A stretch of DNA of 64,000 nucleotides from Eledone cirrhosa (Eukaryota). Of the stretch, positions 1 through 64,000 are shown in pieces. The stretch's first letter is position 1. Each line of letters begins with the position of its first letter. Under the pieces are notes generated by a model. It worked only from the letters and a program-made list of their open reading frames with translations, had not been told where the DNA came from and ran no database searches. The stretch covers positions 80,848,001 through 80,912,000 of the forward strand of contig OZ024747.1 in the NCBI GenBank assembly GCA_964016885.1, given 5' to 3'. A program made the position numbers and the translations under genes.

Positions 1-857
1 GGTATTAGTTAATTTATTTATTAATTAACAATGGCATTTATTTATTTATTTATTTATTTATTTATATATTTAATAATTCTCTATTACCGGTTTCAGCATT
101 TTATGCATTATCAAAGGGGGGAATTTGTATTGGTATAAAATGCTGGAGAGTATTTTATGCATTATCAAAGTGGGGAATTTGTATTGTTATAAAATGTTGG
201 AGAGAAGATAATGTGATGTTGAAGATGTTAAGGAAATGGGAAAGAAAGAATAATATTATTTACAAACAAGGTTTTTGAAGTAAAACGATAAAAGAAAAAA
301 AGGGGATGATGTGGAACATGGTAAGGTAATGGGTAAGAAAGAATAATATTATTTACAGGCATAGTTCTTGAGGATAAGCAGTTAAAAAAGTGTTATTACG
401 GCAAGAGCGCTTGGTTGGTCCATGATGGAAGCAAATGGCATTCTCCATAATGGACCAACCAAGCGCTCTTGCCATAATAACACTTTTTGAACTGCTTATC
501 TTCAAGAACTATGCCTGTAAATAATATTATTCTTTCTTTCCCATTACCTTATCATGTTCCACATCACCGCCATTTTTTTCTTTTATCTTTTTACTTCAAA
601 AACCTTGTTTGTAAATAATATTATTCTTTCTTTCCCATTTCCTTAACATCTTCAACATCACATTATCTTCTCTCCAACATTTTATAATAATACAAATTCC
701 CCCCTTTGATAATGCATAAAATGCTCTCCAGCATTTTATACCAATACAAATTCCCCCCTTTGATAATGCATAAAATACTGAAACCGGTAATAGACAATTA
801 TTAAATATATAAATAAATAAATGCCATTGTTAATTAATAAATAAATTAACTAATACC
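1..857. repeat. Long inverted repeat (about 430-bp arms, about 14-nt spacer), probably extending left of the window
   Basis: 1-429 is the reverse complement of 444-857 with scattered substitutions (ggtattagtt / aactaatacc; gcaagagcgcttggttggtcca / tggaccaaccaagcgctcttgc). Arms contain an internal ~54-bp tandem duplication. Confidence 0.97.
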
Positions 858-1027
858 TTAACACTTCACACAAAGTACAATATTTTGTTTTAAACATTTT
901 CTAACCCAGAAAAAAAGAGAAAAAATAAAAGGAAAAAAAAAAGTTTTTTTTCCTAATAATCGTCTTTTTCTCCCTCCTATTTACATATATATATATTCCA
1001 ACTCGTGTGCTCCTTATCCACATTTTA

Positions 1028-1065
<38 letters not shown>

Positions 1066-1077
1066 TGTGTATATGTG

Positions 1078-1205
1078 AAGGTGCGTGACTTAGTAATTAG
1101 TTTATTCGGCTCACGATGTAAATTCGTGAGATCGATTCCCAGTGGTGCGTTGTGTCCTCGAACAAGTCACTTTATTTCCCACTGTTCCAGTCTAATAAGC
1201 TCTCA
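1078..1205 (+). mobile_element. Degenerate tRNA-derived SINE (family B)
   Basis: Decayed A/B boxes (gcgtgacttagta, gatcgattccc) followed by gcgttgtgtcctcgaacaagtcactttattt, similar to 23928-24200 and ~55000-55110. Confidence 0.6.
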
Positions 1206-1704
1206 AAATTGAGAGGGACCAGTTATGTCACATTCTTTACCCGCCGAATCTCACTGAATTAAAATTCCGCCACGGTAACTATGCTTTTTATTCTCGCAAG
1301 GTCGATTAAAAAATTACTAGTCAAGTACTGCTGTCGATCTGTCCTCTAGTCTTCCGTCTCACCTTCCCCCTCTCTGTGGAAGAAATGGGCTGTGTTTAGA
1401 CCTGGAGAATGAATAAGCTCCGCCAGGTTTAAAGTGGCCAAAATACGGCACCCCTACGTCTTCATTATAAGTATCAGATATCACGTGTGTGTATGTAGAT
1501 ATCAACGAAATGTTTATGCCTGTTTGTAAATACTTTTAATTCGACATAGAAATATTTCAACATTCGTACGTCCGATAAATAGTTGTTTCAACTTTTGGCA
1601 CAATGCCACCAATTATCACAGTGGTACTTTATTTTACCGATAAATAATGGTCTTTAACATGAGTCTGCAACAGAGGACAGTTATTTGCAAGCTGTATGTG
1701 TATC

Positions 1705-1707
<3 letters not shown>

Positions 1708-1770
<63 letters not shown>

Positions 1771-1957
1771 TTATAGACCAAATGATCACTGAAGCCCACA
1801 ATTAAAGTAGAACCCAAAGTTAAAATCACAATGTTAAATAAAGACTTGCAATACATTTATTAAACGATACGTAAAAGTATATAGAATAATATACATACTC
1901 TATATGTACGTATGTATCATATATATATATATATGTACATATATATATATATATATA

Positions 1958-2044
<87 letters not shown>

Positions 2045-2108
2045 GTTTGTGCAGACACGTACACGCATACACACATATATATATATACACCTATATATAT
2101 ACATATAT
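1708..2108. repeat. (TA)n microsatellite arrays
   Basis: Direct reading; YIYI ORFs are artefacts. Confidence 0.95.
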
Positions 2109-2566
2109 AATTTATTGAAGTATGCATATTGAAACCATTTATATGAACGGAAATGGAGTTAAGAGGTTTATTATGAAACAAAAAGAAAAACCATACAAAT
2201 GACAAGGAAACAAAAGCATAAAACAAACAGCACGCCAACCAACTTGTAGAACATATATAAAACATATAGAAGCGCTTATTTATTTTATTCCTTGATTGAA
2301 TTATTATCTTTTTTTTAATATTTCATGTTCATATTTCGAAAACTAAACCACTAAAACAGTTAAAGGAAAAACATTGTTTAGCACTGGTAAAAATATGTCT
2401 GATTGCTAGAAATTTTCAATATCTCTATTCAATCCATTAGATACTCAATGAGGCTTAAATAATACTTAAAAGTTGAAAGTCTTTAAGATCAAAGTAGTTC
2501 TAGTTACTTGAGGGTGGCGGGCATTTCGTAAGAGGAAAAATGCAACGTTCTGAGTTATTTAATCAT

Positions 2567-2613
<47 letters not shown>

Positions 2614-3588
2614 GTCTTTATTTATCTATTTATGTATTTATTTGTTTGTTTGTTTCGTTGATTAAATACGAATTATTTCTCTCTATTTAGTTTTATATAC
2701 TCACTCCATCTCTCCCAACTCTTTCTGTCTTTACAACATCGCTGACCTCACTCTTTCGTTTTCTATCACTCTCCCTATAAAAGTATTTCTCTCTTTTTAC
2801 TTCTTTCTTGCTGTAAGTGCAACAGTATATGTCTGTGTATAAATATATTTCCCGTGAATAATTATGCCTTTGTAATATTATCATAATCGCCACCCTCTCT
2901 TCTTCCATTTTCTCCTAATCTCCTTCCCCCCCCCCCCTTCGTTCCTTTCCTCTTCTTCATCTTCATCTTCATCTTCGTCGTCATCATTATCATCATCATC
3001 ATCAGCATCATCATCATCATCTTCTTCTTCATTTTCGTGATCAACATCAAGATCAGATCAGCTTCTTCATCAATATCGTCATGATATTGTTGTTTTTTAT
3101 ATTTTTCCGATTGTTATATTTGCTTGTGATATTATTTTCATGTAATTCTGCAGAATTATATAAGTTTTTTAATGTATCACCAGGTGGATCTCTGTGTTTC
3201 TGATGCGCGTGTACCATTGTTCTGGGTTTGCATTTGGTTTATTTGGATTATATCTAATTTGGTTTGTCATGAAGTTTGCTTTGTTGCTTATTGTTTTATT
3301 TAAATGTATCTTTTTTGTGAAATGTTTAATAGTATTTTGAACTGATTGCGTCGAATATGTTCTGTGTAAATTGCTCTATTAAACTGAAAGTAATTTTCAT
3401 TAGTTAAGTAAACAGTGTCTGTTGTCCAATGTTCCAGGTAGTTTGAGAGGCAGAATACAAACTTCTGAGCTGTACGACAACTAAAATTAGGAAAGCTAGG
3501 CCAGGAACCTTAGTGGAAGCTGCCTTTCCGCCATATAAATGCTTCCAATTACCTGATTGAGAAAAGGTGAATAGAAAGCAGCTGTAAA

Positions 3589-3760
3589 TTGGCAGTATTG
3601 GTAGAGGGTCGTAGTTACGTCGTAGTTACGTCCCTTTACGATCTGAGTTCAAATCCCGCCGAGGTTAACTTTGCCTTTCATCCTTACGGGGTCGATAAAA
3701 TAAAGTACCAGTAATACACTGGGTAATTTGCTGGCCTTGTGCCAATAGTAGAAACAATTA
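3589..3760 (+). mobile_element. tRNA-derived SINE family A
   Basis: A box tggcagtattgg, B box gagttcaaatcc, central gcctttcatccttacggggtcgataaaataaagtacc, tail agtagaaacaatta; about 20 copies in the window. Confidence 0.9.
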
Positions 3761-5149
3761 TCATAAATAGTGGTAAATAGTGGGTAAAGTTAACATACAA
3801 AACTAGATTGTAACTGTTTAATTTTTATAAAGAACTATATGAAAAGCTAGATAGAATGGATCTCCATCGGTATAGAGGTTGTTCCAGACGACGTTCGATC
3901 AGCGGAACAAACCAGTTCAGGATATTGGCGTGGGCATCACCGTTTTCTCAGCAGCTTACGACTCTAACAACAGTTATGGGTCTTTAAATAAAATTATATA
4001 TTAGACATTGTGGTTATGTATGTATATGTGAAGAAAAGTGTTTGTATGTGTGTGTTTGTGTGTTATCTGTGCGATTGTAAACATTTTGGATACAACATAC
4101 ATATGTTTCAACATATATGGGTCAGACAAACAGTGGCCCTTTACATGCGTCTTGTGCGGAGGACAAACATTTACAAGATTATTCAATATTCAGATTGGAG
4201 AGTAGATGGTCTCCATATGTCACGAGGGTGCTCTTATGAAACCATCAGAAATTACGTCCAACATACATGCATACATGTATACATGCATACATGCATACAG
4301 TTTATTATATTGAAAATACTGTTTAGTGTAGGACCTGTAATTGTTTATCTTCCTTTGCATACAATTTCAAATCATCCATGTACATGAAATGCAAATATGT
4401 CCATGAATAACATCAGAGAGGGTGAATGTGTGGTTTTCCGCATAGTTTCTCTCTACAAAACTTTGCATACACATTATTGATCAACTCGAGGCTGCTAAGA
4501 GAGAAGACATTTGCCAAATTGCCTTACAGCAGGATGGAACACGAACCAATGCTTTTGTGAAGCACAATTCTTAATCAAACAGCCATGCCTGAACATAGGA
4601 AAGGTTCTATTAGTGCTTTCATATGATTAAATTTAATTTGTTAAGGGCTTGTTCTATACCAGGGATATTGGTTGTGTCTCCTTAATCACATCTGGCAATC
4701 ATTATATATATATATATTTTTTTTTTTCTGTTTCATGAGTAGTATCTTCAGACTAACATCACCTTTTTGTTATTCCATTGGTGATTGTTTTGATGTTCAA
4801 TATAACGAAGTTGCTTCCTATTACTGTTAATTGCAAAGATGTCGGCGTTTGCTGCTCTTTTATGTCTCCGCTTAAGTTAACATTTCTGTTGTAATTAGAA
4901 TTGTTAATGTATGTATTGAATTCACACTTAATATAATTGTATTGTATTTAACTTGTAATACCCAATTACAAACAATACGTACTAGAATAATAGAATTTGT
5001 TAATACACGTATATAACCGTAGTCATTTTACAAGAGCAATCGAGTCAGGGTATATGAGGAACATAATTATACTTAGTTACGTATGGGAAAGGGAGAAGCA
5101 TAAGGTCACGGGGATGGGTGGTAAGTTCATATGTGCAGATTGGAATTAT

Positions 5150-7100
5150 TCCAAGTGATATCAATAGATAACAATGCATTAAATCCTTCCTTCTTTATAT
5201 ATTCCTGTAGAATTTATTTCATCTTCATCCCAAGACGCCAATGAAACCTCTCTGGGAATAAAGGAATCTTTTATTTTTTTTCTCTTTCAAAGCATGAGAA
5301 TTACTACTGGTAGTATCTTTTGCAATAATGCTTCTGTCGTCTGTTTCTAAAATAAGCTGCTCCTAATAATCATTTAACTTAAAATAAACTGGAATTTCAC
5401 ATTGCGTAATTGAAGTCTCCAATTCAATCAGATACGTGTAAAAACATTGAGTGACAAACTCTTGCAATATAACCCTTCTTTTGGCACAAGTACCAAACAG
5501 TATTTCGAAATGACATTTTGTTCCATTGTGTCATTTCCTATAGGACTCACAAGTTCCAAACCAGTGTTGTGACTGCCCTGAAGTTTTCTTCGAAGGAAAT
5601 GAATAATGCGAGTTAACTAAGAGAAATGTTGGAATTAGTTGCTCAGGGATAATTGGGTGACCTGGGATGGTCCTTTTTCTAACGTGAGAAGTTTCAGTTG
5701 TAACTTGGTATCATTGATTGTTTTTATACAGTATATTCTAATTTCTCATATTGAAACTGGAGCTTGTCACTGAGATTATGAAGGCGACAAATGATTATGT
5801 CTCATTTTTAGAGTTGATTTCAGAGCTTATGAACATCGAGTGTATTCTTTTCGAGTTCGATATTTTATTTGAATGTGCCGAATATATTCACTTTATTTCA
5901 TCCCCAGACATATATGCCAATTTTTTCCAGTTGATGGCTTAAACCCGCCTTTTTGATAGTAGTCCTGATGTCATTTTGTCAACTTCAACTCCATACGTAT
6001 GACACATCTACAAAGCTTTACAGTTTAGAAAAGATTTTCAAAATGTGTCAAGGGCTTGGCACAAAACTAATGTTATCCATTTAGAGCAGGTAGCTTACTA
6101 AGGTCATTCTGACCATGCACAGGACCCCTCACGGAAGGGTTTAAAGCTGCACATAATAGGGCAAATGTCAGAGAGAACAAAAGATCTGAAAGTGAATCTC
6201 CTTGGAACCTTCTCGTTTTTGTATAAATTGGTTGTGATTTATTACCGCGCTTGGATTCCAATTTAGCATGCTACTTTTCATTACTCCAATAATCAACGGT
6301 GATAATGTATACCCCCTCCCCACTGAATCAAAGTTATATGAAGGCTGTACATTACAATACATATTTGTATAGACTACTTAGACAGTAAGTACATTCTTCC
6401 GTTTCAGGCAGCAGTCTCTGTTTACTACACAGACTGTGAGGTATTTGGTTTAAAGCTGTTATATCTATTTAATTAATTTGCTCTCTAATTATTTCTAATG
6501 CTTGGTTTGCTTCTTTAATTAGGCCTTTGTATATTCAATTGTGTATTTGTGCATTCAATTTCGCTGGTTTATAGCCTCTCTCACCAATTTGAATGATTTC
6601 ATCGCTTTAAATTTTTATTTTATTTCCTCTATAATATTTTCTGTCATTATATTCCTTCATTTGTATTGGCATTTTCCTGTTATTATTATCTGGCAATGTT
6701 AATCTTGGAAATCGTAGTTTCTTGTTGACTTTTACATCATCCCTGTTAGGTTGCAAGGTTATATATCCTGTTCTAGTTTGCATTGTGTTCTTTTTTTTTT
6801 AGTAGTTGTCGATTCTTTGATATTAGCTGAAGGGTGTGTTTGGTAGTATAGAAAACATTTATAACCTCCAGGTTTTTCACACTGGTTCATTTATATGTTC
6901 GATTGTTTTGTGTTGTTACTATTTTGACTTGGCTGTTAAATGTTTCCATTTGGTTATCTTTCATTACTGAATTCTTTCGATTCTAAATATGTTGTGGATC
7001 GCGTTGACATATACCTGATACAACAATAGATCTAGAACGTTTGTTTTACGTTAGCTCATATCTCTACTATACTAGAAAATTTAAAACATGTCCATCTATT
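5150..7100 (-). mobile_element. Highly decayed non-LTR retrotransposon RT region (R4/Dong-like)
   Basis: ORF 6073-6261 contains RRFQGDSLSDLLFSL (RT motif B' of the QGDSLSPLLF type); boundaries approximate. Confidence 0.6.
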
Positions 7101-7289
7101 ATTATTCTTTTCCAGTTGTATTTTATGACGTGTCATCATTGTACTACTGAACGTAGTTGTCTGCGCCTTGCACACATACACTGATTTCTGTGGCAATTTT
7201 TACCATTATTGAAAATTCTTTCCATAATATGTGAGCAGTGCCTAGGAATGATTTTTCTATATATTGTGTAAATCTGTTTTCATTATGCT

Positions 7290-7470
7290 TTGCGTCATAG
7301 AGTTATGTCCCTTTACGTTCTGGATTCAAATCTCGCCGTGGTTAGCTTCGCCTTTCATTACTACGAGGTCGATAAAATAAACTACCAGTAATGCACTGAG
7401 GTCGATTTAAACAACTTTCTCCCCCCTCCCATATATTGCTGGATTTTTGGTCTAAATCGGAAACCATTAT
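7290..7470 (+). mobile_element. SINE family A, 5'-truncated long-tail variant
   Basis: gattcaaatctcgcc...cgaggtcgataaaataaactaccagtaatgcactg matches the family consensus. Confidence 0.8.
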
Positions 7471-7546
7471 GTATTTGTTTCTTTTCTACATCTTTCATCT
7501 GTCTTAAGTTTTAATGACGGCTTAAACTTAATTAAAGTTATGAATT

Positions 7547-8085
7547 CTAGGACTCTTTCGGCCTCCACCCTCTTTCCTGTCGCCACAGTACCGGCCGCCT
7601 TCCACTCCATGCTGCCCTCAACGAGGACATAAAGCATGGCTTGGACGCTGCAGGCTTCCCTTCCCAGCTCGAGCCGGTGGGGCTGGACCGAGGGGACGGA
7701 AAAAGGCCAGATGGCACGACCATCTTCCCGTTCCGCGGTGGCAAACCCCTCGTTTGGGATGCCACTTGCACCGACACTTTCTCAAGCCGCAACCTGGTGC
7801 AATCTGCGTCTAACACAGGTTCTGCTTCACGTCGGACTGAGGAGTCCAAATTCTTCAAATACCGGTCGCTCTCTTTGTGGTAGTACCCTTGGCAGTGGAG
7901 ACTTCTGGTGTTCTCGGCCCTAGGGCTACCTCCCTACTCACCACTATAGGCGCTGAGCTGACCAGCCGCAGGTGTGAGCCTCGCGAGCTGGAATGGCTTT
8001 TCCAGCGCGTGTCCCTTGCCGACCTCCGGGGAAACGACTTCTCCATTCTGTCCGCCGGGACTGTGGGGAGGCCACCAATATGATT
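7547..8085 (+). mobile_element. 3' fragment of an RLE-endonuclease non-LTR retrotransposon (CRE-like)
   Basis: EPVGLDRGDGKRPDGTTIFPF..LVWDATCTDT..KY, then frameshifted VPLAVETSGVLG..FQRVSLA.LRGN: PD..D restriction-like nuclease end. Confidence 0.85.
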
Positions 8086-8869
8086 GACTGACTTGTCATT
8101 TTATCAGTCAGATATCCTAATGATAGTGCTAACAGAGAGAAATAAATGTCGTCCATTTTACAGTTACTTTTCATTTCATATTTTCTGGCATTTCTAAACG
8201 CCCGTTTCGTTATTGACACCATACTACATGAGAATTCAAATCAAAGTTCTCTTTTTCAACGCTATGTATAATCCGTAGGTCTGCAGAGTAGATACAGAAT
8301 ACTCATATTGTTAAGGAGTTAACTTAGCAGTCTTTAGGTTCCGGTTTGGATCGCAATGCGTAGCATCTTGAGCAAGTGTGACTTATAACCACAGGCTGTG
8401 GCGGACTGGCCAGGTTGCAAAGTTGCCCAATGGCAAGTGGGCCCCAAGGATACAGCCGTAGCATTGCAGGAGCCCATAGTAAATTTGCAGCGCCCACTTT
8501 TTTAGGGGCCAATGCTTTCCTTTAAAAAAAATACCTGAAGTGTAAGAGGGAGAAAAAAAATTAAAAAATGTAAATGAATCAATTAAGCAAAGCATTTGGT
8601 CAACCAATTCCCCAAGAAATTACTAGAAACCAAGATATATGATTGTGCAGATAGCTGGAATCAGTGGTTGTACATTCTTCTAAATCTAAAGCTTAGTGTA
8701 TTCATTCATGCACACATACATATATAGACACACACACAAGAATATTTATATATATATATACGCTTGTGTGTGTCTCTATATATGTATGTTTGCATGCAAA
8801 CATACATATATATAGATACACACGGTAATCCTTTTCATTTTTATTCTATGGGATGTAAAATAAAAACTG

Positions 8870-8957
8870 AAAAAGATTACATGTACCTCTCGATCAGGAT
8901 TGAACCCAATACCAGGATCTCCACCGTCTCTAGTACTTACCGCTAGGCCACTGAGAC
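8870..8957 (-). ncRNA. Pol III-like small RNA unit 1 (tRNA-like or SINE-like)
   Basis: Minus strand: TTTATAAGTATAAA about 25-35 nt upstream, A box GTGGCCTAGCGGTA, B box GGTTCAATCC, T5 terminator. Confidence 0.6.
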
Positions 8958-9518
8958 AGTTACGAAATGCACCTGAAAATTTATACTTATAAACCTACTG
9001 TCAAAATTTTCAAAACACAATCATATAGTGTCGTTCATGTCTTTCTTAATGTTATTGCTCCTACTTAAGGTCGACTTCTAAATCATTTGGGTGTTCCATA
9101 AATTACATCCTCGTTCTGTTTCTCATCTATCTAGACTATATTTTAACCTGTAATCCATGTTTCATTTCTGTTGCACCTCATTTCTCCCCCTCTCTCTGTG
9201 ATATTTGAATCTACCATGATTTGGGTTTACTTTATTCATATACATGTTTTTGCATGTCAGATTCAAACTTACCATTATGTATATATGTATATATATATAT
9301 ATATATATGTATTATTTGTTTGTTAAAATAATCAAATTAAATTAATTCAACAGTTAAAAACACAGAAATAATTGGTTGTTACCAAAGGGCCAGAAGATTG
9401 ACAAGACGACCCTAAATATCACTAATAGCTCTAGGAAAGCCATGAACGAACCACCACATTTTAACTTTGATTTTGAAAGTAGGTTTATAAGTATTAATTT
9501 CCGTCAGACTTTTCATCA

Positions 9519-9612
9519 GTCTCCGTGGCCTAGCTGGAGGAATCATAGACAGTAGTGATCCTGGTCTAAAGTTCGATCCTGGTCGGGAGTCGGGTTCCCG
9601 GTAAATTTTTTT
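9519..9612 (+). ncRNA. Pol III-like small RNA unit 2
   Basis: TTTATAAGTA 9484-9493, A box GTGGCCTAGCTGG 9525-9537, B box GTTCGATCC 9571-9579, T7 at 9606-9612. Confidence 0.6.
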
Positions 9613-9638
9613 CAGTTTTTTCCTATGGGACGTAAACT

Positions 9639-9699
9639 AAAAAAGATTACATGTACCTCTCGACCAGCATTGAACACAACACCAGGATCTCCACTGAGA
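9639..9699 (-). pseudogene. Pol III-like unit 3, A box deleted
   Basis: 9620-9795 parallels 8845-9055, with a deletion between two ccac direct repeats. Confidence 0.6.
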
Positions 9700-9833
9700 A
9701 AGCTACGAAAATCTACTGAAAATACTTATAAACCTATTTTCAAAATTTTCAAAACAGAATGATGCGGTGTCGTTCATGTCTCTCTTAATAATTATTGATA
9801 AGGTATATAATTATTAGACACATATTCACGCAC

Positions 9834-9884
<51 letters not shown>

Positions 9885-10396
9885 ATGTAAGAGACCAAAG
9901 GTCATTATAGAAGGTCTCTGGATTTCGCAAAGTACATAATATTTTTTATTGGAGAGGGTAAGATATTTTTCGCAAAATTTGATTGCACTGTTTTGTTTCT
10001 ACTTATGTATTATTTTGAAAATATTATTTATTCATTATAAAAATTAAATGATAGGCTTCTATATGTAGGTGGGCCCCCTTTATCTCCTGGCAATCAATAT
10101 TTTTAGACCCAATCCGCCACTGACCACAGGTAGATCCTTGCTTAGTGAGTGAAACTAGGTTGACAGAAATTGTTTGGAGTCTCGTGGGATGGAATGTACC
10201 TGTAATTCAAAGAGACAGTTTAATCTCACACTGAATCTCCCTGAGAATTACGTTAAGGGTACATATGTTTGTGAAAGACTCAGTCATTTACATGTTGATT
10301 TCATTGATCGAGTAACTGAAATACTCGTTGTTGAATTTAATGGAGGTTCATTTGAGGTGCACACAAAACAATAACTTTCACCTGATATATATATAT

Positions 10397-10567
10397 AATT
10401 GTTTCTACTTTTGGCACAAGGCCAGCAAATTACCCAGTGTATTACTGGTACTTTATTTTATCGAAAGTCAAAGTTATTTTATGAAAGTCAAAGTTAACCT
10501 CGGCGGGATTTGAACTCAGAATGAAAGCATGACGTCCGACCCTCTACCGATACTGCCAATCCACCGC
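10397..10567 (-). mobile_element. SINE family A
   Basis: Reverse complement of consensus: taattgtttctac...ggcgggatttgaactcag...ctgccaatccacc. Confidence 0.88.
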
Positions 10568-12306
10568 TTCAAATTTGTCCTTCCACATTCTAAGTTCGAA
10601 TCACACAAGCTGTCGACAAAACTATTCCTAGTTATAATTAACTACGCTGTTTTTAATATCTCCTTTTTCCATTTTATTCACATCTTTACTTAAACATTAA
10701 AACATAATATAAACTTAATATTAAAACTCATATTTAGCACTAAAAATCTTTTTTCTTTCCTTCCAATTTCTTTCTGTTTGCGATGAAACTCTTTTTTACT
10801 CTTAATTTTTTCTGTTCACGTCTGAAATCATTCCAAATTTTCTAGTTCCCACGGACTGACACGTTTTATATTGTTTTATTTCTTTAGTTCGTTTGATTTC
10901 TAAAAAATGCAAAAATAAAGAATGTATAAAATAAAGAATATAAGAAAGGAAATTTACAATTGTGCAGCACTTTTAAATTAATGAGCTTGTTTAAATATGT
11001 TTTTGTCGTTTTTTAAGTTTCGATTGGTTTTGATATTCAGCACCATGTGTTCGTGCATATATTTTTCACTAATAATTGAATAATGTAAATAAAATACAAA
11101 CATATATATATACGGATAACTTAAGAAATTATTAGAAAAGAATAAAAGGAGAAATTCTAAATAAAATAATCATAAATATGAAAAGAAAGCATTAAATAAA
11201 CAAAGAATCAAAGATATTTTTTGAAATAGAAAACATTTTTTTCTGAAGCCACTAGTTTATACAATTACCAGTGACCACCATTTCTACATATAGAAACTGA
11301 GAGAACATAGACGTACTCATGTAAAATCAAATTTTAAAAATTAATTTTTAGATCAAATTTTGATTATTTCATGGATACTAATTTCAATGAACTGACATTC
11401 CCACTAAAATCCAAAATTACATACCAATAAGTAGTAACCCAAATGGGTTCTAGATGGGGAAAAACCACCATAAAACAAAAATGAACTGCAATAATAAAAA
11501 GCGATGTTTCTAGGCATCAAAACACACTTCTTAAAAGCCACATAGCTTTTATATATAATTCCACTCCATCTTTTTACTCCATTACCGCCAACTAGTTAAA
11601 TGAAAATGTAACGTGCATATTGACAGTATATTACCATTATTTGCAGCATTACTTTGTACAGGACCAGTATCTGTTTAAGGTTTTTTTAGCACAACTATTC
11701 ATCTACATATTGATATTCGTGATTAAAGTCTCACACATCACAACGTACAACGTTTCTATTTCTAATGTATTCGCTGCGGATTAAGGTTATGTTAAAATTA
11801 TAAAGAGGATAGAATCACACACACCCCTTACTTTTCAAGCAGATAACGCTTTCCTCCCAAAATGTTTTCTACTCTTCCATAGAAAATGTTTTCTACTTTC
11901 CACTGGGAAATGCTGTATTAACGTCTATGTGGCATTTTCATTTTTAATCAATACAAAGCAGCTTGAGGTCACAAAAGATAATACATATCTCAAAATATAT
12001 AATGTTATTAAAAGAACGTCCTCGCCAAATTACTCATATATTGTAGTCCCTATATTTATAATAATTGATAATATTGTATGTGAGAATCAAACTCACAACC
12101 TCACTTTGTTTCACGTTGCTCCAGTTTACTGCGCTGTAGAAATAAGTTGCGACGTCACTGTGTCAAGCTGTATCGGCCTTGCCTTGGACAACATCGGTGG
12201 CGTGGAGAGAGGAGACTGTCGGTCTTCCACATGGGTGACTACTGGTCTTCCACAACAACCTTGCCCCGATCGGAGGGGAACTTTCTATATGCAAATACAC
12301 TTTACC

Positions 12307-12353
<47 letters not shown>

Positions 12354-12944
12354 GTGTTTTGAATTCAATTCCACGTTTTCTTTCATCCATTCGAGGTCGA
12401 TAAAGAAAGTACCAGTTAATTACTAGAAACCATTATATTATACACTATAAAGCAACAATTAAAGTTAACAATCTGAAGACTGAATTTCATGTTTTACTAT
12501 TTCTGACCTGAACGTCGGTTATAAATGCTAAAACGTACCAGAAAGATACTATTTATAGTTATGATACAGAGAAAAATACCATTGTATATAATTTAATGTA
12601 TTTATACAACTGTCAATGGACATTACTATTTCTCTGGCAGACAATTCGACTGGCTCTCTCTATTTAGAAAAATGTTAGGCTAGTGCTCCAGTGTGTATAT
12701 GTGACTGTTTTTTTTATCATTTAGGGGTGCTACTACGTTTCCAATAAATTATGTAAGACACTACGCCTTCATAAGTCATTACTTAAGATTGATTGTGACA
12801 ATTCTCAAACATTTATACGAATAACATTGTGCTATTTTCCACAAGAATACCTCAGTTATAGCTTTTAAATTCATTTCTCTGTATGTAGTTATATGTATAT
12901 AAGATTATATTAATAAATACACACACATACACACACACACTCAC

Positions 12945-13149
12945 ACTAAATTTAGATTTAATCGATACATATTAAATATATGCCGATCGTGTCTCAATAA
13001 AAAAAATACTCAATGAACATTAGTTCAGAACATACAATTATACATTAAAACTTATTATATAATGCTATGCTCTGAACTAATGTTCATTGAGCTTTTTTTT
13101 TTAATACACAATCGGTATTGTATAAGTATTGATTAAAACTAAATTTAGT
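12945..13149. repeat. Degenerate fold-back palindrome
   Basis: actaaatttag / ctaaatttagt ends and ctcaatgaacattagttcaga / tctgaactaatgttcattgag inner arms. Confidence 0.8.
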
Positions 13150-13307
13150 ATATATCTTCTCCCAATTCTTCAATGGGTTGAGTTGCCTTAAAGAGCCATG
13201 CTTGGTGCTATCTTTAGTATTCTTTACAGCCTGTCTCATCATATCTGCTTTTCTGGTAAACATTACTTCACACTATGTGGGGCATATTGTATAGCAGTTT
13301 GTATAGT

Positions 13308-13358
<51 letters not shown>

Positions 13359-13513
13359 ACACGGGTGTTTATGATTGTGTATAGAAGATTATATTAATAA
13401 GGGGAATTCCAACTTTGTCTGATTTACTCGTTTTATTTACAATCCTTTAAAATATATATAATATGGTATTATAATGAAATAGTATGATAGAATATTAAAT
13501 TCTAAGTGTTAAT

Positions 13514-13552
13514 TGAACAAGTACTTTCATGCTTTCGCAATCTTCAGGTTCA
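13514..13552 (-). ncRNA. Minimal type I hammerhead ribozyme (family H1)
   Basis: TGAAC CTGAAGA T-TGC-GAAA-GCA-T GAAA GTAC TT GTTCA: both core boxes, 5-bp stem I, GNRA-capped stem II, palindromic stem III AGTACT. Confidence 0.88.
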
Positions 13553-13929
13553 TGATATGTGGTGACAGTCGAGTTTGCAATTTTCAACTGTAATGAGATG
13601 GGTAAATTTACTACCTTTTATACATTTTATACAGAGAAAAGTGGCTCCAGAATGCAAAGCCCTGTAAACTGTATTTCGACCAATCAGTGTGTAGTTTCAC
13701 TGAATTACTACAGCTGATTGGTTTAAGCGTCACGGCTGGTTGAGCATGCTAACGACCAATGGTCATACCCAACGTATCAATTGTTTTGCTTTTTGAAATG
13801 ATGAAAATAGCATTTTCTATTAATCATCACCATCAACATCACTTTTATTATTATTATTATTATTGTTGTTGTTGTTGTTGTTAGTGGTCGTGGTCATAGT
13901 GGTAGTAGAAGTAATACCCCTAGGCGTTA

Positions 13930-14376
13930 TTATTGTTCATTTAGCTTGGGTTTGAATTTATCAATAACATTCTTTTCTTTGATTTTTCTCTTGATTTCAC
14001 TTGGGCTGTGTAATTTGTAGAATGGGAATATTATAAATATTCCCTGACCACATGTTGCCAGGTGGCCGCTTAGGGGTATCTGACGGACAGTTGGCTCTCT
14101 GATTTGTTGACGGTGTACCCGTGCACGTTCCGATAGTGCATTTCCAGTTTGACCGACATATAGTTCTTCACAATTCGGGCATTTAATGCAGTAAATTAGA
14201 TTTCTGCTTTTGCAGTTCATATTTGCATTTGGGAATATTTTTCCAGTTTTTGTTTTCATATATTGTCCGGCGTGTATGGATTGACATGTGCCGCATCGAT
14301 TATCATTGCATTTAGATACAGTGAATGATTGGTCTTTGTTGTTAAGGTCAAACTTTGCTTTTGTTAGCAATTGCTT

Positions 14377-14378
<2 letters not shown>
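13930..14378 (-). CDS. PLE C-terminal GIY-YIG endonuclease fragment with Cys-rich linker
   Basis: CNDNRCGTC..C..NLIYCIKCPNC..LYVGQT..R..H..H..E..I..F.P.LN; the YIYI N-terminus of the predicted ORF is microsatellite. Confidence 0.9.
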
Positions 14379-14416
<38 letters not shown>

Positions 14417-14418
<2 letters not shown>

Positions 14419-14446
14419 AATCACTTGTTATTTCTGTTTACTTTTT

Positions 14447-14502
<56 letters not shown>

Positions 14503-14532
14503 AAAATGTAAACAGAAATAACAAGTGATTCT
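14417..14532. repeat. Palindrome centred on (CA)n(TA)n(TG)n
   Basis: agaatcacttgttatttctgtttac / gtaaacagaaataacaagtgattct arms around self-complementary microsatellites. Confidence 0.93.
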
Positions 14533-14619
14533 AATCGCTAAGATTGATGGTTTGCATCTTTTCCACGATTGTTTGAAACAGATCTGTATAGAAAATTTTA
14601 GGACCTTTAAATTTACCAT
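14531..14619 (-). pseudogene. Candidate terminal coding exon of an unidentified host gene
   Basis: Acceptor ctttctttcag|, phase 1, reading (D)GKFKGPKIFYTDLFQTIVEKMQTINLSD*. Confidence 0.4.
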
Positions 14620-14836
14620 CTGAAAGAAAGTATATATGCTTTCAATTTAATTAATTGTCCTATATAATACATGTACAAAATATTAGCAGTTTCTCAATTG
14701 TATATCTTTTAAACGTGTAGTATATACACACACACATATATATATATTCACGGTTGTTCTTGCTTCTTTTTTTAATGAACAAATACGCATATTGAAACAC
14801 ATGCCATAGTTTAATGTTTCGGTATATATATATATC

Positions 14837-14869
<33 letters not shown>

Positions 14870-15241
14870 CTACAGATATCCTGTAAATAAGTGCCGAAAC
14901 ATCTGGATCACGGGTTTACAGCTTACAAAGGATTCTTTCTTTTTTTTCTCCTCTTTTCTCCTCTTGTTCCGTCCAAACCACCATCCTAAACCTTGTTTTT
15001 AGTAACCACAGAGCTCCTTTCGTTTCTTTTCATTATATATATATATATATAATATATATATATATAGGGGGGTCTGGGTGTCTGTGTGTATATGTGTGTA
15101 AGAGAAATATATTCAGATATTATTGTTACTGCTTCACTTATAAAATGGCGTACCAATATCGTTGCAAGCTGCTCGCTTCTTCAAATATATTGCTATATAA
15201 GAAAAAAAATGATGCTGTAAAAATATGTTATATATAAATAT

Positions 15242-15426
15242 TTGTTTCTACTTTAGGCACAAGGCCAGCAATTACCCAGTGCATTACTGGTACTTTATTT
15301 TATCGACCCCGTAAGGATGAAAGGCAAAGTCAACCTCGGCGGGATTTGAACTCAGATCGTAAAGGGACGTAACTATGCTGGAAAGCATAGTTACGACCCT
15401 CTACCGATACTGCCAATCCACCGCCA
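15242..15426 (-). mobile_element. SINE family A
   Basis: Near-consensus reverse-complement copy. Confidence 0.9.
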
Positions 15427-16643
15427 TGTCATATATAAATATTATTTGGTCGATGGACAACATCGGCATTCACGGTTGTTCTTGCTTCTTTTTTTAATGA
15501 ACAAATACGCATATTGAAACACATGCCATAGTTTAATGTTTTACTCATCAGATGTGATGAATGTTAAAATTATTGTAGAGCTTGTTTTAATATGCAAGTT
15601 TGTGTGTCTACTGGAAAAGAAATTAACAATGTTATACAACATTGTGAAAATCATCTTTTTTGCCGTTTGAATATTATTGTTGGGTACAGTAGGACGGATA
15701 CACTTAATGTCTTCAATCCTGGCAATGGTATTTATTTTATCTACCAAGAGAAGACATTATGTAGACTCTTGATGTGTTATAAATAGAATATGGTTCTTTC
15801 TCGAAACACCCTAGTGATTTTTTACAGAACATATTGGGTAGTATTGACCGGTGTAAGGTATTTCCATAACGTGATTCCATCGTTATAACTTGAAATGCAG
15901 TTGATCATTATTCACATCCACCAGAGATGAGTTAGTGCTAAACAACAACAAACCACTGATGAAACTAAGTAAAGAAGGAGCATGTAAGCGACTACTTAAA
16001 TAATTATAAAAGTTAACTGCGTTCCTTCCCAACACTCTATTCTGAAAGAACGGCTGATGGCATACGATAAATCTCGATAGATTTTCTGGGTAAAATGTTT
16101 GACACAATCGTGTCTAGAAACCCTTAGATCGTAAATTCACTCGATAGCGACTGAACTGGAGATAGACAGCAGTAACGAAGGAGATGTGGAGCCGGAGACA
16201 AATGATTTAAATAGTACAAAGTGATTCCTTAGGCGTTCCACCGGACTAAACGCTTTACAATATTCAGAAGAAACATTGATTAATATTTTATTCTAAAATC
16301 TGCTATATTTAAAATCAAAGATATTCTATTTTTTTTCTGTTAATATATTTTAAGCGCCGGAGAGAATTGTAGAAATTAAGTTAAATTCAATGATATTCAG
16401 TTATTACAGAAGATGATCAATATAGAAAATCGCAGCATGCTACTAAAACACTTACGTATATGTGTGCGTATGTGTATATGTGTGTATGTATGTGTGTGTG
16501 TATGAGCGTGTGTATATGTATGTGTGTGTATGCGTACATACACCTGCATATTTTATATATATATATATGTGTGTGTATGTAAATATATGTAAATATATAT
16601 ATATATACATAGTTTAAGAATAGACAAGTCGCACACACAGATG

Positions 16644-16692
<49 letters not shown>

Positions 16693-16780
16693 TGTGCGTA
16701 TATATTTACATGCATACAACGCCTACATACATTTCTAACACTCACTCTCACTCTCTCTCTTTATATATATATATATATAT

Positions 16781-16904
<124 letters not shown>

Positions 16905-17339
16905 CTGTAGGTGGTTGCGTGTGTGTATATATATATATACATGTATATATGATCACAATCACATATGGTTATCATCTATCATAAATTTATTTGCTGCATT
17001 TTTTGTTTAATTTTCACAAATCTATTCATAAATATACTTCTATTTACATTAATTCCTATGCTTTAGATATTTGGCAGTGACATCACTTCTATACTCTTCT
17101 CATCAACCTTATATTGACGTTATCATTCTCACATTGTGTTCTACATTCACCAGTATCTGTGGGGGACAATTTATTTTCGTTCGTTCTTAATGATTACAAG
17201 TCACTGCATAAAGAACATGATGTTGTTGTTTGATATTTTACTTTCAGTATCTGACATGTTCAGTTTCCTTCAACCATCTCAAAATTCAAAATCAATGGCA
17301 CACGTTCAAATATTCGCATGACCACCATTCAATTACAGT

Positions 17340-18148
<809 letters not shown>

Positions 18149-18380
18149 GAGGTTATATTTAATTTGTTGGGATTCAACAAGCTTAAACAATTTTTATAAC
18201 TGATATGTCACATATCACCTTCTTCCAACAGTTTAATTTAAATAAACCGTTATCTTTTCACTCATTTGCATACTCACTCATAATTTTGTATCACCCTCAA
18301 TAAATGTAATATCACCACCGACCGTTAAGGTTGTCTTTTTTCCCGGGTATGTCAATATTTATTTATAAAACAAATCTGTA

Positions 18381-18442
18381 TTTTATCTGATGAAAACGCA
18401 CCATAATTTGCCTTGTTTGCCCTTGAAATATGTATAATAAAA
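18381..18442 (+). ncRNA. Decayed minimal hammerhead (family H3) in a probable PLE terminal remnant (~18146-18600)
   Basis: TTTTAT CTGATGA ...weak stem II... GAAA TATGTA TA ATAAAA; same layout as 37894-37960. Confidence 0.65.
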
Positions 18443-18787
18443 TAAATATGGTTTTATAAATATAGTTTCCATTTATTAATATATTGTATATATATTTATT
18501 AAAATTTATTGTTATTACTATTATATATATAATATATTTATATAATAGAAAAAACAAGGAAGTTTCCTTTACATATACAAAATATTCATTGTGTATCGAC
18601 CTGTTACATGCGTTTCGTAGAGGATTGGCTCAAGGTAACTGATAGGAGTAATTCACTGTACTACCCACACACACACACACTATATATAGGGATTAGCTGC
18701 ACAGTAAGCATTTGTATATATATATATATATATATATATATGGAGAAGAAGTTTTTGAAACGGAAATGCGGGTATAAAGAATTTATT

Positions 18788-18904
18788 AGGTAACAATTGT
18801 TTCTATAGTGTATGGGTTACCTATACCTCGCTATTTGAATAATATAAAAATATTATCATAAACCGAAGGTACACTGTAAGAAAACACACCATGTCTTCAG
18901 ACCT
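18788..18904 (-). ncRNA. Hammerhead ribozyme, long stem II (family H2), inverted pLTR copy
   Basis: Reverse complement of AGGT CTGAAGA..~90 nt..GAAA CAATTG TT ACCT. Confidence 0.75.
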
Positions 18905-19073
18905 TTGTAGTGGAATGATATGAAAATATTTTATACACTAGATATAAGATAAAGAAGGAGGTCGGAAGGGAAGGGGAAGAGGGAAGCGAGTAATGGGGAA
19001 GGAGTCCTAGGATTTACGACTGTCACAGTAGTAGAGATTGTGTATAAAATATTTTCATATCATTCCACTACAA

Positions 19074-19191
19074 AGGTCTGAAGACATGGTGTAGTTTTCT
19101 TACAGTGTACCTTCGGTTTATGATAATATATTTATATTATTCAAATAGCGAGGTATAGGTAACCCATACACTATAGAAACATTTGTTACCT
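19074..19191 (+). ncRNA. Hammerhead ribozyme family H2, 5' pLTR copy
   Basis: AGGT CTGAAGA...GAAA CATTTG TT ACCT; stem III palindrome has one substitution. Confidence 0.72.
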
Positions 19192-19398
19192 AATAAATTC
19201 TTTATACCCGCATTTCCGTTTCATAAATTTCTTCTCCATATTTTCTCCGGATTTTAAAACACACTTTATTATACGTTGAGCAATCTCCGACGTCGGTTGA
19301 CTCCATCCAATGCGACTACTTAGTAACATTGGAATACAAATTTACTAATTCTTCACACTCCTTTACAGTCGAGTAACCTATCAACCTACGTCTCGGAA

Positions 19399-21625
19399 AT
19401 GGAAAAACATCATTGTGGTATGTCCTTAAAAAACATACCCATTCAGGGTAAAAAAGAATACATTCTTGGTATGATACAAAGGACCAACGAATTTATTCGG
19501 CGGATTAGATAGAGGGCCTTCCACTTCGATAGGAAAAAGATTACACAAACTTCCGACACCAACAACGATAAGTTTGGTTTCAAATCCTACAAAAACCCAC
19601 CCTCTAACCCTCTTCTGGATTCTTTCGAGCAGGACTTAATGAAAATGATAACCGGAATCAAATTTACAAACGGAAGGAAAAACGAACTGCAACGAGATAT
19701 TAAAACTCTACTCGATAACCTAAGGAATACCAAAGGAATTATCATAAAGGCAGACAAAACATCAAATCTATACACCCTGGATGTAGAAACATATAATAAT
19801 TTTATACGTAAGGAATTACATAGGAAGTACAAAAAAACAAACGCAACTACACTAACCAACATTAATAACGCAGCATGTGATATTGTTAAGAAACTGAAAA
19901 TCGACGACCGAACGGTACCCCTATCTGACTTTTAATCTGAAGGACCATAAGGATAACTTCGATACCTACCCTAAAATTAGATTAATATGTCCTTCAAAGT
20001 CCGATATAGGTAGAATCAGTAAGTACATATTAGATCGTATTATCCCCCAAGTTAAGGCTAAGGTAGATATTAAATTATGGGGTAATACTCAACAGGCAAT
20101 AAGATGGTTCAATAACATTAGTGACAAAAACAAATCTTCTTTTATTCAATTCGATATAGATGAATACTATTCCTCTATTTCACCTGAAACCCTGCATAAG
20201 GCCCTCTCATTCGCTAAGGCTAACTCGGACCTCACAAACGAGGAAATTAATATTATACTTGAAGCTAGACGCACAGTAGTGCATTTTGAAAATAGTTATT
20301 GGGTCCGCAGAGATAGACCCTCGGAATTCGACATTACGAATCTGGTTGGGATCTATATAGCCCACAGACTCCAGAGCGAATTTGCGGACCTCCACGGCGG
20401 AATCTACCGCGACGATACACTTCTATTAGTCAAGAATATGAACAAACAAAACCTAGAAAGGCGACGTAAAAACATTAGGAAACTTTTCTTAGAACTAGGG
20501 CTTAATATTACCTTCGAACACAATCTTAAGGTGGTCAACTTCTTGGATGTTACCTTCAACCTTAATAACGGTAATATAGAGCCATTTCACAAACTTAATG
20601 AAAATCTCAAGTACGTTAATGTAAAATCGAACCATCCCCATTCCATTATTAAATCTATCCCTAAAAATATATCCATAAGGATCTCCCGACTGTCGTCTAA
20701 TTTGCAGACCTTCAACGAGCATGCTGAATATTATAATGACGCACTTAGAAAAGCTGGTTACTGCGAGAAAATAGAATATCTAGACGATAACCACATAAGT
20801 ACTATGAATAAAACACATCTAAGTCGAACTAGTATTGCACCACACACACACATCAATAGGCATACTAATAGGTGCAAACCAGCAAATAGAGTCAGACGTA
20901 GAGAGTACATATGGTATAACCCCGTGTACAATATTTCTATTAGCACTAAGATTATCTCACAATTCTATACACTAATCAATAAACACTTTACAACTTCACA
21001 TAAATACTATAAAATCTTTAACTCGCGCACCATTAGACTCTCATACTCCACTGCACCTAACACAGAACAACTAATTAAAAACTCAACTCAGCAATACTAA
21101 ATAAGTACATCCCTAACGACACAGCGCACCAGCATAGCAACATACAACGCACTAACACGCAACTACAAACCCACCAAACTATCCAGGATACTACTGCAAA
21201 ACATAAAAATAACTGTAACTGCACCAAACCAGGTACGTGCCCACTGAATAACCAGTGCCTAGCACGCAATATTGTCTACCGATGTACAATAAATTCCGGA
21301 ACCAACAAACGGTATTACGTCGGATGTACCGCAACATCTTTCAAAGCTCGCCTATACCAATATCGATCTTCGATCAGGCACGAGAAAATGCGCTCCGTAA
21401 CAACCCTCGCCGATAAAGCCTGGCAGCTCCGGAGGAACAATCAAGCATTCTCCCTTGATTGGCAAATTATTGCAACTGCGCCTGCATATAAGCAAAATCA
21501 TCGATTCTGTAAATTATGCAATATGTAGTTATACTGCATTTTAACGTCGGAAAACAAACTTTTGAAAAGCAAAATTGATACTGTAACCATCGTTTGAAAA
21601 CGACTTTTTCTTTTTTTAAATGCAT
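19399..21625 (+). pseudogene. PLE reverse transcriptase plus GIY-YIG endonuclease ORF (disrupted)
   Basis: ATG 19399 MEKHHCGMSLKNIP; TAG 19510; KADKT; frameshift ~19930; LKDHK..P.IRLI.P.KS.IG.ISK; FDIDEYYSSI; IYRDD; FLDVT; CNC..CPL..C; IVY..YVG; CKLC; CNH. Confidence 0.92.
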
Positions 21626-22030
21626 GTAATGCTACACCACCGTTTGCAAATTTCTGTTTTATATGTTTATACACACGATATGGCTTTCTATAATAATAGT
21701 ACTAAACACTGTTTTTGGACCCCTTTAGAAATAACCTGCTACTATAATAGCCCCAATAACTTGTCGGTAACTCTGTACCACTTTGACCCCTTTAACTAAA
21801 TTTTGTCCAAACAACACCACTAGAAGAATTTACTTCCCCCGCCAACCCTAACACGCCTCATTAAGCTAACTGCTGCCAAAGTATTCTCTCCTTACAATCT
21901 CTACTACTCTGATAGTCTTAAATCCTAAGACTCCCTCCCCCTGACTCGCTTCCCTCTTCCCCTTCCCTTCCTACCTCCTTCTTTATCTTATATCTAGTGT
22001 ATAAAATATTTTCATATCATTCTACTACAA

Positions 22031-22147
22031 AGGTCTGAAGACATGGTGTGTTTTCTTACAGTGTACCTTCGGTTTATGATAATATATTTATATTATTCAA
22101 ATAGCGAGGTATAGGTAACCCATACACTATAGAAACAATTGTTACCT
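22031..22147 (+). ncRNA. Hammerhead ribozyme family H2, 3' pLTR copy
   Basis: AGGT CTGAAGA catggtgtg...tacactata GAAA CAATTG TT ACCT, followed by AATAAA. Confidence 0.78.
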
Positions 22148-22298
22148 AATAAATTCTTTATACCCGCATTTCCGTTTCATAAACTTCTCCATATTTTCTC
22201 CGGATTTTAAAACACACTTTATTATACGTTGAGCAATCTCCGACGTCGGTTGACTCCATCCAATGCGACTACTTAGTAACATTGGAATACAAATTTAC

Positions 22299-22347
<49 letters not shown>

Positions 22348-22777
22348 AATATATACGGGCGCACACACACATATATATATGTTTGCGTAGAAATAGTTAA
22401 TCGAAACATTATCACACATATGGTAGGGTGAGAATATTTGTCACGTATTGTTCAGTTCAAACATCAATATATGTGGCCATATTATTAATAACAAAAAATT
22501 ATATTTGCATGGTTTCTTGTTTGGGTTAGGAGTGTACGGTTATTCGACAGATCAGTGAAAAAGAAACAACCTATATAATTGGTTTCAGACCCCATATCGT
22601 GATCATCAAACTTTGGCATGAATTTCAAACGCTTCATTTCTACCTTTTACTCTCCCATCATAGTCGTGTGAGAGTGTGTGTGTGTAGGTGTATGCTTGGG
22701 CACGCGTATGTATGTGTGGGTGTGTATGTTTGCTTGCGTGTGTCTTTATATATGTGGATATGTATAAATATATATAA

Positions 22778-22841
<64 letters not shown>

Positions 22842-23103
22842 ATGTATATATATATATGTGTGTGTGTGTGTGTGCGTGTGAGTGTGTGTGATTGTATGTG
22901 TACGGGTCTGATTTGTAATATAATCCTCCTTCTCATAATATTTTGACTAAGTCTGCTATAACTTGCGCCAAATAGTAAGGACTTAGGACTTCCATGCATC
23001 GAAAAAGATGATGTTGGTGACTTTGGGATTAGTAAAATAATCAATAGGGGTATGACAGCTATAACTCTGTGTGCTTATATATATATATATATATATATAT
23101 TAC

Positions 23104-23136
23104 CTACGCCAAATGCTGCGGTACAGGCGACAATAT
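23104..23136 (-). pseudogene. Candidate 33-nt exon of an unidentified host gene
   Basis: tttacaaattctataag|AT ATT GTC GCC TGT ACC GCA GCA TTT GGC GTA G|gtaata; phase 1-1, (D)IVACTAAFGV. Confidence 0.35.
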
Positions 23137-23351
23137 CTTATAGAATTTGTAAACAAAAAATAATTGATGCCTGTTTATTCTCATGTAAGCGATTTAAGTT
23201 TACATGTATGTATGTTTGGGCCTGTGTGTATATGTGACATTTTGTTTTTGCCAAGATTTTGCAATTTCATTAATGCTTTAGATAGAAGCGATGCAATACT
23301 TGATGCAGCTCTCTTCACTCACCGTTCAAATACCCCTAGTGTCGAACTTGC

Positions 23352-23430
23352 CTTTCAGTTCCTCAGGATTGCAGAAGAATGTACCCAACCCAAGGTAGGT
23401 GTATTCCTTTCACCTTCTAGCTTTCACATC
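23352..23430 (-). pseudogene. Candidate 79-nt exon with in-frame TGA and GC donor
   Basis: ttctcttccttgctatgcag| DVKARR*KEYTYLGLGTFFCNPEELK G|gcaagt; phase matches the next candidate exon. Confidence 0.4.
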
Positions 23431-23927
23431 CTGCATAGCAAGGAAGAGAAATGTTGTGCGTATCTGAGCGTAACAACACGGGCATCTACCCTACACTTTC
23501 AACACTACATTCTCTCAGCTAAATAATTATTGAATTTATAAACAAAAGTATATATCACTCATTGTTGAGCCTATTTTAAATAATATACACCTTGGATCCT
23601 TGTAGTGATCAGGCTATCAGATCTCCTTGTGTGTTTATAGATAGCTGATCACAATGTGCTTCCATTCTTCCATTGAAGATGTGCTTCTTTTGCAATTTGA
23701 CTCGAATACTTATTATCCTAGCAGTACATGAAACGTTAGACATAAAGCCACTAACTTGGAGAGAGGTAGAATCTACCAAATCGACTCCAGAAGGATGAAA
23801 GTCACAACTTATCTCAGGAGCTTAACTCAGAACATAAGAAGCCAGAGCAAATAATTTTGTTCGACACTCCAACAAATTCCACGAATTTACTGCTTATTTA
23901 TATTTCGTTCCACCAGCAGATCTGTGT

Positions 23928-24200
23928 GGAGGCGCGGGGCCTAGTGGTAAGAGTGTTGGACTTACGATGATAATGACGTGTGTGGTTCGATTCGTTGACT
24001 GGGTTGCCTGCTGTGTTCTTGAGCAAAGCACTTCCTTTCACGTCGCTCCCGTACACTCAGCTGCAATTAAGTACCAGCAATAGCTGGGGGATTAAACCTG
24101 CGATGAACTGGTGTCCAGTCCATGGGGTAGTGTTAAATTCTCAGTCACTTCACGCCATAAAACCAGGATAACCCCGGCCTAACAAGTTTTCTGGCTTAAG
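23928..24200 (+). mobile_element. tRNA-derived SINE family B
   Basis: A box ggcctagtgg, B box ggttcgattc, ttcttgagcaaagcactt, then cctgcgatgaactggtgtccagtcc. Confidence 0.75.
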
Positions 24201-25194
24201 ACAGACTTTAGACTTTTAGAGTGGGAGCCCAATGATATTGTAAAAATATGTTTAGAGCGTTTCATTTAATAAAATATTGAGACTAAAAGGCAATGTGGAG
24301 TTACATAGAAATAAATACTGTGATATATTCTATCATGTAGCTTTTGATTTCTAAACAAGTCGTAAGAGTGAATTTGATATTTCCGTCTCTCTTTCCGTAT
24401 ATTATCGATTATTCCTGCAGTACATAAACAGCTGTACACAAAGCTTATGAACCTCTTGAATCATTTCTAATAAAGCCTTCTTAACACAATTGTATGTTCT
24501 TGTATGACAGGGATATCATGTTTGCCGGAAACTGAGATTTCAAGGTGATATATTTCTTTCAAACTAGTGTCTCTCAGTTTTAACTAATTAATCGCTCTAA
24601 ATTTGATATATTTATCTATATAGATTTTTTCATTTTCACCGAACACTATCGCTAATTTGTATTATATGATAGAATAATTCTCAGTTTCACTATGAAGTGT
24701 TTATTCACTTATAAACATGAAATGCCTCACTTTTGCAGGCTCATAATTGGCAACTGTCAAAGGGGAGGCGTTGGTATTTACTCCGGCGCTTTGGGATCTG
24801 AGTTCAATTCTCGCCGAGGTCAACTTTACATTTCATATATTTAAGGTCTATAATTTAAGTAACAGTCCAGCTTGGTAGTTTCGGGGAATTGTTAAGAAGT
24901 TGGACGGGATGATTTGCGGTATCTGATCGGCTTCCACGTATTCTGAGTTCAAATCACGTCACGTTCTCACACGTATCGCGACCAGCAAATATTCTGGAAA
25001 CTCCAATGGAAACACGATTTCTTTAGTCTAATCGAACGATCATATCTGTTCCTTCTTATTGATTATCCTAATTTGAGCGCTCTAGCAATTGCTGATAAGT
25101 GTGTGTGTGTGTGTGTGTGTGTGCGTGTGTGTGCATGTGTGCGTGTGTGTGTGCGTGCCTTCGTGCGTGTTTCTATGTGCATAACCGAATAAAT

Positions 25195-25340
25195 AATTGT
25201 TTCTATTTTTGGCACAAAGCCAGCAGTTACCCCAGTACTGATGCTTTATTTTAACCACGGCGGGATTTGGACTCAGACCATAGAGGTCTAAAAATCTATG
25301 CTGCAAAGCATCGCGTGCGACCCTCTACCGATTCCGCCAA
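25195..25340 (-). mobile_element. SINE family A, internally deleted
   Basis: Head and tail present, central domain missing. Confidence 0.75.
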
Positions 25341-26419
25341 TAACCGAATAAATAATGCCTTGTAATCTCGCCACTAATTGCTTTTTTTTTCTTTTTCTTT
25401 TTCTTTTTCTTTTTCCTTCTTGTTTTCCTTTTTTCATGAATCATTTCAGCAAAATAGGGGCGAAGTGAAGTTTAGAAATATATTTTTATTAATAACAATT
25501 TTATTTATCTACTATTACTTAGAATGGCAAAAGTATGCATGGGTCTACTGAAAAGTTCAAAGGCTGACCAAGATACTTTCATTGAATTACCAAATGAGGT
25601 TTATTTTTCAATTTAGTCTCTGGAAAGAAACAAGGCAGTTATTAATAAAGAGAGCTGAAATTAATGCATGCAAGATTTCACAGCATTAGCATCACTCCTT
25701 CGTAGACAGTCTATGAGATTTTCAGCCCTTCCTTTTTAATCACAAAAATACCTATCTTACGCGGGGTAACATTCTAACGTATACTCGTATATAATTGTAG
25801 TTGTCAGCTTATTACTAATCATCAGATTCACACAGGACTGCGTTCAATATTCAATTAATTTTAACTACGTAATTGAATTTTGTCAGTCTACGACTTCAAA
25901 TATGGTAATGTCCGCTATAGTATTAAGTTTTCATTAGGCAAGATCTAATGGGTTTAATTAATTACAATTTGTCGGTTTGCTATATCAATTATACGATATA
26001 TAAATATATATAATTATTACGATTTTATACAGCTGGATTTCCTGAATATTTTCCCAAACATTCTTCGTATATTCATACATATCTCCCTACCTACCCACCG
26101 ACCTATCTACCTTCTTACATATCTACCTACCTACCTATCTATCTTCTTACATATCTACCTACCTACCTATCTATCTTACATATCTACCTACCTACCTATC
26201 TATCTATCTATCTATCTTGATAGAGTAAGACACGCTTCACATCGGCTCCGCTATTCTATCGGGATTTACCCTTACTAATGTAAGTACCGGATAAATTTTT
26301 CAGTGCAACACATTTGGAACACTAACCCCTGTTATTTAGGGAAACATTTTTGCATTTACCCCCTTTTTAGGGGGTAAAATAAATATCTAATTTTGCCGAA
26401 AAATTTCGTTCTTGGCAGC

Positions 26420-28235
26420 ATGGCGGAAAAGATGGCAGACATGTCTGCCATTAGCTCTGCCACGCCCCCCAAGTCTGAAGAACAAAAAATAATTACAACA
26501 AAATTAGACAAAGAAACAAACAAAGAAAATGAAAAAACAAATGTTAAGGAAAATGAGCAAACGGAAAACAAACAAACAGAAAATAATACAAATAACAACA
26601 GGGCAACTTTCGCCCAGAAAACAAAACAATCCATTACATACACACCAATTGACCTAACGGCCGCCAGAGAAAAACTGGCCGAAGCAAAGAAACACATTGT
26701 TTTGGGGGAAAATGGAATGTTTTCCATTAACTCCCCCCCAGAATTCAAGAAAACGAGAACCGAGAACACAGTTCTCTTCAGAACAATCCTAAACGAAACA
26801 AGAAAGCCAGCACAGCCCAGCCAAATGGAGATAGAGTTGGTCCTAAAAGACTATATGAAGAATATTCTCTTCATACGAAAGGACCGACTCTATGGCAGCA
26901 TTTCGGTCTTAACAAAAGACAAGGAAACGGCGGAGAAGCTTTCCATAAGCCCACTCACATCGACAACATACAGCTTCTATCCCTCCTACATGGGTAGAAG
27001 AACACAGAGAGTAAAAATACAAACAATGCTGCCCACAATGGACTTCTGGTGGGCTATTGCTGGCTTCATAGACATGGGCGAGGACACAGTGCTGTCAATG
27101 GGGAAGGCATCCGGAGATGCGTTTCTGGGAATGGGCCTCGACCTACTAGTCCAAATGAGGCCCGAAAGAATAGCACAAATCCCGGATCGCATCTGGCTGG
27201 ATGAGCTCACCCCAATAGATATAATTGTAGAGGGGAGAAGACCAGCATGCTATTTATGCATGGAAAGGGGACACATTAAGGCTAACTGCCCGAAACGTGT
27301 CCCCCAAAAAGGACTATTGCCCACACCCACCACAAACAGTACACCAACACCACCCACCTCCAAAAATACACTAATACCACACACAGCAAACAAAATACAA
27401 ACACCACCAAGCACATCACCACCACCAGCAGCAAACACAAGCTCGACACAAAAATCACCACCACCATCACCAACACAAACACCATCACCACCATTACCAA
27501 CCACAAGCACGACACAAACAGCACCACCACCACCACAAAACGCATTCCAAACAAATAATAAAAAAAAAACAGCAACAAATCTACCCCTCCCGCAAAAAAA
27601 AACCAGACACGACGTCCCTCCCACCTAGCGCTGAAGAGTTTCCCCCAACTTCTGAAGAAGAAGGAGGAGAAGCCTTCAGACAAGTTAAAAGAAAAAAAAG
27701 AAAGCACACACCCAGCACACCACAAATAACCCACACACAAACACCAACTCCAATAAAAAATACCCCACCCTCAACAAACAAAAATAAATCTGCGCCTCCC
27801 CTCTCCGAAACATTGACAGCATCACAAAAAAGACATTGCAATACACATATATAAATAAAGAAAACAAAAAACTGTTTAAATTAATAAACAATAGCCCTTT
27901 GGTGCAGACCGAAGGGCCAAACTTTATCTCAACAGAGAACTTCACCCATTTAAAAATGATAAAGGTCCCTCTGGACCTTTATCGTTCCTTAAAAGAACAA
28001 TTTAGACAGGACGTGAGCCCCCCCCTGTTTAAAACCGTTAAATCGCGTCCTCTTGAAAGACTTCCCCATAACCTCCCCTCACCCCGACACAACTCCAAAC
28101 ACCCCAACCCAACCACACTCGGGCACCCCCACACCACCACAAAACATCCCTCCACCCAACACACCTGACGCCATGGAAATTACACAACCCGGAGAGGTAA
28201 GTGCTTTTCTTTCTTCACTTTCAACACCAAAATAG
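26420..28235 (+). CDS. Tx1 ORF1 (gag-like, zinc knuckle), frameshifted in its C-terminal half
   Basis: Open to 27628 with CYLCMERGHIKANC and a Pro/Thr-rich tail; plausible continuation in other frames after A-runs (EEEGGEAFRQVKRKKRK; ORFs 27836, 28053). Confidence 0.8.
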
Positions 28236-31200
28236 ATCAATTAAGAGTTGGCTGTTTGAACGCGCGTGGCCTGGGCTCAGCTTGGAAGCAAGCAAAGCTA
28301 CTAAGTGACCTCAGGTCACGAAGTATAGATGTGATCGTTGTTTGCGAGAGTCGGATCAGCAGCGTGCGACAGCTGGCTCCCGCCTTCGATGACTTTGAGA
28401 TGCACGCATCTCTCTGTCAACCCAGAGGCGGGGGGGGGGGGAGTTGCCGTACTGCTGGATAAACGTCTGGCTCTCGACGTACAGATTGTTCACTCGGACC
28501 CGGGGGGTCGAATACTGGTGCTGGACGTCGGAGGCGGTGAAGGCGGGGCTTTCAGACTGGTCGGTCTTTATGCCCCCTTCGGGGCTGAAAGAGCCGACTT
28601 CTTCCAGCGTCTGGAGACTTTTCTAGGAACGTCGCGTTCCCTGCTTTTAGTGGGGGACTGGAATGGAATCCTAGATGCGCGTTGGGACTATGCAGGGGCA
28701 TGTCCCGATAGAGGGGGGTGTAGCAGCCTCAAGGGGTTACTCGATCGATTCGACCTGGTCGATAGATTTCGACTAGATTGTCCAACTGCGCCAACCTGGA
28801 CCTGGGCAAACCGCAGTGGACAATCTAGATTGTACCTAGATAGGTTTTTGGTTAGGAGTAAGGATAGGGACGTATTTAGTTGTCCAGAATTGATCATGGT
28901 TGGCTATTCAGATCACAAATTAGTGACCTGCGTGGTCAACCTTGATAGAACGCATAGACAGGGTCCCGGTTACTGGAAGATGAACTTGTCCTTGCCGGCA
29001 AAGAAAAATTACAGGAACCGGATTAGTAGCTTAGTTAAGATGCGGTTGACGGGAGCGATTGTCAACAGTAGGTGGTGGGTATCTCTAAAGAGAGAGATTA
29101 GAGTAAGTTCGATAGGTTACAGTAAGGAACTAGCGGCGAATAGAAATAGGAAGGAAAGGGAGTTAACAGATAAACTAGAAGAGGCGATTAGGAGCGGAGA
29201 CGTAGCCAGAGTGTTAGCGGCTAAAACGGCGTTGAGCCAGTTCTTTGACGCGAAGCACGAAGGCTGCGTTGTCCGAAGTAAAATACGTGCTTTAGGAAAC
29301 GAGGGGACCAAAGCTGTTAGCTGGGCCCGCGTGACAGAAGCCAAGAGTGGGATTAAATCCACCATTCGGTCTTTGCGAGACCAGGATGGACGGGTGATCC
29401 TTGAACCTGAGCGGATGTGCGAGGCCTTTCAAAGGCACTTTGCTCGACTGTTCGGAGGGGGCGGGGGGCCGGACGGGGATGTGGACTTCGGTCCATACCT
29501 CGACGGTCTACCGCGTCTTTCGAGCGGCGAAGCGGAGTGCTGCGAAAGGCCAATCACAGCCACTGAAATCGGGGAAGCGCTCAGCCAATGCAGCAGACGC
29601 AAATCTCCGGGTCTCGATGGTCTACCATACGAACTTTATTTAGCTATGCCGGTCTTGTTCTCCGAACTCCTCGAGGCTGTCTATTGCAACTGGCAACAGA
29701 ACGGGAGAATTCCCTGTTCTGTGACCAAGGGCGTGGTCACGCTAGTGAGGAAGGACGAGAGCAAGGGGGACGACTTAAGTAACTTTAGGCCCATAACTCT
29801 GCTGAATGCAGAGTTACAGATTTTGGCCAAGGTGTTGGCGAAGAGGTTGGCGCTTGTGGTGGGTGGTTTGGTGGGAGACGCGCAGACATGCGCTATCCCG
29901 TCCAGGTCCATTCACGACAACCTCCACCTCATGCGATACATCATAGAGAGGGTTGGCAACGAACCCGGCTTTGGTGGGGCCCTGATCAACTTGGATCAAT
30001 CTAAGGCGTTCGATAGGGTCGACCATGGTTACCTGGAAGCGGTGCTAGCGGCGGCGGGCTTCGGACCCGTTTTCAGGGGCTGGATTTCTGCCATGCACAG
30101 TGGCAACATCTACTCTAGGATTAAAGTAAACGGCTACCTCTCGGAGCCGTTTCAAATCACCCGGTCCATCAGACAGGGGTGCCCCCTCTCCTCCCTTCTG
30201 TACGTATTGACTCTCGAGCCACTGCTGCGGAAGTTGGAGTTGCTGCGGGGCATACCCCTGGAACCGGGATTGCACAAAGCGGTCTCGGCCTATGCCGACG
30301 ACGTAACAGTAATGGTGGCGGACGCCTCGGAAATCGGGGCGATCGCCACCCTACTGGAGGAATACGAAAGGCTGACGGGGGCTAGGCTGAACCGGGACAA
30401 GTCAGTCGGTTTGCAACTCGGAACGTGGAGGGGCAAACCGATGCCGTTAGACGGTGTCGTCGGGCGGTGGACGGAGGGCCCGGTGAAGCTGCTCGGGGTC
30501 TGGTTCGGACCGGACCTCCAGGTGGAGAAGAATTGGGGCGAGGTGACGAGCAGGGTGTTTGCGCTGACCCAGAAGTGGGCCAAGTGCAAACTATCACTGA
30601 AAGGTCGGGCGGAGGTGACGAACGCTTACATAGCGTCCGTCATCTGCTACCGCCTGACCGTCGTGCCTTGCCCCAAGGAAAAGATCACCATCATGGAACG
30701 CATGCTCTTCCAGTTCCTCTGGAAGAAGCGGCCTCCCATGGTGAGGAGATCCATCTGCTGCCAGCACCCTTCGAAAGGAGGGCTGGGTATGCCGTGGCTG
30801 TTGATGCGTAGGCACGCATTGAGGCTACGGCATCTACAGGTATTCCTCACCGGTCAGCCGGTGTGGGCCCCGTTTGTGAGACGAGCCTTCCCACAGCTCG
30901 TCTCGCTCACCGAGCTGCAATCCTGGGTGAAGCAAAGACCGAGAAAACTGGGCAACTGGCACACCGAGTGTGCCCAGGCGCTCACGGCTATCGGGCAAGC
31001 GGACCCGACTGTCAGTGGAGAATCCACCTCGACATTCTATAGAGGGCTGGTGGCTAGCAGGGGCGACGACACCCTTGGAGAGTCGCTAGGCATGGAGGAG
31101 GACGAACTGGCCAGCCTGTTCGGTAGAACTTTCGGCCCGGGACCCATGGACAACTTCCAGAGGTCCCTAGCCTGGCAGTGTTACCGGGGGGCTCTGCCCG

Positions 31201-31673
31201 TTCGAGAAAAGCTCTACAGACACGGGCGCCCGGGCAGGGATCCAGCGAAAAAGATCTGTCCCAGATGCGTGCGCGACGAGGAAACCGTTGCGCATGCACT
31301 GGTACACTGCCCGGGCGTTGCCGATCTGTGGGGCTACGTCGAACGACTGCTGTCGCGTGTGGCGCCGATTCGATTAACCGCCGAGTCTGTGGTGAACATC
31401 AAGCCGCCTCCTCCCTTCAGAAACGAAGCAGAAGCGGTCTTTCTGTGCGTAATAGCCATGATGAAAGAGGTTGTGTGGTGGACGCGCCTGAAAGGTCTGA
31501 GGTCGGGTGACTTTCTCTCCGGCCATCACCTGGTTTACTTCTTCCGATACCACTTCGGAAGAAGGATCAGGATGGAGAGAGAAGTGCTTGGCCCCAGACA
31601 GTTTTATGAAAGGTGGGTGAAAGAAGCGAGAATGGCTCGTGTAAATGGGCCTTCTCTCTACATTGTTCTGTAG
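28235..31673 (+). CDS. Tx1 ORF2: APE endonuclease, reverse transcriptase, C-terminal CCHC; one frameshift in the G-run ~28430-28441
   Basis: VGCLNARGL..VCES | GVAVL, LYAP, GDWN, LDRF, SDH; KSPGLDG, FRPITLLN, DQSKAFDRV, QGCPLS, YADD, CPRC..ETVAHALVHC. Confidence 0.95.
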
Positions 31674-31903
31674 GTGAAGAAGTGAAGAGGAAAGGGGGAG
31701 CGCCTCCTCTCTGGGCTTCCCCTGCGAAAAGGGTTGCACACTTTTCGGGGGTATGTGCAATCCCGAACACGCCCCCTCCCTTTTGAGGACTTTTTATTAT
31801 TATATTATTATTGTTATTCCTTTTTCTTTACTCGATTTATGTAAACTCCCCCACTGTGTATTTGTCCCCTTCTTTTGTGCCCTCGTGGCAAATAAATAGA
31901 AAT

Positions 31904-31965
<62 letters not shown>

Positions 31966-31978
31966 GTCTATCTATATA

Positions 31979-32950
31979 TCTGGCACCTCGAGTGCCTACA
32001 GGCGCTCACACCCCTCTACCAAGTGGAAACGGCAATCAGCGGAGACTCTACTTCGACATTCTATAGGGGATTAGTGGAGGATAAGTGCGACGACGTTGTC
32101 GGGGAAAAACTAGGCATCGAGGAGGACGAACTGACCAGTCTGTTCGGGAGGACTTTCCGTCCAGGGCCTATGGATAACTTCCAGAGGTCTCTGGCCTGGC
32201 AGTGCTACCAAGGAGCTCTACCAGTTCGAAACAAAATCTACAGGCACGGACGCCCTGGCAGAGATCCTGCCATAAGGACCTGTCCAAGATGCGAGCAGGA
32301 CATCGAAACCGTTCTGCACGCAATTGTTCAGTGCCCAGGGGTGCCCGAACTGTTGAATTATGTCGAACAGCTAGTGTCACGTGTGGGACGCATCCAGTTG
32401 TCAGCCGAGTCTATCGTAAGGATCACCCCGCCGCCTTCATTTAAGAACGAAGAAGAGGCGGTTTTCCTCTGTCTGGCGGCTATGGCGAAAGAGGTAATAT
32501 GGTGGACGAGGTTAAAAGGACTGAGGGCAAACACCTTTCTCTCCGGACAACACAACTTATCCCCTTCTTTAAGTACCACATCAGAAGGAAGGTGAGAGTG
32601 GAGAGAGCGCTGCTACACCCCAGTAAATTCGCTGAAAGGTGGGTGAATGTGGCAAAGATGGCCCGAACGAATGGGCCTTCTCTGTATATAAACCTGTAGG
32701 TTGAGGAAGATAAATAGAGGGAAGACAGGAACACCTACAAAACGTGTTCCTGGTGTTGAGGGTTGTTCTATCCACGGGGTGTAAAACAACGCTGCAATAA
32801 CGTTCCCCCCTATTGGGGATTTCAATTGTTATTTCATTATATATAGTTTATTGTTATTTATTAATGTTAAAGTTATTTTTATGTAAAACCCCCGCCGTCA
32901 CGTCTTGTAATGTCCCATTTGTGTACGCCCCTGTGGCAAATAAAGAAAGA
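31979..32950 (+). mobile_element. 5'-truncated Tx1 copy of a sister subfamily
   Basis: WHLECLQALT..MDNFQRSLAWQCY..CPRC..HAIVQC..NGPSLYINL*, homologous to the ORF2 end; different 3' UTR ending gtggcaaataaa then (TCTG/TCTA)n. Confidence 0.93.
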
Positions 32951-32960
32951 TATCTGTCTA

Positions 32961-32996
<36 letters not shown>

Positions 32997-33404
32997 ACGG
33001 TGGAGCTTTGTTTCCTTGCTATAAACATTCTTATAATAATTAAAAACGAAACATTATTATAAATATTATGACTATACAGAAAGCTGTTCCATATTACTTG
33101 TCAATATCTATGTTTCTTAAGTATGTATTTATGTACGGACCCGTAGCACCTGGTGGAAGTGTAGTGCCATGTCTTAGACATTTTAAATCTGGCGGCACCC
33201 ATCCCTGTCGAGGTGTGAACACAGCCGATTTCTACTAGACAAAATGTGAAACAAGCGATAAAGGGAATGAGGATTTCGAAACTATATGAGGCAAAGTTGA
33301 TCTCGGTGGGGTTTGAATATATACCGCATTGTAATCAATTCTACCATTTCGCTACTTTATGTATGTTTGTGTAACCAAGGTAAATACCATAGTTTAATAT
33401 TTTG

Positions 33405-33560
33405 TGTGGAATTTGAGTTCAAATCCCGCCGAAGTTAACTTTGCCTTTCCTCCTTACAGGGTCGATAAAAATCAAGTACCAATCACACACTGGGGTCGAT
33501 TTAATCGACTTTCTCCTCCCCGAAAATTGCTGGCCTTGTGCCTATATAAGAAATCATTAT
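33405..33560 (+). mobile_element. SINE family A, 5'-truncated
   Basis: gagttcaaatcccgccga...gggtcgataaaa...gctggccttgtgcc. Confidence 0.85.
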
Positions 33561-34131
33561 TTTGTGTGGACATTTTTTGCTGTATTATCCCATTTTATAT
33601 TCAAATAGCTCGATATTTTGTTGGACTGATTGAAATATTGAGCTGAGATATTGTCAACAAAAGGAACAGACGACATTTGAAACATTTCTATAACCGCATG
33701 ATATTGATAAATTGTTGCTGTTTCAACAATTTAAATCAACTAAATATAATCACGTATGCATTGTATATACAGCCGCATGGTCTCGCATATAGAAACTTAG
33801 AACCAGTAAAACTAGATAACCTGTTAAACATATATATGTACTTGTTCAATGTTCATATATACTAACAAACAGACTAACATACATACAAACACAAATACAA
33901 TTCTCAAATTGTATTTCAGAAAAATAAAATATCTTTTCTTTATACAAATATGCGTACATATATTACTCTATATGATATCACTATGCGCTGCGTATAGTTT
34001 TCAAATATACTTAAATAATAATGTACAGCTCGTACAATATTTTTATTATTACTCTAACTAATATCACTCAAATAAAGTTGGTTAAGATTATAATTCAAAG
34101 ATTAGGTTCCATACTTATACCCCCCCCCCCC

Positions 34132-34172
<41 letters not shown>

Positions 34173-34288
34173 TTAATAAGAGGAATTCCAACTTTGTCTG
34201 ATTTACTCGTTTTATTTACAATCCTTTAAAATTTATAATGGTATTATAATGAAATAGTATGATAGAATATTATATGTTAAGTGTTAAT

Positions 34289-34327
34289 TGAACAAGTACT
34301 TTCATGCTTTCGCAATCTTCAGGTTCA
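34289..34327 (-). ncRNA. Hammerhead family H1
   Basis: Identical to 13514-13552. Confidence 0.88.
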
Positions 34328-34399
34328 TAGTATGTGGTGACAGTCAAGTTTGCAATTTTCAACTGTGAAAATTGCAAACTTGACTGTCACCACACATTA

Positions 34400-34438
34400 T
34401 GAACCTGAAGATTGCGAAAGCATGAAAGTACTTGTTCA
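34400..34438 (+). ncRNA. Hammerhead family H1
   Basis: TGAAC CTGAAGA TTGCGAAAGCAT GAAA GTAC TT GTTCA. Confidence 0.88.
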
Positions 34439-35259
34439 ATTAACACTTAACAATTAATATTCTATCATACTATTTCATTATAATACCATTATAAATTTTA
34501 AAGGATTGTAAATAAAACGAGTAAATCAGACAAAGTTGGAATTCCTCTTATTAATATAATCTTCTATACACAATCATACACACCCGTGTATATTTATCTA
34601 TCTATATATATATATATATACACACACACATACACACACACATATATATATATATGCCCACATTAACACATATATTCGGAGAGGTATGCATACTGGGTTC
34701 TGAAAGAAATAATAGAAACTGTTGACCGAATATTGTTAGCAGCGGAATTAAAACATATGGAATTTTCAGGCATCTGTAGTACTTCAGTAAACAACAAAAA
34801 AGTTCGTTTCTTAGAGATTAATGCTTATTCAATTGAATGAAATTCAATTGAATAAATAAATCAGATTCGTATTTATGTGAAAAACAATATCACAGTCCTC
34901 AATGTCTCCTTCATACATTGAACAGTAAAATTATGCAAGACATTTCTGAAGTTCAATAAACGATTGTCGATTTGTTGTTTGAAATTCATTGCAGAGAGCT
35001 TACGCCTTAGTAATATACCGTTGTTGAGGAATTTCAAAGGATATAGCAAAGAGAATATATACATATATTCAAAGACAGATGTTTCGTGTTTTCGTTTCAA
35101 CAAAAGTACCTTTTCATTTCGCTCAAGACAGCCTCTTACAAACAAAATACCTCACAGAATATTAATAGGGAACCGACACAGACACAGACACAAAATCATA
35201 TATCCTTACAACCACACCCACATATACACACACAAACACACACATATATACATTTACAT

Positions 35260-35307
<48 letters not shown>

Positions 35308-35339
35308 GCAAATATATATATAATATTTATATATATATA

Positions 35340-35529
35340 TAATTGTTTCTACTTTTGGCACAAGGCCAGCATTTACCCAGTGCATTACTGGTACTTTATT
35401 TTATCGACCCCGTAAGGATGAAAAGCAAAGTTAACCTCGGCGGGATTTGAACTCAGAATGGCAAGGGCTGTAACTCTATGCGCCAAAGCATGGCGTCCGA
35501 CCCTCTACCGATACTGCCAATCAACCGCC
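35340..35529 (-). mobile_element. SINE family A
   Basis: Full-length reverse copy. Confidence 0.9.
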
Positions 35530-35683
35530 CTATATATATATATTGTTCTTATATATATTTATATATATATATATAAATATTATATAAATATTATATATAT
35601 ATTTGCATATAAATATTTCTCCCGTGCATTCAAAACCATACAAAACGTATAAATATATATATATATAATTTATTATATTTCGA

Positions 35684-35741
35684 ATACCTGATGATATCAC
35701 CGGATTCATACGAAACCCGATCATTGAAATGATCATAGTAT
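35684..35741 (+). ncRNA. Minimal hammerhead (family H4) heading a solo pLTR-like segment (~35670-35940)
   Basis: ATAC CTGATGA ...cggattcatacgaaacccg... GAAA TGATCA TA GTAT then AATAAA; palindromic ATGATCAT stem III; (TA)n flanks. Confidence 0.75.
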
Positions 35742-35940
35742 AATAAACCTTTCAAGGATTTACACAAGTCCAGCCTCCTGTCATTTTATTATAATATTTA
35801 ACTCCGTACTAGCACCACCAACTACAAAAATGAAGACGGTTGAACTGCTTTGCGTTGAGTACTCTCCATATTATTACATTAAGATTGACTACACGGGATT
35901 GACCAGCTCTATCCAGTGGTGAACCTTCAAACCTGAATAA

Positions 35941-35985
<45 letters not shown>

Positions 35986-36162
35986 GCATATGTGTATGCA
36001 TGTATGTATGCATATACAAAAATATAAACAAATATATAAGATTGTGCTATGACGGCGATGACGGCCTTGTTTTGCAATGCTTTTGATATATAATCGTGTT
36101 GTATTATATATATCTGGCAATATGACCCTCCACAAATATAAGAATAATTGTTTCAACACATG

Positions 36163-36209
<47 letters not shown>

Positions 36210-36229
36210 ATATATACATATACATATAC

Positions 36230-36274
<45 letters not shown>

Positions 36275-37166
36275 GGAGGTGAGTTTTATTTATGAACGTA
36301 AAATTATAACTAGCACCAGTTCCCTCACCTATTTTGGCTCCACTTCCACCTCTTTTAAAGCTCGTCTCTATAATCATCATTCATCTTTCAAATACAAACT
36401 TAAAAGAACCAACACTGCTCTCTCAGAACTCATATGGTCCTTAAAAGACAAAAACATTAAATATACCATGTTTTGGAAGAAGATTTCTTCTGCATCCTCA
36501 TACTTGAACAGCTCTCTATCTAAAATCTGTAATCTCTGCCTAAATGAAAAATTTACCATTATCTCTAACCTAGATTCTATAATAAATAGACGCACAGATT
36601 TGTTTTCTATCTGCCTGCATAAATTCCATAGAACTTTTCACAAAGTATACAGTTAATATTCAATTCTTTATCAATTTAGAATCTTTTCTCAAAGGCACAT
36701 ATACATACACCTCTTTAAAATATACCCATCTACCTTACTTTAAAGGGCATTATACACTCTATAATACTTGTTTACTCATTACCCTCATTCTATCTTCACC
36801 TTGTAAAATCATAACATATACATTTGTTGTTTTGACGTTAGAATATTCATCCGCAATCATTATTATTTTTTCTCTCTATCATAAATCTTTTTAATCTCAA
36901 TTTCATCCTTAATTTATTATTTTTTTCTCCCCATCAACGAACTCATTATTAATACATATTAACTCCTTATTCGCATATATTATCAATTCCTTCAATATAC
37001 AAACTTTAACTTCACATTATTTTTCTCAAATCCTTCTACACACAAACCTTAATAATTTTTCTCTTCGTTAATTTTGAAATTGCCACAATACATACATTTC
37101 TTTTTTTGACGTTAGAATATTCATCCACAATTATTATTTTTTTCTCTCTATCTTCATACATAAATT

Positions 37167-37800
37167 CCCTTCGTTAATTTTCAAATTCCTTTAATTTATA
37201 CATTATCTTCCAACGGTTCTCAACCTCTCTATGTTAAAACAATATATCTTTTTCTCAGTTATAAAAACTATCTCTTTCTCTCTATCACCCATCTCTCCCT
37301 CTCCACCTTCACTCTCATCTCCTCCCCCTTTTTTTTCCATCCTTTCCCCCCCCCCTCCCTAAATAAAATATTTTTTCCTCGCACATATCCTCCCTTCGTT
37401 AATTTTCAAAATTTTTAATTTATACATTATCTTCCAACAGTTTTCAACCTCTCTATGTAAAACAATATATCTCCTCTCAGTTATAAAAACTATCTCTTTC
37501 TCTCTATCACCCATCTCTCCCTCTCCACCTTCACTCTCATCTCCTCCCCCTTTTTTCCCATCCCCCCCCCCCTCCCTAAATAAAATATTTTTTCCTCGCA
37601 CATATCCTCCCTTCGTTAATTTTCAAAATTTGTAATTTATACATTATCTTCTAACGGTTTTCAACCTCTCTATGTAAAACAATATATCTCCTCTCAGTTA
37701 TAAAAACTATCTCTTTCTCTCTATCACCCATCTCTCCCTCTCATCTCCTTCCCTTTTCATCCTTTCCACCCCCCCCTCTCTAAATAAAATATTTTTCCCA
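37167..37800 (+). repeat. Three tandem copies of a ~220-bp pyrimidine-rich unit
   Basis: cccttcgttaattttcaaa recurs at 37167, 37392 and 37609. Confidence 0.92.
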
Positions 37801-37893
37801 ATATCACACATCAATCTAAAACCACTTTTCATATGTTGATTTAAAACTGCACTATCCACAAGTGTTTTTTAGCCTTCATATCATGTTCTCCTG

Positions 37894-37960
37894 TTTTATC
37901 TGATGAAAACACAAATATTATTGCATGATGATGTTTGTTTTTGAAATGCGCATAATAAAA
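37894..37960 (+). ncRNA. Minimal hammerhead (family H3)
   Basis: TTTTAT CTGATGA aaacacaaatat..atgtttgttttt GAAA TGCGCA TA ATAAAA; palindromic ATGCGCAT stem III. Confidence 0.85.
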
Positions 37961-38029
37961 TACATGGAACTCCTTTAACCATCTTTTGATCTTATATTAT
38001 ATATATATATATATATATATAATGGAAAA

Positions 38030-38071
<42 letters not shown>

Positions 38072-38353
38072 GCATATGTATATGCATGTATGTATGCATA
38101 TACAAAAATATAAACAAATATAAGTATTTCATTTAAAAATATGATTCCTAATTATAAATATTTGTTTTAAATATGTTTCTGCACTTAATAAATTGCTTAT
38201 ATCTGCTTCATTCCTACCTAATTTACGAACACCTGAACATTCCTCAGGTGGTGTGCTTAATTATGAGTAATTTCAACTTTCGAGAGCGAAATCCACCCTA
38301 CTCCACAATGAAAAGGGAAATAATTTCCATTTGAATACACTGTATTTGCCTAG

Positions 38354-38384
<31 letters not shown>

Positions 38385-38430
38385 TGTATGTATGTATGTA
38401 TGTATGTATGTATGTATGTATGTATGTATG

Positions 38431-39235
38431 TTTTCTCTTTCTCTTAATTTCGAGTATATTTTTTTGACCGGCCACCTTCCTGGTGGCAAGGTTGTAAAAG
38501 AAAAGAAATTGTCATCCCTTGAATCGCAAGAATGTTTTGCAAATTTTGAAGGTGCCAGCTATCGCAGCCATTTGTAGACTATGAATTAGGGAGCTGCGCT
38601 TTTTGTCCGCAAATCCAAGTTCAGTCATACTTTGGTCCAAGCGGGTTGGTATATAACCCGTAGCACCAATAATGATTGGATACTGGATTTGAAAACTCCT
38701 CATCAATGGTCCGTAGATGTCCTCCTTCTCCTGTATTTTTCTGACAACGTTTACATCAAGTGGGCAGCTGATCTCCACAACAGAACACGTTTTCAATGTG
38801 TGGTCCCAAACTACAATATCAGGCCGGTTGTGCTTTAATTTGGTGGCAGTTTTTATTTTCAGGTTCCACCAGTATTCCTTAGTGCCATCTGTCTCAATAT
38901 ATTCTTCCTCGTTTGTTGTTAATTTTGTTTTCCGAAGTGCGTTCCAGATGGTTCTAGCTATCCCATCGTGTCTCATGGGGAGGTAGTAGCGAGATGACAT
39001 TCTTTCGCAGCTGGCAACAATGTGGCTTACATCCTCGATCTTTGTTTTACATAGCCTACATTTATTGCCAGCTGCTGGCCTTCCTCTTTTGTGCAGCAGA
39101 TATTTGGTAGGGAGTTCTTGTTCCTGTATTGCATAGAGATATCCCTCAAGGTGTGATGTCATAAACTTGTCGGAACTCCATGCCAGGCTTTTTGAGTGGT
39201 TTATCCCCTCTATGGTCTGTGTTTTACGCCTCAAG
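38431..39235 (-). mobile_element. 3' end of an RLE-type LINE (R4/Dong/NeSL-like) inside (ACAT)n
   Basis: ORF 38512-39234: CRLC..EDVSHIVASC, RHD, HNRPDIVV, EISCP, K..Y; short 3' UTR; (ATGT)n on both sides. Confidence 0.92.
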
Positions 39236-39747
39236 TATCCATGTATGTATGTATCTATGTATGTATGTATGTATGTATGTTTGTATGTATGTATTCATTA
39301 TGTATGTATATATATATGTATATAAATATGCATATATATTTATGTATATATACATGTTATATATATAATTATGTATATTTAAACACACATACACACACAC
39401 ATATATATATATATATATGTATCTAATAAGGAGTTGACGGACCCAGCATATTTATCAATGCCAGTACCGGTTGTATCTCAGCGTACTCAATAGGCAATGT
39501 AAGATACATTCCCAGAGTATACACATAGTTATTCGCTTCAATACAACACACGTTAAACGGGTCCCTAGTATATATTCATATATATATGTGTGTGTGTATG
39601 TATATATATATACTTATGTATATATATATATAAGTACTTATATATGTATACATATTTATGTACATATAGATATTATATATAAAATTATATATATTTAAAC
39701 ACACACAAACACACATATATATATATATTTAAACACGCACATATATA

Positions 39748-39809
<62 letters not shown>

Positions 39810-40337
39810 CATATATATGTATATATAAATAGATAAATAAATGTATATATATATATATATATATATGTGTGTGGTGTGTGTGTTTCTGTGTGTAAAATAC
39901 TAACGTATATATTTATATATGTATTGTCATTTGTGTGTGGCAGAAATATTGATAAAATGTGTTTGGAAAAGTAATTAATTTGCCTGCAATGATACATGTG
40001 AAATAACGATGAAATCTCCATTTATAGAATTTAATAATCCTTTAATACACTAGGAAATGTATTTGTTTAACATTCATGTCTACTTTTCTGTCAGTTCGTG
40101 AAAATAAACCTAGTTAACAGGTGTGTCAGTTTTGAGTTATGCTTGAAAGTTTCGCGAAAAATCTAATATTAAATAATTCACTCTCTAAAAGATTTCATTG
40201 AATACTTATATAAAGAATGTGGTGTCTCTTCATATGCAAGCATACACACGCGCACACACAAATACACACATACATACACACATACATATACTCATACGTA
40301 CAAATCTCTTTGTATATATATATTATATATATATATA

Positions 40338-40491
40338 TCTAGATGAATACAGTAAGATGGTTGTTAAACTATTACTCACTAGAGTAGTCGATACTTGGTG
40401 TAGTAGAGTATGGTTATATGAATGAGTCAGCACCCAGACGACTGAGCTCTTGCCGTTTCAACAGCTCAGCCGTCGGTGTCCTGACTCATTT
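40338..40491. mobile_element. Short pLTR-like fragment with hairpin and hammerhead 3' half
   Basis: Hairpin 40421-40490; minus strand GAAA CGGC..GTCG TC; shares atacttg..gtagtagagt and agctcagcYgtcgg.gtc with 51946-52085. Confidence 0.55.
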
Positions 40492-41043
<552 letters not shown>

Positions 41044-41486
41044 CCGGGTTACTGCCTGGTGGATCTATTGAATTCAAGTGTCTTTTCATCTGATTGTGCC
41101 TTCATCGAACATCTGTGACTTGATCAATATTAACAATCAGTATTGCATATTACAGTATTTCTTTAGAAATCAACATTTCGTATTCCATTGTAACCTGTAG
41201 TGGGTAGAATTGTTAGACCACCTCACAAAACTATCTTGTCACATTTCCTTGTCTTCCTTTACGTTCGGAATTCAATTCTTTCGGCAAACGACCTTTTCTT
41301 GCCTCCGTCGGGGGTAGACAACATAAGTACCAGTTATGTATTTGAGGCGATATAATCGACTACACTTTTTTTTCAAATAAGTGACCTTGTTTCTCTGCTA
41401 CAAATCAATATAATCTTATTGCTGCTGTCTTTAAGGTTGCTATCTTCGTTTAGCCCCCGATCAGCCCTGAACCACAAGACCTTATA

Positions 41487-41898
41487 TTAACCCTTTAACA
41501 TTTACATTACTCTATATATACTATTGAATTTTCAAGATAAAGGCTGTACTTAACATAATTATCTCACATAATATAGAATCTATGAGATTTTGATATTATT
41601 TGGCAGTATCGGTAGAGGGTCGGACGCCATGCTTTGCAGCAAAGAATTACGGCCCTTTATGGTCTGAGTTCAAATCCCGCAGAGGTTAATTTTGTCTTTC
41701 ATCCTTACGGGGGTCGATAAAATAAAGTACCAGTAATACACTGGGATAATTGCTGGCCTTGTGCCAAAAGTAGAAACAATTATTTATTTTGACAACAATA
41801 CCTCAACATCATATGAGTGGCCAGTTACAGCCAGTTTGAACAGAAAGATGTAAGAGTATTCTCGCCGGATATGGCCGGTTTAAATGCTAAAGGGTTAA
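41487..41898. mobile_element. piggyBac-type MITE carrying a nested SINE A (41600-41782)
   Basis: TTAA|CCCTTTAACATTTA ... TAAATGCTAAAGGG|TTAA; sister copy at 61845-62073 lacks the SINE. Confidence 0.8.
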
Positions 41899-42699
41899 AG
41901 ATGCCACTGACGTGACGTATCTCTTCCTTTTTCTGGTTTCCTCTCTTTATTGAAGACGGCATTAATTATACCCCTTATTTCTAATAGATCTAACACCTCT
42001 ACAGATGATACCTCTTTGGCTCGAAGAATAATTAACTTACCCTATTAACTTAAGTCGAACCGTAGAATAGTAATAAAAACAAGAACGATGTCATTCAATA
42101 TATAGTTTTATTACACAAGTTTCAGAGTATAAATGCCATCCAGCCATGTCTTATTATTTCCTCATTCTGGATTCTATTGCTACAAAACTATACTTCTTCT
42201 AAGTCATAAGGAATCAATGATAGTTGTTTTTATTGATCCTGAAAGAATGGAAACCGATGTCGATCTTCAAGGGATTTTACCTTAGAGCAATGAAGCAACG
42301 ATAATGAAACAAGCAAACCATCCATGTCGCCTTTGTAATGTCTCCAATGTCACGAGTGTGGAATGCGGAGAGGAGTACAAATGTCAGCACCAACTGTTAT
42401 TTATTAGTAATACCAATACTCACCACTTGTTTTCAGCAAATTCGGTGACAATATAAATTAATCATTAGATTCATTTACAGGCTGTTGGCTATACAACATA
42501 CAAACACACGCACACACGCACGCGCGCGCACGCAAACACACAGACAGACACACGAGCATACTAATGTTATAAATTCGTGAGTGTGTGTGTATATATATAT
42601 ATATAAGCGTGTATATATATACATATGTCTCTGTGTGCATATACGTGTGTATTAGTTAAATGATAATAATTTACATAGACGTATGGCTATATATATCGA

Positions 42700-42884
42700 T
42701 AATTATTTCTACTATTGGCACAAGGCCAGCAAATACCCAGTGCATTACTGGTACTTTATTTTATCGACCCCGTAAGGATGAAAGGCAAAGTCAACCTCGG
42801 CGGGATTTGAACTCAGATCGTAAAGGGACGTAACTATGCTGGAAATCATGGCGTCCGACCCTCTACTGATACTGCCAATCCACT
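42700..42884 (-). mobile_element. SINE family A
   Basis: Full-length reverse copy. Confidence 0.9.
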
Positions 42885-43449
42885 GTTATTATATATATAT
42901 AATAACGTCTGTTTGTGTGTGTGTGTACTAGGCACGATGCACGCACAGACACACACCTGTAGTCAACTCTACATATCGGGAGATTTTTCATGTGTCCGTC
43001 TTTTTTTAATTGATGGTGGTTACCTTTTTTTCGAAAGACAATGGTTTCATTTATCGCCTGAAACATACATTGACCATGGCGCTATATTTGAAGACATGAA
43101 GTAATATAATTAAAGAACTATATCATATATTTCCTTCTACACAACTTCTGCTATTTTTCTTCATGGGGTCACTTGTTACTGATATTAAAGCTTCTTTGTT
43201 TTGTAGTGACATATCACACACCCAACATGTATTGATATGTGATATATCACACAATATCATGGTTTTCATGATATAGATCTATACAAGATCTAAGTTATAC
43301 TGTATGGAAATATATCATATAAAAACAAAACATATATTCGTAATCATGCGCTGGAAAGGTTTTGTTTCTACGAGTCTGATACTATCAAATGAACTATCGA
43401 ACTACTTCCACTCCTTAGGAAATAATTAAGGATCCACAACAATTTTAAT

Positions 43450-44650
43450 ACTACCGCTTAAATAAGATTTCCATATATATTTCCATAAGTACAGCAATAC
43501 TTTCCAAAATAAAATTTACTTTGGCGTGAAGAATATTAAGAATACAAAAGCAGTTTCTCATTTTCTCTGATAAAGCTAAAATTTTCCTTATGATAATATC
43601 GCTAAGAAACTCAATAAGAATATTACCTAGAATCATAAAGGAATTAGCGAAAAAACGTATAATAATATAAATATTGAAGTAAGAATTGTAGCTAATACAA
43701 TCAAATTAGATAATGGATTAGAATAACTAACTAAACACGTAACGTTCCTCATACTTAAGGACCATAGGGAGAATTTTGCCTCCAATCCCTAATGTAGATT
43801 GATTAATCATGCAAAAATAAAGATTTTATTAATTGGCAATAATACCTTAAGCAAAATTTACAGTAATATAAGGAAGTAAATCAGCCTAAAACAAACGAAT
43901 AACAACAGTAGAGTAATTAGCTCGTTTAATAACATTAATAATACAAAAGATTTCAAGTTTACCTAATTCGATATTGTCGAATGTTATCCCTCAGTCTCCA
44001 AACTCATTAGCACCTAAGGTTATATCTAACAATATACACGACAATGATATGAATATCATTATACGCGCTAAAAAGACGATGTTTTGATAAACATTCTGTA
44101 TGGGTAAAATAAATGAGACACGACGGATTCATTCGACGATAGTATAGTGTCGATTGACAGAGATATGTGATCTTCCTGCATGTACTCAGCACTATGTACA
44201 TACCAAAATGTTATTGGATTATGTCGAGATGCATCCTAACGGACTAGTGGTTACATATATGACACTTAGAGGAAAGGCTTCATTAATCATTTCAAATATT
44301 TTGTTCTGAAAATAACTATACTTAAAGTTATAAATTTCCTAGATGTTACCCTCGACGTAGTCACAACAATTTACTAAATTTATATCAAACCTAACGTAAA
44401 ACTCGGGTTAATGTAGACCCCTGCCATCTACAGTAATATTTCAAAACTTGATATATAATTGTTTCTACTTTTTGGCACAAGGAACAGTAATTACCCAGTG
44501 CATTACTGGTACTTTATTTTATCGACCCCGTAAGGATGAAAGGCAAAGTTAACCTCGGCGGGATTTGAACTCATCTTCAACCTCTCATCAAATAAAAACA
44601 ATCTTCGAAAATTACGGTGTTTTATTACCAAAGTGCTTCAGAATCTAGTG
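43450..44650 (+). mobile_element. Old decayed Naiad-like PLE RT fragment, interrupted by a SINE A piece (44457-44573)
   Basis: LKDHRENFASNP*CRLINHAK (~43754), FDIVECYPS (~43967), KVINFLDVTL (~44324). Confidence 0.75.
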
Positions 44651-45284
44651 GATTATTGAGTCACTGCGACTCCTTTTTGATTTACATTTCCTTTCACGTA
44701 AATGTTAAGTATAATATTAATAACAAATCACTAAGCATTTTCAAATCAACTATTCCCACAGAAAATTTTCTAGAAACAATCTAATTGTAATATTAGGCTT
44801 ATTACATACAATTGACTTCTATTTTCATGTCCATGAAGATTTTGTTTAGAAATACATGGCATTTACATAGGTGTTTTACATATAATGCTGAGTAAAATCT
44901 TTTCCTTATGTGCTCTGGATTACAGCAAAGTAAAACAATGTTAACCAACCAGTAATTTATATATTCAGACATACGTGTAAAACTACACATATATTCATAA
45001 GTAAATTCTCGTATATTTACAAAGATGGATAGATGCATGCATAAATAAATATGTACATGCAATATAAATATATACTATGGTGCACAGATATAAATACATT
45101 TGTATAAACGAGGATTCATAGTACATAAAGAAATAAAATATACGATAGATAGAGAGAAAGGGGGAGAGGGGGAGAAACTGTGTAAGAGTAGACATTACTT
45201 CGTTCATATTTATTTGAGTGTCTAATAATTAGCTTTGACTTTTGTGTGAAATAAATGTTTCTTAATGAAACAATATTATTATTG

Positions 45285-45800
45285 TGGATTGGCAGTATCG
45301 GTAGAGGGTCGGACGCCATGCTTTGAAGCATAGAGTTACCTCCCTTTATGATCTGAGTTCAAATCCCGCCGAGGTTAACTTTGCTTTTCATCCTTACGGG
45401 GTCGATAAAATAAAGTACCAGTAATGCACCGGGATAATTGCTGGCCTTGTGCCTAAAGTAGAAACAATTATTATTAGTGTTCAGGTTAGGGCGATGGAAT
45501 GGCAGTATCGGTAGAGAGTCGGACGCCATGCTTTGCAGCATAGAGTTATGGCCCTTTATGATCTGAGTTCAAATCCCGCCAAGGTTAACTTTGCCTTTTA
45601 TCCTTACTGGGTCAATAAATTAAAGTACTAGTTACGCACTGGGGTCAATTTAATCGACTTTCCTCTCCCCCAAAATTGATGGCCTTGTGCCTATATAAGA
45701 AACCATTATTAGAGTTCATTTATCCAGTGCATTACTAATAAAGTACCAGTAATGCGCTGGGTAATTGCTGGCCTTGTGACAAAAGTAGAAACAATTATTA
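45285..45800 (+). mobile_element. Tandem cluster of SINE A copies (45285-45470, 45495-45710, partial 45738-45800)
   Basis: Repeated tggcagtatcggtagag heads and gaaacaattatt tails. Confidence 0.9.
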
Positions 45801-46420
45801 AAATTCAGGTGAGTGTGTTTGTGTGTGATTTAGAATGAGAGAAAGAAAGAATGAGCATTGTATGCGCACGTGTAATATTGGCTTCTTTTAAGCTGGTTTT
45901 AAGATGCTTTTTTTTAAATATATATTTCAAATATTTGTTTTCATCATGTGCTTACTCACAATTGCGTTATTTGCTGAGTGCCTGCATTTGTTTAATGATA
46001 TACATTTTTCCTCTGTATCAGTGATTATACGTTCATGCGTGTGCAATAAAGCTTACTAGTGCTTATCCTGCATTTATTTGTCATCGGTGCAATGTGCACT
46101 GATTGCAAAATTTTAATATTGCTTGCTACATGCATGAAAATAAAATACAAACCATTACAATATGAAATAGGGCAATAAACAAAAAACTGATTGCCTGAGA
46201 ACAGATTAAGTGGATTCATAGATCTTCGTTTGCAACCAGAAATTGGGATTGTGTCTTTTTGGCGCAGCTGCTTCTATTCCTTGCATCCCAATATCGATTG
46301 GTTGATAGAGTTGGAGGTTTCGTTTGGTTTTGTTTGTTGTTACTTTGTCAATGAGCACCGTAAACATTTTGGAGAGAGTAACTTTAATCGGTTGCATTAA
46401 TTTTCAAAATATTCCTATAA

Positions 46421-47006
<586 letters not shown>

Positions 47007-47162
47007 AATCCGACTAAAATACGAAGAGGGCTCGATAAGGATAATATGTATATAAAATATATAAAACCGTAGAGAATATTATTTATTAAAATAACAGATT
47101 AAAGTTTAAGCAAAGAATCGCCGCTTTCACCCTTAACGGGATCTTTCAGAAGATTATTATTA

Positions 47163-47352
47163 TGGTGGATTGGCAGAATCGGTAGAGTGTCGGACGTTAT
47201 GCTTTGGCGCATAGAGTTACGGCGCTTTCTATTCTGAGTTCAAGTCCCGCCGAGGTCAACTTTGCCTTTCATCCTTACGGGGTCGATAAAATAACGTACC
47301 AGTAATGTACTGTGTAATTGCTGGCCTTGTGCCAAAAGTAGAAACAATTATT
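47163..47352 (+). mobile_element. SINE family A
   Basis: Full-length copy. Confidence 0.9.
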
Positions 47353-47353
47353 A

Positions 47354-47436
<83 letters not shown>

Positions 47437-47438
47437 TT

Positions 47439-47501
<63 letters not shown>

Positions 47502-47505
47502 CGTT

Positions 47506-47560
<55 letters not shown>

Positions 47561-47927
47561 GTATGTATATATATATATATATATTGGTATGTTATATTTA
47601 TCTCAAATAAATAAAGGAAGAATAATCGTTATAATATTAATCGTAAGGTTGGATTCTCAGTATCGGCGGAACTTTGCACAAATATTTCGTGGCATACAGT
47701 TACAGCTCTTCGCATTCTGAGTTCGAATCCCGTCGAGAACAATTTTTCCTTTCATCCTTCTGTGATTGATCAAATAAAAATCCTCTCAGACACTTTAGTC
47801 GATTTAATCCACTTTTCTTTCCCCTCAATATTCAGGCGTTGTGTTTAAATTAAAATAAAATACATTTTTGTATACATCTTAAATGGGGTGGAATTGTAAA
47901 ATCTTTACTGGGCCTGCAAAGCCTGAT

Positions 47928-48142
47928 AATTGTTTCTGATTTAGGCATAAGGCGACCAATTTTAGGGGAGAGGAAAGTTGATTAAATTGACCGCAGTGCA
48001 TGACTGGTACTTTATTTCATGGAACCCGTAAAAATGAAAGGCAACGCTAACCACAGTGCGGTTTGAACTCAAAACATAAAGAGACGTAACTATATACCGC
48101 AAATCATATTGCCTGACGCTCTAGCGATACTGCCAATCCACC
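47928..48142 (-). mobile_element. SINE family A, long-tail variant
   Basis: Reverse copy ending gatactgccaatccacc. Confidence 0.8.
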
Positions 48143-49191
48143 TACAAATGTTTAGTTATTTCATCTTACATTCGGAATTCATCTCTCCAGGGTTGGTTTA
48201 AATTTCCTTCTTCCAAGATCAATATATTAAGGGTCAGTAAGGGTCGTTTGTGGCTATCGAAGAAGAATGGATGGTAATGGTAGCGAATATATCAGAGTCG
48301 ACAAACTATCATTACAACGAAATTGCAGTTCCAAGCCTCTCCGGCATTCCATAGCTTTGTCTTCGGGAAGTCTTTCTTAATCGACTGTCACTCTCTTCTA
48401 ATTCTCTTACGCACATTATTTATGGCATTTTGCTTGATACAGAGGGAGATAAAGCTACAGTGAAATTCAAAATAACGATGATTTATTAAAAAGAAGCTCA
48501 TTTCTAGATTTCTGATGAATTAACTTAATGAAATCGATGTAGTCGATCCAATGATACCAGATTTCAGCATCTGATTTGCATTTCTTTTAGCATATTTTCA
48601 ATGCAATTGAATTTGAATTTTAAAAATATAACAACTTAGATGACAGAATTTAATTCATAATAGCATCTCCTCAGTATGGATTCATCAATCAATCTTTATT
48701 GTATCACATGGTCACTTTCGGCTATCCCTCGTCTTTAATGGTTTATAAGAAACATCTGCAGAGTTTAGAGAATCACTAACCACACTTAGAATATATTTCT
48801 TAGTTCTTCAATTGAATGTTTTGTTCATTCAGGTGATATCACCTGAAAATTTATGTTCTAGATGGAGATTAATTCATGACCAAAGACTTCCCAGTCGTGA
48901 CCAACCTGTCCCTTTTTGAGAGAGTGAAAAGACCTGGCTGAAATTGTAGCTATGATATAGCATACAAATATAAAAGAGTAAAGACAAAAATATAGGATGA
49001 CATATGTTTAAATATTGCTGACTCGGTTTCAAACAAATGCTCAAGCAGGTTTTTAACAAACCTAACTGTAACAATTCTGAAAGTTCACATCCCTAAAGAT
49101 TACAAACAGATCTTTCCCTTTCCCACCCTTTCTACTACCACCTCTCACCCCCCCCTCTCTCACACACACAAACACATACACTATCTCTCTT

Positions 49192-49271
<80 letters not shown>

Positions 49272-49946
49272 TACCTTTTATTATTTGTCTTCAGTTCACA
49301 CTTTGATAAACAGTAACAATAATCTGGATAGTTGGAAAACTTAGATTTCAACATATGGCATTTCAGAATCTCTTACAACAAATAATGTATTTCTTTATTG
49401 TTGTCGTTCTTGTATAGCCTCGGAACAGCCATGATTGATCAGACATATGATGAATAATATTCAGGAAAATGGAACAGCAGATACAATACAGTATATAAAA
49501 TATTGTGTCAGCTTTGCATTTATGATTATGTGTCTGTCGTTTTGTGACATTTGTGATTGTGTGCGTAAACAAATTTTTAACATAAGTAAACAATACACAT
49601 GTATGTATGTATGTATGTATGTATGTATGGATGGATGGAGGGAGGGAGGGAGGGAGGGAGGGAGGGAGGGAGGGATATATATATTTATATATATAATATA
49701 TTTATACATGTGTGTGTGAGTCCCGGATTCAGTCGGGGGGGGAGGGGGTAATCACAGTAAGTGAAGTATTCAATACATTAGTTGAGATTATAGAAAATTT
49801 AACATAGAAATGGCTTCTACAGGACTAGACTAGAATTGTTTCTTTCGAAAGAAATCATCATGAATTCGAAAGAAACAGTTTTAGTTGTGGCCACAATGCG
49901 TTTGTATTTACATATATGTACATATTCATACTTAATATATACGTAG

Positions 49947-50122
<176 letters not shown>

Positions 50123-50131
50123 TTATATATA

Positions 50132-50486
50132 TATGAACGAATAAATATTCTAAAGACATTACGCAATAGTGATGGCCTAAACACGAGAAATGAATTCTTC
50201 ACACGTCCACACGTCTGGAAACACCTCTTCAATAACTACAAACCTCCGGATCGAATTACAACAACATCCTAATTTTCTTATCAACTAGAAACTTTCGGAC
50301 TTTCGCAGTTATCTCCCTTACACCTCTCGCACGCAATTTAGTATTGCCTGTGTGAAGTGATCGTTTCTGCGCATGCGTGTTCGTACGGTTGTCCTTCCTG
50401 TACCGTATAACCATGTCCATTACGAGCTGAGGATCCGCTAAGGTGAAACAATTGTTCTCGGTATGGTGAACTAACTGTTGTGTAAC

Positions 50487-50490
<4 letters not shown>
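50132..50490 (+). mobile_element. PLE 3' end: last EN residues, 3' UTR and HHR
   Basis: ERINILK..LNTRNEFF..H..K.L parallels EK..I..N.R.DLF..H of 36279-36656; HHR downstream. Confidence 0.7.
50423..50460 (+). ncRNA. Minimal hammerhead (family H5)
   Basis: CGAG CTGAGGA T-CC-GCTAA-GG-T GAAA CAATTG TT CTCG. Confidence 0.85.
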
Positions 50491-50577
<87 letters not shown>

Positions 50578-50699
50578 TACATATATATATATGTGTGTAT
50601 GTATGTTTGTATGTATTAAATATGAATATGTACATATATGTTAACGCATCGTGGCCGTGCCGATCCCTGACATAAATCTGTGTATGATATTATATCCAA

Positions 50700-51097
50700 A
50701 TAATTGTTTCTACTATTGGCACAAGGCCATCAATTAACCCAGCGCATTACTGGTACTTTATTTTATCGACCACATAAAGATGAAAGGCAAAGTTGATATC
50801 CAAATAATGCGGTTGGGGTCGAGTCTATTTCCTTTCTTTCAGGCCTGGTACTTGCGTTGTTATTATCGATTACGCATTCGCTCAAAATGTTAGGAGTTGT
50901 TCCTGGTAGAAATCATTGCTATCATTGGGGCAAAAAAGGGCGGCGGATTGGCAGTATAGAGTTAGGGCCCTTTATGATCTAAGTTCAAATCCCAGTGAGG
51001 TTAACTTTAGCGTTCATCCTTACGGGGTCGATAAAATAAAGTACCAGTAATGAACTGGAATAATTGCTGGCATTGTGCCAAAAGTAGAAACAATTAT
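50700..51097. mobile_element. Two SINE A pieces in opposite orientation (50700-50795 minus, 50940-51097 plus)
   Basis: Consensus tail and central domain on both strands. Confidence 0.8.
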
Positions 51098-51426
51098 TAG
51101 GGCAACAAGAGGAGGTGGGTTGGTGGGGTTACTAGAACGTCGAAAATGCTTAGCAGTGTTTGTACCGGCTTTTAGGGTCTGAGTTCGTATTCCGGTGGGC
51201 TTAACTTCGCCTTTCATACTACCGAGAAAAATAAAATAAACTACCAATCAAATAGTGAAGTCAATGTGATCTACCCTCCCCTTCCGCAAAATCAATAGCA
51301 TAGGGCCAAAAAGTAAATTTGATATCGATATGTAAAATAAAGACAAACATGTGTCTGTGTGTGAATATAAACAATATAATATTATATATATATATATACA
51401 CATATATATATATATAATAGTCAAAA

Positions 51427-51479
<53 letters not shown>

Positions 51480-51641
51480 TAGATAAATATACACGGGTGT
51501 GTATGATTGTGTATAGAAGATTATATTAATAAGAGGAATTCCAACTTTGTCTGATTTACTCGTTTTATTTACAATCCTTTAAAATTTATAATGGTATTAA
51601 AATGAAATAGTATGATAGAATATTAAATTCTAAGTGTTAAT

Positions 51642-51680
51642 TGAACAAGTACTTTCATGCTTTCGCAATCTTCAGGTTCA
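51642..51680 (-). ncRNA. Hammerhead family H1
   Basis: Identical to 13514-13552. Confidence 0.88.
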
Positions 51681-51752
51681 TAGTATGTGGTGACAGTCAA
51701 GTTTGCAATTTTCAACTGTGAAAATTGCAAACTTGACTGTCACCACATACTA

Positions 51753-51791
51753 TGAACCTGAAGATTGCGAAAACATGAAAGTACTTGTTCA
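51753..51791 (+). ncRNA. Hammerhead family H1, one stem II substitution
   Basis: TGAAC CTGAAGA TTGCGAAAACAT GAAA GTAC TT GTTCA. Confidence 0.8.
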
Positions 51792-51945
51792 ATTAACACT
51801 TAGAATTTAATATTCTATTATACTATTTCATTATAATGCCATTATAAATTTTAAAGGATTGTAAATAAAACGAGTAAATCAGACAAAGTTGGAATTCCTC
51901 TTATTAATATATATATATATATTAATATATATATATATATATATA

Positions 51946-52083
51946 GGAACCAGTAAGACCCCGACAGCTGAGCTCAAGCCGTTTCGACGGCTAATTCTGG
52001 ACAGAATTAGCCACTCTACTACCTCAAGTATTGAGTACTTTGGTGCGTTATGGTCCACCTGGTTCCTTACCAGATTTCCTTCG

Positions 52084-52085
<2 letters not shown>
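51946..52085 (-). mobile_element. 140-bp structured element in (TA)n with hammerhead 3' half
   Basis: Minus strand GGCTAATTCT-gtcc-AGAATTAGCC gtc GAAA CGGCT tgagctc AGCTG TC; no CTGANGA. Confidence 0.55.
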
Positions 52086-52152
<67 letters not shown>

Positions 52153-52159
52153 ATATATA

Positions 52160-52195
<36 letters not shown>

Positions 52196-52394
52196 CGGCG
52201 ATGAATTAGTTTAGCGAGGTTTTTTATATGAAATCGTGTGTCGAAACAAATATTGTTATACTTGGCAACATTGAGGACCGAGTAAGCTAGATTACAGATA
52301 TAAAAGACAGCGAGAAGCGAAAACCAACCAAACATTGAGTGTGTTCTGTTATTAATTCTGGCAATATTACACAAATATGACCCTCCCCAAGTAT

Positions 52395-52426
<32 letters not shown>

Positions 52427-52595
52427 TGTCTGTGATAGTATATTTGTGTACTTATTCGAGCCTTGTTTTTTACCTCTTTTCTTCTTTGATCAAGATAATA
52501 TGCTCAAAGGCGTTCAAGCCATTATTAAATTTATCTTTATCTTCATATACATACTTTGTTTTCTAAGCCAGTAACAAGCTTTATGATTCGGCTAA

Positions 52596-53506
52596 TATAA
52601 GATTGGACAGAAAATTCTCGTCGTTTTTCAAATTTTTCTTGACTTTGGCGTTTTTTAACATTAGGAAAATGTTACAAGTAATCATAATCACCATAATTTG
52701 CGATTATCGTCTGCCATCGTTTAGGAAGGTATATGATGTAAGCGGCCGAGCGTTATCGTGAAGGAATCGAACAGGGACATGGTGTGGGTTCACCTGTGCG
52801 ATTTTCGCAGCTAATCTGTCAAGTTGTTAGTAATTGACCTCAGGGGGTCATGCTGGTGTTCGGTGGGAGTAACTCGTACAGGATTGTTCCTATCCAGTCT
52901 CACCTAGCGTAACCCCAGTTGATTGTGTGATGATTCGAAAGCCGAAAAAGCGCAACTGCTCTCCCTCCCCCCTACATTAACGATTACAGTCAATCAGATT
53001 ATGGGGCAGCAATTTGTCTAGCTTAGACACCTTACATACAAGAATTGAAGATGGTTGTTTTCGATGCACTTCGGAGACTTGACGTGATGTCTGGCGTGGA
53101 ATGACTTCAACCAGCTCACTCAGTTGCTTGTCATTGAAGTTAAATGGGCGTCCTGCGCTAGGTCGATCTTCAAGTTTGTAATTACAAACATGGAAGCCTG
53201 TGAACCAGTCCTTGGCACCGCGTTCAGACGTGATGTGTTGACCCAAATGCATTGTTAATGCGATGACTCGATGCTGCTACGCTTAGACCAGATTTGAAGT
53301 CATAAAGTAAACAGCCATGAATATACGATTTGGATAGATCCATGTTGCTTCCACTTTGACTGCACAGCAGAAAATGAGAAATGTACATAGTGCATACCAA
53401 CGTCTCTTCTTGTATATGTGCGCATGTGCAACCTTTAACATTTCCATAAAAATTGACCAGAGTACCTCCTTTTGAAAAACGTTGGAACTTTCTGTCCAAC
53501 CCAATA
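52596..53506 (-). mobile_element. Internally deleted mariner (Tc1/mariner) transposon
   Basis: TIRs attggacagaaaattc / gaactttctgtccaacccaata; transposase pieces LLYDFKSG..INNAFG, WF..LEDRPSAGRP, LHDNARP (~52745-52765). Confidence 0.88.
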
Positions 53507-53704
53507 GTTCTTACTGCTTGTGTATCTGTGGCGTATGCATGCTCGCGTGTGTGTTATGTAGTTTATCTTAATCTATTGGCATGTGGAAAATATATAAATA
53601 TATTTGTACTTGCGCCGATATGTATATGATGTAATTTTCTAACGTCAGTTCATAACAGCGGTCATGCCATTAACATTCTATTATCATTCTAATATTTTTA
53701 TCAG

Positions 53705-53876
53705 GGTGGTTGATTGGCAGTTTCGGTAGAGAGTCGGACACCATGCTTAGCAGCAAAGAGTTACGGTCCTTTATGATCTGAGTTCAAATCCCGCCTAGGG
53801 TAACTTTGCCTTTCATCCTTACGGGGTCGATAAAATAAAGTACCAGTAATGTACTGGGATAAAGTAGAAACAATTA
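53705..53876 (+). mobile_element. SINE family A
   Basis: Consensus head and central domain, short tail deletion. Confidence 0.88.
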
Positions 53877-54135
53877 TTTTTATAATGATCGTATGCAATA
53901 TGAAGGATATTTAGCTACTATTTCTCACAAGAGGTTCCCTAGTTGTATACATCCACGTGTATGTATATTGTATGTATGTATGTTCGGGTAGGGCCCCTCA
54001 GAGTATTGTGAGGCGGCCCTCTTATGCAAGGAAGTTATTTCAAGACATGTTTTTATAAACTCTGTTTTCTAAATCCAAGGGTGCCCCATTGAAACGTAGA
54101 GGAGCAGTGCTCAACATTTGCTTCAGGCACAGTCT

Positions 54136-54168
<33 letters not shown>

Positions 54169-54191
54169 AGAGTTAGTTGGCCATAACATTA

Positions 54192-54372
54192 TAATTGTTT
54201 TTACTGTTGGCACAAGGCCAGCAATTACTCCAGTGTATTACTGGTACTTTATTTTATCGTCCCCGTAAGGATGAAAGGCAGAGTTAACCTCAGCGGGATT
54301 TGAACTCAGACCATAAAGTGCCGTAACTCTTTGTTGCAAAGCATGGCGTCAGACCCTCTACCGATACTGCCA
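54192..54372 (-). mobile_element. SINE family A
   Basis: Full-length reverse copy. Confidence 0.9.
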
Positions 54373-55391
54373 TATAATGCTGGTGGTTGCAATATATCTT
54401 AAGCGATTGACGTATTTGAGAAGAGAGAGGAAGAAAACGAAAATAATTTTCTGAAAGTCGCATAATTCACTCGGCTATCTTCACACATTACTAAATATAT
54501 TCCCAGCATTAGAATTACTGTGAAAGAAACATAATGATGATTCTCATTTGTATTTAAATGTTATCTAATCCCCGTGAAAACGGCGTAAGAATAAGTGGCA
54601 ATGATTTCATTAATTGAGACTAACCTAATTATTATTGCAATTAATTACCGCTCTTCAAAAAGAATCATCGGTAATTTATATATTTTCTGTTTACTTATTT
54701 GCTTAAGAAACACGTGTTTCGATGAGTCATGTTGAAATGAAAGGTTATTCATCATGTTTTGTGCGCAAAATTAAAACACACATACACGCACACATACATA
54801 CATATGTATATATATATATATAATGTAATAAAAGAAACATCAAACTGATAAGTTATTTACTTTCCATTATATCATGTAAAGCACAATTGTCTATATTTTC
54901 TACTTTAATGTTTGTAATCAGTGGTAATTTCCAATAGATGATTAGGTCAATTGACGTATTTAGAGGGGCGAAATTGGAACATTTATTCCATTCTAGTTAG
55001 TGGTTAATGTGTTGACTACACAAGATCTTAAGGTCGTAAGTTTGATTCCTGGACAGGGCGGCACGTTATACTCTTGAACAAAATACTTTATTCCATATTG
55101 CTCCTTCTTCCAGGAATTGCGACTGACAGATAATATCAGCAATGGTGCGATTAAAAGGTCTGCCCCGAAGTTGACTACGGCAGGATTAGTACTCAATGCA
55201 ATATAAAATTTGATCGAATATGAAATATAATTTGAGCGGTGCTCTAACGACGATTTTATCAACCCACAATCCCAAAGAAAATTGTAATAATAATCATTTG
55301 TTTAATACGGATGATATTGATTTAACTTGCCAAACTAGAAGTAAGAGAAAGTTTTAGATTTTATTCATCGTATCACCCTATTCCCTTCTCT

Positions 55392-55488
<97 letters not shown>

Positions 55489-57184
55489 AATTTACTAACC
55501 TCCAAGAAATAGTAGCGAAATCTCACTCAGTTCACTCCGTGTCAAGCCACGTATTCAGTAGAGGTCGCAAAACAGGCATTTTTATCCACGATACTCTGGA
55601 AGAGGGGAAAAGCGGAATGGTCATGGCTAAAATGCTTTTGATGATCGGTTTGTTCCAAAAGGATTCACCTGGGGTTTCAAATCAACACTAATTATCCACT
55701 TTTCTAACTCACACGTGAGAAGAGATGCTGAATAATCATGAAAATATATGTTATAACAACTCTGGTAAGGTAGTTGCTTATTTTATTATCCGTCCACTAT
55801 AATATATGTGAAAGCTAATAGATCTGTAAAGCAATTTCTTTCTACATATCTCAAAGACATTTTTGAAAAGCAGCTGATATAGTTAATTGGATCATTCTGA
55901 GTCTCTTATTTCATGTGATCGACTTAAAGAGATAAGAAGAGCAGTTGGCTCCAGTTGCATTATAAAATAGTAGACATCTTGTTTGATTCGACGCCATACT
56001 CTACGGGATTATATAGAGACAATGGAAACATCTCTGTTTGAAGGCGATTGGTCTTGTGGTTATTGCAGGACTCATTCACAATATTAAGATTGTGGGTTCG
56101 AGCAGCGAGTTGTATCCTTCAGCAAGATGATGACTGATTGACTAAAATTAATTTTTAAGTTCAATCTTTAAAGGGTTGTACATCTTTATTATAGGCGGCG
56201 AATTGGCAGAGTCGTTAGAACGTCGGATAGAATGCGTTATGGTATTCGTTTCGTCTTTCTGCTCTTTCATCCGTTCGAGGTTGATAAACAAAGTACCAGT
56301 CAAGTACTGAGGTGGATTCTTCCTCTATATCTCTTTCTCATTTCCCCTCTCTCACTTTCTATCTTTTTTCTAGACGAAATATGATGTACTCAGGCCTGGA
56401 GATGGATGGGCTCCGACAGGCATATAATGCTCAAGAAATGCCGTATTTCAATATGGCGCCCCTACGACTCTATCTGGTTTTACGAGACCATACACACATA
56501 CATACATACATCCAATTTTTTATTATGATTTTCGCCCAAAACGGTTGAGATATTCGTAATCAACATGCAAAATTACATATGTGGAACATTTACAATATAA
56601 TCAGAGCATGTTCGTCAAACGAAAAAAATCTCGAATTTTTACAGTACATATCTGCGCTATTACACACGTAAGAATAATTTACCAATCGTGGAATTTCACT
56701 TAAGTGAAATTGTTTTTATGCTTCGTAGACTTGTTCGTATTATTATTATTATTGACATTTGTTATGGTTGTTATAACCCTTGATTGATTCTGCGGAGAAT
56801 ACAGCTGGTGATATTGCTACGGACAGTTAATGGCTTGCAATTTTCCTGTTCCTAGCAGCGAGGATGTCTGTGATCATTGGAAAAATGGAAGCATTTCTAC
56901 TCTAATATTAGTGATGGTTGTTATTATTGTTGTTGTTTAGCTCTGTGTCAGCCCTCACCGAACAGACCTCTCATAAAATGTGTATTGACAGTCACGTTTG
57001 TTTTTATTGTTGTTGTTGTTGTTGCTGTTTTCAAGAAATAGCACACTTAAGACTACATTATACAATGAAACGTCATTTTTTAGACTGCAAGCTGTGGTGT
57101 AAGGCAGATTCAGTTACTAATTTTAACAGGTAAAAATACTACGTAGAAGGTTACTCGTTAGCACGTGTCATAGTTGTAGGTAGT

Positions 57185-57375
57185 AATGGTTTCTACTTTT
57201 AGCACAAGGCCAGCAATTATCCCAGTGTATTACTAGTACTTTATTTTATCGACCCCGTAAGGATGAAAGGCAAAGTTAACATCGGCGGGATTTGAACTCA
57301 GACCATAAAGGGACGTAACTCTATGCGTCAAAGCATGGTGTCTGACCCTCTACCGATTCTGCCAATCGACCGCCT
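57185..57375 (-). mobile_element. SINE family A
   Basis: Full-length reverse copy. Confidence 0.9.
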
Positions 57376-57656
57376 TTGACGAATTGTAGGTAATAATGAG
57401 GAATCTAGATGCAACAAAAGTCAATGAGTCTATAGAGTAGTAATGGTGGTAATGACGGTGATGTGCGCGGCAGTGGTAATGATTATGGTAATGGTACAGG
57501 TAGTAGTTGTAGTGGTGTTGCTGGTTGCAGGTATATGTTGTAGTCGTAGAGATGTCACCACTGGTGGTGGTGGTGGTGATGAGGGTTTTGCTGGGAATGT
57601 CATTAAAAGGAATAGTGACGATGATGATACTGTGATATGAATAGGTGGTATTAATA

Positions 57657-57835
57657 TTGGATTGGCAGTATCGGTAGAGCATCGGACACCATGCTTTTCA
57701 GCATAGAGTTGCGCCCCTTAACGTTCTGAGTTCAAATCCCGCCAATGTTAACTTTGCCTTTCGTCCACGATAAAATAAAGTACCAGTAATACAATGAGAT
57801 AATTGCTGGCCTTGTGCCAAAAGTAGAAACAATTA
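57657..57835 (+). mobile_element. SINE family A
   Basis: Forward copy with a small central deletion. Confidence 0.85.
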
Positions 57836-58149
57836 ATATTATATACTTTTACGTTCTGAGTTCAAATCTCTTCAAGGTCAACTTTGCCTTTCATCCTTCT
57901 GGGCTCGATTATATGAAGTTACAGTAGAGTTTTAGGTTGGTATGATCGACTTTCTCCTCCCAGAATTTGCGGGCCCTCTACCTAAATTAGAAATAATTAA
58001 TATCTCTTTTGGTGGCGATAAAGTTGTTAATACGTCCAGTGTTGGTGGTTATAATAATAATATGAATCGTAGTAGTAGTGTTGGTGATGTTGGTATGTCA
58101 CCACCCAACGATGTGCTGAACTCACACGCAATGTTAATGTTGCTAACAC

Positions 58150-59000
58150 TGGCTGGCAATAGGCGAAACTCCCCATGAAATTCGGTGGCCTCAGACTCCG
58201 ATAAACTCTGATCTGGCACTGACGACCTATCTCTCCTCAATTTCCTCCAGCATCACCCTAATCAGCGAGGCCCTCCACAAGATATGGCTCAGAAACTGGA
58301 TACAGATGTCCAATGTAACAGGGACCATATGAAGTGCAGGTCTACTTTCAGGTGGATTGTGTTTTCCTTTCTTCAATACCGTGTTGCCATCCTCTATTCT
58401 ACCTCGCAGCCAAACAGCAGTGCATGGTTTAATTTGGTGCCCTCCTTATTTTCCTGCACTGCTATCATTCCGTCTTAGCTCAGGTAGGTTCCACTGACAT
58501 GCCGTTCTGAACAACATCATCAGATGGATTCTCTACTCAAATGGGTTCGCGATACAACTGGAGCCAGCTGGCTTTGACCGTGGTGATTGTAAGTGCCACG
58601 AAGGAATAACTGTCTTCCGATTTGAGGGAGGTATATCTCTAATCTGGGATGGGACTTGTTACGGCTCGTTCTTTGCCCCCCCCCCCCCCTCACCTTGTTA
58701 CTTCGGCCGTAAATCCGGGCACCATCTCCCGCAATGTAGAGAAGATGAAGATAACTAAATACCAGGGTTTGACCAGCCACTCCATTTTCGCACCGGCTGC
58801 GGCTAAGATCTCAGATATCCTTGATCTCCGCACTGCTGATTTCCTCCTCAAAATCGGAAAGACAGCATCGCACCTAAGGAAGAAGCCCCGTGAGGTATGG
58901 CTTGGTCAGTGGGTGTCACTGGCTTTTCTCTGCGACAATGCCTTTGCCATTTTGTTGCAGGTTGCAGCAGAAACACCGCTCAGACTAAGAAGTAGAGTCT
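58150..59000 (+). mobile_element. Decayed CRE-like retrotransposon 3' region
   Basis: K..KYQGL..FAP.A..WLGQWVSLAFLCDNAFAIL aligns with ORFs 7641/7877; 5' boundary approximate. Confidence 0.6.
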
Positions 59001-59844
59001 GTTACTCCTTTCTCCTCTCCCTTCCATTCATTGCTTGATTCTTTTTCTTTCTTTTCTTTTTCTTTCTCTTTTTCTTTCTCTTTTTCTTTCTCTTTTTCTT
59101 TCTCTTTTTCTTTCTCTTTTCCTTTCTCTTCTTTTCTTTTTTTTATTACAATATATATCGTACAGTTTTCACCACATTTTACATTTAGTAAAATAATCAG
59201 GAGTAAAGGTTTTATAGAAGTGATGTTAGTGGTAATCTAAACTATAATAAAGTAAGAAGCGCGGAACTGCGTACGGTTTATAATTTTTTTATCCCATTAA
59301 TAAAATAAGTTGGATTACTTTGAATAAATAATCAATGAATATTACATAATTTATCTACTAAATTCCGTGGCTGTTCATTAAATAAATTTTATTTATTTAA
59401 AGATTCACTTCTTTAAAATTTTCAAATGTCAATACTTCCGGTGGCGATCGCTTAAATAAACATATTAATTTTCTGTCACTAATTTTCTCCTAATGCAGTT
59501 TATATATAATATCGTCTTTTTTTAATGTGTCATGGATTAGGTTACTGATTACATAAGACAGTGTAACAGTCTTCGTTCAATTTCTGTCAATTACGATTTT
59601 ATTTGACGTATCATATCTACATGTATATATACTTGCGTATAATATCAATATACACACTACACATGCTAGCAGAAAACCACCCGAAGGGTAGTTTTTCTGC
59701 TAGTGATCGTAATAATAGGAATAGCTGTTTAAGAGAGACCCGAAAGAGGCGATAATTGTTCTATTTGTGTTGCTGCAGGGAAAGTTGTCTTCGCTTTAGG
59801 TCGGGTGAATGGCTTGATATTTACTTTTGTACTGTTGGTCGTAG

Positions 59845-60420
59845 TTGATCATACTTCCAAATTTGGTACTAGTAATATCAACCTCATCATCAGTAGTAGT
59901 AGTAGTACTATTAGCAGCAGCAGTATTAGTAATAACAGCAGCAGCAGTGGCAGTAGTAGTAGTAGTAGTAGTAGTTGATGTTGTTGTTGTTGTAGCGTTA
60001 GCGATAGTGGTGGTGGTGGTAATATTGGTCGTAATAGCAATACTAATAGTAGTAGTAGTAGTAGTAGTAATTGTTGTTGTTGTACCGTTAGTGATAGTAG
60101 TGGTGGAGGTAATGTTGGTAGTAATAGTAGGAGTAATAGTAACAACGGCAGCGGTAGTGGGGGCAGTAGTAGTGATAAAAGTAAACGTTCTGTTGATGAA
60201 GGTGGGGGTGGGGGGTTTGGTTGACTTTGGTTTAGTGAGTATACTGATGGCAGTGGTGGGGGAAGGGGGTAATATAATACCAAAGACGTCGGAAATGGCG
60301 AAGTGGTAAGATATAGTGGTTTTGGTGAAGATATATCGACTTTACTATACAGTAATAGTGGTTACAGTTGTGGCAGGATTGGGGATTCAGCTAGTGGTTT
60401 GTGTCAGGGTTGTATTAGTT
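59845..60420. repeat. Degenerate (GTA/GTG/GTT)n trinucleotide tract
   Basis: Direct reading; poly-Val/Leu ORFs are artefacts. Confidence 0.9.
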
Positions 60421-61844
60421 TCCTCTCGTAGCCGTGCTGGAAGCATTGGTGTAGTAGTGATGCTTCGTCTGAGTGTATATTTGTGTATTTGTGCGTGTGT
60501 GTGCGTGATTGTGTATTTGTGTGTGTGTGTATGTATATAGTGTATGGCTATCTACTTCGGTTAATGAAGTATTTGACAACTGTCTAATGCCATGAGACGG
60601 ATTTTAATGACTGCAACAACGACACTGATGATTTTAGATTTGTTGTTGTTGTTGTTGTTGTTGTTGTTACTGAATTCTGGTTTAACAGACCAATGATCAA
60701 AGGATCAAAGGTGTCTTAACAATGATCATCCCATTTTCCCCAAACAGTGTAGCTAGGGCCATATTGTTTAATGACGGGGCTTTTTGAATTAAATAAATTT
60801 TAACTGTTATTTCTAGCAGGCTAAGAACCCATGGCATTTCGTTTCCACAGATGTCTGTTAACTATAGATCGGCTATACACCCGACACGCATGTATATATA
60901 TGTGTGTGAACAACCACATCTTTAACTAATAGTTTCATGAAAGTGTTAAAAGCTCAATCAATCATCGGACGATATAAGAATGATGACCTTCTCTGAAAGC
61001 ACACCAACCCATGAAACTTATTAATAACTATGTATTAGTTAATATGTAGGCTATAACAACATATGTGTGTGTGAATATGTATGTAATTTTGTTTATGAGT
61101 GTAAGGAAATATATTGTATATTTCACCTGAAGGTTAACTATAAACCATATATTATCTGATATGTGACAGCTATGTATATATTATCCTTCAATGATACGGT
61201 TTATATCTCCTCTGCTTCTTTGATATAAATATGCCGTGCTCCTGTGCCTACTAAACAGAGCTTTGTACACTCCTGTTCAAATGTTGTTTACATACTTGGA
61301 CTACATGTTCATTTAAAATGGTTTGTACATGTATGAGATGTGAAGTGATATTGCTTTAGATGGAAAGCTGAATGGAATGTCAATTTAACTCTAGATAGAA
61401 TAATTATGATTCTTATATTGGTTATTCGAATATTATATCATGCCGATATCTAATCAAGCATTTATAATTAGATGTCACAGTATATCACATTTCATATAAT
61501 GATATGAAAGTTAGAAGAGCTAGGATTTATCAATATCATATCTTATAGAATATATTTCTAAAATTGAAGTCTACTAATGATATGGGTGAAAATGGTATAA
61601 TAGCAATGTCAAAAAAATAACAAACACTTTATTCTTCATCTATTTAATTATAATTACTAATGTTACAACATATCATAATACCGTCAATACATAAACAGAT
61701 AGAGAAATGTTGATACATTTGGTGCATTTCAAGCCTCAAAGAGAATATTTAAAACATTTTTACGGCTGTTTTTGAAATATAAAAATATAATATATAATAT
61801 GAGATATTTTCTTTCATTGAACTTGTATACAGTTTAATAAACCG

Positions 61845-62073
61845 TTAATCCTTCAGCATTTAAACCGGCCGTATCCGGCCAGAATTCTTTCACCTTTTTC
61901 TGTTTAAACCAGTCATAATCGGCTGCTCATACTTATGTTAAGGCATTGTTCTCAAAATAAATAATATCAAAATCTCATAGAGTCAATATTATGTGAGATA
62001 ATTATGTAAGATAAAGCCTTTACCACAAAAATTCAATAGTATATATAAAGTAATGTAAATACTAAAGGGTTAA
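61845..62073. mobile_element. piggyBac-type MITE, sister of 41487-41898 in opposite orientation
   Basis: TTAA|TCCTTCAGCATTTAAACCGGCC ... TAAATACTAAAGGG|TTAA. Confidence 0.75.
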
Positions 62074-62731
62074 ATCGGTACCTATTGTTCTGAATCCTAA
62101 TCAAAGCATATTGCTAATGGCAATAAGCATATTGCTAATGATACAAATAAAGACCCATTCATATTTCACTTGTCATCGCATTTACCTCATACATCTTATA
62201 TATAAAAAATAATGGATATCCCTCGGTGTCGACGATGAATATTCAGTTGTTGAATCACTTATTCATTAAAATATTGCTTAACGTAGCCCCGAGTCAGAAT
62301 CATTGTGATGTCTGTTCGACAGGCTCCCTTATAATTTCCGAGGCTATGGTAAATGAAACTTGTGCAACGTTCCACGCTGATGGTTTGATCTCGGAAACAC
62401 GAGGTTAATAATTACACCTCGAGTACCTTATGAATATACATTAGAGTTAACTTGTTTTTTTTAATTAATATAAAAATAATTATAGCAGATATTTTATATA
62501 ATTTAAATGAAAAAGATGTTTTTACGTAAAATAATAAAAAAAATAATACAGTTTTAATTACGACATAGCTAATTATATATTAACTGCAAATAACGCTTAA
62601 ATAATTTGTCTGCAATTCTTCAGACAATAATCCTCAAATGTTTTATAATAATTACGCATTCAAATATTAATTAGTACAACACACGATTTTTTCTCGTATC
62701 CAAACAGATAACAAGAACAAGGTATAAAGCA

Positions 62732-62792
<61 letters not shown>

Positions 62793-62818
62793 TGCTATAA
62801 TGTATATATATATATATA

Positions 62819-62950
62819 TAGTTATGTAATAAATAACATAAGACAGTTATTCCATTTACCAAAGGTTTCACGAAGACAGATGAGCTCGTCTGTCTTCGTG
62901 AAACCTTTGGTAAATGGAATAATTGTCTTATGTTGTTTATTACATAACTA
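62819..62950. repeat. 132-bp near-perfect palindrome with a hammerhead 3' half in each arm
   Basis: Centre GAGCTC 62882-62887; arm reads GAAA CC TTT GG TA AATGG AATAA. Confidence 0.9.
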
Positions 62951-63002
62951 AATAGCTCTGTAGCCTACATAGAGCACTCAGTCCATGGGACGAGTTTGAT
63001 AG

Positions 63003-63136
63003 AAGTAGTTCCACAACAGTTAGTTCATCATACCGAGAACAAATGTTTCACCTTATGTGGATCATCAGCTCGGTCTCAGACCGCATAAGGGTGAAATATT
63101 TTGTCTCGGTATGGTGAACTAACTGTTGTGGAACTA

Positions 63137-63139
<3 letters not shown>
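63003..63139. repeat. Imperfect palindrome of the H5 pLTR family
   Basis: aagtagttccacaacagttagttca / tgaactaactgttgtggaactactt; right arm matches 50435-50490. Confidence 0.9.
63032..63074 (-). ncRNA. Minimal hammerhead (family H5)
   Basis: ACCGAG CTGATGA TCCACATAAGGT GAAA CATTTG TT CTCGGT. Confidence 0.82.
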
Positions 63140-63187
<48 letters not shown>

Positions 63188-63190
<3 letters not shown>

Positions 63191-63490
63191 TCACTACCTC
63201 CTTACGGACAACTGACGCTGCACACCAGGTCCGAATACAGAAGAGCCGAACTCCTTCTGTCATCGCCTCCATCTCTCTCGCTCTCCCCACCTCTCTGTAT
63301 TACGAGCAAATGGGAACCCACGTGATGGCCACCCCACAGCCCCGGCCGACAGAATGGAGAAGGTGTTTCCCCGGAGGATGGCAAGGGAGATGCGCTGGAA
63401 GAGCCATTCAATCTCGCGAGGCTCACACCTGCGGCTAGCGAGCTTAGCTCAGCGCCTATGGTGGTAAGAAGGGAGGTAGCCCAAGAGTCA
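63188..63490 (-). mobile_element. CRE-like retrotransposon extreme 3' end plus probable 3' UTR
   Basis: 63325-63485 is a diverged reverse complement of 7920-8080. Confidence 0.85.
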
Positions 63491-64000
63491 AGGGAATTTT
63501 GATACCGGCTCTGATGAATTTGTTACATAATGTATCAGTGTTTTGTGTCTACTACTACAAAAACAAAACAGCAACGCACCATTATCACCACTTCAGACCT
63601 GTCAACGCTCCCTGTCCGACGGGTAGATCTCCCACCCACTTTGGGGTGGGTGAGAGATGTCTTCTCTTGTGAAAATGGGTATAGCTTTCATTATGTAAAA
63701 TCTCCCCATTTGGCCTCATTTCTTTCCGTTTTGGGGCACTCTTTTTCAAGGTACTCCCTGTTTAGGCTTTTGGAGGTTGACAGGTCTGCCACTTCATTCA
63801 GGATATAAGGCCGGGAAGTTACCTAAATAGTAACAAACTTAGGATAATTATAATTCCAAATTAAACAAGGATGACCAAGGCGATGTTAAAATTCAATACT
63901 GAATAACATCAATTCGAACTCAGTACACTGTTGTATCTTCTATAGAAAATATTTGAAAGCGAAACTGTTCCTTATACACTCACACGCATGTATACATATA

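Follow-up and report, generated by a model that had tools for sequence, protein, structure and literature searches.

Discordant loop polarity and tail side in two Penelope-like palindromes of Eledone cirrhosa, and a possible origin from two cDNAs

Introduction

How can two copies of one palindromic insertion carry their loops in the same orientation and their tails on opposite sides? This question is raised by a 64,000-nucleotide stretch of Eledone cirrhosa DNA (OZ024747.1, positions 80,848,001 to 80,912,000), hereafter called the window. The window is AT-rich, animal-type DNA with many (TA)n arrays, and the two copies, A and B, are flanked by such arrays. According to an initial annotation, the source would be a palindromic master that carries a tail on each arm and is mobilised from either strand.

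Inverted pLTRs, one-sided tails, palindromic junctions, and non-autonomous pLTR derivatives of Penelope-like elements (PLEs) are already in print, with tails reported at either end (PMC8557442; PMC3846280; bioRxiv 10.64898/2026.07.22.740005; PMC8969392; PMC7229834). How PLEs form inverted ends, how they finish insertion, and whether the template is sense or antisense RNA are described as open in the available text of three of the sources consulted (PMC3846280; PMC8557442; PMC11167929). Self-priming on an antisense template has been proposed for head-to-head palindromic junctions (PMC3846280, Discussion), an idea close to that of the initial annotation. A biochemical guide is PAc, a Poseidon element of Anolis carolinensis. 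In vitro, both strands of an AT-rich target are nicked and extended. On a template that includes the junction of the 5' pLTR and the ORF, the RT has two internal start sites, and these set the limits of the tail (PMC11167929). In this study, we aimed to explain the arrangement of loop and tail in copies A and B.

Materials and methods

Copies A and B were compared with each other by alignment and with the window by BLAST. Folding of the palindrome was compared with that of 100 shuffles, and the hammerhead-like motif was compared with 30 shuffles. The chance of the TATA spacing was calculated on the window with and without masking of TA repeats.

Fifteen public sequencing runs were listed. The best of them contains 0.73 of the words of this DNA, so the runs possibly come from relatives and not from this genome. 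Four of the 15 (X1, X2, X5, and X13) were aligned to the non-palindromic copy C described below. Run depths are given as summed contig or read depth and are not copy numbers. The raw run is a reduced-representation library, in which molecules start at GCATGC and end at AATT. Published work is cited from those parts of each source that were available.

Results

Copies A and B share one anatomy. In copy B (51477-51911), a tail of 45 nt is followed by an arm of 193 nt, a loop of 4 nt, and the inverted 193-nt arm. The AC-rich tail (51477-51521, minus strand) is the 3' end of the pLTR, runs into (TA)n, and is identical to the tail of copy A. Next come the tailed arm (51522-51714, sense on the minus strand), the loop (51715-51718, minus strand), which reads CAGT in the parental sense and is continuous with the tailed arm, and the tail-less arm (51719-51911, plus strand), which ends in (TA)n. 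Copy A (34169-34603) is made up of these parts too, but its tail is at the right. Its tail-less arm (34169-34361, minus strand) is continuous with the loop (34362-34365, minus strand, parental sense CAGT), followed by the tailed arm (34366-34558, plus strand) and a 45-nt tail into (TA)n (34559-34603, plus strand).

The plus strand reads TTTTCA-ACTG-TGAAAA at both centres, as expected from the ACTG loops that had been annotated at these two positions. The tails lie on the sides first described, at the right in A and at the left in B, but measure 45 nt and not about 48 nt. Their identity as pLTR tails was borne out, both copies being Penelope-like pLTR ends with a tail. The tail-less arms of A and B stop at the same last base, after which (TA)n follows, again as annotated. 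Copy A and the reverse complement of copy B aligned colinearly over 435 nt with 16 differences, four of which make up the entire loop. Since all four loop bases differ in otherwise colinear sequence, B is the inverse of A except at the loop, and the statement that one copy is not simply the inverse of the other holds. The discordance between loop and tail is a real feature, resting on two phased copies. Random loop polarity would give such a discordance half the time with two copies.

The palindrome folds with z = -45.7, and 0 of 100 shuffles folded equally well, so the palindrome is not a product of chance. The tail alone has no significant fold (z about 0). The TA repeat blurs the tail edge of the palindromes, and the tail-less end overlaps the TA target by 5 nt (ATATA). 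The TA microhomology postulated for the second end is thus present, but it does not discriminate between the models, because an RT priming at a fixed start could equally make use of it.

Some end motifs are reiterated. At the tail-less end of B, the last bases are repeated after a few TA units (51903-51935), and at the tail end of copy C (13340-13360) a 6-nt unit occurs in three to four copies. These repeats may reflect slippage or re-priming by a telomerase-related RT. Between the TA flank of copy B and the next TA array lies a short non-repeat stretch with an internal 24-nt inverted repeat (51945-52075), which may be the end of a further small retroelement.

When A and B were compared with the window by BLAST, a third, non-palindromic copy emerged, copy C (13340-14380, minus strand), which is the 5'-truncated end of a PLE and the parent sequence. 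The 3' part of its pLTR (13340-13591, minus strand) corresponds to the loop, one arm, and the tail and is 93-94% identical to A and B. Beyond the loop, copy C continues as non-palindromic sequence into a minus-strand ORF with its stop at 13930. The ORF encodes a C-terminal GIY-YIG endonuclease (13930-14380, minus strand; PF01541, E 1.6e-7) with a CX4CxxC linker and a CCHH motif. The truncation of copy C, near 14380, leads into (TA)n and precedes the RT; all three copies are flanked by (TA)n. Twelve longer homologues of the ORF show 44-65% identity overall, and 8 of the 12 carry an RT domain (PF00078). The endonuclease is C-terminal in the aligned longer homologues. The two Cys inside its core and its two His are invariant in 10 of 10 aligned sequences, and the protein alignment places the C-x4-C-x2-C linker in copy C and its homologues.

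Judged by sequence, copy C is an EN+ PLE, with the C-terminal GIY-YIG domain and CCHH motif of that group. Its CX2-5CxxC linker, C-terminal GIY-YIG domain, and (TA)n bias assign it to the Neptune type, with Nematis as the remaining candidate clade. The Naiad clade, which has an N-terminal endonuclease and no canonical hammerhead, was rejected, as the endonuclease is C-terminal here and a hammerhead motif is present. Tails of EN+ PLEs are confined to one end and are usually 30-40 nt long (PMC8557442); A and B have such a tail, at 45 nt slightly above the typical length. No full-length copy of the family of copy C occurs within the 64-kb window, and neither the arm nor the tail showed homology to the N-terminus of the homologous ORFs. 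None of the candidate loci from a scan with the protein alignment was confirmed (0 of 41 and 0 of 140).

The context of the hammerhead and the endonuclease in copy C indicates that sense runs towards the tail. Immediately 5' of the arm, copy C reads CAGT in the sense direction. The loop is therefore parental sense sequence, and its polarity only records on which of the two head-to-head arms the extra 4 nt lie.

The tailed arm of B contains a minimal type I hammerhead-like motif (approximately 51642-51680, minus strand) with the core CTGAAGA...GAAA, a palindromic GTAC helix III, and a 5-bp stem I. The core, stem I, and GTAC helix III occur in all five arms of A, B, and C, and 0 of 30 shuffles contained a hammerhead motif with a palindromic helix III. 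Minimal type I hammerheads of PLE pLTRs have a small helix III and usually a G10.1-C11.1 pair (PMC4209133), which the motif here is without. The motif is a putative ribozyme, like those in PLE pLTRs. No hammerhead match to Rfam was present among the 150 of 191 matches listed, and the microRNA-type hairpin matches among these, all sub-threshold, were rejected as chance. The hammerhead pattern had no matches in genome and viral contigs.

Copy C carries a perfect TATA box, TATAAAAG (13615-13622, minus strand), as a predicted promoter element. Position 13591 is the last base common to copy C and the palindrome centres, and the first T of TATAAAAG (13622) lies exactly 31 nt upstream of it. About 31 nt is the usual distance from a TATA box to the Pol II start. 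From this spacing in one copy, the RNA 5' end of the pLTR is predicted at the centre shared by A and B. The TATA box itself is absent from both palindromes. In the TA-masked window, the chance of the spacing is 0.0013 (offset 30-31) to 0.0038 (offset 28-33), for a single copy and a motif that was noticed first. In the unmasked window, the loosest TATA motif rises to 4-6%, due to microsatellites. Among known PLE promoters, that of Drosophila virilis Penelope is TATA-less and lies inside the pLTR (PMC2377424), and TATA and Inr-like motifs have been noted in Adineta pLTRs (PMC3846280). The centre pattern had no matches in viral contigs; its 24 matches in metagenome contigs were all dropped as unrelated, with similarity of at most 27 nt.

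The arms differ at 4 of 193 positions within A and at 4 of 193 within B, and at 4, 6, 6, and 8 sites across A and B. The outer 104 nt of the arms of A are identical, as are the outer 73 nt of the arms of B. The arm differences show no A>G excess (1 or 2 of 8, too few to weigh). Changes at arm positions 85 and 86 are common to both arms of A and are lacking in both arms of B and in copy C. In X5, T>G at 13501 accounts for 233,386 of 432,781 summed depth, and the A-type variant for about half of summed depth at 13501-13502. Being common in X5, it is a family variant and not private to A. By these variants, A and B seem to have arisen independently, from two subfamilies, while having their centre and ends in common. 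Such sharing would be automatic if each copy were built anew from pLTR RNA.

In the public runs, the boundaries of the palindromes recur. Among the X5 records listed, 26 of 2,568 aligned contigs leave copy C at 13390 into TA repeats, which is the tail-less end, and 4 contigs fold back at 13588, which is the same centre. Among the X13 records listed, 429 of 5,866 reads leave at 13351, at the tail end. One 131-nt contig of X1 matches 13580-13710 with one other letter, so the continuation of the parent beyond the loop is family sequence and not a local junction. Among the contig and read records listed for the four runs, there was no piece joining loop and tail. In the raw run, the loop falls on a 16-nt piece between AATT sites, which makes the lack of loop joints uninformative there. 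The X5 fold-back contigs are compatible both with the 4-nt loop of A and B and with a centre that has one base more, and the longer centre would fit annealing of two cDNA ends through a quasi-palindromic 5-mer.

Summed depth in X5 was 307,000-761,000 in the arm bins, 4,000-63,000 just upstream, and 13,000-82,000 in the endonuclease. Depth in the arm bins is about tenfold that of the upstream UTR and the endonuclease, and the step lies at 13590. This excess is confined to X5; X1 and X2 show none. The depth ratio of tail to arm end, a crude measure, was 0.55 in X5, 0.43 in X1, and 1.43 in X2.

A near full-length PLE of another family (18741-22302, plus strand) has RT/EN frames at 19513-21528. 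Its inverted tail-less arm (18741-19041) meets the direct pLTR, which starts at 19040, with a 2-nt overlap at the junction. The direct pLTR begins three bases before a TATA-like motif. At its 5' end, the tail-less inverted arm exceeds the direct pLTR by about 100 nt, and this part is unpaired. An extension of about 110 nt is present at the right end only. The junction is not at a predicted start, so a centre at the start site is not general in the window.

The window holds further elements. A third PLE family forms a composite insertion between (TA)n arrays (62821-63140), in which a head-to-head palindrome (63002-63140), whose minus strand bears a minimal hammerhead motif, is joined to a GAGCTC-centred fold-back near 62885. 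A single, related hammerhead unit is present at 50423-50486. Other palindromes or inverted repeats, whose parent was not found in the window, lie at 1-857 (92% self-complementary and reaching the window edge), 8766-9800, 12945-13149, and 14416-14535. At 36276-37799, a PLE-like endonuclease fragment is followed by tandem repeats of about 220 nt. A LINE-like element (26378-31673) has a first frame of 416 aa and an open endonuclease-RT frame of 1112 aa, and a decayed copy of its 3' part lies at 31980-32709. An abundant SINE-like repeat with a tRNA-type box occurs in many copies over 3559-57926 and, we assume, resembles octopus SINEs.

Discussion

In the reading we prefer, to which we give a probability of about one half, each of the two nicked target strands primes a cDNA on sense RNA. 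Synthesis of both would run off at the RNA 5' end, and the folding of one of them would set loop polarity. Copies A and B would then be dead-end, promoter-less Neptune-type insertions at (TA)n, each built anew from sense RNA. The RNA would start inside the pLTR, 31 nt after the TATA box as judged from the spacing. The endonuclease would nick both target strands and both 3' ends would be extended, as with PAc in vitro. The RT would start internally at either of two sites, so that the cDNA on one side would include the tail and that on the other would lack it; here the behaviour of PAc is extrapolated to the family of copy C. The start sites would be +243 for the tail end and +198 for the tail-less end, counted from the predicted start. 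Both cDNAs, copied from the 5' pLTR, would run off after about 243 and 198 nt, and this run-off at the RNA 5' end would fix the centre.

The 3' end of one cDNA would then fold back with a 4-nt loop, and its extension would zip with the other cDNA. The two cDNAs have the same sequence and would not pair before fold-back, whereas the folded extension would be complementary over the whole arm. Folding of the tailed cDNA would give type B, and folding of the tail-less cDNA would give type A. If both folded, the loop mismatch could be resolved either way. Because the folding cDNA sets the polarity, the loop would be independent of the side of the tail, and neither antisense templates nor a master with two tails would be needed. 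Origin from two cDNAs would thus account for the fixed centre, the two fixed ends, the concordance of the arms, the missing TATA box, and the independence of loop and tail.

Several observations bear on this proposal. The fixed tail-less end is predicted by the second RT start site published for PAc (PMC11167929). The near full-length PLE at 18741-22302 has type-A geometry at a larger scale and is counted in its favour, together with the parental origin of the loop, the TATA spacing, the subfamily variants of the arms, and the recurring tail-less end, recurring centre, and arm excess of X5. Against it, the fold-back end offers a stem of only 1 bp, and DNA folding predicts neither a hairpin nor a stable self-dimer; by this folding model, fold-back is the weak step. 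The RT and the ORF start of the family of copy C lie outside the window, and PAc belongs to the Poseidon clade and not to Neptune; both points also count against it, as do the restriction of the arm excess to X5, the tail-to-arm ratio of 1.43 in X2, the TATA-less promoter of D. virilis Penelope (PMC2377424), and a sample of two phased palindromes.

EN+ Neptune-type PLEs likewise have head-to-head inverted, 5'-truncated pLTRs, an optional tail on one end, reported as 'at either end', a (TA)n target, a pLTR hammerhead, and at the C-terminus a GIY-YIG domain with CX2-5CxxC and CCHH (PMC8557442; PMC3846280). Unlike the published ones, A and B are reduced to two pLTR ends without an ORF, and their junction is at the same base in two subfamilies, 31 nt after the TATA box. 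As in PAc, the start sites would lie downstream of the hammerhead in an AC-rich stretch (PMC11167929). The AC-rich stem-loop of PAc is matched by the tail here in composition only, and the distance from the hammerhead cut to the tail-less end is 125 nt here versus about 85-92 nt before the main start in PAc (PMC11167929). The joining of the two cDNA ends is left unaddressed in the available text of that paper.

L1 twin priming also uses both target nicks as primers on sense RNA and yields a head-to-head join with an inversion, but its second primer acts at variable internal sites on a different part of the RNA (bioRxiv 10.1101/2024.08.27.596794). In A and B, by contrast, one and the same stretch of 193 nt is copied in each arm, and the starts as well as the end are fixed. 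Non-LTR retrozymes resemble A and B as short non-coding pLTR-related units with a type I hammerhead (PMC7229834; bioRxiv 10.64898/2026.07.22.740005). That reading was rejected, since retrozymes are head-to-tail tandems and the copies here are head-to-head pairs or single. MITEs and foldback DNA transposons are short near-perfect palindromes in TA-rich sites, much like A and B. They were rejected because of the 45-nt tail at one end, the hammerhead motif, the parent with a PLE endonuclease, and the asymmetric ends.

An unlikely alternative, though one whose fit comes close to that of the two cDNAs, is that insertion always yields type B, by a single fold-back of the tailed cDNA, its extension along itself, and a jump to the target at ATATA, and that type A arises by later inversion or conversion of the loop. 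The inversion would come from recombination or template switching between the 193-nt arms, or from conversion by another copy. Small inversions of hairpin loops are a known type of mutation. Copy B is the exact product of one fold-back, the arms around the 4-nt loop are 98% identical with a DNA fold of -206 kcal/mol, and the fixed centre and arm concordance are explained as well as by two cDNAs. Yet a second event is required in one of two copies, although divergence between the arms is no more than about 2%. In the large PLE at 18741-22302, it is the tail-less arm that bears the additional 5' sequence, though a crossover could produce this, and tails 'at either end' are reported to be common (PMC8557442).

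The two-tailed palindromic master of the initial annotation, transcribed from either strand and copied from the tail, across the loop, and out at TA, seems improbable. It would yield both classes and a fixed centre, as well as the ATATA overlap at the tail-less end; antisense templates and bidirectional pLTR promoters have been proposed for PLEs (PMC3846280), and the tail-to-arm depth of 1.43 in X2 is in its favour. None of the three copies within the window is two-tailed, however, and the crude ratios of 0.55 (X5) and 0.43 (X1) fit one tail per two arms. The RNA of a palindromic master would form a 193-bp duplex of about -300 kcal/mol, and the TATA box is absent. The different subfamily variants on the arms of A and B would need two separately homogenised masters. 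Nor would such a master explain a centre at TATA+31. That position is the expected end of a cDNA from sense RNA, where antisense RNA would end by coincidence. Together with a loop that is parental sense sequence, it speaks against the use of both strands as template. The centre at the predicted sense start points to self-priming of cDNA and not of antisense RNA, unlike the scheme in the available text of PMC3846280.

Equally doubtful is that palindromes with one tail, in both classes, go back to a single origin or a few origins and at present multiply non-autonomously through read-through sense RNA, with the classes breeding true or reshuffling when two hairpin-RNA cDNAs anneal. Centre, ends, and tail are the same in A and B, arm-only sequence looks abundant in one relative (X5), and non-autonomous pLTR derivatives have been described (PMC8557442; bioRxiv 10.64898/2026.07.22.740005). 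Against such spread, the palindromes have no promoter, a hairpin would hide the hammerhead and the tail-less start site, and the arm differences, too few to weigh, show none of the A>G excess that editing of duplex RNA might leave.

Least likely of all is misorientation of the central segment of one copy during assembly or polishing: the identical outer 104 nt (A) and 73 nt (B) would suffice to defeat short reads and such structures are known to trouble assemblies (PMC8557442), but the window is without N, its spanned TA arrays of several hundred bases suggest long reads, and private differences on each arm mean that the arms were not collapsed.

Over and above the two copies, we tentatively suggest, at somewhat less than even odds, that origin from two cDNAs describes an abundant, fixed-size Penelope 'strong-stop' class, made of two 5'-pLTR run-off cDNAs, one primed on each target strand, with fold-back as the closing step. 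Head-to-head PLE palindromes that lack an ORF and have their centre at the transcription start, and loop polarity as a mechanistic marker, were not found in the literature searched; families of this kind may be present in supplements or repeat databases.

Copies A and B, the two that are phased, provide a mechanistic lead that can be tested. As the centre is fixed and the 4-nt loop marks the strand, the question of insertion becomes one of counting how loop class is distributed over tail side, age, and subfamily. If the loop simply inverts once the copy is inserted, the case is an ordinary inverted-repeat micro-inversion in a known structure. As long hairpins, these palindromes would be misfiled by MITE finders and are a possible source of double-stranded RNA. 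If their centre is the transcription start, they map PLE promoters without RNA data. If the 'strong-stop' interpretation is true, the centre is the transcription start, the ends are the RT start sites, and loop polarity tells which cDNA folded. The closing step of Penelope transposition would then be readable from genome sequence, and sense templates would be favoured.
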